64,000 nucleotides of DNA from Hemiscyllium ocellatum (lineage: Eukaryota): assembly GCF_020745735.1 (NCBI RefSeq), contig NC_083417.1, positions 36,084,001 through 36,148,000 of the forward strand. The letters are read 5' to 3'. A program made the position numbers and the translations under genes. How positions within the stretch are numbered: position 1 is the stretch's first letter; the number at the start of each line of letters is the position of its first letter. This document shows positions 1-64,000 of this stretch, one piece after another. The notes under the pieces were generated by a model that saw only the letters and a program-made list of their open reading frames with translations, ran no database searches and was not told the origin of the DNA.

Positions 1-3000
1 TACGCTCAGTTATGTAAAACTGCCTTCTGATGTTAACTTGATCACTTTTATTCAAATTATAGTAAGTCTAGTTACAACTAGGTTTACATGCTGAGCATTT
101 TTGTTTTTATGTGTTTAAACTTGTTGATTTCTCATTTCTAATTTGCTTGTATTTATCAGTAACGATGAAAAGTCTGCACAGAGGATAGAACAAGTGGTCA
201 AATTCTCATATATTATCTTTATTTTTTCCACAAGTCATTGATCTGGATAACTGGCATGTTCTAGACATCTTTCCATTGTCACCCTTTTGAAACTAATGTA
301 CCTTAATGTACAGCTTTCACAAAATTGGACTTTTACTGTGAATTTGCTCTGCATTATCCTATGAAGTAAGTTTGTACAGTTCATTTGTTACGTTTCTTTG
401 ATACTGTTTTTTTCACAAGTTATGAACCTGTACATGCGAATAAGAGTCATCCTATAATTTATAAGGATTACATTTTGTATCCATATTCTATCTGCAATAA
501 CCTGAAAACCCAAGATAATTAATCATTTTTCTTAATTGTTCTAGGTACTATGAGTAACAAAAATACATGACCCATGTTTATTTCTTCCACATTGAGCAAA
601 ACTTGACCCATTCAAGTTTGTGAGATAGCTCCAGTAAAAATATTTAGATATTCCAAATACTAACAGTGCAATACACAGATATGATGTGATAGAAATCAGT
701 GTAGGACTCTACCTTGCAAATGATCAGACTGTATCAGCTTGGCTACACCTTTACTTAGGACAAACCTCCTAAATTACTTTGTGGGCTTAAAGTATTTTAC
801 AAATTACTTTGAATATCCATCAGCAATTGACAGGGTACTTTGCTTGTCTTTATGAAATGGCTGGAACTGAAGTGTGAATTCCTGGTTTTTACCTTGCTTT
901 TTTAAAAAAACGTTGGAAATGAAAACCATTTGTGATAATTATTTGAAAGGAGAATGCAATACAATAACTGATAGATAGCATAGTGGGAGCAGTTAGAGTT
1001 AACAGAGCAACTTTAATCAGAATAATTGGTTCTGCATCATAGCCTCTGCATGCAGAAGATATATTGTACTGTGGATAGATTGTTTTCAAACAAAGATTAT
1101 ATAGAAAGCAATAGAAAGATATGACAATACAATATAATGCCCTGGACTTTGTCCACTGATTTTTGTAATTGAATATTCTACTGAGATGATTAATCAAATA
1201 TTTGGATATCTTAAATCATCATAAACATCAAACCATTTCCTGTTCAAGTGTAAATCTTGCACACTGGAATGTTTGTGTTTTGTCAAACATGGAGCAGCTT
1301 AATTCGGATCACATTTTGAGATTTTTGTGAGCTATTAAATTGAAAACAAAAACCAATTTCAGGATGTGCATTATTACTGAAACAGTACAATCACCTTTGT
1401 ACAACACAACTTGAATGACTGTATCAAAAGTGCATTTGATGCTGCACCATTACTGTATAGTCTGACTTCTTATTTTCTATCATTCAAAAGTTTAATTGTC
1501 AAAGGCTTTGTAAAATGAAAATGACTATTAAGATTTTATTAACATTAATATTGCATGAAGTGATGTTTACACTTTAGGCAGTGTGCTTATAATTTGAAAA
1601 GCTTTTTTTAGAAAAGCAATGTCCCTAATCACTACATCAACCTCTCGCCATCTTTTCCCCAGACTATGATGTTAAAGTGTCTGTGCAGCGTTTTCATTCT
1701 CTTCAGAATGCTTGCCTGTTGGGTGGTAGAGGATTCTTTTTAATAAACATCTTAATTAAAAAAGCAGAAACGGAATGTGCAATTTTGTGAAACTTAATGC
1801 ACTGGAATTTTGAACAGAAAAGATTATTAATTTATATGCTGAATTATTTCTATTTCTCTGTATACTTTTTTTGCTTTAGATCATAATTAAAATGAAAGAT
1901 TCAAATGTTGAATATTAGCTTTACAGATAATACAACAAACAGCTAGAATAAAGCAGTATAGATGAATGCTGGTCTGCTTTGAAAATCAAATGTACAATTC
2001 CAAAGTATTTATTTTGGTTTAATTGAGCCGAACCATGGAAAGAAATACCGGTGTTTTAATGCTGAAACCTCCAGACTATTAGAATAGTGATCACTTAAAT
2101 CATTTCTTTTTATTCCCGAGGGCCAGATAAAGGTTCTGAACAGTGGAAACTTTCCTTTAACCCTCTCCCATCAGAAAGTGTCTTGACACGATCCTTAAGC
2201 TGGCAATATACTTTCCAATAAAGTTTGTTGCAGATATTCAATTTCCATTATTAGCAATTGAAAACAGATTTAGTTTGACACCATTGTAAGACTCAACTTT
2301 ATTGTAGTTACTTAAGTAGGAAATCTCTGCAGATTTTTGTTCACTTACCATGACTATCCTAGATCCTTCCATATTCTAGAAGCATTGGTTTAGTTTATTT
2401 CTCTTCTTATACGGGATCTCCTTTTTCCACATCACCTTTGCCCAGAATGTGAAGGAGGTGCTAAACTTTTTGAATCACCACTAAAAGTTTGTTTTTATCT
2501 TTTCTTTCCTGTAGTATTTTTTCCTGAGATAAGTACATTGTCTTTGCCCACCAAGTACCTGGGTAATTTGCAGTAAGCCTAGAGTAGAACATAGAACTCT
2601 CTACTTGCTTTCAGATTATTCAGATTATTTTAAACATCTTAGTTAAAAGTGGCAAATCTAATTCCACTGTGCGTTAGTGGATATGTGAACAGAAACAATG
2701 AAACATTGAACATTTACTTTGGTTTAAGATTAATTTATTTATTATTATTTATGAGACTAGAACTGACAAACAGGACTATTGAATAATCCACTATATCCAT
2801 CCAAACTTAGATAAGTACATTAACATTTATGTACATGGTGGAAGGTTGTCATTCAAAGCAGTTCATTATTTGTGCCAAAGCAATGTTGGGCTATAGGGGC
2901 ATGATGTATCCTTGCTTTATAATCTTGTCATTTCCTGACAATGGACATTTAACATTTAAAGGTACCAAAGAAATATAATCAATGATGTGATCCTTGAATT

Positions 3001-3931
3001 TCATTCCCATCCTTCAAAGTTAACAATCTCCATTGTTTTTGAGGTTGCTCACCACATGATGCTGTGTGCTTCTAAAACCTTTCAAGCCTTAGCTGGTAAA
3101 CACATATCTCACAGTGTCTTTAGGATCTATAAGAACAAACTGACCCATTAACCATGATTATAATAGATGTTTGACTCTGATGTACATCAACTGCAAAAGA
3201 GAAAGCATTACCAGAAACAAAGACCGAAAACATAAGAATAGAACCAATCTCCATCTAATAAAGGCCTGGATCAGAGACACAAGAGGTGGCTTGAAGGAGT
3301 TTATGGTAATGCTCTGATTTCCCTTTCATCCCTGTGGGCACCCTGTTAGTTTCACTTTGCCCATTCCCTGACTGCATAAGTCAAGCTGATAGCTCACCAA
3401 GCAATGAGGCATTTGGCTAAATATGTGGGACAGGATTTGAAAACATTCACTAGCTCTACTTGGGACTGTGTTGGCAGAGGTTTTTCTGCATGTTCAGAAG
3501 ATGATAAACAGAAAGTTTAGCTCAACCTGTTGAGGGATTACACTGTACTTCACAGTCACTGTTAAGCAAACAGAAAAATTTCTAATGGTCTTGAAAGCCC
3601 CCTTTGACATTTAAGTAAATTTCTTGTTTCAATTCTTCTTCTACACGTCCCGTAATAGAAGAGTACAAAAGACCTGATTAAAACTTTTATGTGATTACTA
3701 AAGCTCTGCATCCTGACACAATTTTGCAAATTGAACCAAGCAATGGAATTTTAAGTTACATTCTGCTTATCCATTTACATAGAAAAGTATTAACTTTGTT
3801 CTCATCGTAATCATGAGAAACTGCAGTACAAGCTGAGGCCTGATATTCCTCACACATTTCAGGACCGTGCTAACATACCCAAATGTTAAAGCCCACACTG
3901 AGTAACAATTACACAGCTGCAATTATATTCA

Positions 3932-4057
3932 GTAATAAAAACTAAAAGAATTGCTGATGCTGGAAATCAAAAACAAGTTCTGTAAAAGAGTCACTGGACC
4001 CAAAACGTTTACTCTGATTTCTCTCCACAATGCTGCCAGATCTGCTGGGTTTTTCCA
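3932..4057. mobile_element. Short inverted Penelope-like terminal (pLTR) insertion, old subfamily B, decayed hammerhead
   Basis: Terminal tip in minus orientation (aaaagaattgctgatgctggaaatc) is joined to a plus-strand gttCTGtAaAagagtcactggacccaAAACGTT...atgctgccagatctgctgggtttttccagc. Flanked by gcaattatattca (3919-3931) and gcaattatcctca (4058-4070). Confidence 0.7.
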
Positions 4058-4830
4058 GCAATTATCCTCAAATTGGTCAGTTAGTAATCAGAAAGTAGGC
4101 TTGCTGGATGGGTTTGAGAAACTGTAAGGTCACCAGGCAGACCTCTATCTCTGACAATGCATAAGATGAGTATGTGCCCCGAGATAGAAGAGGTGCTCTA
4201 GGGCTCAACAACTTTAAAAATACAAAATGAACACTACCTGAGCCACTGTTGCACTGAGAGGAAACACTACAGCTGTGGAACCACCCCACCCTATCCCCAA
4301 TCTGCTGCTGATAGGCTACCTTCAGTAAACTGCATTGTCCCTTGATAACTCCAGGGAGTTTTTGTTTTAAACACCCTGATCCCTCCCTGAGGTGATAATG
4401 CATTTTTGCACAATCATTTGTTTCAGATTAAAGACTAGAAAATTCCAGTTGGCTGCCAAAAATGGGCATTAATCGTTCCTTAACAGGGTAAATCGACTAA
4501 CTTCAGTTCCTCGGTGGGAAGCTCATTCCACCCTGCGGGTGGGTGCAGACTAAAGCTACAGAATCAACCAGCTGGGCAAAATTCTGTAATACCCTAGCTC
4601 CATGTCTGCTCCCATCGGCTCCTAAAAAACTACCTCTCAATTGCAGTCCATGCCTAGCTGATCACAACTAGCCAAAATCAAACCTCAAACATCTTATAAA
4701 AGCATATTAGGGAAAAAAAAGGCAAATATTTTCTTTAATGAATAAAAGTGTTTAAAATAACTACATTATGTTCTTTTCATCATGGTTTCAAATATAACAG
4801 ACTCAAAATATGTTTCATTACATTAGTTAA

Positions 4831-5133
4831 GGTGACACGGTGGCTCAGTGGTTAGTACTACTGCCTCACAACGCCAGGGATCTGGGTTCAATTGACACCT
4901 CGGGTGGCTGTCTATGTGGAGTTTGCACATTCTCCCCAAGTCTGCATAGGTTTCCTCCCACAGCCCAAAAATGTGGAGGTCAGGTGAATTGGTCATGCTA
5001 AATTGCCATAGTGTTAGGTGCATTAGTCAGGGGTAAGTATGGGGAATGGGTCTGGGTGGGTTACTCTTCAGAGGGTCAGTGTGGTCTTGTTGGGCCAAAA
5101 GGCCTGTTTCCATACTGTAGGGAATCTAACCTA
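4831..5133 (+). mobile_element. tRNA-derived SINE, HE1/V-SINE-like
   Basis: A box tggctcagtgg, B box gggttcaatt, V-domain-like core (tgtggagtttgcacattctcccc) and CR1-like 3' tail ggcctgtttccatactgta. Confidence 0.9.
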
Positions 5134-5297
5134 AAAATTAACAAAGAAGAGAAAGTTGTTAAATATTTCTTAATAACCACAATTAACTCAGTTACTGTGT
5201 GCAATGTAACTAATTGATCGTTTGATGTGTTTACATGAATGTCTTTTTTGTTATTAGAAGAATTGCAAATACTGAAGTCGCTATCTACTTAGGAAGA

Positions 5298-5600
5298 GAA
5301 AAAAACATTGCATTTATATAGTGGATTTCATCATCTCAGGGTGTCCAGCGTGCTTTGTGTTTTAAATGCAATTGATGTTGTAAAATAGAGAATATTATCA
5401 ATTAATTTTCACACTGCAAGGTCCCACAAGTAGCAATGAGATAATAACCAGCTAACCTTTGTAGGTGTTGTTTGAGTGGTAACCCATTGATCAAGGCATT
5501 AGGATAAGTCAAACACTTGGGTGCTTTTCAAAACAGTGCCTTGGCATTTTTTACATCCTTTTTGACAATAAAAACAGAATCTTAATGTAATGCCTTCTAC
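5298..5600 (-). mobile_element. Decayed DeuSINE (AmnSINE1/SacSINE1-like) remnant
   Basis: Reverse complement reads ...tattatctcattgctacttgtgggaccttgcagtgtg...ctgagatgatgaaatccactatataaatgcaatg, matching my recollection of the Deu domain and tail. Confidence 0.65.
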
Positions 5601-8600
5601 ATTACAGTTGGCCTTAGCCTATATTTTGTTATCCGGAAAATCATTAATAACCAACATTAAATAATATTAAACTGGAAAAACTGGCAAGTGTTAACTTAAA
5701 TTTCTAATCTGCAGGCTTTTGCAATTCTAGGGTAAAATTGTCAACTTGCTGCCCAAGTGCAAAACTGGTGTGGTGAATCAGGCACCCATTATAGGAATCA
5801 CCTCATTTTGTTGACATTTCTCCAACAGATTTACAGGCCAGATTGACATGTAGCAGCCCTTTTACTTACCGGTTCCTTTACCAATTTATAGGATTACTCC
5901 TGTTTGATTACATTTTCGAATGATGGATTATGGTTATTATTCTGTGAAATAACTGATAGTTTTGGCCATGAGGACAGTGCAGCTGGGTGAAATCAATTCT
6001 GGAGGAAAGTTAAAAACTGCCAAGAACTTTCCTGAAAACTTGAGACTTTTTGTCAAGTCATGATATTATCACAAAAGTATAGAATAAATTGACACACCGT
6101 TCATTTGAATTGTAAGCTGTTCATTTTGAACAAGATAATATGTTGCTTACAATTTCATATGATGGCATTTACCAATAGCATTCAGTGTGATTTTATATAT
6201 TTCAGGAACAATTGCAAAGTTAAGACTGAGAGGGACACAGTTAATTCATAAATGTTTTGACCAACGTCCTTACTGGTGGGGAACAGTTGTTTAAAAAATG
6301 TGAAGCTAATTTTCATTGTTATTACATAGTGAAAAAATTTAATAAAGTTCATGTCAACTGTGCTGCTTTGGAAAAAGACATATCAAACATTTTTCATGAG
6401 GGTGATTTTTTTAAAGACATTTCTCTACTACATTATGTTTACATTTAAATTGTGTGATTTTTCACTCATTGAAATAAAGCTACAAATAGAATTAAAATCT
6501 AAAGTGAAAGAGTTTGCTATTGCAGCTGTAAGAAAAGACCTATCCCAGGGTAGGGGGAAAGGCTGAGTGGGTTTAGGTGCACACTGGTCAGTGTTGATGC
6601 TACACGGCCATAAATCTTGCCCTTTTTCTGCCTAGTTATTGTGTATTTCGTTGGGTGAAAGATTGATTGTAGCAGCAGAAGATGAATTTGCCTACAGACC
6701 CTTTCTTCTTTCTTTACACTCCTGATCCCTCACCAAGGTGATAATGTATTTTTGCACAATCATTTGTTTCAGATTAAATGGCACATGGAACATAGGCGAG
6801 GCCATCTTGCAAGTGGGCAAATGTGAGGGCATGAAGATGTACAACTGTCTCAGGTGTGAATGCAGCCCATACCCCACAGGACGTCCATGTTTTCCTGAAG
6901 GAGAGTCAGCTGTATGAAGAAAGTCCATTATTCATTCCTTCCTATTCTACTCAAGGTGGCAGACTGAGTGTGCAGATCATTCACTGTAGATACACTTTCT
7001 TTTATTCTTTTTTCCCTGCTAAAGGGGCTTCAATTTATTTGCACATCTCTTTTGATAATTATTAAAGCTATTGTATTTTACACTGGAAAACTTTGAAAGT
7101 CAAACGAACACTTTCATCTTGACCTTTCTGCAACACTGCCCCATATTCACTGCTTGTCAGCACATGTTAGTCTGGAGTCATCCGTCACTGCCATCCGTCA
7201 CTCCTCTGCCATTCCCATCAGTCCCATTATCTGGGATCAGGAGAGAGCTGAGGATGTAGCCTGAAGGATCATTAAGCCTCTGTTCCCAGGTATCACAGGT
7301 AGTCCAGGTGGCCTGTTGTTATTTATAATAAAGGAACAACACAGCAGAACTACATGACAGTAGCCCATGAGGCTTAAAGAAGGATGGGGTGAAAGATGTC
7401 ACAAATGAAGGACAGTTAAAAGTGGACTCCTTTCCCTGTGAACAGGCTGGCTTTATTGAACATCTGTTTAGGTACTTTGCCTCTAAGATTGATTAATTTA
7501 ATTGTTTGCACTTTGCTTTAGTGAAATTTGAATACTTGATGTCTGCTCTGAAGGATGTTGTACTGGTTTCTTTGCTTTCTCAAACAGACTTATCCTCGCA
7601 GCTAGATGTCATGGGTGCAGATATTGCAAATACAAACTTGATTTTAATATGGAAAAGCAACTGCAGGAGCTGGTGTCAGATTCACTTACACGTTTTCAAC
7701 CTTGCTGCACAAATCATATGTTTCGGAAAAAAATAGAATGGAAAGTTTGTTATAATGCAATGATTATGGCTGACATATTTTGAATAATCTTGCAGTTCAG
7801 TTTTCTTTATTTTGAAATGACAGTTTGATCTGCTTTCAGGACGTTACAGTTATTCCATTGTGTCAGCAAATTTTCCTCAGAGTATATCACAGAATGAAAC
7901 GAATGATTAGTATCCAAAATGTGGACAGAGCAGAAATAGCTTTTGATGCAATTAATGAGCCTAACATCATCCGTTGTTCTATAACAACCAATTATTGTGA
8001 ACAAATATGAATTGCAGAAAACAAACTATCTTTTAAAAAAAGGAAAATTAATGCTTGTGAAAGACGCTTGTTGGCCCCTGAGACTGACCACACAATATAT
8101 CCTTCTTCACCAGTCAGTGCACCAAGGCCAGAGCCAGGTGCCTATGGTACTTGTATCCTTCCACATCAGTCATACTGTATGGAGCAGACAATTAATTCTG
8201 GAGCAAAATTGAAAGTCAGAGGCAGAGTGTGAAAGAACAGAGTGACAATAATAAAGTGCCCCTGCCTCACATTAATCTCCTTCACTTCAGTGCTGTCAGA
8301 GGCGGCCTGGCGGTGACTAATGCCAAGCTTTGCATACAGTGGTCACAGACATGAACAGCATGCTCCCTTTACAGCACCCGCGATTCGCTTTGTTGAGTTT
8401 TTGACTCCTGCAGAATCATCGAAAAACTGTAGCTGCTGGTCAAAGGTAGAACACTGAAGCCTTCATCATATCTATTGATCGATGCGCATGATACCCACCT
8501 CAGCTTTAGAAAGGAAGCACAAGAAACGCAAGGGAGAGGGTTCAAAGAAGTTTCTAAATGGATTAACTCAGCAGGAATGGGTTAAAAAAAAGTCAGCTGT

Positions 8601-9439
8601 CAATAAAGTAAAAATACTTTTACAAGGTAGCACTTGAATAGAGAAATGAGGGAGAGCGCACTGTTGTGGCACTAATCCTTTATGTTGTGAAACAGTTGAT
8701 ACACATTTGGGATTTGTGTTTTATTGATTTTATTGTCACTTCTTGCACAAGCAGTAAATGTGCTAACATTTGAGGTACAATATAATTATTCCAGAAAGGC
8801 AGACATCAAGGAAAATGTATTTTTAAATGCACAGGTTCTGACAGAAAGACTGTACTACTCAGAGGGGTCAATAGGTTAGAGAATTATTAGTCAATAGAAA
8901 TTAGTATAGTACATGACAAAAGCAACTGAACAAAAAAATAATGAATATGATTATTTTGTCTAACAAAAGGATGCTGAGTTGGTCAATTTGTTGAAGAAAC
9001 AATGTTTCTTCTGTACCATTTCAGTGAAAACCTCCCTTGTCAAGTTATTCAAGTCTGTTTATTAATTTTGCCTTACATTTAAAATGATGGTTGTTAACAA
9101 AACTAAACACAGAATCATCCTGGGTTCACCTGCATTCGACTTGTTTAGAATGCCCCTTTGAGTTAAAAAGGCACGAGGGTGGTGTGGTGACATACATCTC
9201 TCTGCACGTGTGCAGTTTAATTTTAGCACCCACAAAACTGTAATTTGATCATTATTATTCAAATCCATGCACAAATATTCAAATTCAGGATCTTGTTTTG
9301 ACCACCCAGACAGTATTGTGCATTGTTTTGGTGTCCATATTTTTAAAAATGAGTAAAGATTGGAACAAATAAGAAAATAAATTTGGTCGGTTGATGCCAA
9401 ATATGGGAGGATACAACTGCAAGAAAAACTGGAATAGGA

Positions 9440-9810
9440 TGGGCTGATAATCTAGAAAGAAGACCATGTGATGAGATGATAGAATTCTTTAAAATTATAA
9501 AGAGATGGTAGAAGTAGATACAATGTTTCCAATTGTGGAAAATTCAAAATTACAGGCCATTATATAAGCTACTCTCCAGAGAAATTATAAGGAATTAAGA
9601 AGAAACTTACTTATTCATCACTGCTCGAATGTAAAACTTGCAACTGAATGGAGTGGTTAAGATTGTTTGCTTCAATACATTTAAGGGGAAGCTAGTTTCA
9701 TACTTAAGGAACAAAGGAAAATGAAATTAGGCTGAGATGAAGACTCACATTCAGCAAAATCACCAGACTAGGCCTGGTGAGCTGAATGGCCTGTTCTTAC
9801 ACTGTAAGAT
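9440..9810 (+). mobile_element. Highly decayed CR1-like LINE 3' end
   Basis: Remnant of the ORF2 C-terminus (tagaattctttaaaattata; atttaaggggaagcta) and 3' tail gctgaatggcctgttct. Confidence 0.55.
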
Positions 9811-10825
9811 TATACGTATGTAACTATGCCCGTTGAAAACATACAACATTCTGCATCAAATTCCTGACAGTAACAAAAAGAGGTTAATGGTTTCCTTTAG
9901 GGATATGCATACTCTGTTTTTGATGTTATGATTGGAGCATACAGACTTGTGGTGGATATTTTTCTGCTAGTGCTCTAGTTAGCTTCTGAGTTAGGAGAAA
10001 ATTCCTCCTCAACAGTGCAAAATTAGTGGATGAAGGAGAAGAGGATGCATGATTTTAATGCTTGTCAACTTTCTCTCTGTGCAGAGATTTACGTTTGCAA
10101 ACCTTTCTCTCCATTGCAGTGTGTGTGGATCCAAGGGTTTTATCTGATACCATTGGAGTCCTGAGACCTGATATCCACCCCAGACCTGTCTCTGACATGC
10201 TCCAATGTAACTCTGCCCAGTTCTTCATTACAATGTCACTGTGGGTGGTGCATTCAATCAAGTATTAGCTATTACATACACTTGCAGACTCAATTTCATC
10301 ATCTCTCCTGAAGCCTTTATTTCACTATGCCAATGTTGTTATGGATTTATTTACATACATTGCTCTCCCATCTCACCCAGTTCTTGGACTTTAGAAATTT
10401 AGACTATCTGGAGGTTTCTCTATTCTCTTGAACATGATCTCTTTGGACTTGGAAGAATGGTAGTTTATTACTATAAGGTGCTCAACTTGAACTGTCTTCC
10501 TGGTGGTTTGAGGTCTGTAGCTCTTTCTTGAACTGGTGTACTTCTTTCATGGAGGTCTTTGGAGGTTTATACCCATCCTTCATAAATGTCAGAGTTGTCC
10601 CTTCTCTGGCAAGTGATTTCTTTTTCTTTGCAGTATTTTGGATCTTTGCACATTATTTAACTGCTTTTAGTGGTGTCTTCCGTGGAGTTGTGGCACTACA
10701 GCTTCAGTTTGTGTCTGTGGAATTCTTGTTCAGCCTATGGATCTGTACTGAAGAGGGTGGATTTATTAACTGTTTCACTTATCCCCTTGGTTAGCAATAA
10801 CAATATTTGCTACTCTTCCAATATC

Positions 10826-12081
10826 CAGCATGGTTTTGTGTGAGGGAAATCATACCTCATAAACTTGATTGAGTTTTCTGAGGCACAAACCAAAAAACCT
10901 GATGAGGGCAGAGTGGTAGATATTGTTTACATGGATTTTAGTAAAACCTTTGACAAGGATTCACATGGTAGGCTAATTGGTAAGAGATCACATGGGATTC
11001 AGGGTGAGCTTGCCAATTGGATACAAAACTGGCTCGATGTTAGGAGACAGAGAGGGGTGATGGAGGGTTGTTTTTCAGACTGGAGGCCTGCAACCAGCAG
11101 TGCTCCACAGGGATCGGTAATGGGTCCAGTTTTGTTTGTTATTCATACAAATGATTTGGATGAGAATACAGGAGGCATGATTAGTAAAGTTTGTGAATGA
11201 CACAAAAATTAGCGGTATAGTGGACAGTGAAGAAGGTTATCTAAGATTTCAAAGGGATCTTGATCAATTGATTTAATAGGCTGAGGAATGGCAGATGGAG
11301 TTTAATTTGGGTAAATGTGCCATTTGCATGTTAGTAAAATAAACAATGGCAGGACTAATACATTTGATGATAGGACCCTGGGTAGTGTGGTAGAACAGTG
11401 AGTGTGAGGGGTTCAGGGACATCATTCTTTGAAATTTGCATCATAGGTAGACTGTGTGGTTAAGAAGGCATTTGGCAAACTTGCCTTCATTGCCTAGACC
11501 TTTGAGTATAGGAGTTGGGATGTCCTGTTGAGGTTGTACAGGATGTTGGTGAGGCCTGAATTAGTGTGTACAGTTCTGGTTGCCCTGTTACAGGAAAATT
11601 ATTATTAAATTGGAGAGGGTTCAGAAAAGATTTACCAGGATGTTGCCAGGAATGGAGGGTTTATGTTATAAGGAGAGGTTCAAGAGGCTGGGAATGTTTT
11701 CACTGGAGCATAGAAAGTTGAGGGATGACCTTATGTAAAATCATGAAGGACACAAATAAGGTGAATAGCAGGATTCTTTTCCCTAGAGTAGGGTGTTCAA
11801 AACTAAGGGGCATGTTTTTAAATTGAGAGGAGAAGGTTTTAAAAAAGAAACGAGGGGCAAAGTTTTTACACAGAGTGGTTTGTGTGTTGAATGAACTGCC
11901 AGAGGAAGTGATGGATGCAGGTGTAGTTACAATGTTTAAAAGACATTTGGATATGTACATGAATGGGAAAAGTTTGGAGGGATATGGGCCAAATGCAGAC
12001 AAGTGGGACAAGTTTAGTTTGAGAACATAGTTGGCACGGACTATTTGGACCAAAGGCTCTGTTTCCATGACTCTGACTCTA
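10826..12081 (+). mobile_element. CR1 LINE, 5'-truncated (RT domain to 3' UTR), inactivated
   Basis: ORF 10865-11200 gives VDIVYMDFSKTFDK...PQGSVMGPVLF; stops and frameshifts follow; 3' tail ctgtttccatgactctgactct. Confidence 0.95.
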
Positions 12082-12800
12082 AGTGCATTTACTTGCTCAG
12101 CTTCTGTCTTAGTACCCAGCTTAGAAGCTATTCCACAGTTCAAGAATTGTTTTTTCCAGATTGTTCAATTTTGTATTCTATTTGGCCAATCCCTGTAATT
12201 AAATCTTCCTTGCAAAGCTATTTGTATGTTATCATCTTGAAAGGTTTTTGTTCTGCAATTGTGACAGTTCTCTTGTATTTTTCTGCTCTACTAAAAGGTT
12301 TTCACAGCCTTTGCAGTTGCAGTAGAAATTTTTCTAAACTGTACAGTTTTACAAAGACTCCTGGGGATTTCTCCTTATCCCCCAAATAAATTCTGTGATA
12401 GACCTGAATCAAACACTTTTCTCAATTGCTCAATGCTTACCTGCTTTAAATGGCTTAATTTACAATTTCCCCAGCTTTGTACTTTGACATATACAATATT
12501 TTTTCTAGTAGCCCTCATAGATTCTTTCTCACAGCTTTGTGGTGTCCATGCTCTCTAGGGACACACAATCTAATCAAAGTTGCAACTTATTGCTCTTTCA
12601 GCTTGAGTTACTGTGTCATTTAAGGCTTCCTCTTTTATACAAAATGCTTTTTTGCATTAACTCATACACTCCTCAAAGTCTGGTCAGCTTTTCCAGCTCA
12701 ACTTGGAATCAAGACTAATTCTACAGAAGACTGCCTTGCGACCCAGAAGGAAAAACACTCAAACTTACAAATGACACATACTGGGCTGACTTGTCTTGTG

Positions 12801-13021
12801 TCGAGTGTGTGGTACTGGAAATGTACAGCAGGTCAGGCAGCATTCGTGGAGCAGGAGAATTGATGTTTCAGGCATAAGCCTTTCATCAGTCCTTCCAGAT
12901 GAAGGGTTTATGCTCGAAACCTCGATTCTCCTGTTCCTCTGATGCTGCCTGACCTGCTGTGCTTGTCCAGTACCACACTCTCAACTCTGATCTCCAATAT
13001 CTACAGTCCTCACTTTGCCAG
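12801..13021. mobile_element. Palindromic PLE pLTR element with two opposed hammerhead motifs (subfamily A)
   Basis: Arms are reverse complements of each other. Minus strand has CTGATGAaaggcttatgcctGAAACatc; plus strand has CaGATGAagggtttatgctcGAAACctc. TSD cttgtcttgtg (12790-12800) / cttgttttgtg (13022-13032). Confidence 0.9.
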
Positions 13022-13545
13022 CTTGTTTTGTGATCCTCAGAAGAGTGCTCCAATATGTTAACCTCTAAGAATTACCATTTTATTTTGCTAGTTCTGCCCT
13101 CTGATGCAGACTATCCCTCTGGCTTGGAGCTGCAGATCTCTTCTGTTTCTTTGTGCGTTTTGGCAGGTGCGCAATGCTTTCTGTGCAATCTTTTCTGTGT
13201 TATTCTCAGAGTATTCCTTTGTGTTGAGAGTTGCCATGAAGCTTGTGGGGTTCATTGTCATTTGCAATCAGCAATAACTGTCTCTCTTGAATTCTTCTGG
13301 GTCAGCAGAATGTCATCTCCCTAGATATTCTCGAAGGCCTGAAGTCTAACTTCTCTTTGTTGGTACCATTTAGAAATAGCACTTCTCTATTGTTCATTAA
13401 TTTTTAACAATTACATCACTGCTCACCATGTGAGCACCTTTGCTGTTGTGTCAATAATTATAGCTTTCTCAAAAAATCTTATAAAGTAAACAATATGAAG
13501 ATATTTTGCATTACTGAAACCATTTACAGGCTACATTATAATGCA

Positions 13546-13892
13546 GAGGAGGCGATAACCTAGTGGCAGCATCACAAGACTATTAATCCAGGAACTTAGC
13601 TAAAAGGTCCTGGGCACCTTTCCTTGAATCCTGCCAAGGCAGATGGTGGATTGTGAATTCAATAAAAAAATCTGGATTTAACAATGAACGTGAATCCATT
13701 GTCAATTGTTGGAAAAGCCCCTCGGGTTCACTAATGTCCTTTAGGGAAGGTAACTGTTATCTTTACCTGGTCTGGCCTACATGTGACTCCAGACCCACAA
13801 CAATGTGGCTGACTCTTACTTGCATTCTGGGCAATTAGGGATGGGCAATAAATGCTGGCCTGGCCACCAATGCCTTCATCCTGTAAATGAAT
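13546..13892 (+). mobile_element. tRNA-derived SINE, second family
   Basis: tRNA-like head (cctagtgg...ttgaatcc). The 3' tail gggcaattagggatgggcaataaatgctggcc is shared with the LINE fragments at 18525-19745 and 28039-28386. A second copy lies at 43575-43878. Confidence 0.8.
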
Positions 13893-13924
13893 ATATTTTA
13901 AAAATTACTACAGAGACTTTCCGA

Positions 13925-14016
13925 ATCAATCTGTTTAGAGGTGTTATAGACACACTGCTGAACCCAGGACTCTTAGCCCAGAGGCAGGGTCACTATCACT
14001 GCACGACAAGGCCCCC
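13925..14016 (-). mobile_element. Short tRNA-headed SINE remnant, third family
   Basis: Reverse complement ggggccttgtcgtgcagtgatagtgaccctgcctctgggctaagagtcctgggttcag has A/B-box-like motifs. A similar decayed copy lies near 60300-60388. Confidence 0.5.
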
Positions 14017-14360
14017 AGAATGTTAGAAGCACACTACTCTCAGGTATGTCTCTCATCTGCACCAAATTTATTCTGCCCAAGTCCTCATGACATTATCACA
14101 GTGGGTAATGCTTACTACAATCAATCAAGACTTAACCCTTTCAAACATTCTCAGAGCCATACAGCCACAAGGATCAGAAGATCACTGAAGATGTGTGCAG
14201 TTGTGTCTGATCGGGAGAATCTGCATGCACAGTGACAATTTACATAGAATTACTGGTACTCTGAGGTTTCAGGCTATTTCCAGTAATTTTGCCAGTCACA
14301 ACAAAGGCTAGATGTTGAAGTTTATGTGAAATAACAGATAACCACATTAGTTATTCTGAT

Positions 14361-14506
14361 AATAAAAGCTGGTGATGCTGGAAATGTGAAAGAAAAACAG
14401 AGAACTAGGGTTCTGATGAGATGTCATATTGAAATTGAAACTCTGTTTCTCTCTCCACAGATGCTGCCAGTCCTACGGAGTCTCTCCAGCATTTTCTGTT
14501 TTTATT
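14361..14506. mobile_element. Short inverted PLE pLTR insertion, subfamily B
   Basis: Minus-orientation tip (gatgctggaaatgtgaaagaaaaacaga) followed by plus-strand gttCTGATGAgatgtcatattgaaattGAAAC...ctctccacagatgctgccag...ctccagcattttctgttttt. Confidence 0.7.
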
Positions 14507-15416
14507 TTAGTCATACAAATGTTACAATAACAGTGATGAGAGTCTGTAAGCTCATCCAGAATTTATACAGCCCAGAGATGGACAATAGCAGAGTTGGGAG
14601 ATATCTGAGACTGAGAGAGGGCAGAACTATTGATTTTGTGAATAAGATGTACATAGTCAGCGATCATAGGGACAGACATGGAAAGTCTGTCTATATAGTT
14701 TAAAGTACTAAGTAAATATTTAAAATAAATGCAATTTAAAAAATAAAAGCCATTTTAATTTTTATTCTATTTTATGAACTGGTCTTGTAGTTCACTTACT
14801 TCTCTGGGAAAGTATTTCCAAATAAGCATGGTTGCTTTTTGTTCCATTCCACCCTTTTCCCCCTGTACCACACTGCACATACTACCATCAATTTCATTGG
14901 AACATAAAAAAAAGCAATTGACTATGCAACAGGGTGAAGCTGAGATATATTTTACTGAAGGAAAAGAAAAGATGAGATGTAATGATTTCCATTCTAAATA
15001 GCATAGCGTTAATGCTTATTGAAATTTGGAGGAATGCTGTGTCAATGACTCAATATCATTGGTCGGTTGATGCTGAGATGTATAGACCAAGAAAATTCCC
15101 AGCTTCAATTCATTCGCTAAATGGAGTAAGTCCATCTCCACAAAAACTATATTTGGCATCAGGATCAATGGGCTATGAAGGTGAAAGAAATTCAATAGTT
15201 CCTACTCCTTATTTTTATTCAGTGACTACTACTGAAAGTGCTTTTGCATGGCAAGTGGAATATGGTTGGTTTGGCTTTGATTCATGTTCTATGTCAAGGT
15301 TCACAAATGAAGAATGGCCACTTGGACAGTTTCCACAGGTTACTAATGCACTCTCCAGAATGAGTAATTACTTTCTTAAGAAGAGAGAGGAGTGCAAAAA
15401 TTCAGAAAAAGACAGA

Positions 15417-15650
15417 TGGCTGAAGTTTATCAGAAATTGGCTAACTCAATTCTTTTGAGTTTCTGACTGTGATATCTCAAGAAACTTCTCATGCTAGTTT
15501 CTCAAAACTCACTTCATTAGCTAGGTGCCATACTCCATGGCACCTCACTTGTCGTAGTTCAGCTTTCACCACATGAGGAAACACTTGCCACTGTCCCAAT
15601 GCTCAATGTAGCCCAATATCCGTTCATTGTTCATAGTGGGACCATCACAT
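15417..15650. mobile_element. Terminal remnant of the same DNA-transposon family as 62471 onward (Harbinger-like)
   Basis: ggctgaagtttatcagaaattggcta resembles ggctgaattttaccagaaatcagcta (62473); ttcattagcta...ggcac is also shared with 62870-62900. Confidence 0.5.
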
Positions 15651-15651
15651 T

Positions 15652-15842
15652 CGGGAGGAAGTGAGGACTGCAGATGCTGGAGATCAGAGTCGAGAGTGTG
15701 GTGCTGGAAAAACATAGCTGGTCAGGCAGCATTCAAGGTGCAAGAGAATCGATGTTTCAGGCACACGCCCCTCATCAGGAATGAGATCAGCCTATTCCTG
15801 ATTAAAGGGCTTATGCTTGAAATGTCGACTCTCCTGCTCCTT
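15652..15842. mobile_element. Palindromic PLE pLTR element with two opposed hammerhead motifs (subfamily A)
   Basis: Full left arm from aagtgaggactgcagatgctggagatc to ctcatcaggaat, a short spacer, then the inverted arm attcctgattaaagggcttatgcttgaaatgtcgactctcctgctcc. Confidence 0.9.
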
Positions 15843-16119
15843 CACACATTGCCTTACCTCAACTGGCTCAAAACATTCCCTTTATTCAGCAACTGCAAAG
15901 TGAATGAGAAACAAGCAAACAGAACTTCATATGCATCTGGAAGCAGACAGGGTTACCTTGCAATGAACAACAAAGTTACAATCAATGACTGATCAATGTA
16001 CCTCCTCAGACCTATTGAAATCAGATGCCAATAAGTCCTCTGTGGTTAGTTGGACACAATGCTGCAATGTCCCATCATGCAGAAGGTGATGTTATACCTG
16101 TTTAATGTCCTCATCTTCC

Positions 16120-16610
16120 TGCACTTCAGACACCATCACATCCCTCCTTTGCCTGCTGCAGCTATGCAGAGTTCAGCATGCAGGGATTATATGTCAGAAT
16201 TTGGATTGTTTACCAAGCAGAAACTTCCAAATGGGAGGTGAGCCCCAGGTAGATACAGGAAATGCTTCAGTGATACCCTCAAGGCCTTACTGGCAAAGTG
16301 CAACATTTCCACAGACACCTGGGAATCACTGGCCCAAAACTATCCAAAGTGAAGGAGGACTATCCGGAAACATGTTGAGCACCTTGAAACTTGCCATCAG
16401 AAAGAAAATGGAAGCCAATTGGAAACAGCGAAAGGAGCACATTGCTACACTAATGCCCCAGCCACCCTTTCCCGTGACCACCATCTACCCAAATATAACA
16501 GAGCCTGTGGTAGCCACAGCAGTCTGTACAGCCACTTACAACTTCATCCTGAGAGTGGAAGAATGTCATCCTCCTCGGCGAGGGACTGCCGATGATGATG
16601 ATGAAGATGG
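16120..16610 (+). mobile_element. RTE-clade LINE 3' fragment
   Basis: Encodes RKCFSDTLKALLAKCNISTDTWESLAQNYPK*RRTIRKHVEHLE, an RTE ORF2 C-terminus-like sequence; ends in a (GAT)n tail. Confidence 0.8.
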
Positions 16611-16629
16611 TATTCTGCCAGGCTTTTTT

Positions 16630-16925
16630 TTAGATTAGATGGAAACAGGCACTTCGGCCCAACCAGTCCACGCCGACCCTCTGAAGAGTAACCCACCCAG
16701 ACCCATTTCCCTCTGACTAATGCACTTAACACTACTGGCAATTTAGCATGGTCAACTCACCTGAAGTGCACATTTTTGGACTGTGGGAGGAAACCGGAGC
16801 ACTCGGAGGAAACCCACGCAGACATGGGGAGAATGTGCAAACTCCACACAGACAGTCACCTGAGGCTGCAATCGAACTTGGTGCTGTGAGGCAGTAGTGC
16901 TAACCACTGAGCCACCGTGCCGCCC
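16630..16925 (-). mobile_element. HE1/V-SINE-like SINE
   Basis: Reverse complement starts gggcggcacggtggctcagtggttagcactactgcctcacagc and ends in a (TCTAA)n tail. Confidence 0.92.
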
Positions 16926-17599
16926 AGACTGAACCAAGCCCTGGAATTGTATCTTCTGCAGGCTTAGTATCTGATCCACTATGGTCCTGGCCAAACAATG
17001 GATTGCACTGTAACTATGCTCAGCCTCAGTCTGGAAATTGCATAACAGAGTCGTCAGGCATGGTTGCAGAAGGTAACCTGTAACCAGAAGGGATTCCCTG
17101 TAACCACCCTTATAAGGCATCTAGCCTTTTATAGTTTATCACACTCCCCCATTAGTTCCATGTTCCCCCATACAATGGAACAATGAGAACCCTGGCAAGG
17201 ATAACTGACCATGGAATGCCTCTACATAGTCTTTGACATTGGGACCTTATTTCTATAAAAGGAGCAAGGAGCACAAGCCATGTCATGTTAATAGAGTAAG
17301 TGATTGTAAGGGCTACATGATTACTGATACCTTCTCCTCTTAGCCCCCACCCCCCGCCTGTCAGTCAAGAAATGTATCGTTATGAACATTTAGAATTCAA
17401 GGTGAGAGGAAATCTGTCTTGTGCCCTTCTGTAGTCTATGAGACCTTGTATTGTTTTTATCAATTGTGGTCCACAGATGTCACTTCTATAGTCACCTGTG
17501 ATTCATAGAAGACCATGTTCAATCTGCAATGACCAGTAACATAGTCAAGATTACTGGTGGGCAGAAATTGTACCCCACTGAGTTGGACACTGAATGTGT

Positions 17600-18522
17600 T
17601 TCATAGAATCATGGAATATAGCTCATTGGGTCTGTAACAACCTATCTACATTAATCCCACTTGCCAGCACCTGGCCCATAGCCTTAAATGTTCTGAGATT
17701 TCAAGTGCACAACTGCGTACGTTTTAAAAAATTTCCTGCCTCTATAGCTTTCCCAGGCAGTGCATCCCAGATTCCAACCACTATCAAATCCTCTCTAAGC
17801 CGCCTGTTCTTCACCTTCAAATTCTGTCCTTTGTCATTTACCTTCAACTAAGGGAACAGTGTTTCCTATCTAACCTGTCACGCCTTTTACAATCTTGTAC
17901 ACCATTATTAGGTTCCCCGCTCAAACTTCTCTGCTCCAAAGAAAGCAACTTGAGCTTATCCAGCCTTTCTTCATAGCTAAAATGCTTCTTCCTCCCAGGT
18001 AACCTCCTGGTGAATCTCTTCTGCGTCTTCTCCAGTACAAACACATCCTTCTTATAGTGTGGTGACCAGAACTGCACACAGTGCTCCAGCTGCAGCCAAA
18101 CCCCAAAGTACTGTACAGTTCCAACATGACCTCCTAGCTGTTATCGTCTATGCCACAACTGATAAAGGCAAGTCTCCCTTATGTTTTCTTAACTACTGTA
18201 TTAACCTGTAATTCCGCCTTCAGGGATCTGTGGACAAGCACCTTAAGAATTCTTGGAACTTCCTCATGTCCTGACATTTATTGACTATGCCCCTCTTGTC
18301 TTGTTACTTCTACCGACATGCTCCACTTCACACTTTTCAGGTTAAATTTCATCTGCTACTGGTCTGCTCATCTGACTAATATTTGTCTATACCTTTGTGT
18401 AATCTAATACTTCCTTGCTCATTGTAAACCATCCGGTCAATCTTTATGTCATGTGTAACCTTACTTATAATTTTTTTCCAATATATCCTCATGTATATAC
18501 CACAAACAATAAAGGATCTAGT
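17600..18522 (-). mobile_element. CR1 LINE 3' fragment
   Basis: ORF 17844-18077 gives QFWSPHYKKDVFVLEKTQKRFTRRLPG...YEERL. Confidence 0.9.
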
Positions 18523-18524
18523 AG

Positions 18525-19235
18525 TTTTTCTTTATTCACTTGTGGGACATGGGTGTTGCTGACTGGGCCAGCATTTATTGCCTGGCTGTAGTTACCCTTG
18601 AGAAGGTGATCGTGAACTACCTTCTTGAATTGTTGAAATGCATATGCACAATCTCTTTGGGAGGGAATTTCAGGATTTTAACCCAGCGACAGTGAAGCAA
18701 TGACAATACTTTTCCAAGTCAGAATGGTGAGTCATCTGGAGGGGAACTTACAGGTAGTGGTGTTCCCATGTATCTGCTGCCCTTGTCTTTTTAGATGGAA
18801 GTGGTTGTGGATTTGGAAGGTGCTGTCTAAGGATTTTTGGTGAATTTCTGGAGTGAATCTTCTAGATAGTACACCTTGCTGCTACTGAGTGTCAATGGAG
18901 GAGGGAACGGATGATTGTAGATGTGGTGCCAATCAATGAAGCTACTTTGTCTTGAAATATATCAAATGTTGAGTGTTTTTGAAGCTGCAGTTATCCAGGT
19001 GAGTGGGGAGCATTCCTTCACACAACAACAACAAAAAATTGCAAATGCTGGAAATCAGAACCCAAAACAGAAATTGCTAGAAAAACTTAGCAGATCTGGC
19101 AACATCTGTGGAGAGAAAACAAAGTTAATGTTTTGGGTCCAGTGACAGAACTGATGATTCCTGGGAAAATGTTGTTATTTATGCAGAAGATAGGGAGAGG
19201 GTTGGGAAGAGGAGTGAACAATATGTGGAGATGAG

Positions 19236-19271
<36 letters not shown>

Positions 19272-19745
19272 AGTTGCATTGACAAAGGAATGGGTAAAGG
19301 GCAGCCATAGAAAATGAATAGCTGTTAATAGGGACAGTTAATGGCTGATAATGGGCTACCTGTTGTAGCAGCTCATGTAATGTCAAGCCATGGTGTATGT
19401 GGGTTAGGGTAAGGATATGGGAGAAGGTGCTCCAGTAATCCATCACACAGCTGATTTATGACATGCAGATGGTGGACAGACTTTGGGTAATCAGGAAGTG
19501 ACTTCCTCAGCACAGTATTCCGAATTTCTGACCTGCTTTTGTGGCCATTGTGTTTATGTGATAAGTCCAGTTGACATTCTGGGCATTGAGAATTTTGACA
19601 GTGGTAGATTCAGTGATGGCAATGCCATCAAATGTCAAGAGGAGTTAGTTAGAGCACTGCTTATGGGAAATGGTCATTGTCTGGCTTTGTGTGGTTCAAA
19701 TGTTACTTTCCACTTTTCAGCTCAAGCCTAAATACTGCCCAGGTG
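18525..19745 (-). mobile_element. LINE 3' fragment (CR1/L2 group), interrupted by a PLE
   Basis: 3' tail gggtaactacagccaggcaataaatgctggcccagtcagcaacacccatgtcccacaagtgaataaagaaaaa; collinear with 28039-28386. Confidence 0.75.
19024..19433 (-). mobile_element. PLE 3' fragment (subfamily B) containing a (GA)n microsatellite
   Basis: pLTR gcaaatgctggaaatcagaacccaaaacagaaattgctag...gttaatgttttgggtccagtgac; hammerhead core partly deleted. TSD agcattccttcacac (19009-19023) / agtaatccatcacac (19434-19448). Confidence 0.8.
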
Positions 19746-20414
19746 CTTGTGTGTGTTTATATATGTGTGGGATTATTTAGAAGAGTTAGTGTTACCTTAG
19801 CAGTTAAATTCATACTTTTCATCTTTCAGGTTGTATGTTAGTCAGTTTTGCATTTTTGTCAAATAGTCCTTGTTGTATCATAAATCAATATTGTATGCAC
19901 GTTAAAAGGAATCCACCTGATGCATCACATTATTCTGAAGCTAATATAGATGAGATATACAATTGGCTATATTTGTAACTTGGTAAAATATTTGAACTGT
20001 GAATCTAGAAAGAGATCTACTCCAACTCCATCAGGCATCCCAATGGACGTTGCCTTCTGTCATCTTTAGAGTCCAGACCAGGAGAATTAGGCAGCATGGA
20101 GGAGAACTGGAGCCTACTGGGTGTAACCTTCTCTCAGTGTGTCTATAGGCCACTTTTGAACTATAAGGACATTCTAGGTATGTGCTTGATGATTGATGGT
20201 TTGTAAAATGCTGCTGCACATCTCTGCTAGCATCATGACAATTTTGAAAACTTGCTTCATGATCATAACTTTTCTATCCAGCACAGGATCAAAGTTATCT
20301 AAGAAATGGCTAAACTCACAATGTTTGCATGGTGAAACACATATGGCCCAGAAGACATCATCTGAGCAAGTACTGATGTATTGCGCTTAGGGCTTCCATT
20401 GTCTAAACATCCTA

Positions 20415-23136
20415 CTCAGGAGGGTTTAAACTAGTCTGGCAAGGGGTTAGAACCTTACACAGTGGTGAGATAATAGAGAAGGTTGAAGCTGGTATAGAAG
20501 TTAAACAGAACAAGCTAAATAGACAAGACAGACAAACGCATGGCAGAGGACAAAGGAAGACTGTCGAATCAAGCATATATTTATTTCAATGCAGGAAGCC
20601 TGACAGGTATGGCAGATGAACTCAGAGCATGGATGGAATCATGGGACTGGAATATCATAGCTGTTATCGAAACATGGCTGAGGGAGGGACAGGACTGGCT
20701 GCTCAATGTTCCACGTTATAGATACTATAGGAAGGATTGAAGGAGAGGTAACAGAGGAAGAGGAGTGGTGTTTTTGATTCGGGAAAATATCATGGCAGCT
20801 CTTAAAGAGGACATTCTTGAGGAAATAATCCAGTGAAGCTATATACTGAGAACTGAGAAATAAGAAGGGGGTGATCACTTTGATGGGATTGGACTATATG
20901 CTTCTGATTAGTCAATGGGAAATTGAGGGACAAATATGTAGGGAGATTGCAGATAGGTGTAAGAATAATAACGTTGAAGTAGTAGGGGATTTTAACTTTT
21001 CAAAAATAGATTGGGACTGCAATAGTGTTAAGGACTTGGATGGATAGGAATCTGTTCAGTCTGTTCAAGAAACCTTCTCAATCAATTAGAAAAAGGGCAA
21101 AACTCAACTTCCTCTTTGGAAATAAGGCAGGGAAAGTGACTGAGGTGTTAGTGAGGGAGCACTTTGAGACCAGTCACAATAATTCTATTAGTTTTAAAAT
21201 AGTTATGGTAAAGGATAGGCCTAATCCACAAGTTAAGTTCTAAATTGAGGCAAGGCCAACTTTGATGGTATTCAGCAAGAAATTTCAAAAATTGATTGGG
21301 GGAGGCTGTTTGCAGGTAAAAGGACATCTTGCAAGTGGGAAGTTTTCAAAAGCAAGGTAATGAGAATTCAGAGGCAATATTTTCCTGTTAGTGTGAAGGG
21401 CAAGGCTGGTAGGAATAGGGAACACTGGATGACTAAAGATATTGAAACTCTGGTCAAGAAAAAGAAGGAGGTATATATCAGGTCTCGACAGTTAGGATCA
21501 AGTAAATGCCTTGAGGCGTATAAGGGATGTAGAAGTACATTTAAGAAAGAAATCAAGAGAACAAAAAGGGAACATGAGATAGATTAAGGTGATTTCAAAG
21601 GAATTCCATAAATATATTAAGGACAAAAGATTAACTAGGGAGAAAATGGGATCCCTTAAAGGCCATCAATGTGTTAAACCTGAGGAGATGGCTGAGACAC
21701 GAAAGAAATATTTCATGTCAGTATTTACCATGGAGAAAAAATGGAAGCTAGAAACCTTGGGGAAATAAACCTTGAAAACAGTCCATGTAACAGAAGAGGA
21801 GGTGCTGGAGATCGTAAAGTGCATAAAAGGGGGATAAACCATTGAGACCTGATCAATGTATCCCAGGACATTGTGGGAAACTCTTGAAGAAATTGCTCAC
21901 ATATTCATATCATTGACATCAATGAGTGAGATGCTGGAAAACTGGAGGGTGGCCAATGTTGGGCTGTCATTTTGGAAAAGCTGCAAGGAAAAGCCAGGGA
22001 ACTATAAATCAGTGAGCCTGACACCAGTTATGGGTGAGTTGTTGGAGGGGATTCTGACAGACAGTATCAAAATGCATTTGGAAAAGGAAAGACTGATTAG
22101 GGATAGCTAGCATGGCTTTGTCCTACATGGAAAATCATGTCTCACAACCTTGATTGAGTGTTTTGAAGAGGCGACCAAGAGGATAAATGAAGGCAGAGTG
22201 GTAGACGTCATCTACATGGACAATAGCAAGGCCTTCAACAAGGTTCCATATGGTAGACAGGTTAGATCACATGGGATCCAGAGAGAGCTAGCCAATTGAA
22301 TACAAAATTGGCTTGACAGTAGGAAACAGAGAGGTGGTCGTAGGGGGTTGTTATTCAGGCTGGAAGCCTGTAACCAGCGGTGTGCCAAAAGGATTGGTGC
22401 TGGGTCCACTGTTGTTCATCATTTATCTAACTGATTTAGAGCGTTAGTAATTTTGCAGATGACACTAAAATTGGTGATGTAGTGGACAGTAAAAGTACAA
22501 CAGGATCTTTATCAACTAGACCCATGTGCTGAGGAGTGGCAGAGGAGTTAAATTTAGATAAATGTGAGGTGTTGCATTTTGGTGAGGCAAATCAGTACAG
22601 GACTTATACAGTTAATGGTATTGCTATTGGTAGGCTATTATTAAACTGGAAAGGGTGGACAAAAGATTTACAAGGATGTTGCGAGGGGCAGAGGGTTTGA
22701 GTTATAAGGAGAGGCTGGATAGGCAGGGTCATGTTTAACCTGGAGCATTGGAGGCTGAGGGATAACCTTAAAGAGGTTTAGAAAATCATGAAGGGCATAG
22801 ATAAGGTGAATAGCCAAAGTCTTTTTCCTAGCCTATGGGGAGACCAAAACTGGAGGGCTTAGGTTTAAGGTGAGTGGGGAAAGGTTTCAAGGGTTCTGAG
22901 CGGCAACATTTAACACATAGGGTGGTACATTTATGGTGAATTTATGCCAAAAGATGTGGTCGTGGCAGGTACGATTATGCCATTTCAAAGACATTTGAAA
23001 AGGCACATGGGTAGAAAAGATTTAGAGGGATATGGGCCAAATATAGGAATATGGAACTAGTTCAGTTTAGGAACATTGATTTGCATGGACAAGTAGGGCT
23101 GAAGGATCTATTTCCATGCTCCATGACGCTACGACT
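20415..23136 (+). mobile_element. CR1 LINE, most of ORF2 (APE endonuclease + RT) with internal deletions, inactivated
   Basis: YFNAGSL...WNIIAVIETWL (endonuclease), KEKPGNYKSVSLT, ttttgcagatgac (FADD) and a CR1 3' tail. Confidence 0.95.
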
Positions 23137-23659
23137 GTAATTCATCTGTGATTCAAACCAGGCTGTATCCTCCTTCGTTGCTGCAAGGAACATTAAACGT
23201 TGGACTGCAAAACACATTGATCAACTGGTTAAAGCAACAGTAGACTCTGTTATTATGACCCTTCCAGTCAGATGATACCACAGAAAGCATACTTTGCCTA
23301 ACAAGACTTTGTCATGAAACATCATTTGAAAGAAAAAGTCCACACCAAATGAATGTTACCTTTCCTGAAAAATGTCATAACAGAGTGCAAGATTGTGGAC
23401 CACCAGAGATAAAGAAAATATGTTTCTTAAATTGGTTATTTAAGAAGAAATTGTTGTGAGCCACCTTTTAGACAGAGGTACGTAGATATTCAACACTATG
23501 TTATTTAAAATTGCTTTAAACACTGGTTTTAAAGATTAAGATTACAATTAGCCCATGCTAATACATTTTATAATATGAGTTTGTGCACCTATATGTAACC
23601 CTGTTTGGGTTATAAATAGTAAGATTAAAATCCACCATATTCAGAAGGCAAGATTAAAA

Positions 23660-23965
23660 AGCTAAAAACACAGTGCTAGAAAACCATTAAGGTAGCTTCT
23701 ATGGAGCAAGAAACAGAGTTAATATCTCAGGAACTTTCATCATATATGAAAACTGTTCTAGACCAATATTTTTAAAAGTACAGAACCATGGAGAGGCCAA
23801 TGGGGAGGAAGGAAATAACAAAGGAGAATGTTTATCTCAGAGTGAAGGGCAGAAGTGATTTAATGTCAAAAGTGATGAAGGTTGCAGAGCAAAACAGGAA
23901 CAAGTAATGGCAAAGGATCTACATGCCACATTTTCTCTTTTCAGTTCAGATCTCCAGTGTTTTCC
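23660..23965. mobile_element. Very decayed PLE terminal remnant
   Basis: gtgctagaaaac...tctatggagcaagaaacagagttaatatctcaggaactttcatca, plus an opposite-orientation ttcagatctccagtg. Confidence 0.4.
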
Positions 23966-25453
23966 TTTTGATGAAAGGATTGAAAGCTGAAATAAAGGTG
24001 CATGGACTTCTCGTATCAGGAATGGTCAAAATAACTGAACGCATGTAAGTAAATAGGTTTTAATTCTAGTGGGAATGGTCGAGTCTGGGCATGAGTTAAA
24101 AAAACTGTATTCTTAATTCATTTTGTGACACAAAGTGACAGAGCACTCATTTAAAAGGTTACAATGTGGAAAATAATGTGTCCAGTGGTTTCTTGCAGGA
24201 GTTCCTTATGAGGAACCACATTCCTTATCATAGGAATGATTTGGGACAGACAATTAAGTATAAAATAAGTCATCTCCTGCCCAGATTATTCTTGCCCTTT
24301 TCTGTTCTGTTATTATTCATTGCCACAAATGAATGAATCTGATGAGACTGTGTCAGTTACATCAGACTTATCTCTATAATCTGAGGAATGACATCACTGA
24401 TGTCATAATGTATGGGAGTAACATTTCGACAATGTGTGACATTCAACCCTACAATATCCGTCCAGATCAAAGAACAATACTTAAGAAAGTTTACAAAAAA
24501 TAGAGACAATTGTTTACCAATGAGTACATCAATATTATAAGTGATCAGCTAATTGATTCTATTCTCACATACCTTGTAGACAGCAACTACACACTACACA
24601 GAGGATGAAATAATTTTTCTGATTGGCCTGCCAACCCTGTCAGGGCAAATTCTGTTTGGAACTGGAGAAAGCCCTTTGGGCTACACAAATCGCTTGCTTG
24701 ATTGCTTGCGGGATTGATATGCACTGCCAACACCAGCAGCCCAACTTTCTGTGAGGCCAACAAGCCTCTGAAATCAATCGACAATGTCAGGTTGCAGGTC
24801 ACTATTTCATTCCTTGTTACATAATAGCTATAGCTAAAAAAAAAATGAGGTATATGTTACAGATTAGCACAGACTTCTGTATGTTACTGCAACATGGTTT
24901 CTTATTATTAGGATTTCACAAAGCTCGCCTTAACATATCCAGCACTGAAGCTTTGAGACAACAAGTCAAATATGTTTTGCAGGAATCCACACATATTTTT
25001 GCGATGGCTCTGTACTAAATCAGCTGGTAATAAACACTAGCTGGTTATATTTCTATTCATCAAATTGAATTCGTGTTACAGCTCAGAGATTATAGCACGA
25101 GTAGCTGACCATACCTTGTTCAGCTTCATATTGTTGCAATTAGACCACGACATACTGACTGGGTTAAAAGTAATATTTGGTGTGACTGGTTAGAGTTTAA
25201 CAAACTTTACTCAGCATACACTGACAGAAAAGTCAGTTTTGTAATATGAGAAAGTCTATGCCTTCAATATACAAATAAAATATCAAACTTGGGTTGAGTG
25301 ACACAGAGATAGAGATTTCCTGGGCAGCCACTCAGTACCTTCGATACCTGGCTTATACCTGAAGGTTCAGGTTGGTTATGATGCTACAGAAACCAACATT
25401 AAAATTTTGTTCATTGACATGCTGATTGCATTGTAAGATGTCTCATTGCTCTA

Positions 25454-26807
25454 TGTATTAATATAATTTACTTTGGAGCTTGAAATTTGAACTAGTGACC
25501 TAAGGTTTTGGTCTAAGTGTATGAGGAGGTCAATGATTAACTTATTAGCATTTCTGAAGCCACACATTTTTTTTACTAGGTATGAGAGACAGAGTTTCAG
25601 GAGTGATAATGGGAATTTGACTGTGTTGGGAGTGAAAAGAGTTAACATTGACAAACGTTAGTTACTTTGGTTTTAGAAGAACTAGGATTTGTTTTGCTCA
25701 GGGTTAAAATTCAGTTTGAGAAGCTTTTGGTTTCAGTTCAATGAAGTCCCATTTGATGTTAGGGGTAAGAGTAGAAAGGGGTTAGTTCAGAGCAGTTAGG
25801 AATAGGAAATGGGTTCTGAAGATTCATATTGAATCCAAAAACATGAACTCCGATTCTGTCTATATAAATGGTGCCAGACAAGTTAAGTTTCTTCAGCATT
25901 TTTAATTTTCATGTCAGATCTCCAGTATCTGCAATATTTTGTTTTTATGAAAAGAAATTTCACTTCATTGTAAGGGATTTAATTTGAAAGTTCCATAACA
26001 GAAGTGTTTGTTTAGGACACTGAATGAATTATTTTAAGCTGAAAATGTCTATGCACAATTGTGTGCAAAATCAAGGAAGAGGTTATCACACTCTTAAGAC
26101 TGGAAATTGAAGGAAACAATTAAGTCAAATCTATAGATGCCATAGAGAAGCAAAGACTCTTTGGTGTTTGAGCATGATCAAATGATGGTGTTGGATAGAT
26201 AGGATCGCTTCTGTGGGTTTCAAATTCTTTTAAATTGTGTTATGTGTATCAAGTTTAGCTTATTCAATTTTACTTCCTTTTTTGTGAATTAACTTTAGTT
26301 TTACTGTTAAAATGAAGTCTGCAGGTTTGCGTACTTGTGATTTAGCGTAAGTCCACATTGTCATGATGTATCAAACCAAATTTCATTCTGGGATCTGAAA
26401 TTTCCAGTAATAATATCAAGTAGAATCATGACAAATGGAGATTTTTGGGGGATTTGAATTTGCTGGATTTAAGATGGAGCTGCGTCTTTCTGCTTTGAAA
26501 TCACACACACGTGATAGGTCTGGACATAAAACAGGTATGTTGTGGTGAAATTTATTGCACAAAGTTTGAAGAATGCTTTGATTGTGGCTAAGAGTTTTCT
26601 AGAAAACGCAACAGAGGATTAATTGAAATCTTTGACTAAAATGAAACAAAGAGTTAGCAGAAAAAAATGAAGACAGGAGCAAAAGTAAGATCACATAAAA
26701 ATGAAATACTTTAAATAATTACACAATATTTAGAAATGGAAGATAAGAAGCCTACATTTGGGGTTTCACAGCTGGAATGAGCTAAGACACAGCTGGAAAT
26801 GAAAAGA
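25454..26807 (+). mobile_element. Decayed LTR (to about 26433, ...catgaCA) plus start of gag, Gypsy-type retrotransposon
   Basis: LTR-like end gaatcatgaca, then gag-like remnant (IVAKSFLE...SQLE*AKTQLEMKR) that resumes as E/K-rich sequence after the CR1 at 29600. Left boundary is uncertain. Confidence 0.5.
25812..25948 (+). mobile_element. Decayed PLE pLTR (subfamily B) inside the LTR
   Basis: gttCTGAAGA...aaaacatgaactc...gccagac...ttcagcattttt...tcagatctccagtatctgcaatattttgttttt. Confidence 0.6.
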
Positions 26808-29600
26808 CATATGTCGTCAGGAGGTATAGAATCAATATGGGTTATGTTGAGGAACCAAAAAGAAATAAAGAGCCTGATGAGAATTGTGTACAGGCCTCCA
26901 AAAAGTAGTCAGGGTCTGGGGAAAAAAATAAATCAGGAGCTAGAAAGGGCATGTAAGAAAGGCACAAATCCAATAATCATGGGGGATTTCAATCTGCAAG
27001 TTGGCTGGGAAAATCATATGGTAGCGGATCTCAAGGAAAGAAATTTGTGGAATGTCAACAAGATGGATTTTTGGAGCAGCTTGTGGTACAGCCCACAAGG
27101 AAATAAGCAATTTTGATTTAAGTGATGTGTAATGAGACAATCTTGATTGGGGAGTTTAAGGTGAAGGATCCCCTTGGGACCAGAGACCATCACATGATAG
27201 AATTCTCCCTGCAGTTTGAGAGGAAGAGCTGGATTCAGATGTGATGGATTTACAACTGAGTTAAGGTAACTACAAAGACATGAGGAAGGAGCTGGCCAAA
27301 GTTGATTGGAAGGGGAGCCCAACAGGGAAGATGATGGAGCACCAATGGTAGGGGTTTCTGGGGATAATTTGGCACAGCAGAAATTCATCCCAAGGAAGAA
27401 GAAACCTACTAATCAGTACACAAGGTAACCATGGCTGATGAGGGATGTCAAGAACAGTATGAAAGGAAAAGAAAAAAAACACATACAGTGTGGTGGAGAT
27501 TAGTGGGAAATCTTTAAAAACCAGCACAAGATAACGAAAAAAAGCAAAGAAGTGATGAAGATTAAATATGCGAACAAGCTAACTAATAGTATCAAAGAAG
27601 ACTGCAAGAATCTTTTAGATACCTAAAAAGTAAGAGAAAGGCAACAGTGGATATTGGTCCATTGGAAAATGTAGCTGGAGAAGTATTAATGAGGAACAAA
27701 GAAGTGGAGGAGGAACTGGTTAGGTTGATGGTGTCAGACTTCATAATGGAAGACTCCAGCAGCTTACCAAGACTTCTAAAGAGTCAGGGGGCAAAGGTGA
27801 GCACAGTGGCCACTACAAAGGAGAGGGTTCTGTGCAAGCTTATAGGTCTAAAGGTGGAAAGATCACCTGGACTTGATTGATTTCATTCCAGAGTTCTGGA
27901 GGAGAAGCTGAGGAGATTAGAGAGGCATTGGTGTTGATCTTTCAGAAATCACAAGAGTCAGGGAGGGTGCCAGAGGACTGGAAAATGGCTAATGTAAGAC
28001 CCCTGCTTAAGAAGGGAAGGTGGCAGAAGACAGGAAACCAGGAAACTGCAGAAATGCACCAAAGATCCTTAGACAGCACCTTCCAAACCCATGACCACTT
28101 CCACCAGAAGGACAAGGGAAGCAGGCAATTGGGAACACCATCACCTGCAACTTCCCCTCTAAACGATTCACCAAGCGACTTGGAAATATTGTGCTGTCCC
28201 TTCACAGTCATTGGGTCAAAATCCTGGATTTCCCTCCCTAAAGGCATTGTGGGTCAACCCACAGCAAGTGGACTGCAGGGATTAAGAAGGCAGCTTACCA
28301 CCACCTTGTCAAGGGTAACTAGGGATGGGCTAACATTGCTGGCCAGTCAGCGACACCCAAGTCCCACAGATGAATAAAAGAAAAAAGGCCAGTTAGCCTG
28401 ACTTTGATTTTTGGAAAGGTTTTAAGTCCATTAATAAGGATGTGATTGTGGAGTAATTGGAAGTGGATTATACAATAGGGCTAGTTAGCAAGGCTTAGTC
28501 AAGGAGTGGTCATGCCTGACAAATCTATTAGAATTATTTGAGGAGGTAACGAGCAAGTTAGACAAAGGAGACCCAGAAAATGTGAATCTATATGGATGTC
28601 CAGATGGCCTTTGACAAGGTGCCACACAGGAGGATGCTAAATAAGACAACCACCCATGTTGTTCGAGGAAAGGTACTGGCATAAATAGAGGATTGGCTGA
28701 CTGGCAGGAGGCAGAAAGTGGGGATAAAGGGAGTCTTTTTCAGGATGGCAGCCAGTAACTATTGGAGTTCTACAGAAGTCAGTGTTGGGATCACAACTAT
28801 TCACGTTATACATTAACATTCTGAGAAAGTGTGAAGTTAGGCATTTTGGTCAGAAGATAAGAGGCGGAAATAATTTTCTAAATGAGGAAAGGCTTCAGAA
28901 ATCTAAAATACAAACAGATTTGGGAGTTCCAGTCCAAGATTGTTTTAAGGTTAATATGTAGGTGGCTGTTGGGAAGGCAAATTCAACGTCAGCATTCATT
29001 TCAAGAGGGCTGGAATACGAGAGCAGTGATGTACTGCTGAGGCTGTAACTGCATTTAAAATATTTTAAGTAGTTTTGGGCCCAGAATCTAAGGAAGGATG
29101 TGCTGACCTTGGATGGGTTCCAAGGAACGTTTACAAGAATGCTCCCAGGATGAAGGGGTTTTCATATGAGGAGCAGTTCTGGACTCTGTGTCTGCATTTC
29201 ATGGAGTTTAGAAGGATGATCAGAGTTCTGGTTGAAACTTACAAAGTACTGAGAGACCTGGATAGGGTGGATATGGAGAAGATGTTACCACTGATAATAG
29301 AGACTAGGTCTTGAGGGCATAACCTCAGAGTGAAGGAATGATTCTTTAGAACTGAGATGAGGAGGAATTTCTTCAGCCAGAGGGTGGTGAATCTATAGAA
29401 ATCATTGCCGTAGAGGGCTGTGGAGCCAAGACACTGAGTGTGTTTAAGTCATAGATAGATAGGTTCTTGATTAGTAAGGGGATCAAGGGCTACAGATAGA
29501 AAGTAGAATGGGGTTGAGAAACAAAACAGCCATGATCAAATGGTGGAACAGACTCGATGGACTGAATGGCTTAATTCTGCTTCTATTTCTTATGGTCTTA
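26808..29600 (+). mobile_element. CR1 LINE (endonuclease to 3' end), inactivated
   Basis: IVYRPP...IIMGDFN, VPEDWKMANVRPL, and 3' tail gactgaatggcttaattctgcttctatttcttatggtctt. Confidence 0.95.
28039..28386 (+). mobile_element. LINE 3' fragment nested in the CR1
   Basis: Interrupts CR1 at gacaggaaac^aggccagttagcc; same family as 18525-19745; A-rich tail. Confidence 0.8.
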
Positions 29601-30760
29601 AGTTAGAGGAGAAAGGAATGAGAGAGAGCAGTGGAAAAGGACGCAGAGTTAAAAAAAAACTTGAAATGGAAAGGAAGATAAAAAGATAAAAAAGAAGCAG
29701 AGAATAATGAAAAGTGACAAAAGTGGAAAGGAGAATGTAGTCAAGTGACCATGGACCCACAATTGGATATTTAAAGTTTACGCACAGCCAGAGAAGTCAG
29801 CCCTGAAAGGAAATTTGCTAAACTAATTTAAACAGTGGCCAGCCGCTTTTGGCTACAGAGAACAGTGACAACCAAGGTCATAGATCTCACAAAGATTCAA
29901 GAGGAACCAAACGTAACCAATCTGAGGGTCGCATATGGGACAAGTATTCATCAGACTTTCTGGCATCTTGAATTTGAGCCAGTGCCTGAAGACATATTCT
30001 TTACACCTACCCAGCATGGCAACAGTGAAGGATGTTGGTGCGACCCCATTGGATGTTTTCGCTGAATTGGAACAGGCCATGGTGCAGACCCCTGCATTGC
30101 AGGTACCTAACCCAGAAATATTAGATTACTTACAGTGTGGAAGCAGGCCCTTCGGCCCAACAAATCCACACCGACCCGCCGAAGTGCAACCCACCCAGAC
30201 CCATTCCCTACACTTAGCACTACAGGCAATTTAGCATGGCCAATTCACCTAACCTGAACATCTTTGGACTGTGGGCAGAGCATCCGAAGGAAACCCACGC
30301 AGACACAGGGAGAATGTGCAAACTCCACACAGTCAGTCACCTGAGGCAGGAATTGAACCCAGGTCTCTGGCGCTGTGAGGCAGCAGTGCTAACCACTGTG
30401 CCACCGTGCCACCCACGAACTTCCTTCATCTTAAAAGTTGCAGCAATGGGTGCCATGCAGCCATACATCTTTAAGAAGGACACAATAAATTGGAACCAGA
30501 ATCCTTTGCATCCCAGATTCTATCATTAGTCGAGGAGGGTTTCTCTATATTTGAGAAGCACATGCTAGTTGTGTTCTTGCCAATATTTTGACAATATTAT
30601 CAGCCTGAAACCCCGAACCATTCTGATGGAGCACAGTCCCAGTAAACTTTTGCTGGATGACAGGGTAAAAATGACATGGTCAGCCAAAGCCACACAGCAC
30701 ACCTGACCCTAATGCTTCAAAGCAAGGAGGTGAACCAATAAAGATATTGAAAGACACTGG
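29600..30760 (+). mobile_element. LTR-retrotransposon gag/pol remnant (RT connection/RNase H), interrupted by a SINE
   Basis: FAELEQAMVQTPALQVPNPE...SFILKVAA...FASQILSLVEEGFSIFEKHMLVVF...EHSPSKLLLDDRVK resembles Gypsy-type RNase H. Confidence 0.7.
30121..30414 (-). mobile_element. HE1/V-SINE-like SINE
   Basis: Reverse complement gggtggcacggtggcacagtggttagcactgctgcctcacagcgccagagacctgggttcaattcc. Confidence 0.93.
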
Positions 30761-31114
30761 AGCAAGTCAGTCACTGCTGCTAGCTGATGATAGCTCCAGG
30801 GGAGCTAATGAAAGAGAAAATATTAATTTAAATTTGAATTGACTTTCAAATAATCATATTCACATATTATTTCTGATTCTATTTATGAGTAGACTGTTTG
30901 CTATGACTCTTCTAATTCTCAAACAGTTTTTTGCATTTCTGATAAAGAAGAAGAAGATGGGTTAAACATGTCAGCCTCATCCTCTTGACCTTCATCCTTT
31001 TTAGTTAAATTTTGGAATTTTATCCAATAAATGAATTTCTCAGGCACCTTCTGATTCAATATGCATGGTCTTCTTGAAGACCTTCTCCACTTTGAGCACA
31101 TGGTCTGTGTGTCA

Positions 31115-31860
31115 ATGTAGAGATGCAGGTGTTGGACTGGTCAAAAGTCACACAACACCAGGTTATTGCCCACAGATTATTTTAAAATCACAAGCTTTCA
31201 GAGCACTGTTCCATCATCAGGTGTGTGACAACGCTGTCACTTTAAAAAAGTTATTTTGTCCTTAGTTTTTTTGAAGAGAGGCTTAAAGGAAGAGGTGTCG
31301 AAGAGACCAGCAAGTGTCTAGTTTAACAATGGAAGAGGGGTGGCCGGTTCTCCCAGTTCCGTTTTTATCTAGCTTGTTTTTAGCTGTAGTAGCCACAAGA
31401 TATGTGAGTTCAGGGAAGTTGTAAGCCTCAGTAAAGACCTCCTCTAACCTTTTTCTGAAACCCCTTTGGATGTTGTTCCCTACTGCCTGTAAGAATCTGT
31501 GTTTAGATTTATCTTTTTGCCAAAGGGTGTGTTGATGGGATGTTACTATGTTGGAACAGTTAATTAGTAATAGTTACTATATGGGGTTAGTGAAGTTTTC
31601 CATTACCCAACTTATCCTAAATTCTGTTTTGCTTAAAGTTGAGTGGTTTGACCAGCTGCATCACACCTGGAATATCCACTTGACAGCTGCCTTTAAAATA
31701 AGACAACATTCGGGTCCAGGTTACTATTTTAAAATATTTTTAAAATAAGGTCCATAACAGGTGAAAGCTTGTGATTCCAAATAAATCTGTTGCACTATAA
31801 CCTGATGTCTTGTGACTTTTGACTTTGTCCACCCTAGTCCAACGCTGGCATCTCCACATC
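31115..31860. mobile_element. Palindromic PLE pLTR element (subfamily C) split by a solo LTR
   Basis: Arms 31115-31223 and 31764-31860 are reverse complements. Minus-strand hammerhead cacCTGATGAtggaacagtgctctGAAAGCTTgtg. Confidence 0.8.
31224..31759. mobile_element. Solo LTR (536 bp)
   Basis: TGTGACA...CATAACA termini with a perfect 4-bp TSD GGTG (31220-31223 / 31760-31763). Removing it restores the PLE palindrome. Confidence 0.85.
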
Positions 31861-32401
31861 ATGACCGTGTGATTTCATAGACTCATTTTCTGTCAAATTC
31901 AATGAGCCTGAGATCTAGTCACAACATGCAGGAAACAATCCAAATGTATCTTGTGAAATATTTCAGGTTTTCTTTAACCTCCACTATTGCTATCTGGAGA
32001 TTACAAACCAGTTCCAGAGAGTTGAATTAAAAGATGAATTGGTAAATGGAAAAGTTGTCAAACAAGTCACTAAAAAGGAATTGATTTTATTTTGGGAGAT
32101 GATCAGGCAGGTTCAAGAATATTGGCCTCCTCAGAAGACTGCTTGTGTAGTTCCTTTGTTTCCATCATACTCTCTTGTTACCTCGTCAAGTTGTACAGAG
32201 CAAAACATGCTAGGGTTGTGAAACACACACTCTTTTGAGTGTAATACAAGGGCCCCTATGTCTGATAGAAGCAGTAGAATATTATCCTCAGGCATCCTAA
32301 ATTGTCATTCTACCATGATCTTGTTGGAAGAATGAGTTATATTCTATCTACGTGGCCTCAATCAGTGGGTTGTATAATGGAGTCATTAGCCACATTTGCA
32401 G

Positions 32402-34795
32402 GAACATAGAACATAGAACATTACAGCGCAGTACAGGACCTTCAGGCCTCGATGTTGCGCCGACCTGTCGTACCAATCTGAAGCCCATCTAACCTACACT
32501 ATTCCATGTACGTCCATATGCTTGACAATGACGATTTAAATGTACCTAAAGTTGGCGAATCTACTATCGTTGCAGGCAAAGCATTCCATCCCCTTACGAC
32601 TCCCTGAGTAAAGAAACTACCTCTAACATCTGTCCCATATCTATCACCCCTCACTTTAAAGCTATGCCCCCTCATGCTCGCCATCACCATACTTGGAAAA
32701 AGGCTCTCCCTGTTCATCCTATCTACCCTCTGATTATCTTATATGTCTCTATTAAGTCACTTCTCAACCTTTTTCTCTCTAACGAAAACAGCCTCAAGAC
32801 CCTCAGCCTTTCCTCATAAGACCTTCCCTCCATACCAGGCAACATCCTAGTAAATCTCCTCTGCAGCCTTTCCAAAGTTTCCACATCCTTCTTATAATGC
32901 GGTGGCCAGAGCTGTACACAATACTCCAAGTGCAGCCTCACCAGAATTTCATACAGCTGTAGCATAACCTCATGGTTTCGGAACTCGATCCTTCTATTAA
33001 TAAAAGCTAAAACACTGTATGCCTTCTTAACAACCCTGTCAACCTGGGTGGCAACTTTCAATGATCTGAGATCTCTCTGCTCATCGGCACTACCAAGAAC
33101 TTTACCATTAGCCCAGTACTTTGCATTCCGGTTACTCTGACCAAAGTGAATCACCTCACACTTGTCCGCATTAAACTCCATTTGCTACCTCTCAGCCCAG
33201 CTCTGCAGCTTATCTATGTCTCTCTGTAACTTACTACATCCTTCATCACTATCCACAACTCCACCGACCTTAGTGTCGTCTGCGAATTTACTAACCCACC
33301 CTTCTACACCCTCATCCAGGTCATTTATAAAAATGACGAACAGCAGTGGACCCAACACCGACTCTTGCTGTACACCAATGGTAACTGGATTCCAGGATGA
33401 ACATTTCCCATCAACCACCACACTCTGTCTTCTTTCAGCAAGCCAATTACTGATCCAAACTGCTATATCTCCCACGATCCCATTCCTCTGTATTTTGTAC
33501 AATCGCCTACTGTGGGGAACCTTATCGAACGCTTTGCTGAAATCCATATACACCTCATCAACCGGTTTACTCTCATCTACCTGTTTGGTCACCTTCTCAA
33601 AGAACTCAATAAAGTTTGTGAGGCATGACCTACCTTTCACAAAACTGTGCTGACTATCCCTAATCAAATTATTATTTTCTAGTTGATTATAAATCCTATC
33701 TCTTATAACCTTTTCCAACACTTTGCCAACAACTGAAGTGAGGCTCACTGGTCTATAATTACCAGGGTTGTCTCTACTCCCCTTCTTGAACAGGGGAACC
33801 ACAATTGCTATCCTCTAGTCTTCTGGCACTATTCCTGTAGACAATGATGATTTAAAGATCAATGTCAAAGGCTCGGCAATCTCCTCCCTGGCTTCCCAGA
33901 GGATCCTAGGATAAATCCCATCCTAGGCCCAAATGACTTATCTATTTTCACACTCTGCAGGATTTCTAATACCTCCTCCTTGTGAACCTCAATCACACCT
34001 AGTCTAGTAGCCTGTATCTCAGTATTCTCCTCGACAACATTGTCATTTTCTCGAGTGAATACTGTTGGAAAGTATTCATTTAGTGCTTCCCGTATCTCCT
34101 CTGACCCCACACATAACTTCCCCTTGATTGGCCCTAATCTTACTCTTGTCATTGTTTTATTCCTTAAATACCTATAGAAAGCCTTAGGGTTTACCCTGAT
34201 CCTATCCGCCAACAACTTCTCATGTCTCCTCCTGGCTCTTCTGAGCTCTCGCTTTAGTTCTTTTCTGGCTACCCTGTAACCCTCAAGTGCCCTAACTGAG
34301 CCTTCACATCTCATCCTAACATAAGCCTTCTTCTTCCTCTTGACCAGAGATTCCACTTCTTTCGTAAACCACAGCTCCCGCACTCTACAGCTTCCTCCCT
34401 GCCTGATAGGTACATACGTATTTAGGACACACAGTAGATTTTCCTTGAATAAGCTCCACATTTCTAATGTGCCTATCCCCTGCAGTTTCCTTCTCCATCC
34501 TATGCTTCCTAAATCTTGCCTAATCGCATCATAATTGCCTTTCCCCCAGCTGTAACTCTTGCCCAGTGGTATACACCTATCCCTTTCTATCACTAAAGTA
34601 AACATAACAGAATTGTAATCGCTATAACCAAAGTGCTCACCTACTTCCTAGTCTAACACCTGTCTGGGCTCATTACCCAGTATCAAATCTAATGTGGCCT
34701 CGCCCCTTGTAGGCCTATCTACATACTGTGTCAGGAAGCCCTCCTGCACACATTGGACAAAAACTGACCCATCTATAGTACTTGTACTATGGTAG
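32402..34795 (-). mobile_element. CR1 LINE, relatively young, 5'-truncated ORF2 with a few stops and frameshifts
   Basis: ORFs 33865-34605, 33185-33802 ([33 protein letters not shown]) and 32723-33181; (ATGTTCT)n tail. Confidence 0.97.
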
Positions 34796-34850
34796 TCTTT
34801 GTCTCCCAGTAACCATTCTTGCATGACATTCAATTCTCGAAACAAAGCAG

Positions 34851-34968
34851 GAGTCATAGAATCATAGAGATGTATAACACTGAAACAGACCCATCGGTCA
34901 AACTCATCCATGCCAGATATCTCACCTGCCAGCACCCGGCCCATAACAATCCAAACCCTTCCTAAATA
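34851..34968 (-). mobile_element. CR1 3'-terminal fragment
   Basis: Reverse complement ...ggcatggatgagtttgaccgatgggtctgtttcagtgttatacatctctatgattctatgactc. Confidence 0.75.
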
Positions 34969-37900
34969 TAGGAACGTAAGAATTCTCAAGGATCGTGGCA
35001 GCTTCCAGGTTTCTAGAATTTGAAACCGTTGATCAATAACTTGAATATTAATGGAATGGAACCTTTTTACTGATGAGGCAAACTGCTTTATCTTTGACAC
35101 TTCTGTTTGAAGATCTGGCAAACAATACTGAACTAATTCTGATAATCAAAAGCTTGATCTGTCAGGAGCTACCTTGATAACAAATAAGTACTTTAGAACA
35201 TAACAGTTCCAATATAAATGAACATTTTCAGTTATAAGAACTGCATTTCCTGAAAATGGATACTTTTCTGTTGATGTTATTCTGCAAAGGCATCCATTTT
35301 CCTATTTGGTTGCAATTAATAAGCACTTGTCCCATAATTCTAACTTTGCTTTGTGAAGCAACATTTCTGCAAGAACCTCTCTTAGCAAGTACTGTGGCAA
35401 CAGAACCTCTGCCTATGTACAGTATTGTGGTGTCAGGATACTGGAGGATGGATGCAACTTGCTTCTTTTCAGCTCACTGAGGAGCACTCCTACTTGTGAA
35501 ACAGAAGCTTGTGTGTTCAAGTCACACACCAAAGTTAAATATATGTAGTCTATTGCTGAATGTAAATTGTTTGCCATATCTTAATGTAATGAAAAGGACC
35601 ATATAAGTGCAAGTCTTTCTGGTATCTGTCTATTAGCCATTCTCTTCCTCCAAAGTCTAAATGTGAAATCTCAATCCTCCATCTGAAATGAGGAGAGAAA
35701 TGGCAGCCACTGGCAGATGGCACAAAGAGCACTGTAAATGTAATTGGCAAAGGCAGAGCTGAACTATGCAGGATGTTTCTGCAGATCTATCGTTTGCATG
35801 CTCAGCATTTGAAGTTATCACACAGAATGAGATATGTGATAACTTGGGCTATATTCTTATGGCATGGAAAAGTCAATCATTTTCAGCTCCTCGTTGTCCA
35901 ATTTTATGCTTGCTATAGTGTGCGTTCAGGAACAAATTATTACAACTATTGTGCAATATCACAGTTTAGTTATTCATATTCTAACCAATAGAACAAGACA
36001 AATATTAACTAATTAACTGCTCCTTTGACATTTAATAATTAAGTTTGATGAGGGATTAAAATTAGCAGCATTCAAAAATAACATGTTTGAAAAGATTGCC
36101 AAAAGACATGCAAACATAAACTACTGCGATATGATTCTATAGATAGTAGTTTGGTGTTTATGTGAAGACGAAAGCCATACAGGTGGCTGTAAATTCAGTA
36201 CACAATATTGGTAATTTGGAGGTTTGTTGACCTGAGATCAAGTAGGCTGGTGATTCTTGACTGTACAGTCACAGTCAAGCAGGTTGGTTGCATTGTAGTA
36301 AACATAACAAGGTCAGACAAGTAATGGATTTGCATCCACAAGGCAGCTGAGGTGAATCACAGCATTTTAGGAGATTGAAGATCATTGCTATGTACAGAGG
36401 GACCATAAAAATTACACCATCTGTTGCAGGAGGAGATCAGTCTTACACGAGACGCCTTGTGGATTTGCCACCAATATCCATCAACATTTTCATTATATGT
36501 TTTAACACCATGTTTTTATTTTAAAACATTTCAGCAGGTTCAATACAAAATCGATCATATTTACACAACTGTGTAGTCCAAGTTATTTTGTTTCTTTGAC
36601 TCTGCACGTTAAATCTATTGACGAAAATCTTCTGCCATTGATTATAATCTAGATTATTCTAGAGGTATAATAATTTTGATCACATTTATTGTTGTCAATG
36701 AAGTTATGATTCACAGCAGATTATAAATGTTAAAATAAATAATTTCAGATCAATAACTTCAGATCCAGACTCTGATTATTAAAAAAAAAGTCTTTGTCTT
36801 CAATGTCTTTCTCTGCGACATTAGAAAAAGGAATGCTTGTGCATTATTTCAATTAAAGCCAATTTATTTCTGAACCTCTGTCAGTTTTGTAAAGAGCATT
36901 ATGTCTCTTGGTGCTAAAGTGGGTGGGAGGAAATGTGGTAGGAAGTGTAAATGTATCTGGCCGTCTAATGGCGGGAATGTACACTCAAGGTAGATCCATA
37001 TTAAAGGTATTCTCTTGAAAATCTAATCTGTAACTAAGAATCCTGATTCAGATGCTGCTGAGCTGCAGAGAAATTCCACTTGAAACAATACTTTTTTTCA
37101 CTATTAAGGAAAGTAGAATTGCTCTTATTTTCTACATGCTAGTCCAGGCAGCGTGACAGCCCTTTAGCTGACTTAATTATGTTCTGTAGCTGTCCTATGG
37201 AGCTTTCCACTGAATATCCACTTAGAATTCACCAGAAAATACCACAAAGCTTTCTATTATTGTATTAGAGTAAGCAGCACTATGTGCATATGTCTGCATG
37301 CTTTATTTATCAGTTGGGCTTGTGTAGTTGGAAATTCTTTTTGATCGATGTTTATAATCTTTTGCTAATTTATTACTTCGGGGGAGAAACCATGACTCTT
37401 TTCACTTGTTTGATCATTAGTGGCTGTGAATCACATTAAGTTAAAAAAAAGGAAGAATATAATTACAACTGTTATTGAACAATTTTGAATTCAGATAGTC
37501 AAAGGAATGGACAAAATGTTCCTCCTTCCACATAATGAGGTCAGTTTCTGGAAATTCTGTACCTTTCATATACAAGTTCTGAACACTTCCCTCTTCTGCA
37601 TTATTGACTGAAAGGTAGCAAAGGTGTACAGGCAGCTGAACCACTTATTGAAGGGCTCTTTGTGTCAATGATACATGAATGGAACATAATAAGACCTTTA
37701 GCATATTTACTTTTGATTTAAAGAATCTGCGTTCCTGGCTAATAGTTGGGAAGTAAAGATTGTTAAAAATACTCCACCGTTTAAAGTATACTGAAGAGTT
37801 TTGCACCTATAAAACACAACATGCTGAGTTCACAAACTTGGTCACACAACAGGCAGGAGAACATAAAGAGATGGAGGAAGTAAAACTAGAGGTTAGTTTG

Positions 37901-38888
37901 CCTAGGATCAGGCTCATGCACCTCCTAGTTACTGGTTTTGCCAGAATCGTTTTGATCCTCTCTTGGTTGATCTTTTGTCCATGAGAATCTAAACCATGGA
38001 AAACCATGAAAGTGGGAAGGGGTTGAAACATCCTTTCTAATCATCTTACGATTATGTTCAAATTTTCAATGATAATGTAAGTTTCCAGAATGTGAGGTCT
38101 CTGTACTTGCAATACTTTTCATCATTGCATTTCCTTTGTATTCCCTGTACTTATATAGCCAGAACATAACGTAAACACACATTTAAATTACTGCTCTTCA
38201 ATTAACTTCTGTTGCAAAAATCTTAATTAGAACAGATGGCAATATGAAGACACAGGCAGGCATGTTTAGTGTCTGTATATTCACTCAAATAAATAATTGC
38301 AAAGTAATTATGCAATACTGCCATTAAAATAAGATACAAAAATGCATAACAGACCACTAGCATGGAAACTTAATAACAACATGTAGATTGTATTTCATAA
38401 GAATTTGGGATAAAAATTGAGACATTAAATACATTGATATTCTTTTGCAACAAACTTCATATGAGAGACAAATTGATATTAACATGTATCATGTAAAGTA
38501 GGGATAAGTATTTATGCGGCTCTATACAATAAATTAGCAGCCAATATTGATATACCTGTACCTTATTGATATTTAGCTTATTGATCTGCTGTTTCTAATT
38601 ACTGTAAATTGATTGGAACAGCCCAGTGACTTAGGAATAAGGCTGATTAATAGCTTTTGTTCTTACACGTTCATAGTTGATATAATCTACATTATAGTCC
38701 TAGGATAACTCAAAACATTGTGCACTAGCCCTTAAGATTCTAATCTGTTCCCTTTTAAGAATGAATTTGCCAGAGTTAAGAAATAATTTGAATTTATTAT
38801 AAGTTGCAATGCCTTTACAATCTTCTTGTTATACACTATAAATTATATGACCCAATATCATTAAATATGGGTAAAATATTAACACTTA

Positions 38889-39072
38889 CCTCCCACAGTC
38901 CAAAGATGTGCGGGTCAGGTGAATTGGCCATGCTAAATTGTCCGTAGTGTTAGGTAAGGGGTAATTGTAGGGGTATGGGTGGGTTGCGCTTCGGCGGGTC
39001 GGTGTGGACTTGTTGGGCCGAAGGGCCTGTTTCCACACTGTAAGTAATCTAACCTAATCTAATCTAATCTAA
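38889..39072 (+). mobile_element. 5'-truncated HE1/V-SINE-like SINE
   Basis: Near-identical to the 3' half of 53379-53690; (TAATC)n tail. Confidence 0.92.
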
Positions 39073-39369
39073 ATACAGAACCAATCAGAATTGCTGATTC
39101 ATGTAAGCCCACAAAATCCTGCTTCCATTTAGCAAGTTTGCAATTGGCTGGTCCTAGTGCCACCAATGTGAACCACCAATCTGTCTTATTTACTTTTGGA
39201 ACATTTACTTGTTATGCAAGGTGATTTGGAGGCCAGAAGACTGTTTATGTTGATTTCCTACTGGAATGGAGAAGAGTACAGCTCCCATCATAATATTTAA
39301 AATGTTGCATCTAGTTATAGTTCAGAATCACAGAAGGAGTATCCACCTTAGGGATAGTAACAAAGGAAA

Positions 39370-39620
39370 GGTTTCCAGATTTTTCTAGTGCATGAAGGGA
39401 GTTGGTGGAGTTGACACCAATAGCTATGAGAGACAGGAGGGATATTTTAAAATGCATTGAGTGGTTGGAGAAGGCTCATAGAAGCCATATTTGTGTGGTG
39501 GGAAATGATTCTGTTATGCAAAAATATGAGGAAAAAGCAGGCAATGTTTGTTGGAGAACTGATACAGACATGTGGGCCAAATGCTCTCCTTCTGTGTTAT
39601 AACAGTTCTGTGATTCTGAG
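39370..39620 (+). mobile_element. Decayed CR1 3' end
   Basis: tatgaggaaaaagcaggc...gacatgtgggccaaatgctctccttctgtgttataacagttctgtgattct. Confidence 0.55.
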
Positions 39621-41533
39621 ATGAAGTGTTGGGCATTCATTGACATCTTCATCAAAGTATTGACACAAGCTGCAGAAAAAGGCTCATTCATTGAACAAGG
39701 ATCATGGCATTAGTTCCAATATACTTCGTCAAACACTTGCACTGTTTTACAAGCCTTTTTATGTATCATTACCATTTGGTTGAAGAACCTGGGTGGCAGA
39801 AAAAGTCAGTTCTGATATCAGAACTTTTCCAAACATTCACCCACTTTGTTTACACAAAACCGTCAATTAACTAATTAACTGTGCATCCCACAAGGAACAG
39901 ACCATAAAACATAGAAGTTGGCAAAGCTATTCAGCCCATTAAGTTTGCTGAGCAACAATTACTAGCCTTCAAGCGTAACTAATTTAAAGGGAATTTGTCC
40001 AATCACTCTCCACCATGGCACTCCTGATCTCACAAGGGGCAAAACACTAGGCTTGGAATTCTGGGTCGTGACTACCTTCAAAATTAATGGCGAATAACTG
40101 GACATTAAAAGAATTAGATAAATAAACTGTTGAACTCTAAGGGATGAATATGTTTGAAGTGAACTTCAAGCAGAAGGTTTATTAAGATTGGGAATGCTTA
40201 TCAAATGTAATCTTAGTTTCTTATCCTTTTTGAAGAATTACAGTAACCTTACCATTTGCTGCTATTTCTTCAACTGCCCATGACACTATGTGCACAACTA
40301 ACCAAATTATTGTGTTTTTAAAATCAAAGGGAATATATCTGGGGAAGAGGTTAATTGTTCCAATAACTGTGCAGGTTGTTTCAGACACAGACTTGATGTG
40401 ATAGGTTGAGAAGAGAGTACTTAATGTGAAGGTTATCATTTGGTGACATGCACTAGCGCGAGTAAAGATAGGGGAATGGAACAAAAATGAAAATTATGTT
40501 TTTCTAGCAAATAAAAGGGAAGCCTGAGAATCTTGTGGAGGCAAATCTCAATGGTCCAATCTTTAATGGGATAACAATGTGAAATTGATATTGCATGTAA
40601 CTGGTGGAGATGGTTTCCACACTTTGAAATGATTTGATCTATGATGAAGGACAAAAGAGAGGCAAAAATGGACATTGGGCCACTGGAAAATGATGCTGGA
40701 GAGATCGTGGTGGGGATCAAGGAAATGGCTGAGGAACTGGATAATTACTTTGCATCAGTCTTCATGGTAGAAGACACAAGTAATATTCCAAAAATTCAAG
40801 ACAGTCAGGGAGCAGAGCTGAGTATGGTGCCCATCACCAAGGAGAAGGTGCTAAAAATCTGAATGGCCAGAAGGTGGATAAATAATCTGGACCAGGTGGA
40901 CTACATTCCAGAGTTCTAAAGAAGATAGCTGAAGACTTAGTGGAGGCATTAGTGATGATCTTTCAGGAATTGCTAGAGTCAGGGAAAGTCCCAGAGGACA
41001 GGAAAATTGCTAATATAACCTCCTGTTTACAAAAGAAGTATGCCAAAAGACGGAAAATTATAGACTGATTACCCTAACCTAATCTTGGTTGTGGGTAAGA
41101 TTTTGGAGTATATTGTGAAGTATGAGATTTCTGAATACTTGCAAATGTATGGTAAAATAGGGCAAAGTCAGCATGGTTTCATCAAAGAGAAGTTATGGTT
41201 GACAAAATTATTGCAATTCTTTGAAGAAGTAACGAGCAGGTTAGACCAAGGAGAGGCAATGAATGTTATCTCCCTGGACTTCCAGAAGGCCATTGACAAG
41301 GTACTGCACAAGTGTAAGATAAGGGCCCATGGGGTTAGAGACAAGGTGCTAGCATGGATAGAAGCTTGGTTGTCTGGCAGAAAGCAGAGAGTGGGGATAA
41401 AAGGATCCTTCTCAGAATGGCAAGTGTTGTTCTGCAAGGTTTAATGTTGGGACCACAACTTTTCACTTTATACATCAACGATCTCGATGAAGGAACTGAG
41501 GGCATTCTGGTTAAGTTTGCAGATGATACAAAG

Positions 41534-41861
41534 TTAGACTTAGACTTAGACTTAGACTTAGACTTACAGTGTGGAAACAGGCCCTTCGGCCCAACAAGTC
41601 CACAGCAAACCGCCGAAGCGAAACCCACCCATACCCCTACATTTACCCCTTACCTAACACTATGGGCAATTTAGCATGGCCAATTCACCTGACACGCACA
41701 TCTTTGGATTGTGGGAGGAAACCGGAGCACCCGGAGGAAACCCACGCAGACACGGGGAGAACGTGCAAACTCCACACAGTCGGTCGCCTGAGTCGGGAAT
41801 TGAACCCGGGTCTCAGGCGCTGTGAGGCAGCAGTGCTAACCACTGTGCCACCGTGCTGCCC
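41534..41861 (-). mobile_element. Young HE1/V-SINE-like SINE inserted right after the CR1 FADD motif
   Basis: CpG-rich full-length copy with a (TAAGTC)n tail. Confidence 0.95.
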
Positions 41862-42635
41862 ACAAGAGCGGTGGAGGGTTAGGTGGAGGGACAGGTAATA
41901 TTGAGGAGGGGGGAAGCTGCAGAAGGATTTGGACAAGTTCAGAGAGTGGACAAAGAAGTGGCAGATGGAGTATAATGTGGGAAAGTGTGAAGTCATACAC
42001 TAATGTAGAAATAATAGAGTTTTAGTCTAAGATTCTCACAAGGTAAACTTGCAGGTTGAGTCAGTAGTTAGGAAGGCAAATGCAATGATGGCATTTATTT
42101 TGAAAGGACTTGAATATAAAAGCAGGGATGTGCTTCCGAGGCTCTGGTCAGACCATATTTGGAGTATTGTGCTCAGTTTTTGGCCCTATATATTAGGAAG
42201 GATGTATTGGCCCTGGAGCGGATTCAGAGGAGGTTCACGAGAATGGTCCCAGGAATGAAAAGCTTAACATATGAGGAACGTTTGCAGATTCTGGATCTAT
42301 ACTTGATGGAGTTTAGAAAGATGAGAGAGGATCTAATTGAAAGTTAACAAATACTGATGGTCTGGACAGAGTAAATGTTGGGAAGAAGTTTCTATTGGTG
42401 GGAGATACAAGGACCTGAGTTCACAGCCTGAGAGTAAAGGGAAGAACTTTTAGAGCAGAAATAAGGAGAAACTTCTTCAACCAGAGAACAGTGAATCTAT
42501 GGAATTCATTGCCACAGAAGGCTGTGGAGACCAGGTCATTGAGTATATTTATGACTGAGATAGATGAGTTCTTGTTTGTCAAGGGGATCAAGGGTTATGG
42601 GAGAAAGCAGGAGAATAAGGTTGAAAACTTATCAG

Positions 42636-42756
42636 AGTTGAGAGTGTGGTGCTAGGAAAGCACAGCAGGAGACGTCCGACAGCAGGAGAATCAATGGTTC
42701 GGGCATGAGCCTTTCATCAACTCTGATTTCCAGCACCAGCAGTCCTCACCTTCTCC
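42636..42756. mobile_element. Short inverted PLE pLTR insertion (subfamily A) in the CR1 3' UTR
   Basis: Inverted segment ends at the hammerhead (gggcatgagcctttcatca) and joins the forward tip actctgatttccagcaccagcagtcctcaccttctcc. Host sequence is duplicated: gaaaacttatcag / gagaaatgatcag. Confidence 0.8.
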
Positions 42757-43137
42757 CAGAGAAATGATCAGCCATAATTGAATGGCTGAGCAGACTCAAT
42801 GGGCTGAATGGCCTAATTTCTGCTCCTATACCTTATGGTCTTATGGTCTAACTAAATCGGGGCAACCTTGTTCAGCATGAGTTAGTTGCAATAGCCAACA
42901 ATTTCTGGGTACTGACGGGAATTCATCCTCCTTAAGGTTCCTTCCAGTTAGACCACATGAGGGAACTTCAGACGTCAACCTGGCATCCTTTATTGCTACT
43001 GACAGCATTTATTTTCTATCTAATTGACTAGAGGGCAACCAAAATCAATCTACAGCAAGCCACAACCAGGAGAGGCTAGCAAATATGCTCCTCTAAAGGG
43101 TACTACTGAGTCTGATGGGGTTTTATTGTAGATTTTG

Positions 43138-43498
43138 TGAATGTGTGTGCGTGTGTGCGCGCGGCGCGTGCACGCGTGCATGTGTCTGTGTTTGTGTGTG
43201 TATGCACATGTTTGTTTAAGTGTGTGCACTTATTTGTATGTGTCTGTGTTTGTGTCTGTATGCATATATGTGTTTGTGTTTGTGTGTATGTGCGTTCGCA
43301 TGTGTTTGTGTGTGCTCGCGTGTTTGTGTTTGTATGTGTGTGTTTGTGTGTGTCCGTGTTTGTGTATGCGTGTGCTCACGTGTTTGAGTGTGCGTGTGTT
43401 TGTGTTTGTGTCTGTTTGTGCTTGTGTGCGTGTGTTTGTGTGTGTGTTTGTGTGTGTGTTTGTGTGTATGTGTGTGTGTGTGTGTGTGCGTGTGAGTG
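43138..43498. repeat. Degenerate (TG)n / (TGTGTT)n microsatellite
   Basis: Direct inspection. Confidence 0.97.
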
Positions 43499-43574
43499 AG
43501 AGCAGCACTGTTAAGTGCTGTTGTTCAAAAGCTATCCATAGCTACAAGGGATCCTCTCCCTGAGTACTGGAAGA

Positions 43575-43878
43575 TTTATTTTTATTAACCCATGTGATGT
43601 GGGTTAATGTCCAGAGGTCAGTTAAGAGTCAATCATATGTGGGCTGTGGGTCTGGAGTCACATATGGTCAGACCAGGTAAGGACAGCTGTTACATTCCTT
43701 AAAAGACATTAATGAATCAGACTTTTTTTCCCCCCAATGATAGTTCCACAGTCTGGATTTTTATTGAATTTAAATTTTAGCATCTGCCATGGTAGGATTT
43801 AAACCCAGGTCCCCAGAATGTTAGCTAGTTGTCAGGATTAATAGCTGACTGATAAAACCATCACAACAATGCCTTCCT
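43575..43878 (-). mobile_element. tRNA-derived SINE, second family (decayed)
   Basis: Reverse complement is collinear with 13546-13892 (ctggggacctgggtttaaatcctaccatggcagatg; tgtgactccagacccacagc). Confidence 0.8.
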
Positions 43879-45559
43879 TATCTACTGTCTAGAAGGGAGT
43901 ATCCTTCTCAACTCATCATCGACCCTTGCAGTCCATTTAGTGGCCATCAAGTTTCATCAGGCGATCTCTCTACAGGGTGGTGGGTCTCCTGATGTGAGTA
44001 CATTTCTTGCAGAGCCTGTGGAGAAGTAGCCCTAAGTTAGTCACTTGTAACACATTTGGCCTTTTGGCTGGCAGCTAAGCCACCATCTCTCCTTTCCCTG
44101 GCAAATGGCATGTTGACAGGAAGACAATGGATGCCTTGTCTGTTTGCCAACTTCCTGTTAGGACTGCATTTTCCAGGACCTTTAGGAAATCTGAGCATTT
44201 CATGAAAATAGTGGAATGTGTACAGGGAAGGAATTAAAAACTTTGATTCTGATTCAACTAAGATTCCAGGAATGTTAACAGCTACCCAAGAGTTTGGCAG
44301 GTCAACTGCTACATCACAAAATGCAAAGGTGCAGACATTATGCAATGATTCCTGGTAATTCCTAATCTCTGTTGAATATTACCTGGTGACAAGGAGCAGG
44401 TAATAGCTACAGGAATGAAAAGATGATTTAAGGGCATGCTGTGGGCTACTCTTGAACAATCTTTGGCATTGCTTACATATGAAGCTATTGCAAACATTAC
44501 TGGTAAATTGCCTAATCCATCTATGATAATAATAAGACCTAGAAGGAGAGAAACAAGAAAAAAAACTGAGAGAGAACAAAAGGGCTTCATTTCCAGGTGA
44601 AATCTATAATGCAACCTTGCTCAATTCTTCCCATGTGGCGGGAGAAGATCTAAAATTATTTAAAAGCTTTTGCAGTAATGTTTTACTGAAAGTATAATTT
44701 CCTGTATCTTTTTGGTCAAACATCAAGGCACTGAAAATAACTAAATCTTTCACTTTTAATTAAGTTAATTTTACAGAAGGGTAGGTCCCTGGATGACAAT
44801 TTTTTTATGTTTTCATTTTTCTTATCCTATTCATAGCTAGAAAAGGCGAGTGATGAGTGGGAATCCTGTCTACTTAGGTTTATGAAGTTTTCTGTCTGAA
44901 AGTAAATCGAGGGAAAGCAATATCTACAGAGCTTTTAATAGCATGATGGGTTTTAAAATGTATTGTCATATGAATCATTGATCAAATGAAATGGCACTGA
45001 TGGAAGCAGGGTAGCTAAATGTAGACAGAAGAAAGTATTAAACTCCCAGTACATGAAAGGTTGGCAGACACTCATTTGTCAAAGTTTTATCTGATTTTAG
45101 ATCTACTAGATTGATCAGTCACAATTTAGAAACAAAGTGATCTGGGTTTTATTCGATTTTCAGGTGTTATTTCTGTACTCTCTTGGTAAAATCTTTGCTC
45201 CAAACCTTGCACATTTAAAGGTACACTTTAAACATTAATTTAAACTTAGAGAAGGTATTTGATGTGAAGACATTATAAGATCTGGTGATGCATATTTTGA
45301 AAATGCAGAGCACTCCACACAGCAATTGTAAACAGATTATTGATGAAAAAGCAACCTGCTTCACTAGTAAGTGGGCAGTAATCAGTTAAAGCCCCACTTT
45401 CTTAGAACACAGCTTGAATTTCAAGCATAGTAACACAAAGATATTATCTTTTAATGACTGTAATGAATGACCCACTATTCCACAGTGGAATAAGGGTCTA
45501 AAGATTTAAGAACAGGTGACAGTTCTCTATCCACTATCCATGCATCAAATCATTCATTC

Positions 45560-45775
45560 TCACCTTACTAAAACTGTTTGGGAGCCATACTCACAGCTTT
45601 TTGATTGAGAAGAACCATTGGACAGGCTATTGAGTTATGAGGGTGTCAAGGTTTATGGAGGTAGCCAGGCAAGTGGAGATGAGCAACAATCAGATCAGCC
45701 ATAATTTTATTGAATAGCAGAGGAAGCTCAAGGAACTATTTAGCCTACCCCTGCTCGCTTTTCCAATGTTCTTAT
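45560..45775 (+). mobile_element. Decayed CR1 3' end
   Basis: gtcaaggtttatggag...cagatcagccataattttattgaatagcagaggaagctcaagg. Confidence 0.6.
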
Positions 45776-45822
45776 TTTAAAGAAGATATTTATTTACAGA
45801 GTCTTGTTGATAATCTGGTGGA

Positions 45823-45932
45823 AGGCGAAAGTCTGATTCCTGATGAAGGGCTCATGCCTGAAACATCGATTTTCCTGCTCCTTGGATGCTGCCTGACTTA
45901 CTGTGCTTTTCCAGCACCATTCTATACTTGAC
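45823..45932. mobile_element. Short inverted PLE pLTR insertion (subfamily A) with a plus-strand hammerhead motif
   Basis: A 10-nt tip aggcgaaagt, then attcCTGATGAagggctcatgcctGAAACATCgatt. TSD gataatctggtgga (45809-45822) / gacaatctggcgga (45933-45946). Confidence 0.85.
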
Positions 45933-48900
45933 GACAATCTGGCGGAGCCAGTTGTTTGCCTGGTATAGAACCTTCTGATTTATTTCCTTTGAAACCAATG
46001 GATTGAAATTCACGAGTTTTTTAAAACAGTTTGGCAATCATGCCACCAGACTGCAACCCATTGTGAAGACAAAAATCCCAATAGTTCATGTACAAAATTT
46101 AGCCATGTTTATATTACTTGATAAGCAATTGCGCAGTATACTTTTCAGGTAATATGCTGTCAAATTCTGATGGAATTAAATAATTGTTTTGACATGTTTT
46201 GATTTTAAAATAGCAATACACACAAAATAAAATTTGTTTAATATATATTTTAATCATAGGCAATAAGTAAGATTAATCATTTTTTTACACATCAAGTAAG
46301 TAATGATTTTAAAACTGTCTTTATGCTTATCAGTCTTTTAAATGCACATTATCTTTAAAACATTTCCCTTATGCATCCATGATGATAATTTATCTGATTT
46401 ATACCAGATTTAGGTATTGTGCATTTTCTTCATTAAATCAAATTTAGAATTTGCTATCTTAGACTACTTTATTATAATTGAAGCATCAATTCAAACATCT
46501 CAACATCTTATAAGCTTTATAAGATCCAACATGCATTTTTGAAGTAATGAAAAAAGTAATAAAAATACAAATAAAGCAGTTACTGTTACACTGTGCTGAT
46601 TTAGGTGCTGTCAGTAATACAAAGTCAGTGAGGATGAAACTTTAGAACAGTTTTAGGTGCATTCCATTACGTCCACCTCTGATAACTCTTAATATTATTA
46701 ATGTGGCTCAATTTCAAATGATCTACTTCTTGTGTGACTTATTATTGGAACTTGAATGTTCAAGTGGTAGTTCAAATATGAATACAGATAATTTCACCTG
46801 TCTAACATAACAGAAAACAAAAGCTGAAAATTGATCAGGAAGGTGTTGCTAAAATTTCTATAGAAAGAAATCAAGTTTGTTGACAACAATCTACAAAGCC
46901 TAATTAAATTGTTGCATTCATCATAATCATAAAGCATAACCAAACTCTAATCAGAAAAGTGAAACATGAAGGATAGATCAACGAGTGTTCAAATATTATT
47001 ATCTACTGGTATTAATGATTGATTTTGTACTCTTATCATATAAACCACTGTTTCAGGATACAACTATAAATTCTGTTGCCTTTAAATTGGTGAAAATGTA
47101 TCTGCAGTTGTTTAATTACCTCTGAAGTGACTCCTCAATGTTCCTTTTAGTGTTTGATGACTAGGTAGTGATAAATGCAAAAACTCATTATTTTGTAAAT
47201 GATTGAGCACTAATGCTGTTTAGTTTTCTTAATATAGTTGTATTATCATGAATAAGTAATGGGTATGCCAGAATTTCTGAATATTTGATTATACCTTTTT
47301 GAATGAATTTGTGTCTTATTTTCTTGCAATATCATTGTAGGTTTGTTGGTGTCACAATTCCACACCTTTATAAAGGATCTTTATCACTTTGTCTTAACCA
47401 AATAACCTTTTGAGGTCAGATTTCCAAGTGATGTATTCCAAGAGGGTTATCTTAATGCCACAAAAACTTGACAAAGAATATCACATTAAAGGGATCATTT
47501 CATTAATTTTAATGCAGTCTATCTTAGGACTTCCTTACAATTTTAGTGAAAGGTATATTTATGTTATTTGAACTGATATTGAGGAGGACCTACCTTACAT
47601 ATGGAACAAGTTTCCTTCATACACACCATTTTCTAATGCAAAGGAAGAAGTTACTCCTGACACGTCTTAATAATTCAGCCAGACAATTACCACAGGACCA
47701 ATTGTCCTAACCAGTCCTAGAAATAGTTTTTATTCTTATCTAAATGTTAAATAGAAATGTTTCCTTTTTGGCATAATACTTTAAAACAAAGAATAAGTTT
47801 TTCCATTGTGGGTCAGGACCTAAACCTCAGGATCAATTGTAGGTTCACATTCTGAATCACACTGGGAGCAGTCACCTGGACACAGAGCTTGGCTGGTTTG
47901 GCCAATTTATGGCCAGAAGGGTGATTTGCCATCCAGTTAAGGATGGTGAGTTGGCTCACAATGCTGGAGGACCAATTGGAGACCCTCTAGACATGAAGGA
48001 TCTGTAACTCGTCTTTCCAGGTATATAGTTCTTAATAAATCTTCTCAGTACATTTTTAGTATTTGAAACACAAGAAATAGCCACAGTTACAGGACTGCTA
48101 TTGTTTTGCTGAACAATCTTTGTCTAGCATTTCAGCCATGTAACTGGAATGCAGGGAGTTGGAGAGACACATTCAATAATACCCAGGAGCACTGGCTCCT
48201 TGTCTGCTATTTGAAGGCCAGGCATTTGCTGTGGACCTGATTCCATTTGGTCCCACATTCCAATGGAAAATGTGTGTTAGCTTCTGATCATTGACTTAAA
48301 TTGGCCTCTTTATTGACTTAACTGGGTAACTATTGTTTGTGGGACACTGGCCAACAACATAAAATTATACATTTGCTGACTATGACTTATGCCCCTATCA
48401 GCCTACACAACCTGCACAAATTATCAATTGGCAAGTAACCAAAGTAGTCTAACTAAAGCTAATTTAACCATTTTGCAAACCACATAATCCATGAGAGCCT
48501 GTTATAAAGTTAAGATTAGATACTGGTGACTATGAATGCAAAAAAATTAAATTATAATATTTTACATTATATTAGTTAGATAGCACGGTTAATAAAAGCA
48601 GCTATTTCACATCTGTTTTAATATGTTTGAGCAGGGCCAAGACGATTCCTTTTAATATCAGTGACAATGAATGGAAATTCCCATCCAATCATTACCAACT
48701 ATATTTTTCAGGCATATTTTGTAAAATGTAACTTTACAGTCAACACGTGAGGAATAAATACTTATATGCCATATATTACATTTTGAAGTAACTTTGAAAG
48801 TTATTCTCATTAGCATTTAGTCAAAATTGAAGAAATTTTTACAAGTATTCTGACAATCATGAGACTGCTGAGATTAATAATTCACTTGCTAATGCAGTTT

Positions 48901-50164
48901 ACTGATAATAACTTATGAGACTGTTACACTGCTGATACTGGTTTCAGATCTAGTTACATTCTCACCTCTACATTACTGTTTGGTTGGGAAGCAGTACTCT
49001 GCAAATGTATACTTTGAGGTACGAACATTCACGTCCAAATACAATGGACAAATTAAAGCTCACTTCACACTATTTACAGATGTCCTGCGGCTAACGTGAC
49101 CTGGAAGTGATATCAGTTCACCTTCCTAAGGTAGAATCTAGATTGGATCTGTCAAAGTGGTCGTCCAAGTTCTAATGGAAGTTGATATAGCTAACACATC
49201 AAAACAACACAAGAATTCTTGGCAGGTCTTTAAGCAATCAATCACTAAAGAATTTTGAAATATTCAAGTAAGACACAGGCCAGAATCTTATACAGGTCTC
49301 TTTTGTGAGGGGGGAAGCTGTATTTGTAAGGTAGGAAACACAGTTAAGCTGGTGTTGGAATGGATAATGTGGGAGGGTAATTCATTCATAATCAGGAGCA
49401 TCCTGGCTTCACAGACGGTCACTATATGACCACATTTGGTAAGGGCAATTCTTATGCCAGGGGCAGGGTGGATGGGTGGCAGGTGCAGGTTCATGTCAAT
49501 GAGTTAGTTGTAGACCTGAGGAGGAGCAATGCCTATTAGTTCACAGGAAGGGCAAGGTGGAAAGAGATCTGGATATTTGGGACTCGCCAAACTTAGAATT
49601 GGAGGCTGGAAGCAACTGGCTGAAGAGTGTTCACATTGACCTTCCATCATGCTGTAAATCGAACTTGTGCAATGGTAAAGAAATGGTTGTGCTCATAGTA
49701 GGAGTGGGTGGGGTCAGTGCCTTGACCTGTGGGTGAGGGGCCTGTAAGAGCCCTTTCCAGGAAAAGAAACATTACCCAAGCAGTGTACAGGACACAGACC
49801 TGCAAGCTCCCTAATCTCTGATGATTCTAATGCATTGAGTCCCTGTGAGCTGTATACCTTCCTACCCCACACATTGCTGACTACTTCATTTACACTGAGG
49901 CCAAGGCAAAATAAGGATGTTTGACCAAAAGGGTGCTATTAGAACCCATCACCCTATAAAACTCTTATTCATCTTGTTTCCACATGTTGCAACGGAGTTT
50001 CAATGTAGACTCCTTTATGAACATGGAGCTAAACATCATGCTAGTATAGTTACATTTGGTCCTTGAGAGACTCAAACAAACAGACGTATAATAAAACCAA
50101 TCGACATTATGCAAATGTGATGCATTATAAACAGTGCAATGCTACCTGTCTAACCAAAGTGATG

Positions 50165-51315
50165 TAGAAACAGAAAATAAAAGCAGGAGTAGGCCATTTG
50201 ACCCTTTGAATCTACTTTGCCATTCATCATAGCTGATTATCCAACTCCTATTTCTTTTACTTCATATCCTTTGACTCCTTTAACCTCAATGCTATTTCCA
50301 CCTCTTCATTGAAATAAGAGAATGGTTTAGCCTCAATTACTTTCTATAGCTATGAATTCCACAAGCTAACCACTCTTCGGGTGATGAAATTTCTCCTCAT
50401 TTCAGTCCTAAATAGTTTACTCTGTGACCCCTGATTCTGGACTCCAGGGCCATCAGAAACATCCTCCTTGCAAGTACTATGTCTTATCCTGTTAGAATTT
50501 AATAGATTTCAAAGAGATTCCTCCTAACTCTACTGAAATCCAGCAAATATAATCTTAATGATTTGTCATCTCCTCTTATATCAGTCTTGCCATTCCAGGA
50601 ATCAATCTGGAAAATTATCACTCCACTGTTGCTACATCAAGAATATCCTTCCTCAGACATGGAGACCAAAACTACATACAATATTCCAGATAGGTATCAT
50701 TCAAAGCCCTGTATGTTTGCCATAGGGCATCACTGCACCCGTACTCAAATCCTTTAGCTACGAAGGCCAACTCACATTTGTTTTCTTCATCGCTACTGCA
50801 CCTACATGCTAACCTTCACAAAATGATGTCCAAGGACACCTAAGTCTTATTGTACATTCCCCCCTCTCAGGGGAATAGCTGAATATAGCTATTCAGATAA
50901 TAATTGACCTTCCTGTTTTTGCTACTGAAATGGATAACCTCAGATTTATTCATATTATACTGCGAGGAGAAAGTGAGGTCTGCAGATGCTGGAGATCAGA
51001 GCTGAAAACGTGTTGCTGGAAAAGCGCAGCAGGTCAGGCAGCATCCAACGAACAGGAAATTCGACATTTCGGGCATAAGCCCTTCATCAGGCTTATGCCC
51101 GAAACGTCGAATTTCCTGTTCCTTGCAACACATTTTCAGCTCATATTATACTGCATCAGCCATTTGGCTATTCACTCAACTCATCCAAACCATACTGAAG
51201 CATCTCCGCATCCTCCACACAGCCTGCATCCAATTTTTTTTCATCTGTGAATTTGGATATATTGTGTTTAGTTCCCAAATTCAAATCTTTATTATATGTT
51301 GTGAATAGCTGGGGT
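50165..51315 (-). mobile_element. Decayed CR1 3' fragment with a nested mini-PLE
   Basis: 3' tail agcaggagtaggccatt; atatccttcctcagacatggagaccaaaactacatacaatattccag encodes LEYCM*FWSPCLRKDI on the minus strand. Confidence 0.85.
50964..51140. mobile_element. 177-bp fold-back PLE pLTR element with a perfect 14-bp TSD
   Basis: TSD tcatattatactgc (50950-50963 / 51141-51154). Left arm runs to ccttcatcag; the inverted arm is in two blocks. Confidence 0.93.
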
Positions 51316-53378
51316 ACATTCATTTTTCAAAAACGCATTTTTTAAAGGTGCAATGTTACCAATATTAAGAAATGAAATTTCTTCGCAAGTTCTATACCAT
51401 TCACAAGTCTGAACTATTTACTCCTTCATTAAAACTGAACCTCAATTTTAGCCTAAAGAGTCTACTGTTATCCAGTCACCTTTTTCAAATAATTAATTTG
51501 AGGATGCACTTCATTTGTAATAGTGTTCATTTTATTTTTCAGCAGTCAAATTTATCTTTAATTTAACAGGACCTGCACTATGGACTCAAATGTGGTCTAC
51601 TTTAATATTGATGTAATGCCAATCAATAGGAAATGTTGTTCAGTCTGGAAAAGTTGGTTTCTCCAAGTGATTCACTACTCTGAAGATAGAAGAGCTCATT
51701 ATCACTCACGGTTGTAAACTCTTCTTTCTGCTTGGAAGCTGAATGGAGAGCAGAGGACAGAAATCTGCTGTTTCTTCTTTTCATTGAAAATATCATTCCA
51801 GCAAGTTTTGGTGAGAGCTAGAAATGATGTACCCTCCCTATCAGATTTTTCCTTAGATGCTCCACTCAGACAATTTTTCCTGCCAGAGTGGAGAAGGAAA
51901 TAATCTGCCCAAGGTTGGCAGACTGGTCAAAAACATTTGAAACTCACTTGATTAAAGGAAGTAAATTTCAAGGCATGGGCAACCATGAGATTTCAATCTT
52001 CATTGATGGAAGTAAGCAATTAATTAGTTGAAGAGTCTCAAGAAGATGAACAGAAATCATCTATCCATTGTGACTACGTCGTGTTAGGAAAGAATGGGAC
52101 AATACAGAGAGTGAGCTCAATTATATTGAGATGAATACTGGCATGCTCGTTATTACCTACTTAAAGGCTTTCACAAATGCTAAGTCTTGCATTGTACAAA
52201 TGAAGCAAAATGCATTTAAAATTTTTACAGAATGTAGCAGTTTTCAGCTTACACAACAATTTATACTGGCAATATGAGGAATTCTTTGCATTGCTGTCAT
52301 CTGACAAATCTCATGTTATGATGGAATCCAATAACAGCAAGTAATCTTTCAGCAAATATCAATACTTTAGAAATATTCGATAAAATACAGAAAGAAAATT
52401 TGGACACAACTTTGGTGGCAATTTGGTCAATCATCATTTCCTGAACAAGGAAGAGTGAGGAATTGATCTTCTTCTTCTGATTTGGTTTCACAGTGGGAGT
52501 CAGTGTAAGGAGCATGAGCAGAACCGTACAGTTCAAATCCATTTTCCTGCACACTCACCTTTTACTTTTTGCATGTTTTTCCTATCCTAGATGCCCTGAA
52601 CTTGAAAAATCAGAGGATTGGAGTTGGAGTGTGAAGCATCCTTCAGCTGCGTGGCGTGGCTTCACCTTATCTTTTGAGCAGACCTGATCTACACATAGCA
52701 TCATTATTAATAATGGTAGAGGAATGCACCACACCCCTCAGATAATTAGCTTATTGCCCAAAGTGGATACAATTGCAGGAACAACATCATACTGCTACAG
52801 CACATGGAAGGTGGGGGAAGTACCAGTAAAAGATGTCAGAGGATCAGATCCAATAAAAGGGAGAGAGAATTTAGTTTTCCATGCTGCACATAAGGGAGGT
52901 ACGGGAAGCACACAATTTTACTTACTGTCAGGCCATTTTGATGTTAGGATATGCAACTGTGAAAGAAGTTTATGTACTCCAGCAAAGTCCTCGAATTAAA
53001 AACCATTAGCATTATCATGGTTTGCTACTGCTTGCAAATAATCCTGATTCCTCACAAAACATGGTGCCCATTCACAGGAGAAAGTGCTTCCCTCCCCTGG
53101 CATATTTGATCTGATAATGCTTCATTGTACCGCAAGAGTACTCTCCTCAATGATACAGCTGAAGACCCATTTTCACTTTTAATAGTCAAAACAGCGCACA
53201 ATTTTCCATTCCTGAATATAGAACACCCAGTATCATTTGTGCCATTAGATGAACCACAGTGGTCTGAATCTTATTGGAGTCATTACATACTGTCATTGGG
53301 GTGAAAAGTGGGGCTTAAGCTCACACTTTCCAAGACAGGGACCACCTTGGCAATGTTGCCACAGTTAACCTTATTTGT

Positions 53379-53690
53379 GGGCGGCACGGTGGCACAGTGG
53401 TTAGCACTGCTGCCTCACAGCGCCTGTAGACCCGGGTTCAATTCCCGACTCAGGCGACTGACTGTGTGGAGTTTGCACGTTCTCCCCGTGTCTGCGTGGG
53501 TTTCCTCCGGGTGCTCCGGTTTCCTCCCACAGTCACAAAGATGTGCGGGTCAGGTGAATTGGCCATGCTAAATTGCCCGTAGTGTTAGGTAAGGAGTAAA
53601 TGTAGGGGTATGGGTGGGTTGCGCTTCGGCGGGTCGGTGTGGACTTGTTGGGCCGAAGGGCCTGTTTCCACACTGTAAGTCTAATCTAAA
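53379..53690 (+). mobile_element. Young full-length HE1/V-SINE-like SINE
   Basis: Intact A box (tggcacagtgg) and B box (gggttcaattcc), CpGs retained, CR1-like tail. Confidence 0.96.
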
Positions 53691-54291
53691 AAAAAACCTT
53701 CTTAATAGTCACCTATATGCTGCCACATGACAGCTAGTTGCTGCTAAGGCAGTTGAGATATCTTGAGGCTCCAGCAGGTAAAAGAGAAAAACAAATGGAG
53801 TAAAAAGTCCCAGGAAAAGAGTTCTCCAATGACTTCCTGGACTACTGCAGAATGATGCCTCCAATGCCTGTATGAAGCTGGAGATTGTATTTTATGTTAA
53901 GAAACTGTTCTGCCATCAATGAAATGCTGAGGGCCCCACTAAATATCACTTAACAGGAAACTTGTGTTCCCTTTGGCAGGACTGCATTGAGGAAGCTGTC
54001 CGATGGCACTTCTTGCTACAGTTTTGGCCATCCCTGTCCATCTGCCAGAGCCATAGCAATTCTAGCAAATGTCTCAATTAGGTTGATCCTGCATAGGCAG
54101 TGGGTTTGACACTTAGGGTTATTTACTCTGAAGGTATTTTGACTAATGGAATGTGTTGGGCTACTGAGCAAAAAAAAACTATTTGCAAAATAAAGTCCAG
54201 AGGTCCACGATTTACGAATGTATAACTTCCAGCAGACATTCTTATGAACAGAATCTCATTTGTGTGGAGTGGGGATATAATTATAAAAATG

Positions 54292-54394
54292 TGGGAACAT
54301 AGGAACAGGATTAGGCCAGTTCCACCATTCAATGTGATCATGGCTGATCTGTGGCCTAACTCCACATACCTGCCTTTGGCCCATATCCCTTAAT
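54292..54394 (-). mobile_element. CR1 3'-terminal fragment
   Basis: gaacataggaacaggattaggcca...ccattcaatgtgatcatggctgatct...cccatatcccttaat. Confidence 0.75.
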
Positions 54395-56831
54395 TAACAC
54401 CGACATATGAACATTACCTGCTTTGGGTTCCAACTTATACATAAATCCAGAATGGAACTTATTCACAACCTGGGGTCTGCTTGTAATGCACATGCTCAAA
54501 CTTATTCAATAATTCCATAGTAGTAGCAGCCCAGTTGGATCCTGAACCTGTTTTGAACATTTGGTTGGAGAAAAGTCATTAATTTGAATAGCTGTATTTT
54601 TTTGATACGTAGATGTTGAAATGCCTGTGTTTGAACTTGAACATGGAACGAATCTTTGTCTCCCTCTTTCCCACTATAGTCACCATGCTTTGTAAAGACA
54701 CAATGTATGCAACGGGAAAAGTGCAGTAACTTTGCATATAACCAATGTAAACTCAAGATATTTAAAGTAAATCACCATACATATTGCAAATCTATTGACA
54801 ATCAATATGCATGCACAGAAACATCTCCTATATCAGAATATTTAAAATTTCTTAGGAGCAGATACCTCAATAAAAGCAATGCTTCAAATCAATGGATCAA
54901 AAGGCATCAAGGAGCTAGTTAGGATGGTTTCAGACTGTAGCTCCTGAGCCTTCCAGAAACATTAACTGAGCACAGGTAAGAATATTGCCTGTTCTAAAGA
55001 GATGATTGAAAAGAAAATATTTGGAATTCATTATGGCAAACTCCCACAGTTAGTGGCTGTGTCAAGATATTCCGCATTGAACTAGGTTATTAGTCATAGA
55101 GCAGCTAGATAATTAAACAATAGTGGAGAACAAGCTGTGAACAATTACAATCATTCTGAATAACTCTGACAATGTGTTCAGAGGAATAGGCCAAACAATT
55201 ACTAATTTGATAACTAAGCTCATTTTCAAGGGGGAGGGCGAATTCTTTTTAGCAACAATGACCAAGTAGCTCAGTAAATGGGAGAGGTGATTTTAACCTG
55301 CAGAAGGCATGGTTAATGGAGGAGTAATGGCTGTCGGCGTGCTGTCCTGTTAATGACCAGCTAGCAGACACTGTCAAAGGGCTCTACCTACTGGAACACC
55401 TGCCTGTTTCAATTGAAGGCCTGCTTTATTTCATGTTTTATGTTGTACATAAGACCTCAGTTGCCATTTTAGGGTGTAACTAATCACAGAGACACCATGT
55501 ACATTCTGACTATTTTCACCAATGAGGCCAACACAAGTAGGTTTTAAATTATTGTTGTCGTGTCAGGAAGAGTTGAAGGGGTCATCCCGGATCCCCGTTG
55601 ACATTTTCTCCAAATTTCTGAGATGATAGACCTTCAGCACCTCCATTAACATTGGGATAGTTTCACATGATCTACTTTTGCAGGAAGCTGAAGAGAGTAA
55701 TCTATGAGAGGCAGATTCTTCATTTAGTGTCTCATTTGAGATGGCATCACCGTAACATGTTGTTTTCAGCATTGGTGCTTGTTGTCAAGCTGCTGCAGCC
55801 ACTGAATGCATGGTAACAGATATGTTCCACTGGTGTAACGTCACCATTTCCCTCTGTTATTGGTTACTGTCTTCCATATATGAAAATTGATGTTTATGGT
55901 TCTCATTCCACACTTTCAAGCATCCTTTAAGTGGAGCTTTAACTCTTTCTTTTTTTCCTCAAACTAAATTCCCATTTAAATATTAATGGCGTCTTTGGAA
56001 ATGTATTTATCTTCCAATAACATCCAGGCCAGAGAGGTAGCCTCTGCTTGATAGGTGTGCGCATACTTCATAGATTTCCTTTGAGTGCTTTTATGATTTT
56101 GTTCTTCCATGACATGTGGTGAATCTGCCACAGATATCGAAGAAATCAATGATAATGTCGCAGCTATTTCAAATAAGCTTTACCCAAACTACATACCAGA
56201 GATAAGAGGTGAGAGAATCTGGGAAAATACAACACAGTTGCAGCAATGCAGATCTAATCCCCAACATGAGAAGAATGTACAAAATCCAGGAAAAGGAAAA
56301 AATGTCAAGCAAGTGAACTTGCCACTGTCAGATTATTATTTCTTTAAGATGACACAGTCAGTTAGCAGCTGAATTATGGAGAGAAACTGGGGGTGGGGAA
56401 GTTGCATTAAGCATGAAAAATGGCAAGCTCAGAGTTCCAAAGATAAAACTTCATCCAGAAGCTGGAAAGAAGCTCCAGAAAAGAGTATGGTTAGAAAAAG
56501 TGAGAAAAGTCAGCCTTATTTAGAAAAAACAAACATGAGCGTTAGTGAAATAGACTTTGTAAAAATCTTCTGAAGGTCCAGGAGGTGAAGTTAAATATTC
56601 CTAAAGGAAAAAGAATAACTTCATGAAAAAGGGTGCATAGACTTGAAAGGGAAGGCAAGAACACGTAAAAACCAAATACATAGTTGTTGGCAGGCAGAAG
56701 GCCTTTTTCAGTGAAAAATGCATCACCATGCCACAGACAATCAGCCGTTTGTTGTTGTCTGAGTGTTCATTAATACATACCTCCTGTCTCCAGTTTGTCT
56801 GTAGTAACTTCCCCCACCGCTTGAACAAACA

Positions 56832-57088
56832 GCAACACGGTGGCACAGCAGTTAGCACTGCTGCCTCACAGCGTCTGAGACCGGGGTTCAATTCCCGTCT
56901 CAGGCGACAGACTGTATGGAGTTTGCATGTTCTCCCCGTGTCTGTATGGGTGTGCTCTGGTTTCCTTCCAAAGTTGTGTGGGTCAGGTGAATTGGCCATG
57001 CTAAATTGCCCGTAATGGGGTAAATGTATGGGTTGGTGTGGACTTGTTGGGCCGAAGGGCCTGTTTCCACACGGTAAGTCTAATCTAA
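56832..57088 (+). mobile_element. HE1/V-SINE-like SINE with internal deletions
   Basis: Collinear with 53379-53690. Confidence 0.92.
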
Positions 57089-58125
57089 TAAGCAACGCTT
57101 ACAATGAATGTAGCTTGCTTTAAAAAGAGCAGCAATCTTTCCATAATCATTGTTTTTTTAAAGCAATCATTTTTGCACCAGTCCACAATCAAAAATTCAG
57201 AAAAACTAAAAGATACTGTTTTTACGCTATCCTAGCAGACTAATTATCATGGCATGAAGCAGAGACTACAGTTTATAGAGCTGGGACTACATGGTGAAGA
57301 TCAAATAACTGTCAAAAGTACAGTGTAGGAATGCTACAAGTTACTCTGCAAATCAGTACCATAAGAGAGTTGAAAACATTCATGTGGTTCACCATCATCA
57401 CACCTCCCTCTTTAGCCAGCATGCATGTCTTGGTCACAATATCCTTAAGATGGCCAAAAGAGTCCCACTAGTTCCAAGAGACCAACAGGTCCAAAAACAA
57501 ATAGTTGTCAACCAACCGATTAAGGGGTAACCAACAATACATGTCCCTGGGTTACTACACTCATGGCCAAACCAAACATGAGAAAGGAACTGTTTCATAT
57601 GACCGAGATAAAACAATGGCCAGCAAGTTTAAAGAGCATCAATCAGATTACTGGCTACGAGTGTGACAGACAGTAGCCTGTACATCTCGGTACTTTTTGG
57701 TTGCCTAAATTGAAGGAAGATGCTTCTTTGAAGGAATCATCAACTGCTTAATGGGATTTGTTCTTGATTTCTTGGGATCACTCTCTTAGATTTTAACTTA
57801 CTCAATATTGTTGCCAGGAGTACAGGGTTAGGGTTGTTGTACAAGGTCATGATTCTGAAAAGGGTAGTACTTATATTACATTGGCTGCATCCATTCCACT
57901 AATGCCACTCACAGTTTGTGGTTGGAGACGAGGGAGTTCTGTTCTAACTTCCATATAGAGTAGACCTACCTATAATGTTCTAGTACTTGTACCTGACCAA
58001 GTGTAGCTATATTCATTCCAATCACACAATAAATTGGACAATAGCCATTTCAGTAGGTCCCTTACAGTGGAGAATCCTCAGCCACAGCCACCTCACAATG
58101 ATGCAATTTAGTTAAATTTGGTTTA

Positions 58126-58246
58126 GTTCTCCAGAAGAATTATATTAGATTTGAAACATTAATGCTGCTGCTGCTAGACTTGTTGAGTTTCTCCGACACT
58201 ATCTGTTTTTACTTTAGTTCTCTAGTATTTGCAGTAGTATGTTTTT
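58126..58246 (+). mobile_element. Very decayed PLE pLTR (subfamily B)
   Basis: ccagaagaattatattagatttGAAACattaa...ctgctagacttgttgagtttctcc...tctagtatttgcagtagtatgttttt. Confidence 0.45.
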
Positions 58247-58803
58247 AACTCAATTTGGAGACATGGTTGAATTCAAAGTGTGAGAATTGCTCACTGGCCA
58301 GCTGGATCTCATAACCTGCAGGACAGCACTAAAGACTAAGAAGCTGGCCTAACATCTTGATAAAGTCAGAACTTTGGCCAGCTGTGTTTGAAGAAAAGAG
58401 TTTGCACATTTTCTCTAGAGACTGCTGGAAAATGATTTCAAAATCTTTTCCAAAAAGGAGCATCAAGTGAAAGCAGTCAAGACAGAAAAAAAGAGCAGCT
58501 ACGCTCTCACTGATATCCTCAATTAAAACAAAAAGTTAAACTGACAACTGTTTTGGCATTAGAAAGCAGACGTTGATGATAAATGAAAACAGCTCTGTCA
58601 GTAGATGCAGTTATGAGTCAAGTCCCACTGGGCTTGCTCTGGATTCCCTGCTGTTTAGACTATTCATGGAGAGAACTTGTTGGAAAACTACAGCAGCTAT
58701 GATACTAAGCTGTGTGGTCAAGTGACAAATATAAAATTGATTAGAAGCATAGAATGGGATCACAGTCAACTAAGTAAATGGGCTAAGGAGTTAAATAGAC
58801 AAG

Positions 58804-59661
58804 ACGAAAGTGAGGACTGCAGACGCTGGAGATTAGAGTCGAGAGTGTGGTGCTAGAAAAGCGCAGCAGACCAGGCAGCATCCGAAGGGCAGGAAAATCG
58901 ATGTTTCAGGCAAAAGCCCTTCATCAGGAATGTGACTGGGAGTCTCAGGGGTGGAGAGATTAATGGGAGGGGGGTGGGCCTGGGAGAAGGTAGCTGAGAG
59001 TGCGATAGGTGGATGCAGGTGGGGATAATGGTGATGGGTCAGAGAGGAGGGTGGAGTGGATAGGTGGAAAGGAAGATGGACAGGTAAGACAGGTCATGAG
59101 GGTGGTGCTGAGCTGGAAGGTTGGAACTGGGATAAGATGGGGGAAGGGGAAATGAGCAAATTAGTGAAATCCATATTGATGCCATGGGGTTGGATGGTCC
59201 TGAGGCAGATGATGAGGCATTTTTCCTCCAGGTATCAGGTGGTTCAGGAGTGGCGATGGAGGAGGCCCAGGACCTGCATGTCCTTGGGGGAGTGGGAGGG
59301 GGAGTTGAAGTGTTCGGCCACAGGGTGGTGGGTTGATTGGTGCAGGTGTCCCGGAGATGTTCCCTAAAGTGCTCTGCGAGGAGGTGTTCTGTCTTGTCAG
59401 TGTAGAGGAGACTGCATCAGGAGCAACGGATACAGTAAGTAACATGTGTGGAAATGCAGGTGAAACTTTGATGGATGTGGAAGGTTCCTTTGGAGTTTGG
59501 ATGGAGGTGAAGGGGGAGGTGTGGGCGGAGGTTTTGCAGTTTCTGGGGTGGCAGGGGAAGGTGCCAGGAGGGGAGGGTGAGTTGTTGGGGGGCGTGGCCC
59601 TAACCAGGTAGTCACAGAGGGAACAGTCTTTATGGAACGGGGTTACGGGTAGGCAGGGAAA
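58804..59661 (-). mobile_element. Penelope-like element 3' part (frameshifted GIY-YIG region + pLTR with hammerhead)
   Basis: PPGTFPCHPRNCKTSAHT motif; collinear with 61308-62020. Hammerhead attcCTGATGAagggcttttgcctGAAACATC (about 58896-58931, minus). TSD taaatagacaag (58792-58803) / taagtagacaag (59662-59673). Confidence 0.93.
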
Positions 59662-61404
59662 TAAGTAGACAAGTTTACTGAAGAGATAACAATACAAACA
59701 GGAAAAGGAGAAGTAAGTAACTATCAACAAAAGTAGAGAAATCAAAGGATTTGAGGATGATAATTTGTTTATACTGCTTGATTCAAAGTGATGCCATTAA
59801 CTACAATCCTGATCAATGCTCAGGAATGCAGCTGCAAGTTCAAAGATTAGAAGAAATACAAGCATGCAATACAGAACCATATCAAATCATTAGTGAGGTT
59901 AAATTCCAAATTGTTTAGCCAGCTGGGAATCAGATCATCTATAAGATATTGAAATGCTATTGAGAGATTGACATGCGATTGAAGATTTTGGAGAAGAGTG
60001 ATCAGATTCTCAATGACAATGCTTCTCACAGTGAGCAGCTTCAAGAATCTTTGAACTTGCTGAAAGGTTGCAAGAGAGAAAACTTCAGGGTGGCGATTTT
60101 TTGCTTTGAATTTCTAAGAAACATGAATTATTCAGAATTGTGAAATATTTGGACTTAAAATGCAAAATTAACAAGCCTAGGAAGTTTTTTTGAGGGTTGT
60201 TTCATGTGCATTTCTTACTTTTGGGGAATAATGGGGTGGGGCCAAAAGAATTAGCAGGCTTATTATTGTCTTATTGAATCACATTATGATCATTCCATGG
60301 TCACGGCCATCAAGTCCAGACATGGAACGTGAAGCCAGAAATTTTGGTCCAAAGTTAGGCATGCCAACTCTCCATCACAGCACCCCCAATCAACTCTGAG
60401 TGAAATGAAATATTTAAAGACTGCTTTATTTCCCTAGATTGGTGGATCAATTCCTTCACAAAGGAACAGAATGAATATCAAATTAGGAATAGTAGTGAAA
60501 GTTATTATGATAAGATGATATAAATGAGATATGATCAAATTATCAAATACTCTATAGAACATGATAGTTCAAATGCTGCAGGGATGATTGAAATGTCATC
60601 TGTTGAAAGAAAATGGCCAAGTCTGAAAAATCAAGCTGTGCGTGCGGATAAATATTGTAGTTTTATTCGACTATCTTAGGTGAAGAATACAGTTTGCAAG
60701 AACTTTCCCTCTGGTAATTCAAGAGTGATATGGCAAAATATATATGATCTGCAGAAAACTTAATAGTCTTTTGGTATCCCGTGCTTTCAAATGTTCTTAA
60801 ATAATTAAAGTATAACAATAAAAGGCAAAGAACAACTGTAATACTATTGATCCACACATTCCTAAATAAAATTAACGTGCCATGAAGCTGCATTCTTCAC
60901 TTATTACATACAATTTAGTTAAACTTTATCTAAAATATCATCAACTCAAAGTTTTTTAAAAGATTGCAATGCATTTAATTTTTGCTTAAAGTGTTTATTT
61001 TGGCCCATGAATGCTGATAGCGAATAGAGTTGAAGTTTATTTACTGATTATGCTTGAAAGCATATTTTAATTTAATTTGATAAATAATTTGTGCCTTCAT
61101 TTAATGATTGATTTTCTTGCAATCTGCATGAAAGAGTTGAAAACGTCTCTGCTTTTGAAAAGTATTGACAGACAATGGATGTTTCCTAATTATCAGAAAT
61201 GAGCAAGGTTCTATTCTGCATAACTTAACCCTCCCTTTTATTTCAAAGTTAACAGAATCATTTGCCTAAAGTTCTGTTATGCTACAAATGGCATTTCAAT
61301 GTAGCTTCGAGTAAAAAATGAGGTCTGCAGATGCTGGAGATCACAGCTGCAAATGTGTTGCTGGTCAAAGCACAGCAGGCCAGGCAGCATCTCAGGAATA
61401 GAGA

Positions 61405-61440
61405 ATTCGACGTTTCGAGCATAAGCCCTTCATCAGGAAT
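61405..61440 (-). ncRNA. Minimal type I hammerhead ribozyme, core intact
   Basis: 5'-AUUC CUGAUGA A GGGC UUAU GCUC GAAAC GUC GAAU-3'. Stem I AUUC/GAAU, stem II GGGC/GCUC, minimal stem III with palindromic ACGU. Predicted cut after GUC (between 61409 and 61408). Confidence 0.9.
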
Positions 61441-61573
61441 AAGAGAGAGAGAGCCAAGCAGGCTAAGATAAAAGGTAGGGAGGAGGGACTAGGGGGAGGG
61501 GCGATGGAGGTGGGATAGGTGGAAGGAGGTCAAGGTGAGGGTGATAGGCCGGAGTGGGATGGGGGCGGAGAGG

Positions 61574-62022
61574 TCAGGAAGAGGATTGCAGGTTAGGAGG
61601 GCGGTGCTGAGTTGAGGGAACCGACTGAGACAAGGTGGGGGGAGGGGAAATGAGGAAACTGGAGAAGTCTGAATTCATACCTTGTGGTTGGAGGGTTCCC
61701 AGGCGGAAGATGAGGCGCTCCTCCTCCAGCCGTCGTGTAGTTGTGTTCTGCCGGTGGAGGAGTCCAAGGACCTGCATGTCCTCGGTGGAGTGGAAGGGGG
61801 AGTTAAAGTGTTGAGCCACGGGGTGATTGGGTTGGTTGGTTCGGGCGGCCCGGAGGTGTTCTCTGAAGCGTTCCGTAAGTAAGCGGCCTGTCTCACCAAT
61901 ATAGAGGAGGCCACATCGGGTGCAGCGGATGCAATAGATGATGTGTTTGGAGGTACAGGTGAACTTGTGGCGGATATGGAAGGATCCCTTGGGGCCTTGG
62001 AGGGAAGTGAGTGTGGAGGTGT
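61574..62022 (-). pseudogene. PLE ORF C-terminus: GIY-YIG endonuclease domain (5'-truncated)
   Basis: HIIYCIRCTRCGLLYIGETGRLLTERFREH...VAQHFN...EERLIFRLGTLQPQGMN, with no internal stops. Confidence 0.93.
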
Positions 62023-62316
62023 GTTCTGAAGCGTTCCGCAAGTAAGCGGCCTGTCTCACCAATATAGAGGAGGCCACATCGGGTGCAGCGGATGCAATAG
62101 ATGATGTGTGTGGAGGTACAGGTCTCTGAAGCGTTCCGCAAGTAAGCGGCCTGTCTCACCAATATAGAGGAGGCCACATCGGGTGCAGCGGACTCTGAAG
62201 CGTTCCGCAAGTAAGCGGCCTGTCTCACCAATATAGAGGAGGCCACATCGGGTGCAGCGGACTCTGAAGCGTTCCGCAAGTAAGCGGCCTGTCTCACCAA
62301 TATAGAGGAGGCCACA
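61861..62316. repeat. Five direct repeats with a common start (TCTGAAGCGTTCCG) and decreasing length
   Basis: Units start at 61861, about 62024, 62124, 62193 and 62262, with lengths of about 163, 100, 69, 69 and 54 bp. Confidence 0.97.
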
Positions 62317-62470
62317 ATGTAGCTTGACCATTTTGGAACAAACTAAAAGCATAACCACAACACTAAATTTGTTTATTTAGTGTTTTTCAGCTAAATAGCT
62401 GAGATTGCTATCCAACAAAACAAAAGACAATGCAGGTAGAGAATGGGAGAATGGATGCAAATAAAAATAA

Positions 62471-64000
62471 AGGGCTGAATTTTACCAGAAATCAGCTAGG
62501 CATCAACTTTGGCAAGTTTCGTGGAGGGTTTTCTTAGTGATTCCCAGGGAGTGTTACAGTTTAAAGATACAGGGGAGGCCATTTAGAACTGAAATGAGGG
62601 GACATTTCTTCACCCAGCAAATCGTGAATTCTGTGGAATTCTCTGCCACAGAATGCAGTTGAGGCCAAAACAGTGAATGTTTTCAAGAAAGAATTAGATC
62701 TAGTTCTTAAGACAAAAAGAATCATAAAGCATGGGAGAAATTGGAATCAGGGGATTGAGTTAGATGATCAGCTGTGATCATATTGAATAACAGAGCAGGC
62801 TCAAAGTACCAAATGACCTCCTCCTGCTTATTTGTCCATGTTTTCTCATGTTCTGCTCTGCAAGTTGTTTCATTAGCTATGCACCATGCCTCTGTGGCAC
62901 TCCACACTCTCCAGAGGTAGAGGTAATTGCCATTTATGTGTCCTCCTGCAATTACGGGCACCATTTTTAAATGCTAGTCATGCTGCCATCGAGGAACTTC
63001 CTTTCACTGCGCATGTATGTAATGGGAGAGCAGCAAAAAAAAACCTCTGAGAGCACATAGGTGGCACAGCTGGCATCTCATTCCAAATACAAGAGTGCAT
63101 TCATAAATATATTACTATTCAAGAACAACTCAGCTTGCCCATCTCTTGGATAATCACATCTTACAATCCTGGCTAAGGGAGGGAATGTCTTTTCCCTCCA
63201 TTCCCGATGTATCCCAACAACCTCTCATTGTTCAATGTGTGATCATCACATACAGTGAAGCCTTCAAATAATTGAAATCATTCACTTTTATTTTACAACA
63301 GCAAACACGAAAAAAGAACAATCCAACAAAAGCTGCATTTTCTTCTGGGAAAGTCCAGGGACCACTTGCCTTTTGAGCAGAAACAATTTCACAGTCAACA
63401 GAAGAACACTGCACCCAGCTCACATCCACCAGAAGATGATGCCAATTTAGTCTTGGCTAGCCTGTTGCTCCCAATGTTGCAGCACTCTATCATACTAAAG
63501 GTAATGTCCCTCCTGCTCAATGTCTTCATTTGTCTCTTCAGAACACTGCTTCTGCTGTCTCAGCTCCTCACAGTCCATCATATTTCTTTTTGCCTCCTCC
63601 AACTGTGCAGACCACAGCCTATGAGGATTATGTGACATATTCTGTCTGGAATGTATTGCGAGATCCTCTTCACATCCTGCTCTCCTTTCCAACCCCCAGC
63701 CCCAATCTAATCCACACATTAGAATCTTATCATCAACTGGCCTATCATTCACTTGGCAATTCGCTGGAGGAAGATAAAACTGCATTGTATTGACACTCAG
63801 CCTCACTCAAGGGCATTGTGTTATGGAATTGTCAGCCACTGTTAAGAGGATGGCCTTTGTCTCCTAGTAAATATCTTTATAAAGCTTCCAGCCCTTAAAA
63901 TGAAGCAGGAACAGGCGATTTCTCAAGGATATAGGCATCATGGCAGCTGCCAGGATACAGACTTCTAAGATGTGGTGCCAAGGATCCCAGATGCTTGTAG
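62471..64000 (-). mobile_element. Decayed PIF/Harbinger DNA transposon; transposase remnant about 63520-64000, continuing past the window edge
   Basis: Minus strand across frameshifts reads YPGSCHDAYILEKS...LLGDKGHPL..WLT...EAECQYNA...IGQLMIRF...QYIPDRICHIILIGCGLHS (DDE_Tnp_4-like motifs). Putative terminus gggctgaatttt at 62472. Confidence 0.8.
62556..62850 (+). mobile_element. CR1 3' end nested in the Harbinger remnant
   Basis: catttagaactgaaatgaggggacatttcttcacccag...tggaattctctgccacagaatgcagttgaggcc...gatcagctgtgatcatattgaat. Confidence 0.88.

What the first reader, a model, noticed from the sequence alone, without database searches (positions are those of the whole stretch)
61861..62316. 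Reiterative restart at one fixed template site in a single Penelope insertion (telomerase-like repeat addition or template jumping)
Seen: inside one TSD-bounded PLE insertion, the plus strand (the first-strand cDNA direction for this minus-sense element) copies the GIY-YIG region, stops, and restarts four times at the same site, (c)TCTGAAGCG. The runs end at different points (about 163, 100, 69, 69 and 54 nt). Only the first junction has clear microhomology (ggaggtgt). Copies 2-5 read ttccgCa while copy 1 reads ttccgTa. Known: PLE RTs are the retroelement RTs closest to telomerase, and non-LTR RTs such as R2 can jump to free RNA 3' ends. Inference: a fixed restart with variable stops fits repeated re-priming on a defined RNA position or RNA 3' end during one integration event better than later slippage or unequal crossover, which would give a constant unit.
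Basis: partly seen in the sequence, partly recalled or inferred. Interest (0 to 1): 0.85.

Follow-up and report, generated by a model that had tools for sequence, protein, structure and literature searches.

The report
Nested re-copied segment in Penelope insertion
A young, truncated Penelope-like retrotransposon in a shark genome ends in five shrinking copies of one segment that all restart at the same base, most likely a record of its reverse transcriptase switching template repeatedly during one insertion; it is unusual but so far a single case.

Summary
An 11-bp target duplication bounds a 1,007-bp, 5'-truncated, minus-sense Penelope-like element (61308-62314). On the cDNA-sense (+) strand its GIY-YIG region is copied five times. 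The runs are 163, 100, 69, 69 and about 54 nt. Three restarts are at 61861 and one is one base later.

Three junctions have 0-1 nt of overlap. The 8-nt likeness at the first junction is not flush with the break.

New here:
- The two letters that set copy 1 apart (T at 61876 and T at 61947) are private to it. Copies 2-5 carry the family consensus (98-99% of a roughly million-fold word depth).
- The run lengths never increase.
- The insertion's flank junctions are present in four sequencing runs from two studies.

The B, C and D parts of the long copies, and the short last copy abutting an intact target duplication, cannot come from later tandem duplication. One retrotransposition event with serial, homology-free template switching is therefore the best reading (about 0.7).

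The telomerase-like reading is not supported. The unit is not constant, there is no realignment pairing, no special RNA fold, and no genome-wide pile-up at this site.

Whether the fixed point is an RNA end or an internal site, and whether first- or second-strand synthesis made the array, remains open.

The parts
61297..61307 (.). Left copy of the 11-bp target site duplication CAATGTAGCTT
   Evidence: family D4, 100% identical pair
61308..62314 (-). 5'-truncated Penelope-like element. Sense is on the minus strand, so the plus strand reads as the first-strand cDNA. It is near-identical to the consensus of a very abundant family.
   Evidence: In one search the summed word depth is about 1e6 inside the element against about 40 in the flanks, and only one position inside it departs from the majority letter.
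61404..61441 (-). Hammerhead-like core in the 3' tail region (CUGAUGA ... GAAAC read on the minus strand)
   Evidence: Read directly. No Rfam family reached threshold, so the ribozyme is not confirmed here.
61841..61948 (-). GIY-YIG catalytic motif coding region (residues 26-61 of the 149-aa translation of 61577-62023)
   Evidence: PF01541, 25.3 bits against a cut-off of 22.6. One search gives relatives at 44-69% identity, including a skate protein that carries an RT domain.
61861..62023 (+). Copy 1 (163 nt), continuous with the rest of the element. It carries two private letters, T at 61876 and T at 61947.
   Evidence: In one search the family reads C at 61876 (99.5%) and G at 61947 (98%).
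62024..62123 (+). Copy 2 (100 nt). The donor ends at 62023 with a templated g. One odd t follows, and the template resumes at the equivalent of 61862.
   Evidence: The family's continuation after 62023 comes from the loose ends.
62124..62192 (+). Copy 3 (69 nt). It restarts at the equivalent of 61861, with at most 1 nt of overlap.
62193..62261 (+). Copy 4 (69 nt), identical to copy 3. It restarts at the equivalent of 61861 with no overlap. It may be a separate jump or a later slippage duplicate.
62262..62314 (+). Copy 5 (53-55 nt). It ends against the target duplication with a 2-nt (ca) overlap.
   Evidence: One search shows contigs spanning 62288-62450 in three runs.
62315..62325 (.). Right copy of the target site duplication

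Best explanation
Shown: this is one young retrotransposition event of a Penelope-like element (PLE).

Inferred course of events:
- The target's nicked plus strand primed cDNA synthesis at the element's 3' tail.
- The RT copied about 716 nt, through the GIY-YIG coding region.
- The growing DNA end then left its template and resumed at one and the same position (61861, plus or minus 1) three or four times, without base pairing.
- Each run was no longer than the one before (163, 100, 69, 69, about 54 nt).
- The last run was joined to the other side of the staggered break through a 2-nt overlap.

Inferred basis of the fixed point: it is probably a nucleic-acid end particular to this event, not a special sequence. 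One candidate is a residual or broken piece of template RNA ending in ...CGCUUCAGAG. The enzyme would jump back onto that end after running off or falling off, while the piece's 5' end receded.

The identical fourth unit may instead be a later slippage copy.
For: Anatomy: searches give the copies and junctions. Searches show the GIY-YIG frame on the minus strand, so the plus strand is cDNA sense.

Structural logic, from the sequence itself:
- Units 1 and 2 hold sequence that the short units lack.
- The shortest unit abuts an intact 11-bp target duplication.
- Post-insertion tandem duplication therefore cannot produce the array.

Junctions: J2 has at most 1 nt of overlap, J3 and J4 have none, and J1 has one extra or wrong letter. 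This is the pattern of run-off and end-to-end jumping described for R2-type RTs (PMC2718515, PMC8857657). A purified Penelope-like RT starts synthesis on RNA positions that are not homologous to the primer (PMC11167929).

Chance:
- Two further jumps landing in the same 2-nt window has probability about 8e-6 over the copied 716 nt, or about 1.5e-4 over 163 nt.
- A non-increasing order of the five lengths has a chance of 1 in 60 (own count).

Age: the element matches its family's majority letter everywhere except two positions, so it is young. Copies 2-5 are identical to one another.

Reality of the locus: flank junctions are seen in four runs of two studies. More junction words are held in this species' runs than in other species' runs.

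No pile-up of boundaries at 61861 was among those listed for the rest of the family. This fits an event-specific end better than a site-specific signal.
Against: - This is a single locus, and I could not test other copies of the family for the same pattern.
- Read laying listed no back-joint for this locus's own internal junctions. No run held all 9 sampled junction words. The copy number of the 69-nt unit therefore rests on the assembly.
- Re-using one RNA piece requires unwinding the RNA-cDNA hybrid each time.
- Both private substitutions fall inside copy 1 (chance about 0.026). No model explains this.
- The direction of synthesis cannot be read from the sequence.
Confidence: 0.68

Rival explanations
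1. Site-specific re-initiation. The restart position would be a cryptic initiation or template-alignment site recognised by the telomerase-related RT. The enzyme would re-prime there on intact RNA, as a primitive form of repeat addition.
For: - Purified Penelope-like RT initiates internally at non-homologous sites (PMC11167929).
- The restart is fixed within 1 nt over four junctions.
- The RNA just 3' of the site is rich in A and C (read), as is the published initiation hairpin.
Against: - The site does not resemble the element's own initiation region (score 13 against a shuffle mean of 13.8).
- The RNA fold is ordinary (z -0.37).
- Unit lengths vary and shrink.
- No boundary or back-joint at 61861 was among the best-supported ones at about a million-fold family depth, although other boundaries (61305, 61623, 62023) and other single-copy back-joints were listed.
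Confidence: 0.12
2. Same event, opposite strand. The sense strand, primed from the other target end, would copy the cDNA, stop repeatedly at one fixed point (a template end or block just after ...CGCTTCAGAG), and re-engage further and further upstream until it passed.
For: - The array reads equally well as a fixed stop with growing back-steps of 69, 69, 100 and 163 nt.
- The purified Penelope-like protein cleaves and extends both target strands (PMC11167929).
- A junction with no overlap still requires an RT-like enzyme.
Against: - It needs a block or a discontinuity in the cDNA at one position, and nothing in the sequence suggests one.
- It leaves a heteroduplex that must then be resolved in favour of the longer strand.
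Confidence: 0.12
3. The array arose after insertion, by replication slippage, fork-stalling template switching or unequal exchange at the DNA level.
For: - Copies 3-5 form a perfect 69-nt tandem array of 2.8 units. One unit could well be a slippage copy.
- Constant-unit arrays over the same GIY-YIG motif exist in other Penelope-like copies elsewhere: L001 has 57 bp x 3.1 with a gaa overlap, and L002 has 162 bp x 3.
Against: - Tandem duplication cannot produce units of 163, 100 and 69 nt that share one end, nor put the shortest unit against an intact target duplication.
- It would take several extra rearrangements, one of which must land exactly on the duplication boundary.
- Host polymerases normally need microhomology, which J3 and J4 lack.
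Confidence: 0.04
4. The array was already present in a source element and was copied as part of its RNA. Alternatively, it is an assembly artefact.
For: - The family is extremely abundant, so sub-lineages with odd internal structure could exist.
- The internal junctions were not displayed by the read tool.
Against: - A pre-existing internal array would have to be truncated inside its last unit by chance.
- No high-depth back-joints were seen.
- Other species that share the family hold only the family words, not the extra ones.
- Both flank junctions are confirmed in four runs.
- A 455-nt array inside unique flanks is well within one long read.
Confidence: 0.04

Closest known systems
End-to-end (serial) template jumping by non-LTR retroelement RTs (R2 of Bombyx and Drosophila)
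   Same: Junctions without homology, sometimes with an extra letter. A new template is engaged at a defined end. Several jumps occur in a row (PMC8857657, PMC2718515).
   Different: Here the same short segment is re-copied, with one fixed end and shrinking lengths. It is recorded in a genomic insertion of a Penelope-like element, not of a LINE. The ends of the templates are inferred, not seen.
Internal, homology-independent initiation by a Penelope-like RT (Poseidon of Anolis, PMC11167929)
   Same: The element class is the same. A DNA end is placed on an internal RNA position without base pairing.
   Different: The published sites lie in the element's tail region and define normal 3' ends. This site lies in the GIY-YIG coding region, does not resemble the tail, and no pile-up of family boundaries at it was listed.
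Telomerase repeat addition
   Same: The enzyme lineage is related, and a template stretch is used more than once.
   Different: Telomerase has a fixed template boundary, a constant short unit, and realignment by pairing of the product end. None of these is seen here.
Usual Penelope insertion architectures: partial tandems (pseudo-LTRs), inverted 5'-truncated partners and tails
   Same: 5' truncation, a target duplication, and complex structures made during insertion (PMC8557442, PMC3846280). Fold-back tail copies occur in this same window.
   Different: Those repeats restart at the element's normal 3' end or are inverted. A nested direct array restarting inside the ORF is not among the described forms that I found.
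Rolling-circle reverse transcription in bacterial DRT2 defence (PMC12039810)
   Same: An RT jumps back on the same RNA and makes direct repeats.
   Different: DRT2 has a fixed start and a fixed stop set by RNA structure, makes constant units, and uses a dedicated non-coding RNA.

Membership tests
Penelope-like element (endonuclease-bearing) | C-terminal GIY-YIG endonuclease domain in the element's ORF | tested here: met
   (PF01541 above the curated cut-off). One search gives relatives including a skate protein that also carries an RT domain.
Penelope-like element (endonuclease-bearing) | Telomerase-related RT domain | not testable with these tools
   This copy is truncated before the RT domain. 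Only relatives link the two domains.
Penelope-like element (endonuclease-bearing) | Hammerhead ribozyme motif in the terminal repeat or tail | tested here: inconclusive
   The core boxes CUGAUGA and GAAAC are readable on the minus strand near 61404-61441. No Rfam hammerhead model matched, even at E up to 10.
Penelope-like element (endonuclease-bearing) | Target site duplication and 5' truncation | tested here: met
   11-bp duplication; the ORF is cut at the 5' side.
Telomerase-like repeat addition | Constant repeat unit set by a template boundary | tested here: not met
   The units are 163, 100, 69, 69 and about 54 nt.
Telomerase-like repeat addition | Realignment by pairing of the product 3' end with the start of the template | tested here: not met
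   J3 and J4 have no overlap and J2 at most 1 nt. J1's 8-nt likeness is not flush with the break.
End-to-end template jumping during target-primed reverse transcription | Junctions without homology, with occasional untemplated letters | tested here: met
End-to-end template jumping during target-primed reverse transcription | The donor stop is a template 5' end and the acceptor is a template 3' end | not testable with these tools
   Needs RNA-end mapping or an in vitro reaction.
Post-insertion tandem duplication (slippage or unequal exchange) | Constant unit, and an array derivable from the original insertion | tested here: not met
   The units are nested, and the shortest abuts the target duplication. 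Only the 69-nt pair fits this family.

The most novel reading that the evidence does not exclude
The RT of Penelope-like elements, the closest retroelement relative of telomerase, can hold on to a short piece of RNA and copy it over and over by moving its DNA product back to one fixed template position. This would be a primitive, end-defined form of repeat-addition processivity, preserved here as a genomic footprint and perhaps recurring at other 5' junctions in this genome.
Probability: 0.15. Interest if true: 0.8.

Novelty: new variant of a known kind. Interest (0 to 1): 0.45.

Why it matters
How Penelope-like elements finish an insertion is largely unknown. Their enzyme is the nearest retroelement relative of telomerase.

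A clean in vivo record of three or four homology-free returns to one template position, with shrinking runs, would show that this enzyme can re-use a template segment. It would also give concrete predictions for the published in vitro system.

This genome holds copies of the family at roughly a million-fold word depth, which would allow a statistical test. As a single locus, the finding is a good anecdote rather than a result.

Tried and rejected
- Rfam scans for a hammerhead, with gathering thresholds over the whole window and at E up to 10 locally: no hit.
- RNA folding around the restart site and around the tail: no more stable than shuffles.
- Local alignment of the restart region against the normal initiation region: nothing above shuffles.
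- Laying contigs on a reference with a single copy to catch back-joints to 61861 in other family copies: none listed. The locus's own internal junctions were not listed either, so this absence is weak evidence. Other single-copy back-joints (for example 62023 back to 61953) were listed.
- Junction-word search: only 9 sampled words, giving partial support.
- Exact look-ups of the two array ORFs in public assemblies: not on record.
- Metagenome scan for the restart motif: no match.
- Protein search with the GIY-YIG piece: 84 relatives, none with internal repeats.
- Search with the array ORF: a few other Penelope-like ORFs have tandem GIY-YIG pieces, but with constant units (57 bp and 162 bp). 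These are ordinary tandem duplications. One further case (P0087) had no DNA available.
- Ideas checked by reading the sequence and dropped: (1) a splice acceptor at the site, where the nearest cag lies 2 nt away from the restart; (2) piRNA-guided slicing, where the guide that would cut there starts with C or G rather than U; (3) independent successive insertions, since the units have no tails and no internal target duplications.

Full report
**What is there**

The stretch lies at the right-hand end of a 1,007-bp insertion (61308-62314). A perfect 11-bp target duplication, CAATGTAGCTT, bounds it at 61297-61307 and 62315-62325.

The minus strand carries an open frame whose translation matches the Pfam GIY-YIG catalytic domain above the curated cut-off. 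Its relatives in the public protein collection are fragments of Penelope-like ORFs from cartilaginous fish and other animals, 44-69% identical. One is a skate protein that also carries an RT domain.

The left end of the insertion carries the tail region, with the hammerhead core boxes readable on the minus strand. No Rfam model matched there. Earlier notes of this scan describe the genome as a shark's, with hundreds of Penelope notes.

**The array**

The motif TCTGAAGCGTTCCG.AAGTA occurs five times in the window, all here, against none expected by chance. In register with copy 1 (61861-62023, 163 nt) lie:
- copy 2 (62024-62123, 100 nt)
- copy 3 (62124-62192, 69 nt)
- copy 4 (62193-62261, 69 nt)
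- copy 5 (62262-62314, 53-55 nt)

The last three form 2.8 perfect 69-nt units. No other long-period array exists in the 64 kb.

**Junctions**

The family's own continuation after 62023 is known from the loose ends, so donors and acceptors can be separated.
- J1: the donor runs through 62023, a templated g. One letter t fits neither side. The template then resumes at 61862. The 8-nt ggaggtgt likeness lies just upstream of both sides but is not flush with the break.
- J2: the template resumes at 61861, with at most one shared t.
- J3 and J4: these are identical, resume at 61861, and share nothing.
- J5: the last run is joined to the target through a shared ca.

Two further jumps landing in the same 2-nt window has probability about 8e-6 if any of the 716 copied positions were equally likely, or about 1.5e-4 within 163 nt. 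The run lengths never increase, and one ordering in 60 has that property.

**What the reads add**

Laid contigs show that the family is enormously abundant in the source species. Summed word depth is about one million inside the element against about 40 in the flanks. The family is also present in related species.

Contigs from four runs of two studies run from both flanks into the element, so the insertion is real.

Against this family background, the two letters that distinguish copy 1 are private. At 61876 the family reads C (99.5%) and at 61947 it reads G (98%), exactly as copies 2-5 do. No other position inside the element departs from the majority letter. The insertion is therefore very young, and the C/T difference does not show whether a second RNA was used.

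Both private changes fall inside copy 1 (chance about 0.026). This remains unexplained.

A word search centred on J2 and J3 found 4-6 of 9 sampled words in runs of this species from two studies, against 2-3 in other species. That fits some junction-specific words being present only in this species. No run held all nine, and the read tool did not list the internal junctions as joints.

No boundary or back-joint at 61861 was among the best-supported ones for the rest of the family. The boundaries at 61305 (the optional tail), 61623 and 62023 were listed, as were other single-copy back-joints.

**Why one event**

Write the unit as A (first 54 nt), B (to 69), C (to 100) and D (to 163). The array then reads ABCD-ABC-AB-AB-A, followed by the intact target duplication.
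- An insertion truncated at A could never gain B, C or D by duplication.
- An insertion ending in D would keep D next to the target duplication after any tandem duplication.
- Unequal exchange gives constant units.

Post-insertion processes would thus need several extra rearrangements, one of which must land exactly on the duplication boundary. They can account at most for the second 69-nt unit.

A pre-existing array in a source copy would have to be truncated inside its last unit by chance. Nothing points to many loci sharing these junctions.

Junctions without overlap argue for an enzyme that does not need pairing:
- R2-type RTs run off templates, add odd letters and jump to new template ends (PMC2718515, PMC8857657).
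- A purified Penelope-like protein begins synthesis at RNA positions that are not homologous to the primer, and extends both target strands (PMC11167929).

**What fixes the restart point**

This part is inference.
- The site has no special fold.
- It does not resemble the normal initiation region.
- No sign of use elsewhere in the family appeared in the listed tables.

I therefore favour an end particular to this event: a residual or broken piece of template RNA whose 3' end lay at ...CGCUUCAGAG. It would be re-used by run-off and jump cycles while its 5' end receded, which would explain the non-increasing runs.

Two alternatives remain open:
- The mirror reading is equally compatible with the sequence. 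In it, second-strand synthesis stops at one point and re-engages ever further upstream.
- A true cryptic initiation site remains possible at lower odds.

The telomerase-like reading fails its defining features: a constant unit and realignment by pairing.

**Comparison and novelty**

Described Penelope architectures are partial tandems that restart at the normal 3' end, inverted truncated partners, and tails (PMC8557442, PMC3846280). Fold-back tail copies of that kind sit in this very window.

A search with the array's ORF found other Penelope-like ORFs with tandem GIY-YIG pieces. Where DNA was available they are constant-unit arrays of 57 bp and 162 bp, that is, ordinary tandem duplications.

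A nested direct array with one fixed end at a 5' junction is, as far as I could find, not described. It is best seen as an unusual footprint of a known ability, template switching by a retroelement RT.

If that holds, the behaviour may recur.

**Verdict**

- The single-event, RT-made reading is well supported by structure.
- The telomerase-like and special-site readings are not supported.
- The mechanism of the fixed point is open.
- Interest is moderate until a genome-wide survey is done.

Noticed in passing
window 58807-59660: A second 5'-truncated Penelope-like copy of a different family, 71% identical over 720 nt. It is also minus-sense and has a near-perfect target duplication (AAATAGACAAG / AAGTAGACAAG). 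It has no array at its 5' end, and its frame carries stop codons.
   Followed up: partly
window 50963-51123 (also 12808-13016 and 15659-15828): Short tail-only copies of the hammerhead-bearing Penelope tail, each followed at once by an inverted partial copy (a fold-back). The one at 50963-51123 is flanked by the duplication CATATTATACTGC.
   Followed up: partly
window 61305 (loose ends): In 15-20 contigs per run, other family copies continue leftwards past this element's 3' end with a shared stretch ending ...GTAGGTTAAAAT. This looks like the optional 30-40-nt tail known from Penelope-like elements, that is, two alternative initiation points.
   Followed up: no
window 61876 and 61947: The only two positions where this insertion departs from its family's majority letter both lie in copy 1 of the array (chance about 0.026). 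No model explains this.
   Followed up: partly
L001 3063-3236 and L002 3143-3631: Unrelated Penelope-like copies in public contigs carry constant-unit tandem arrays (57 bp x 3.1 and 162 bp x 3.0) over the GIY-YIG motif. The 57-bp array's boundary falls, within a 3-nt gaa overlap, at the codon homologous to this window's restart site.
   Followed up: partly
window 62540-62840: About 200 bp to the right of the insertion lies another interspersed repeat-like stretch. I did not identify it.
   Followed up: no
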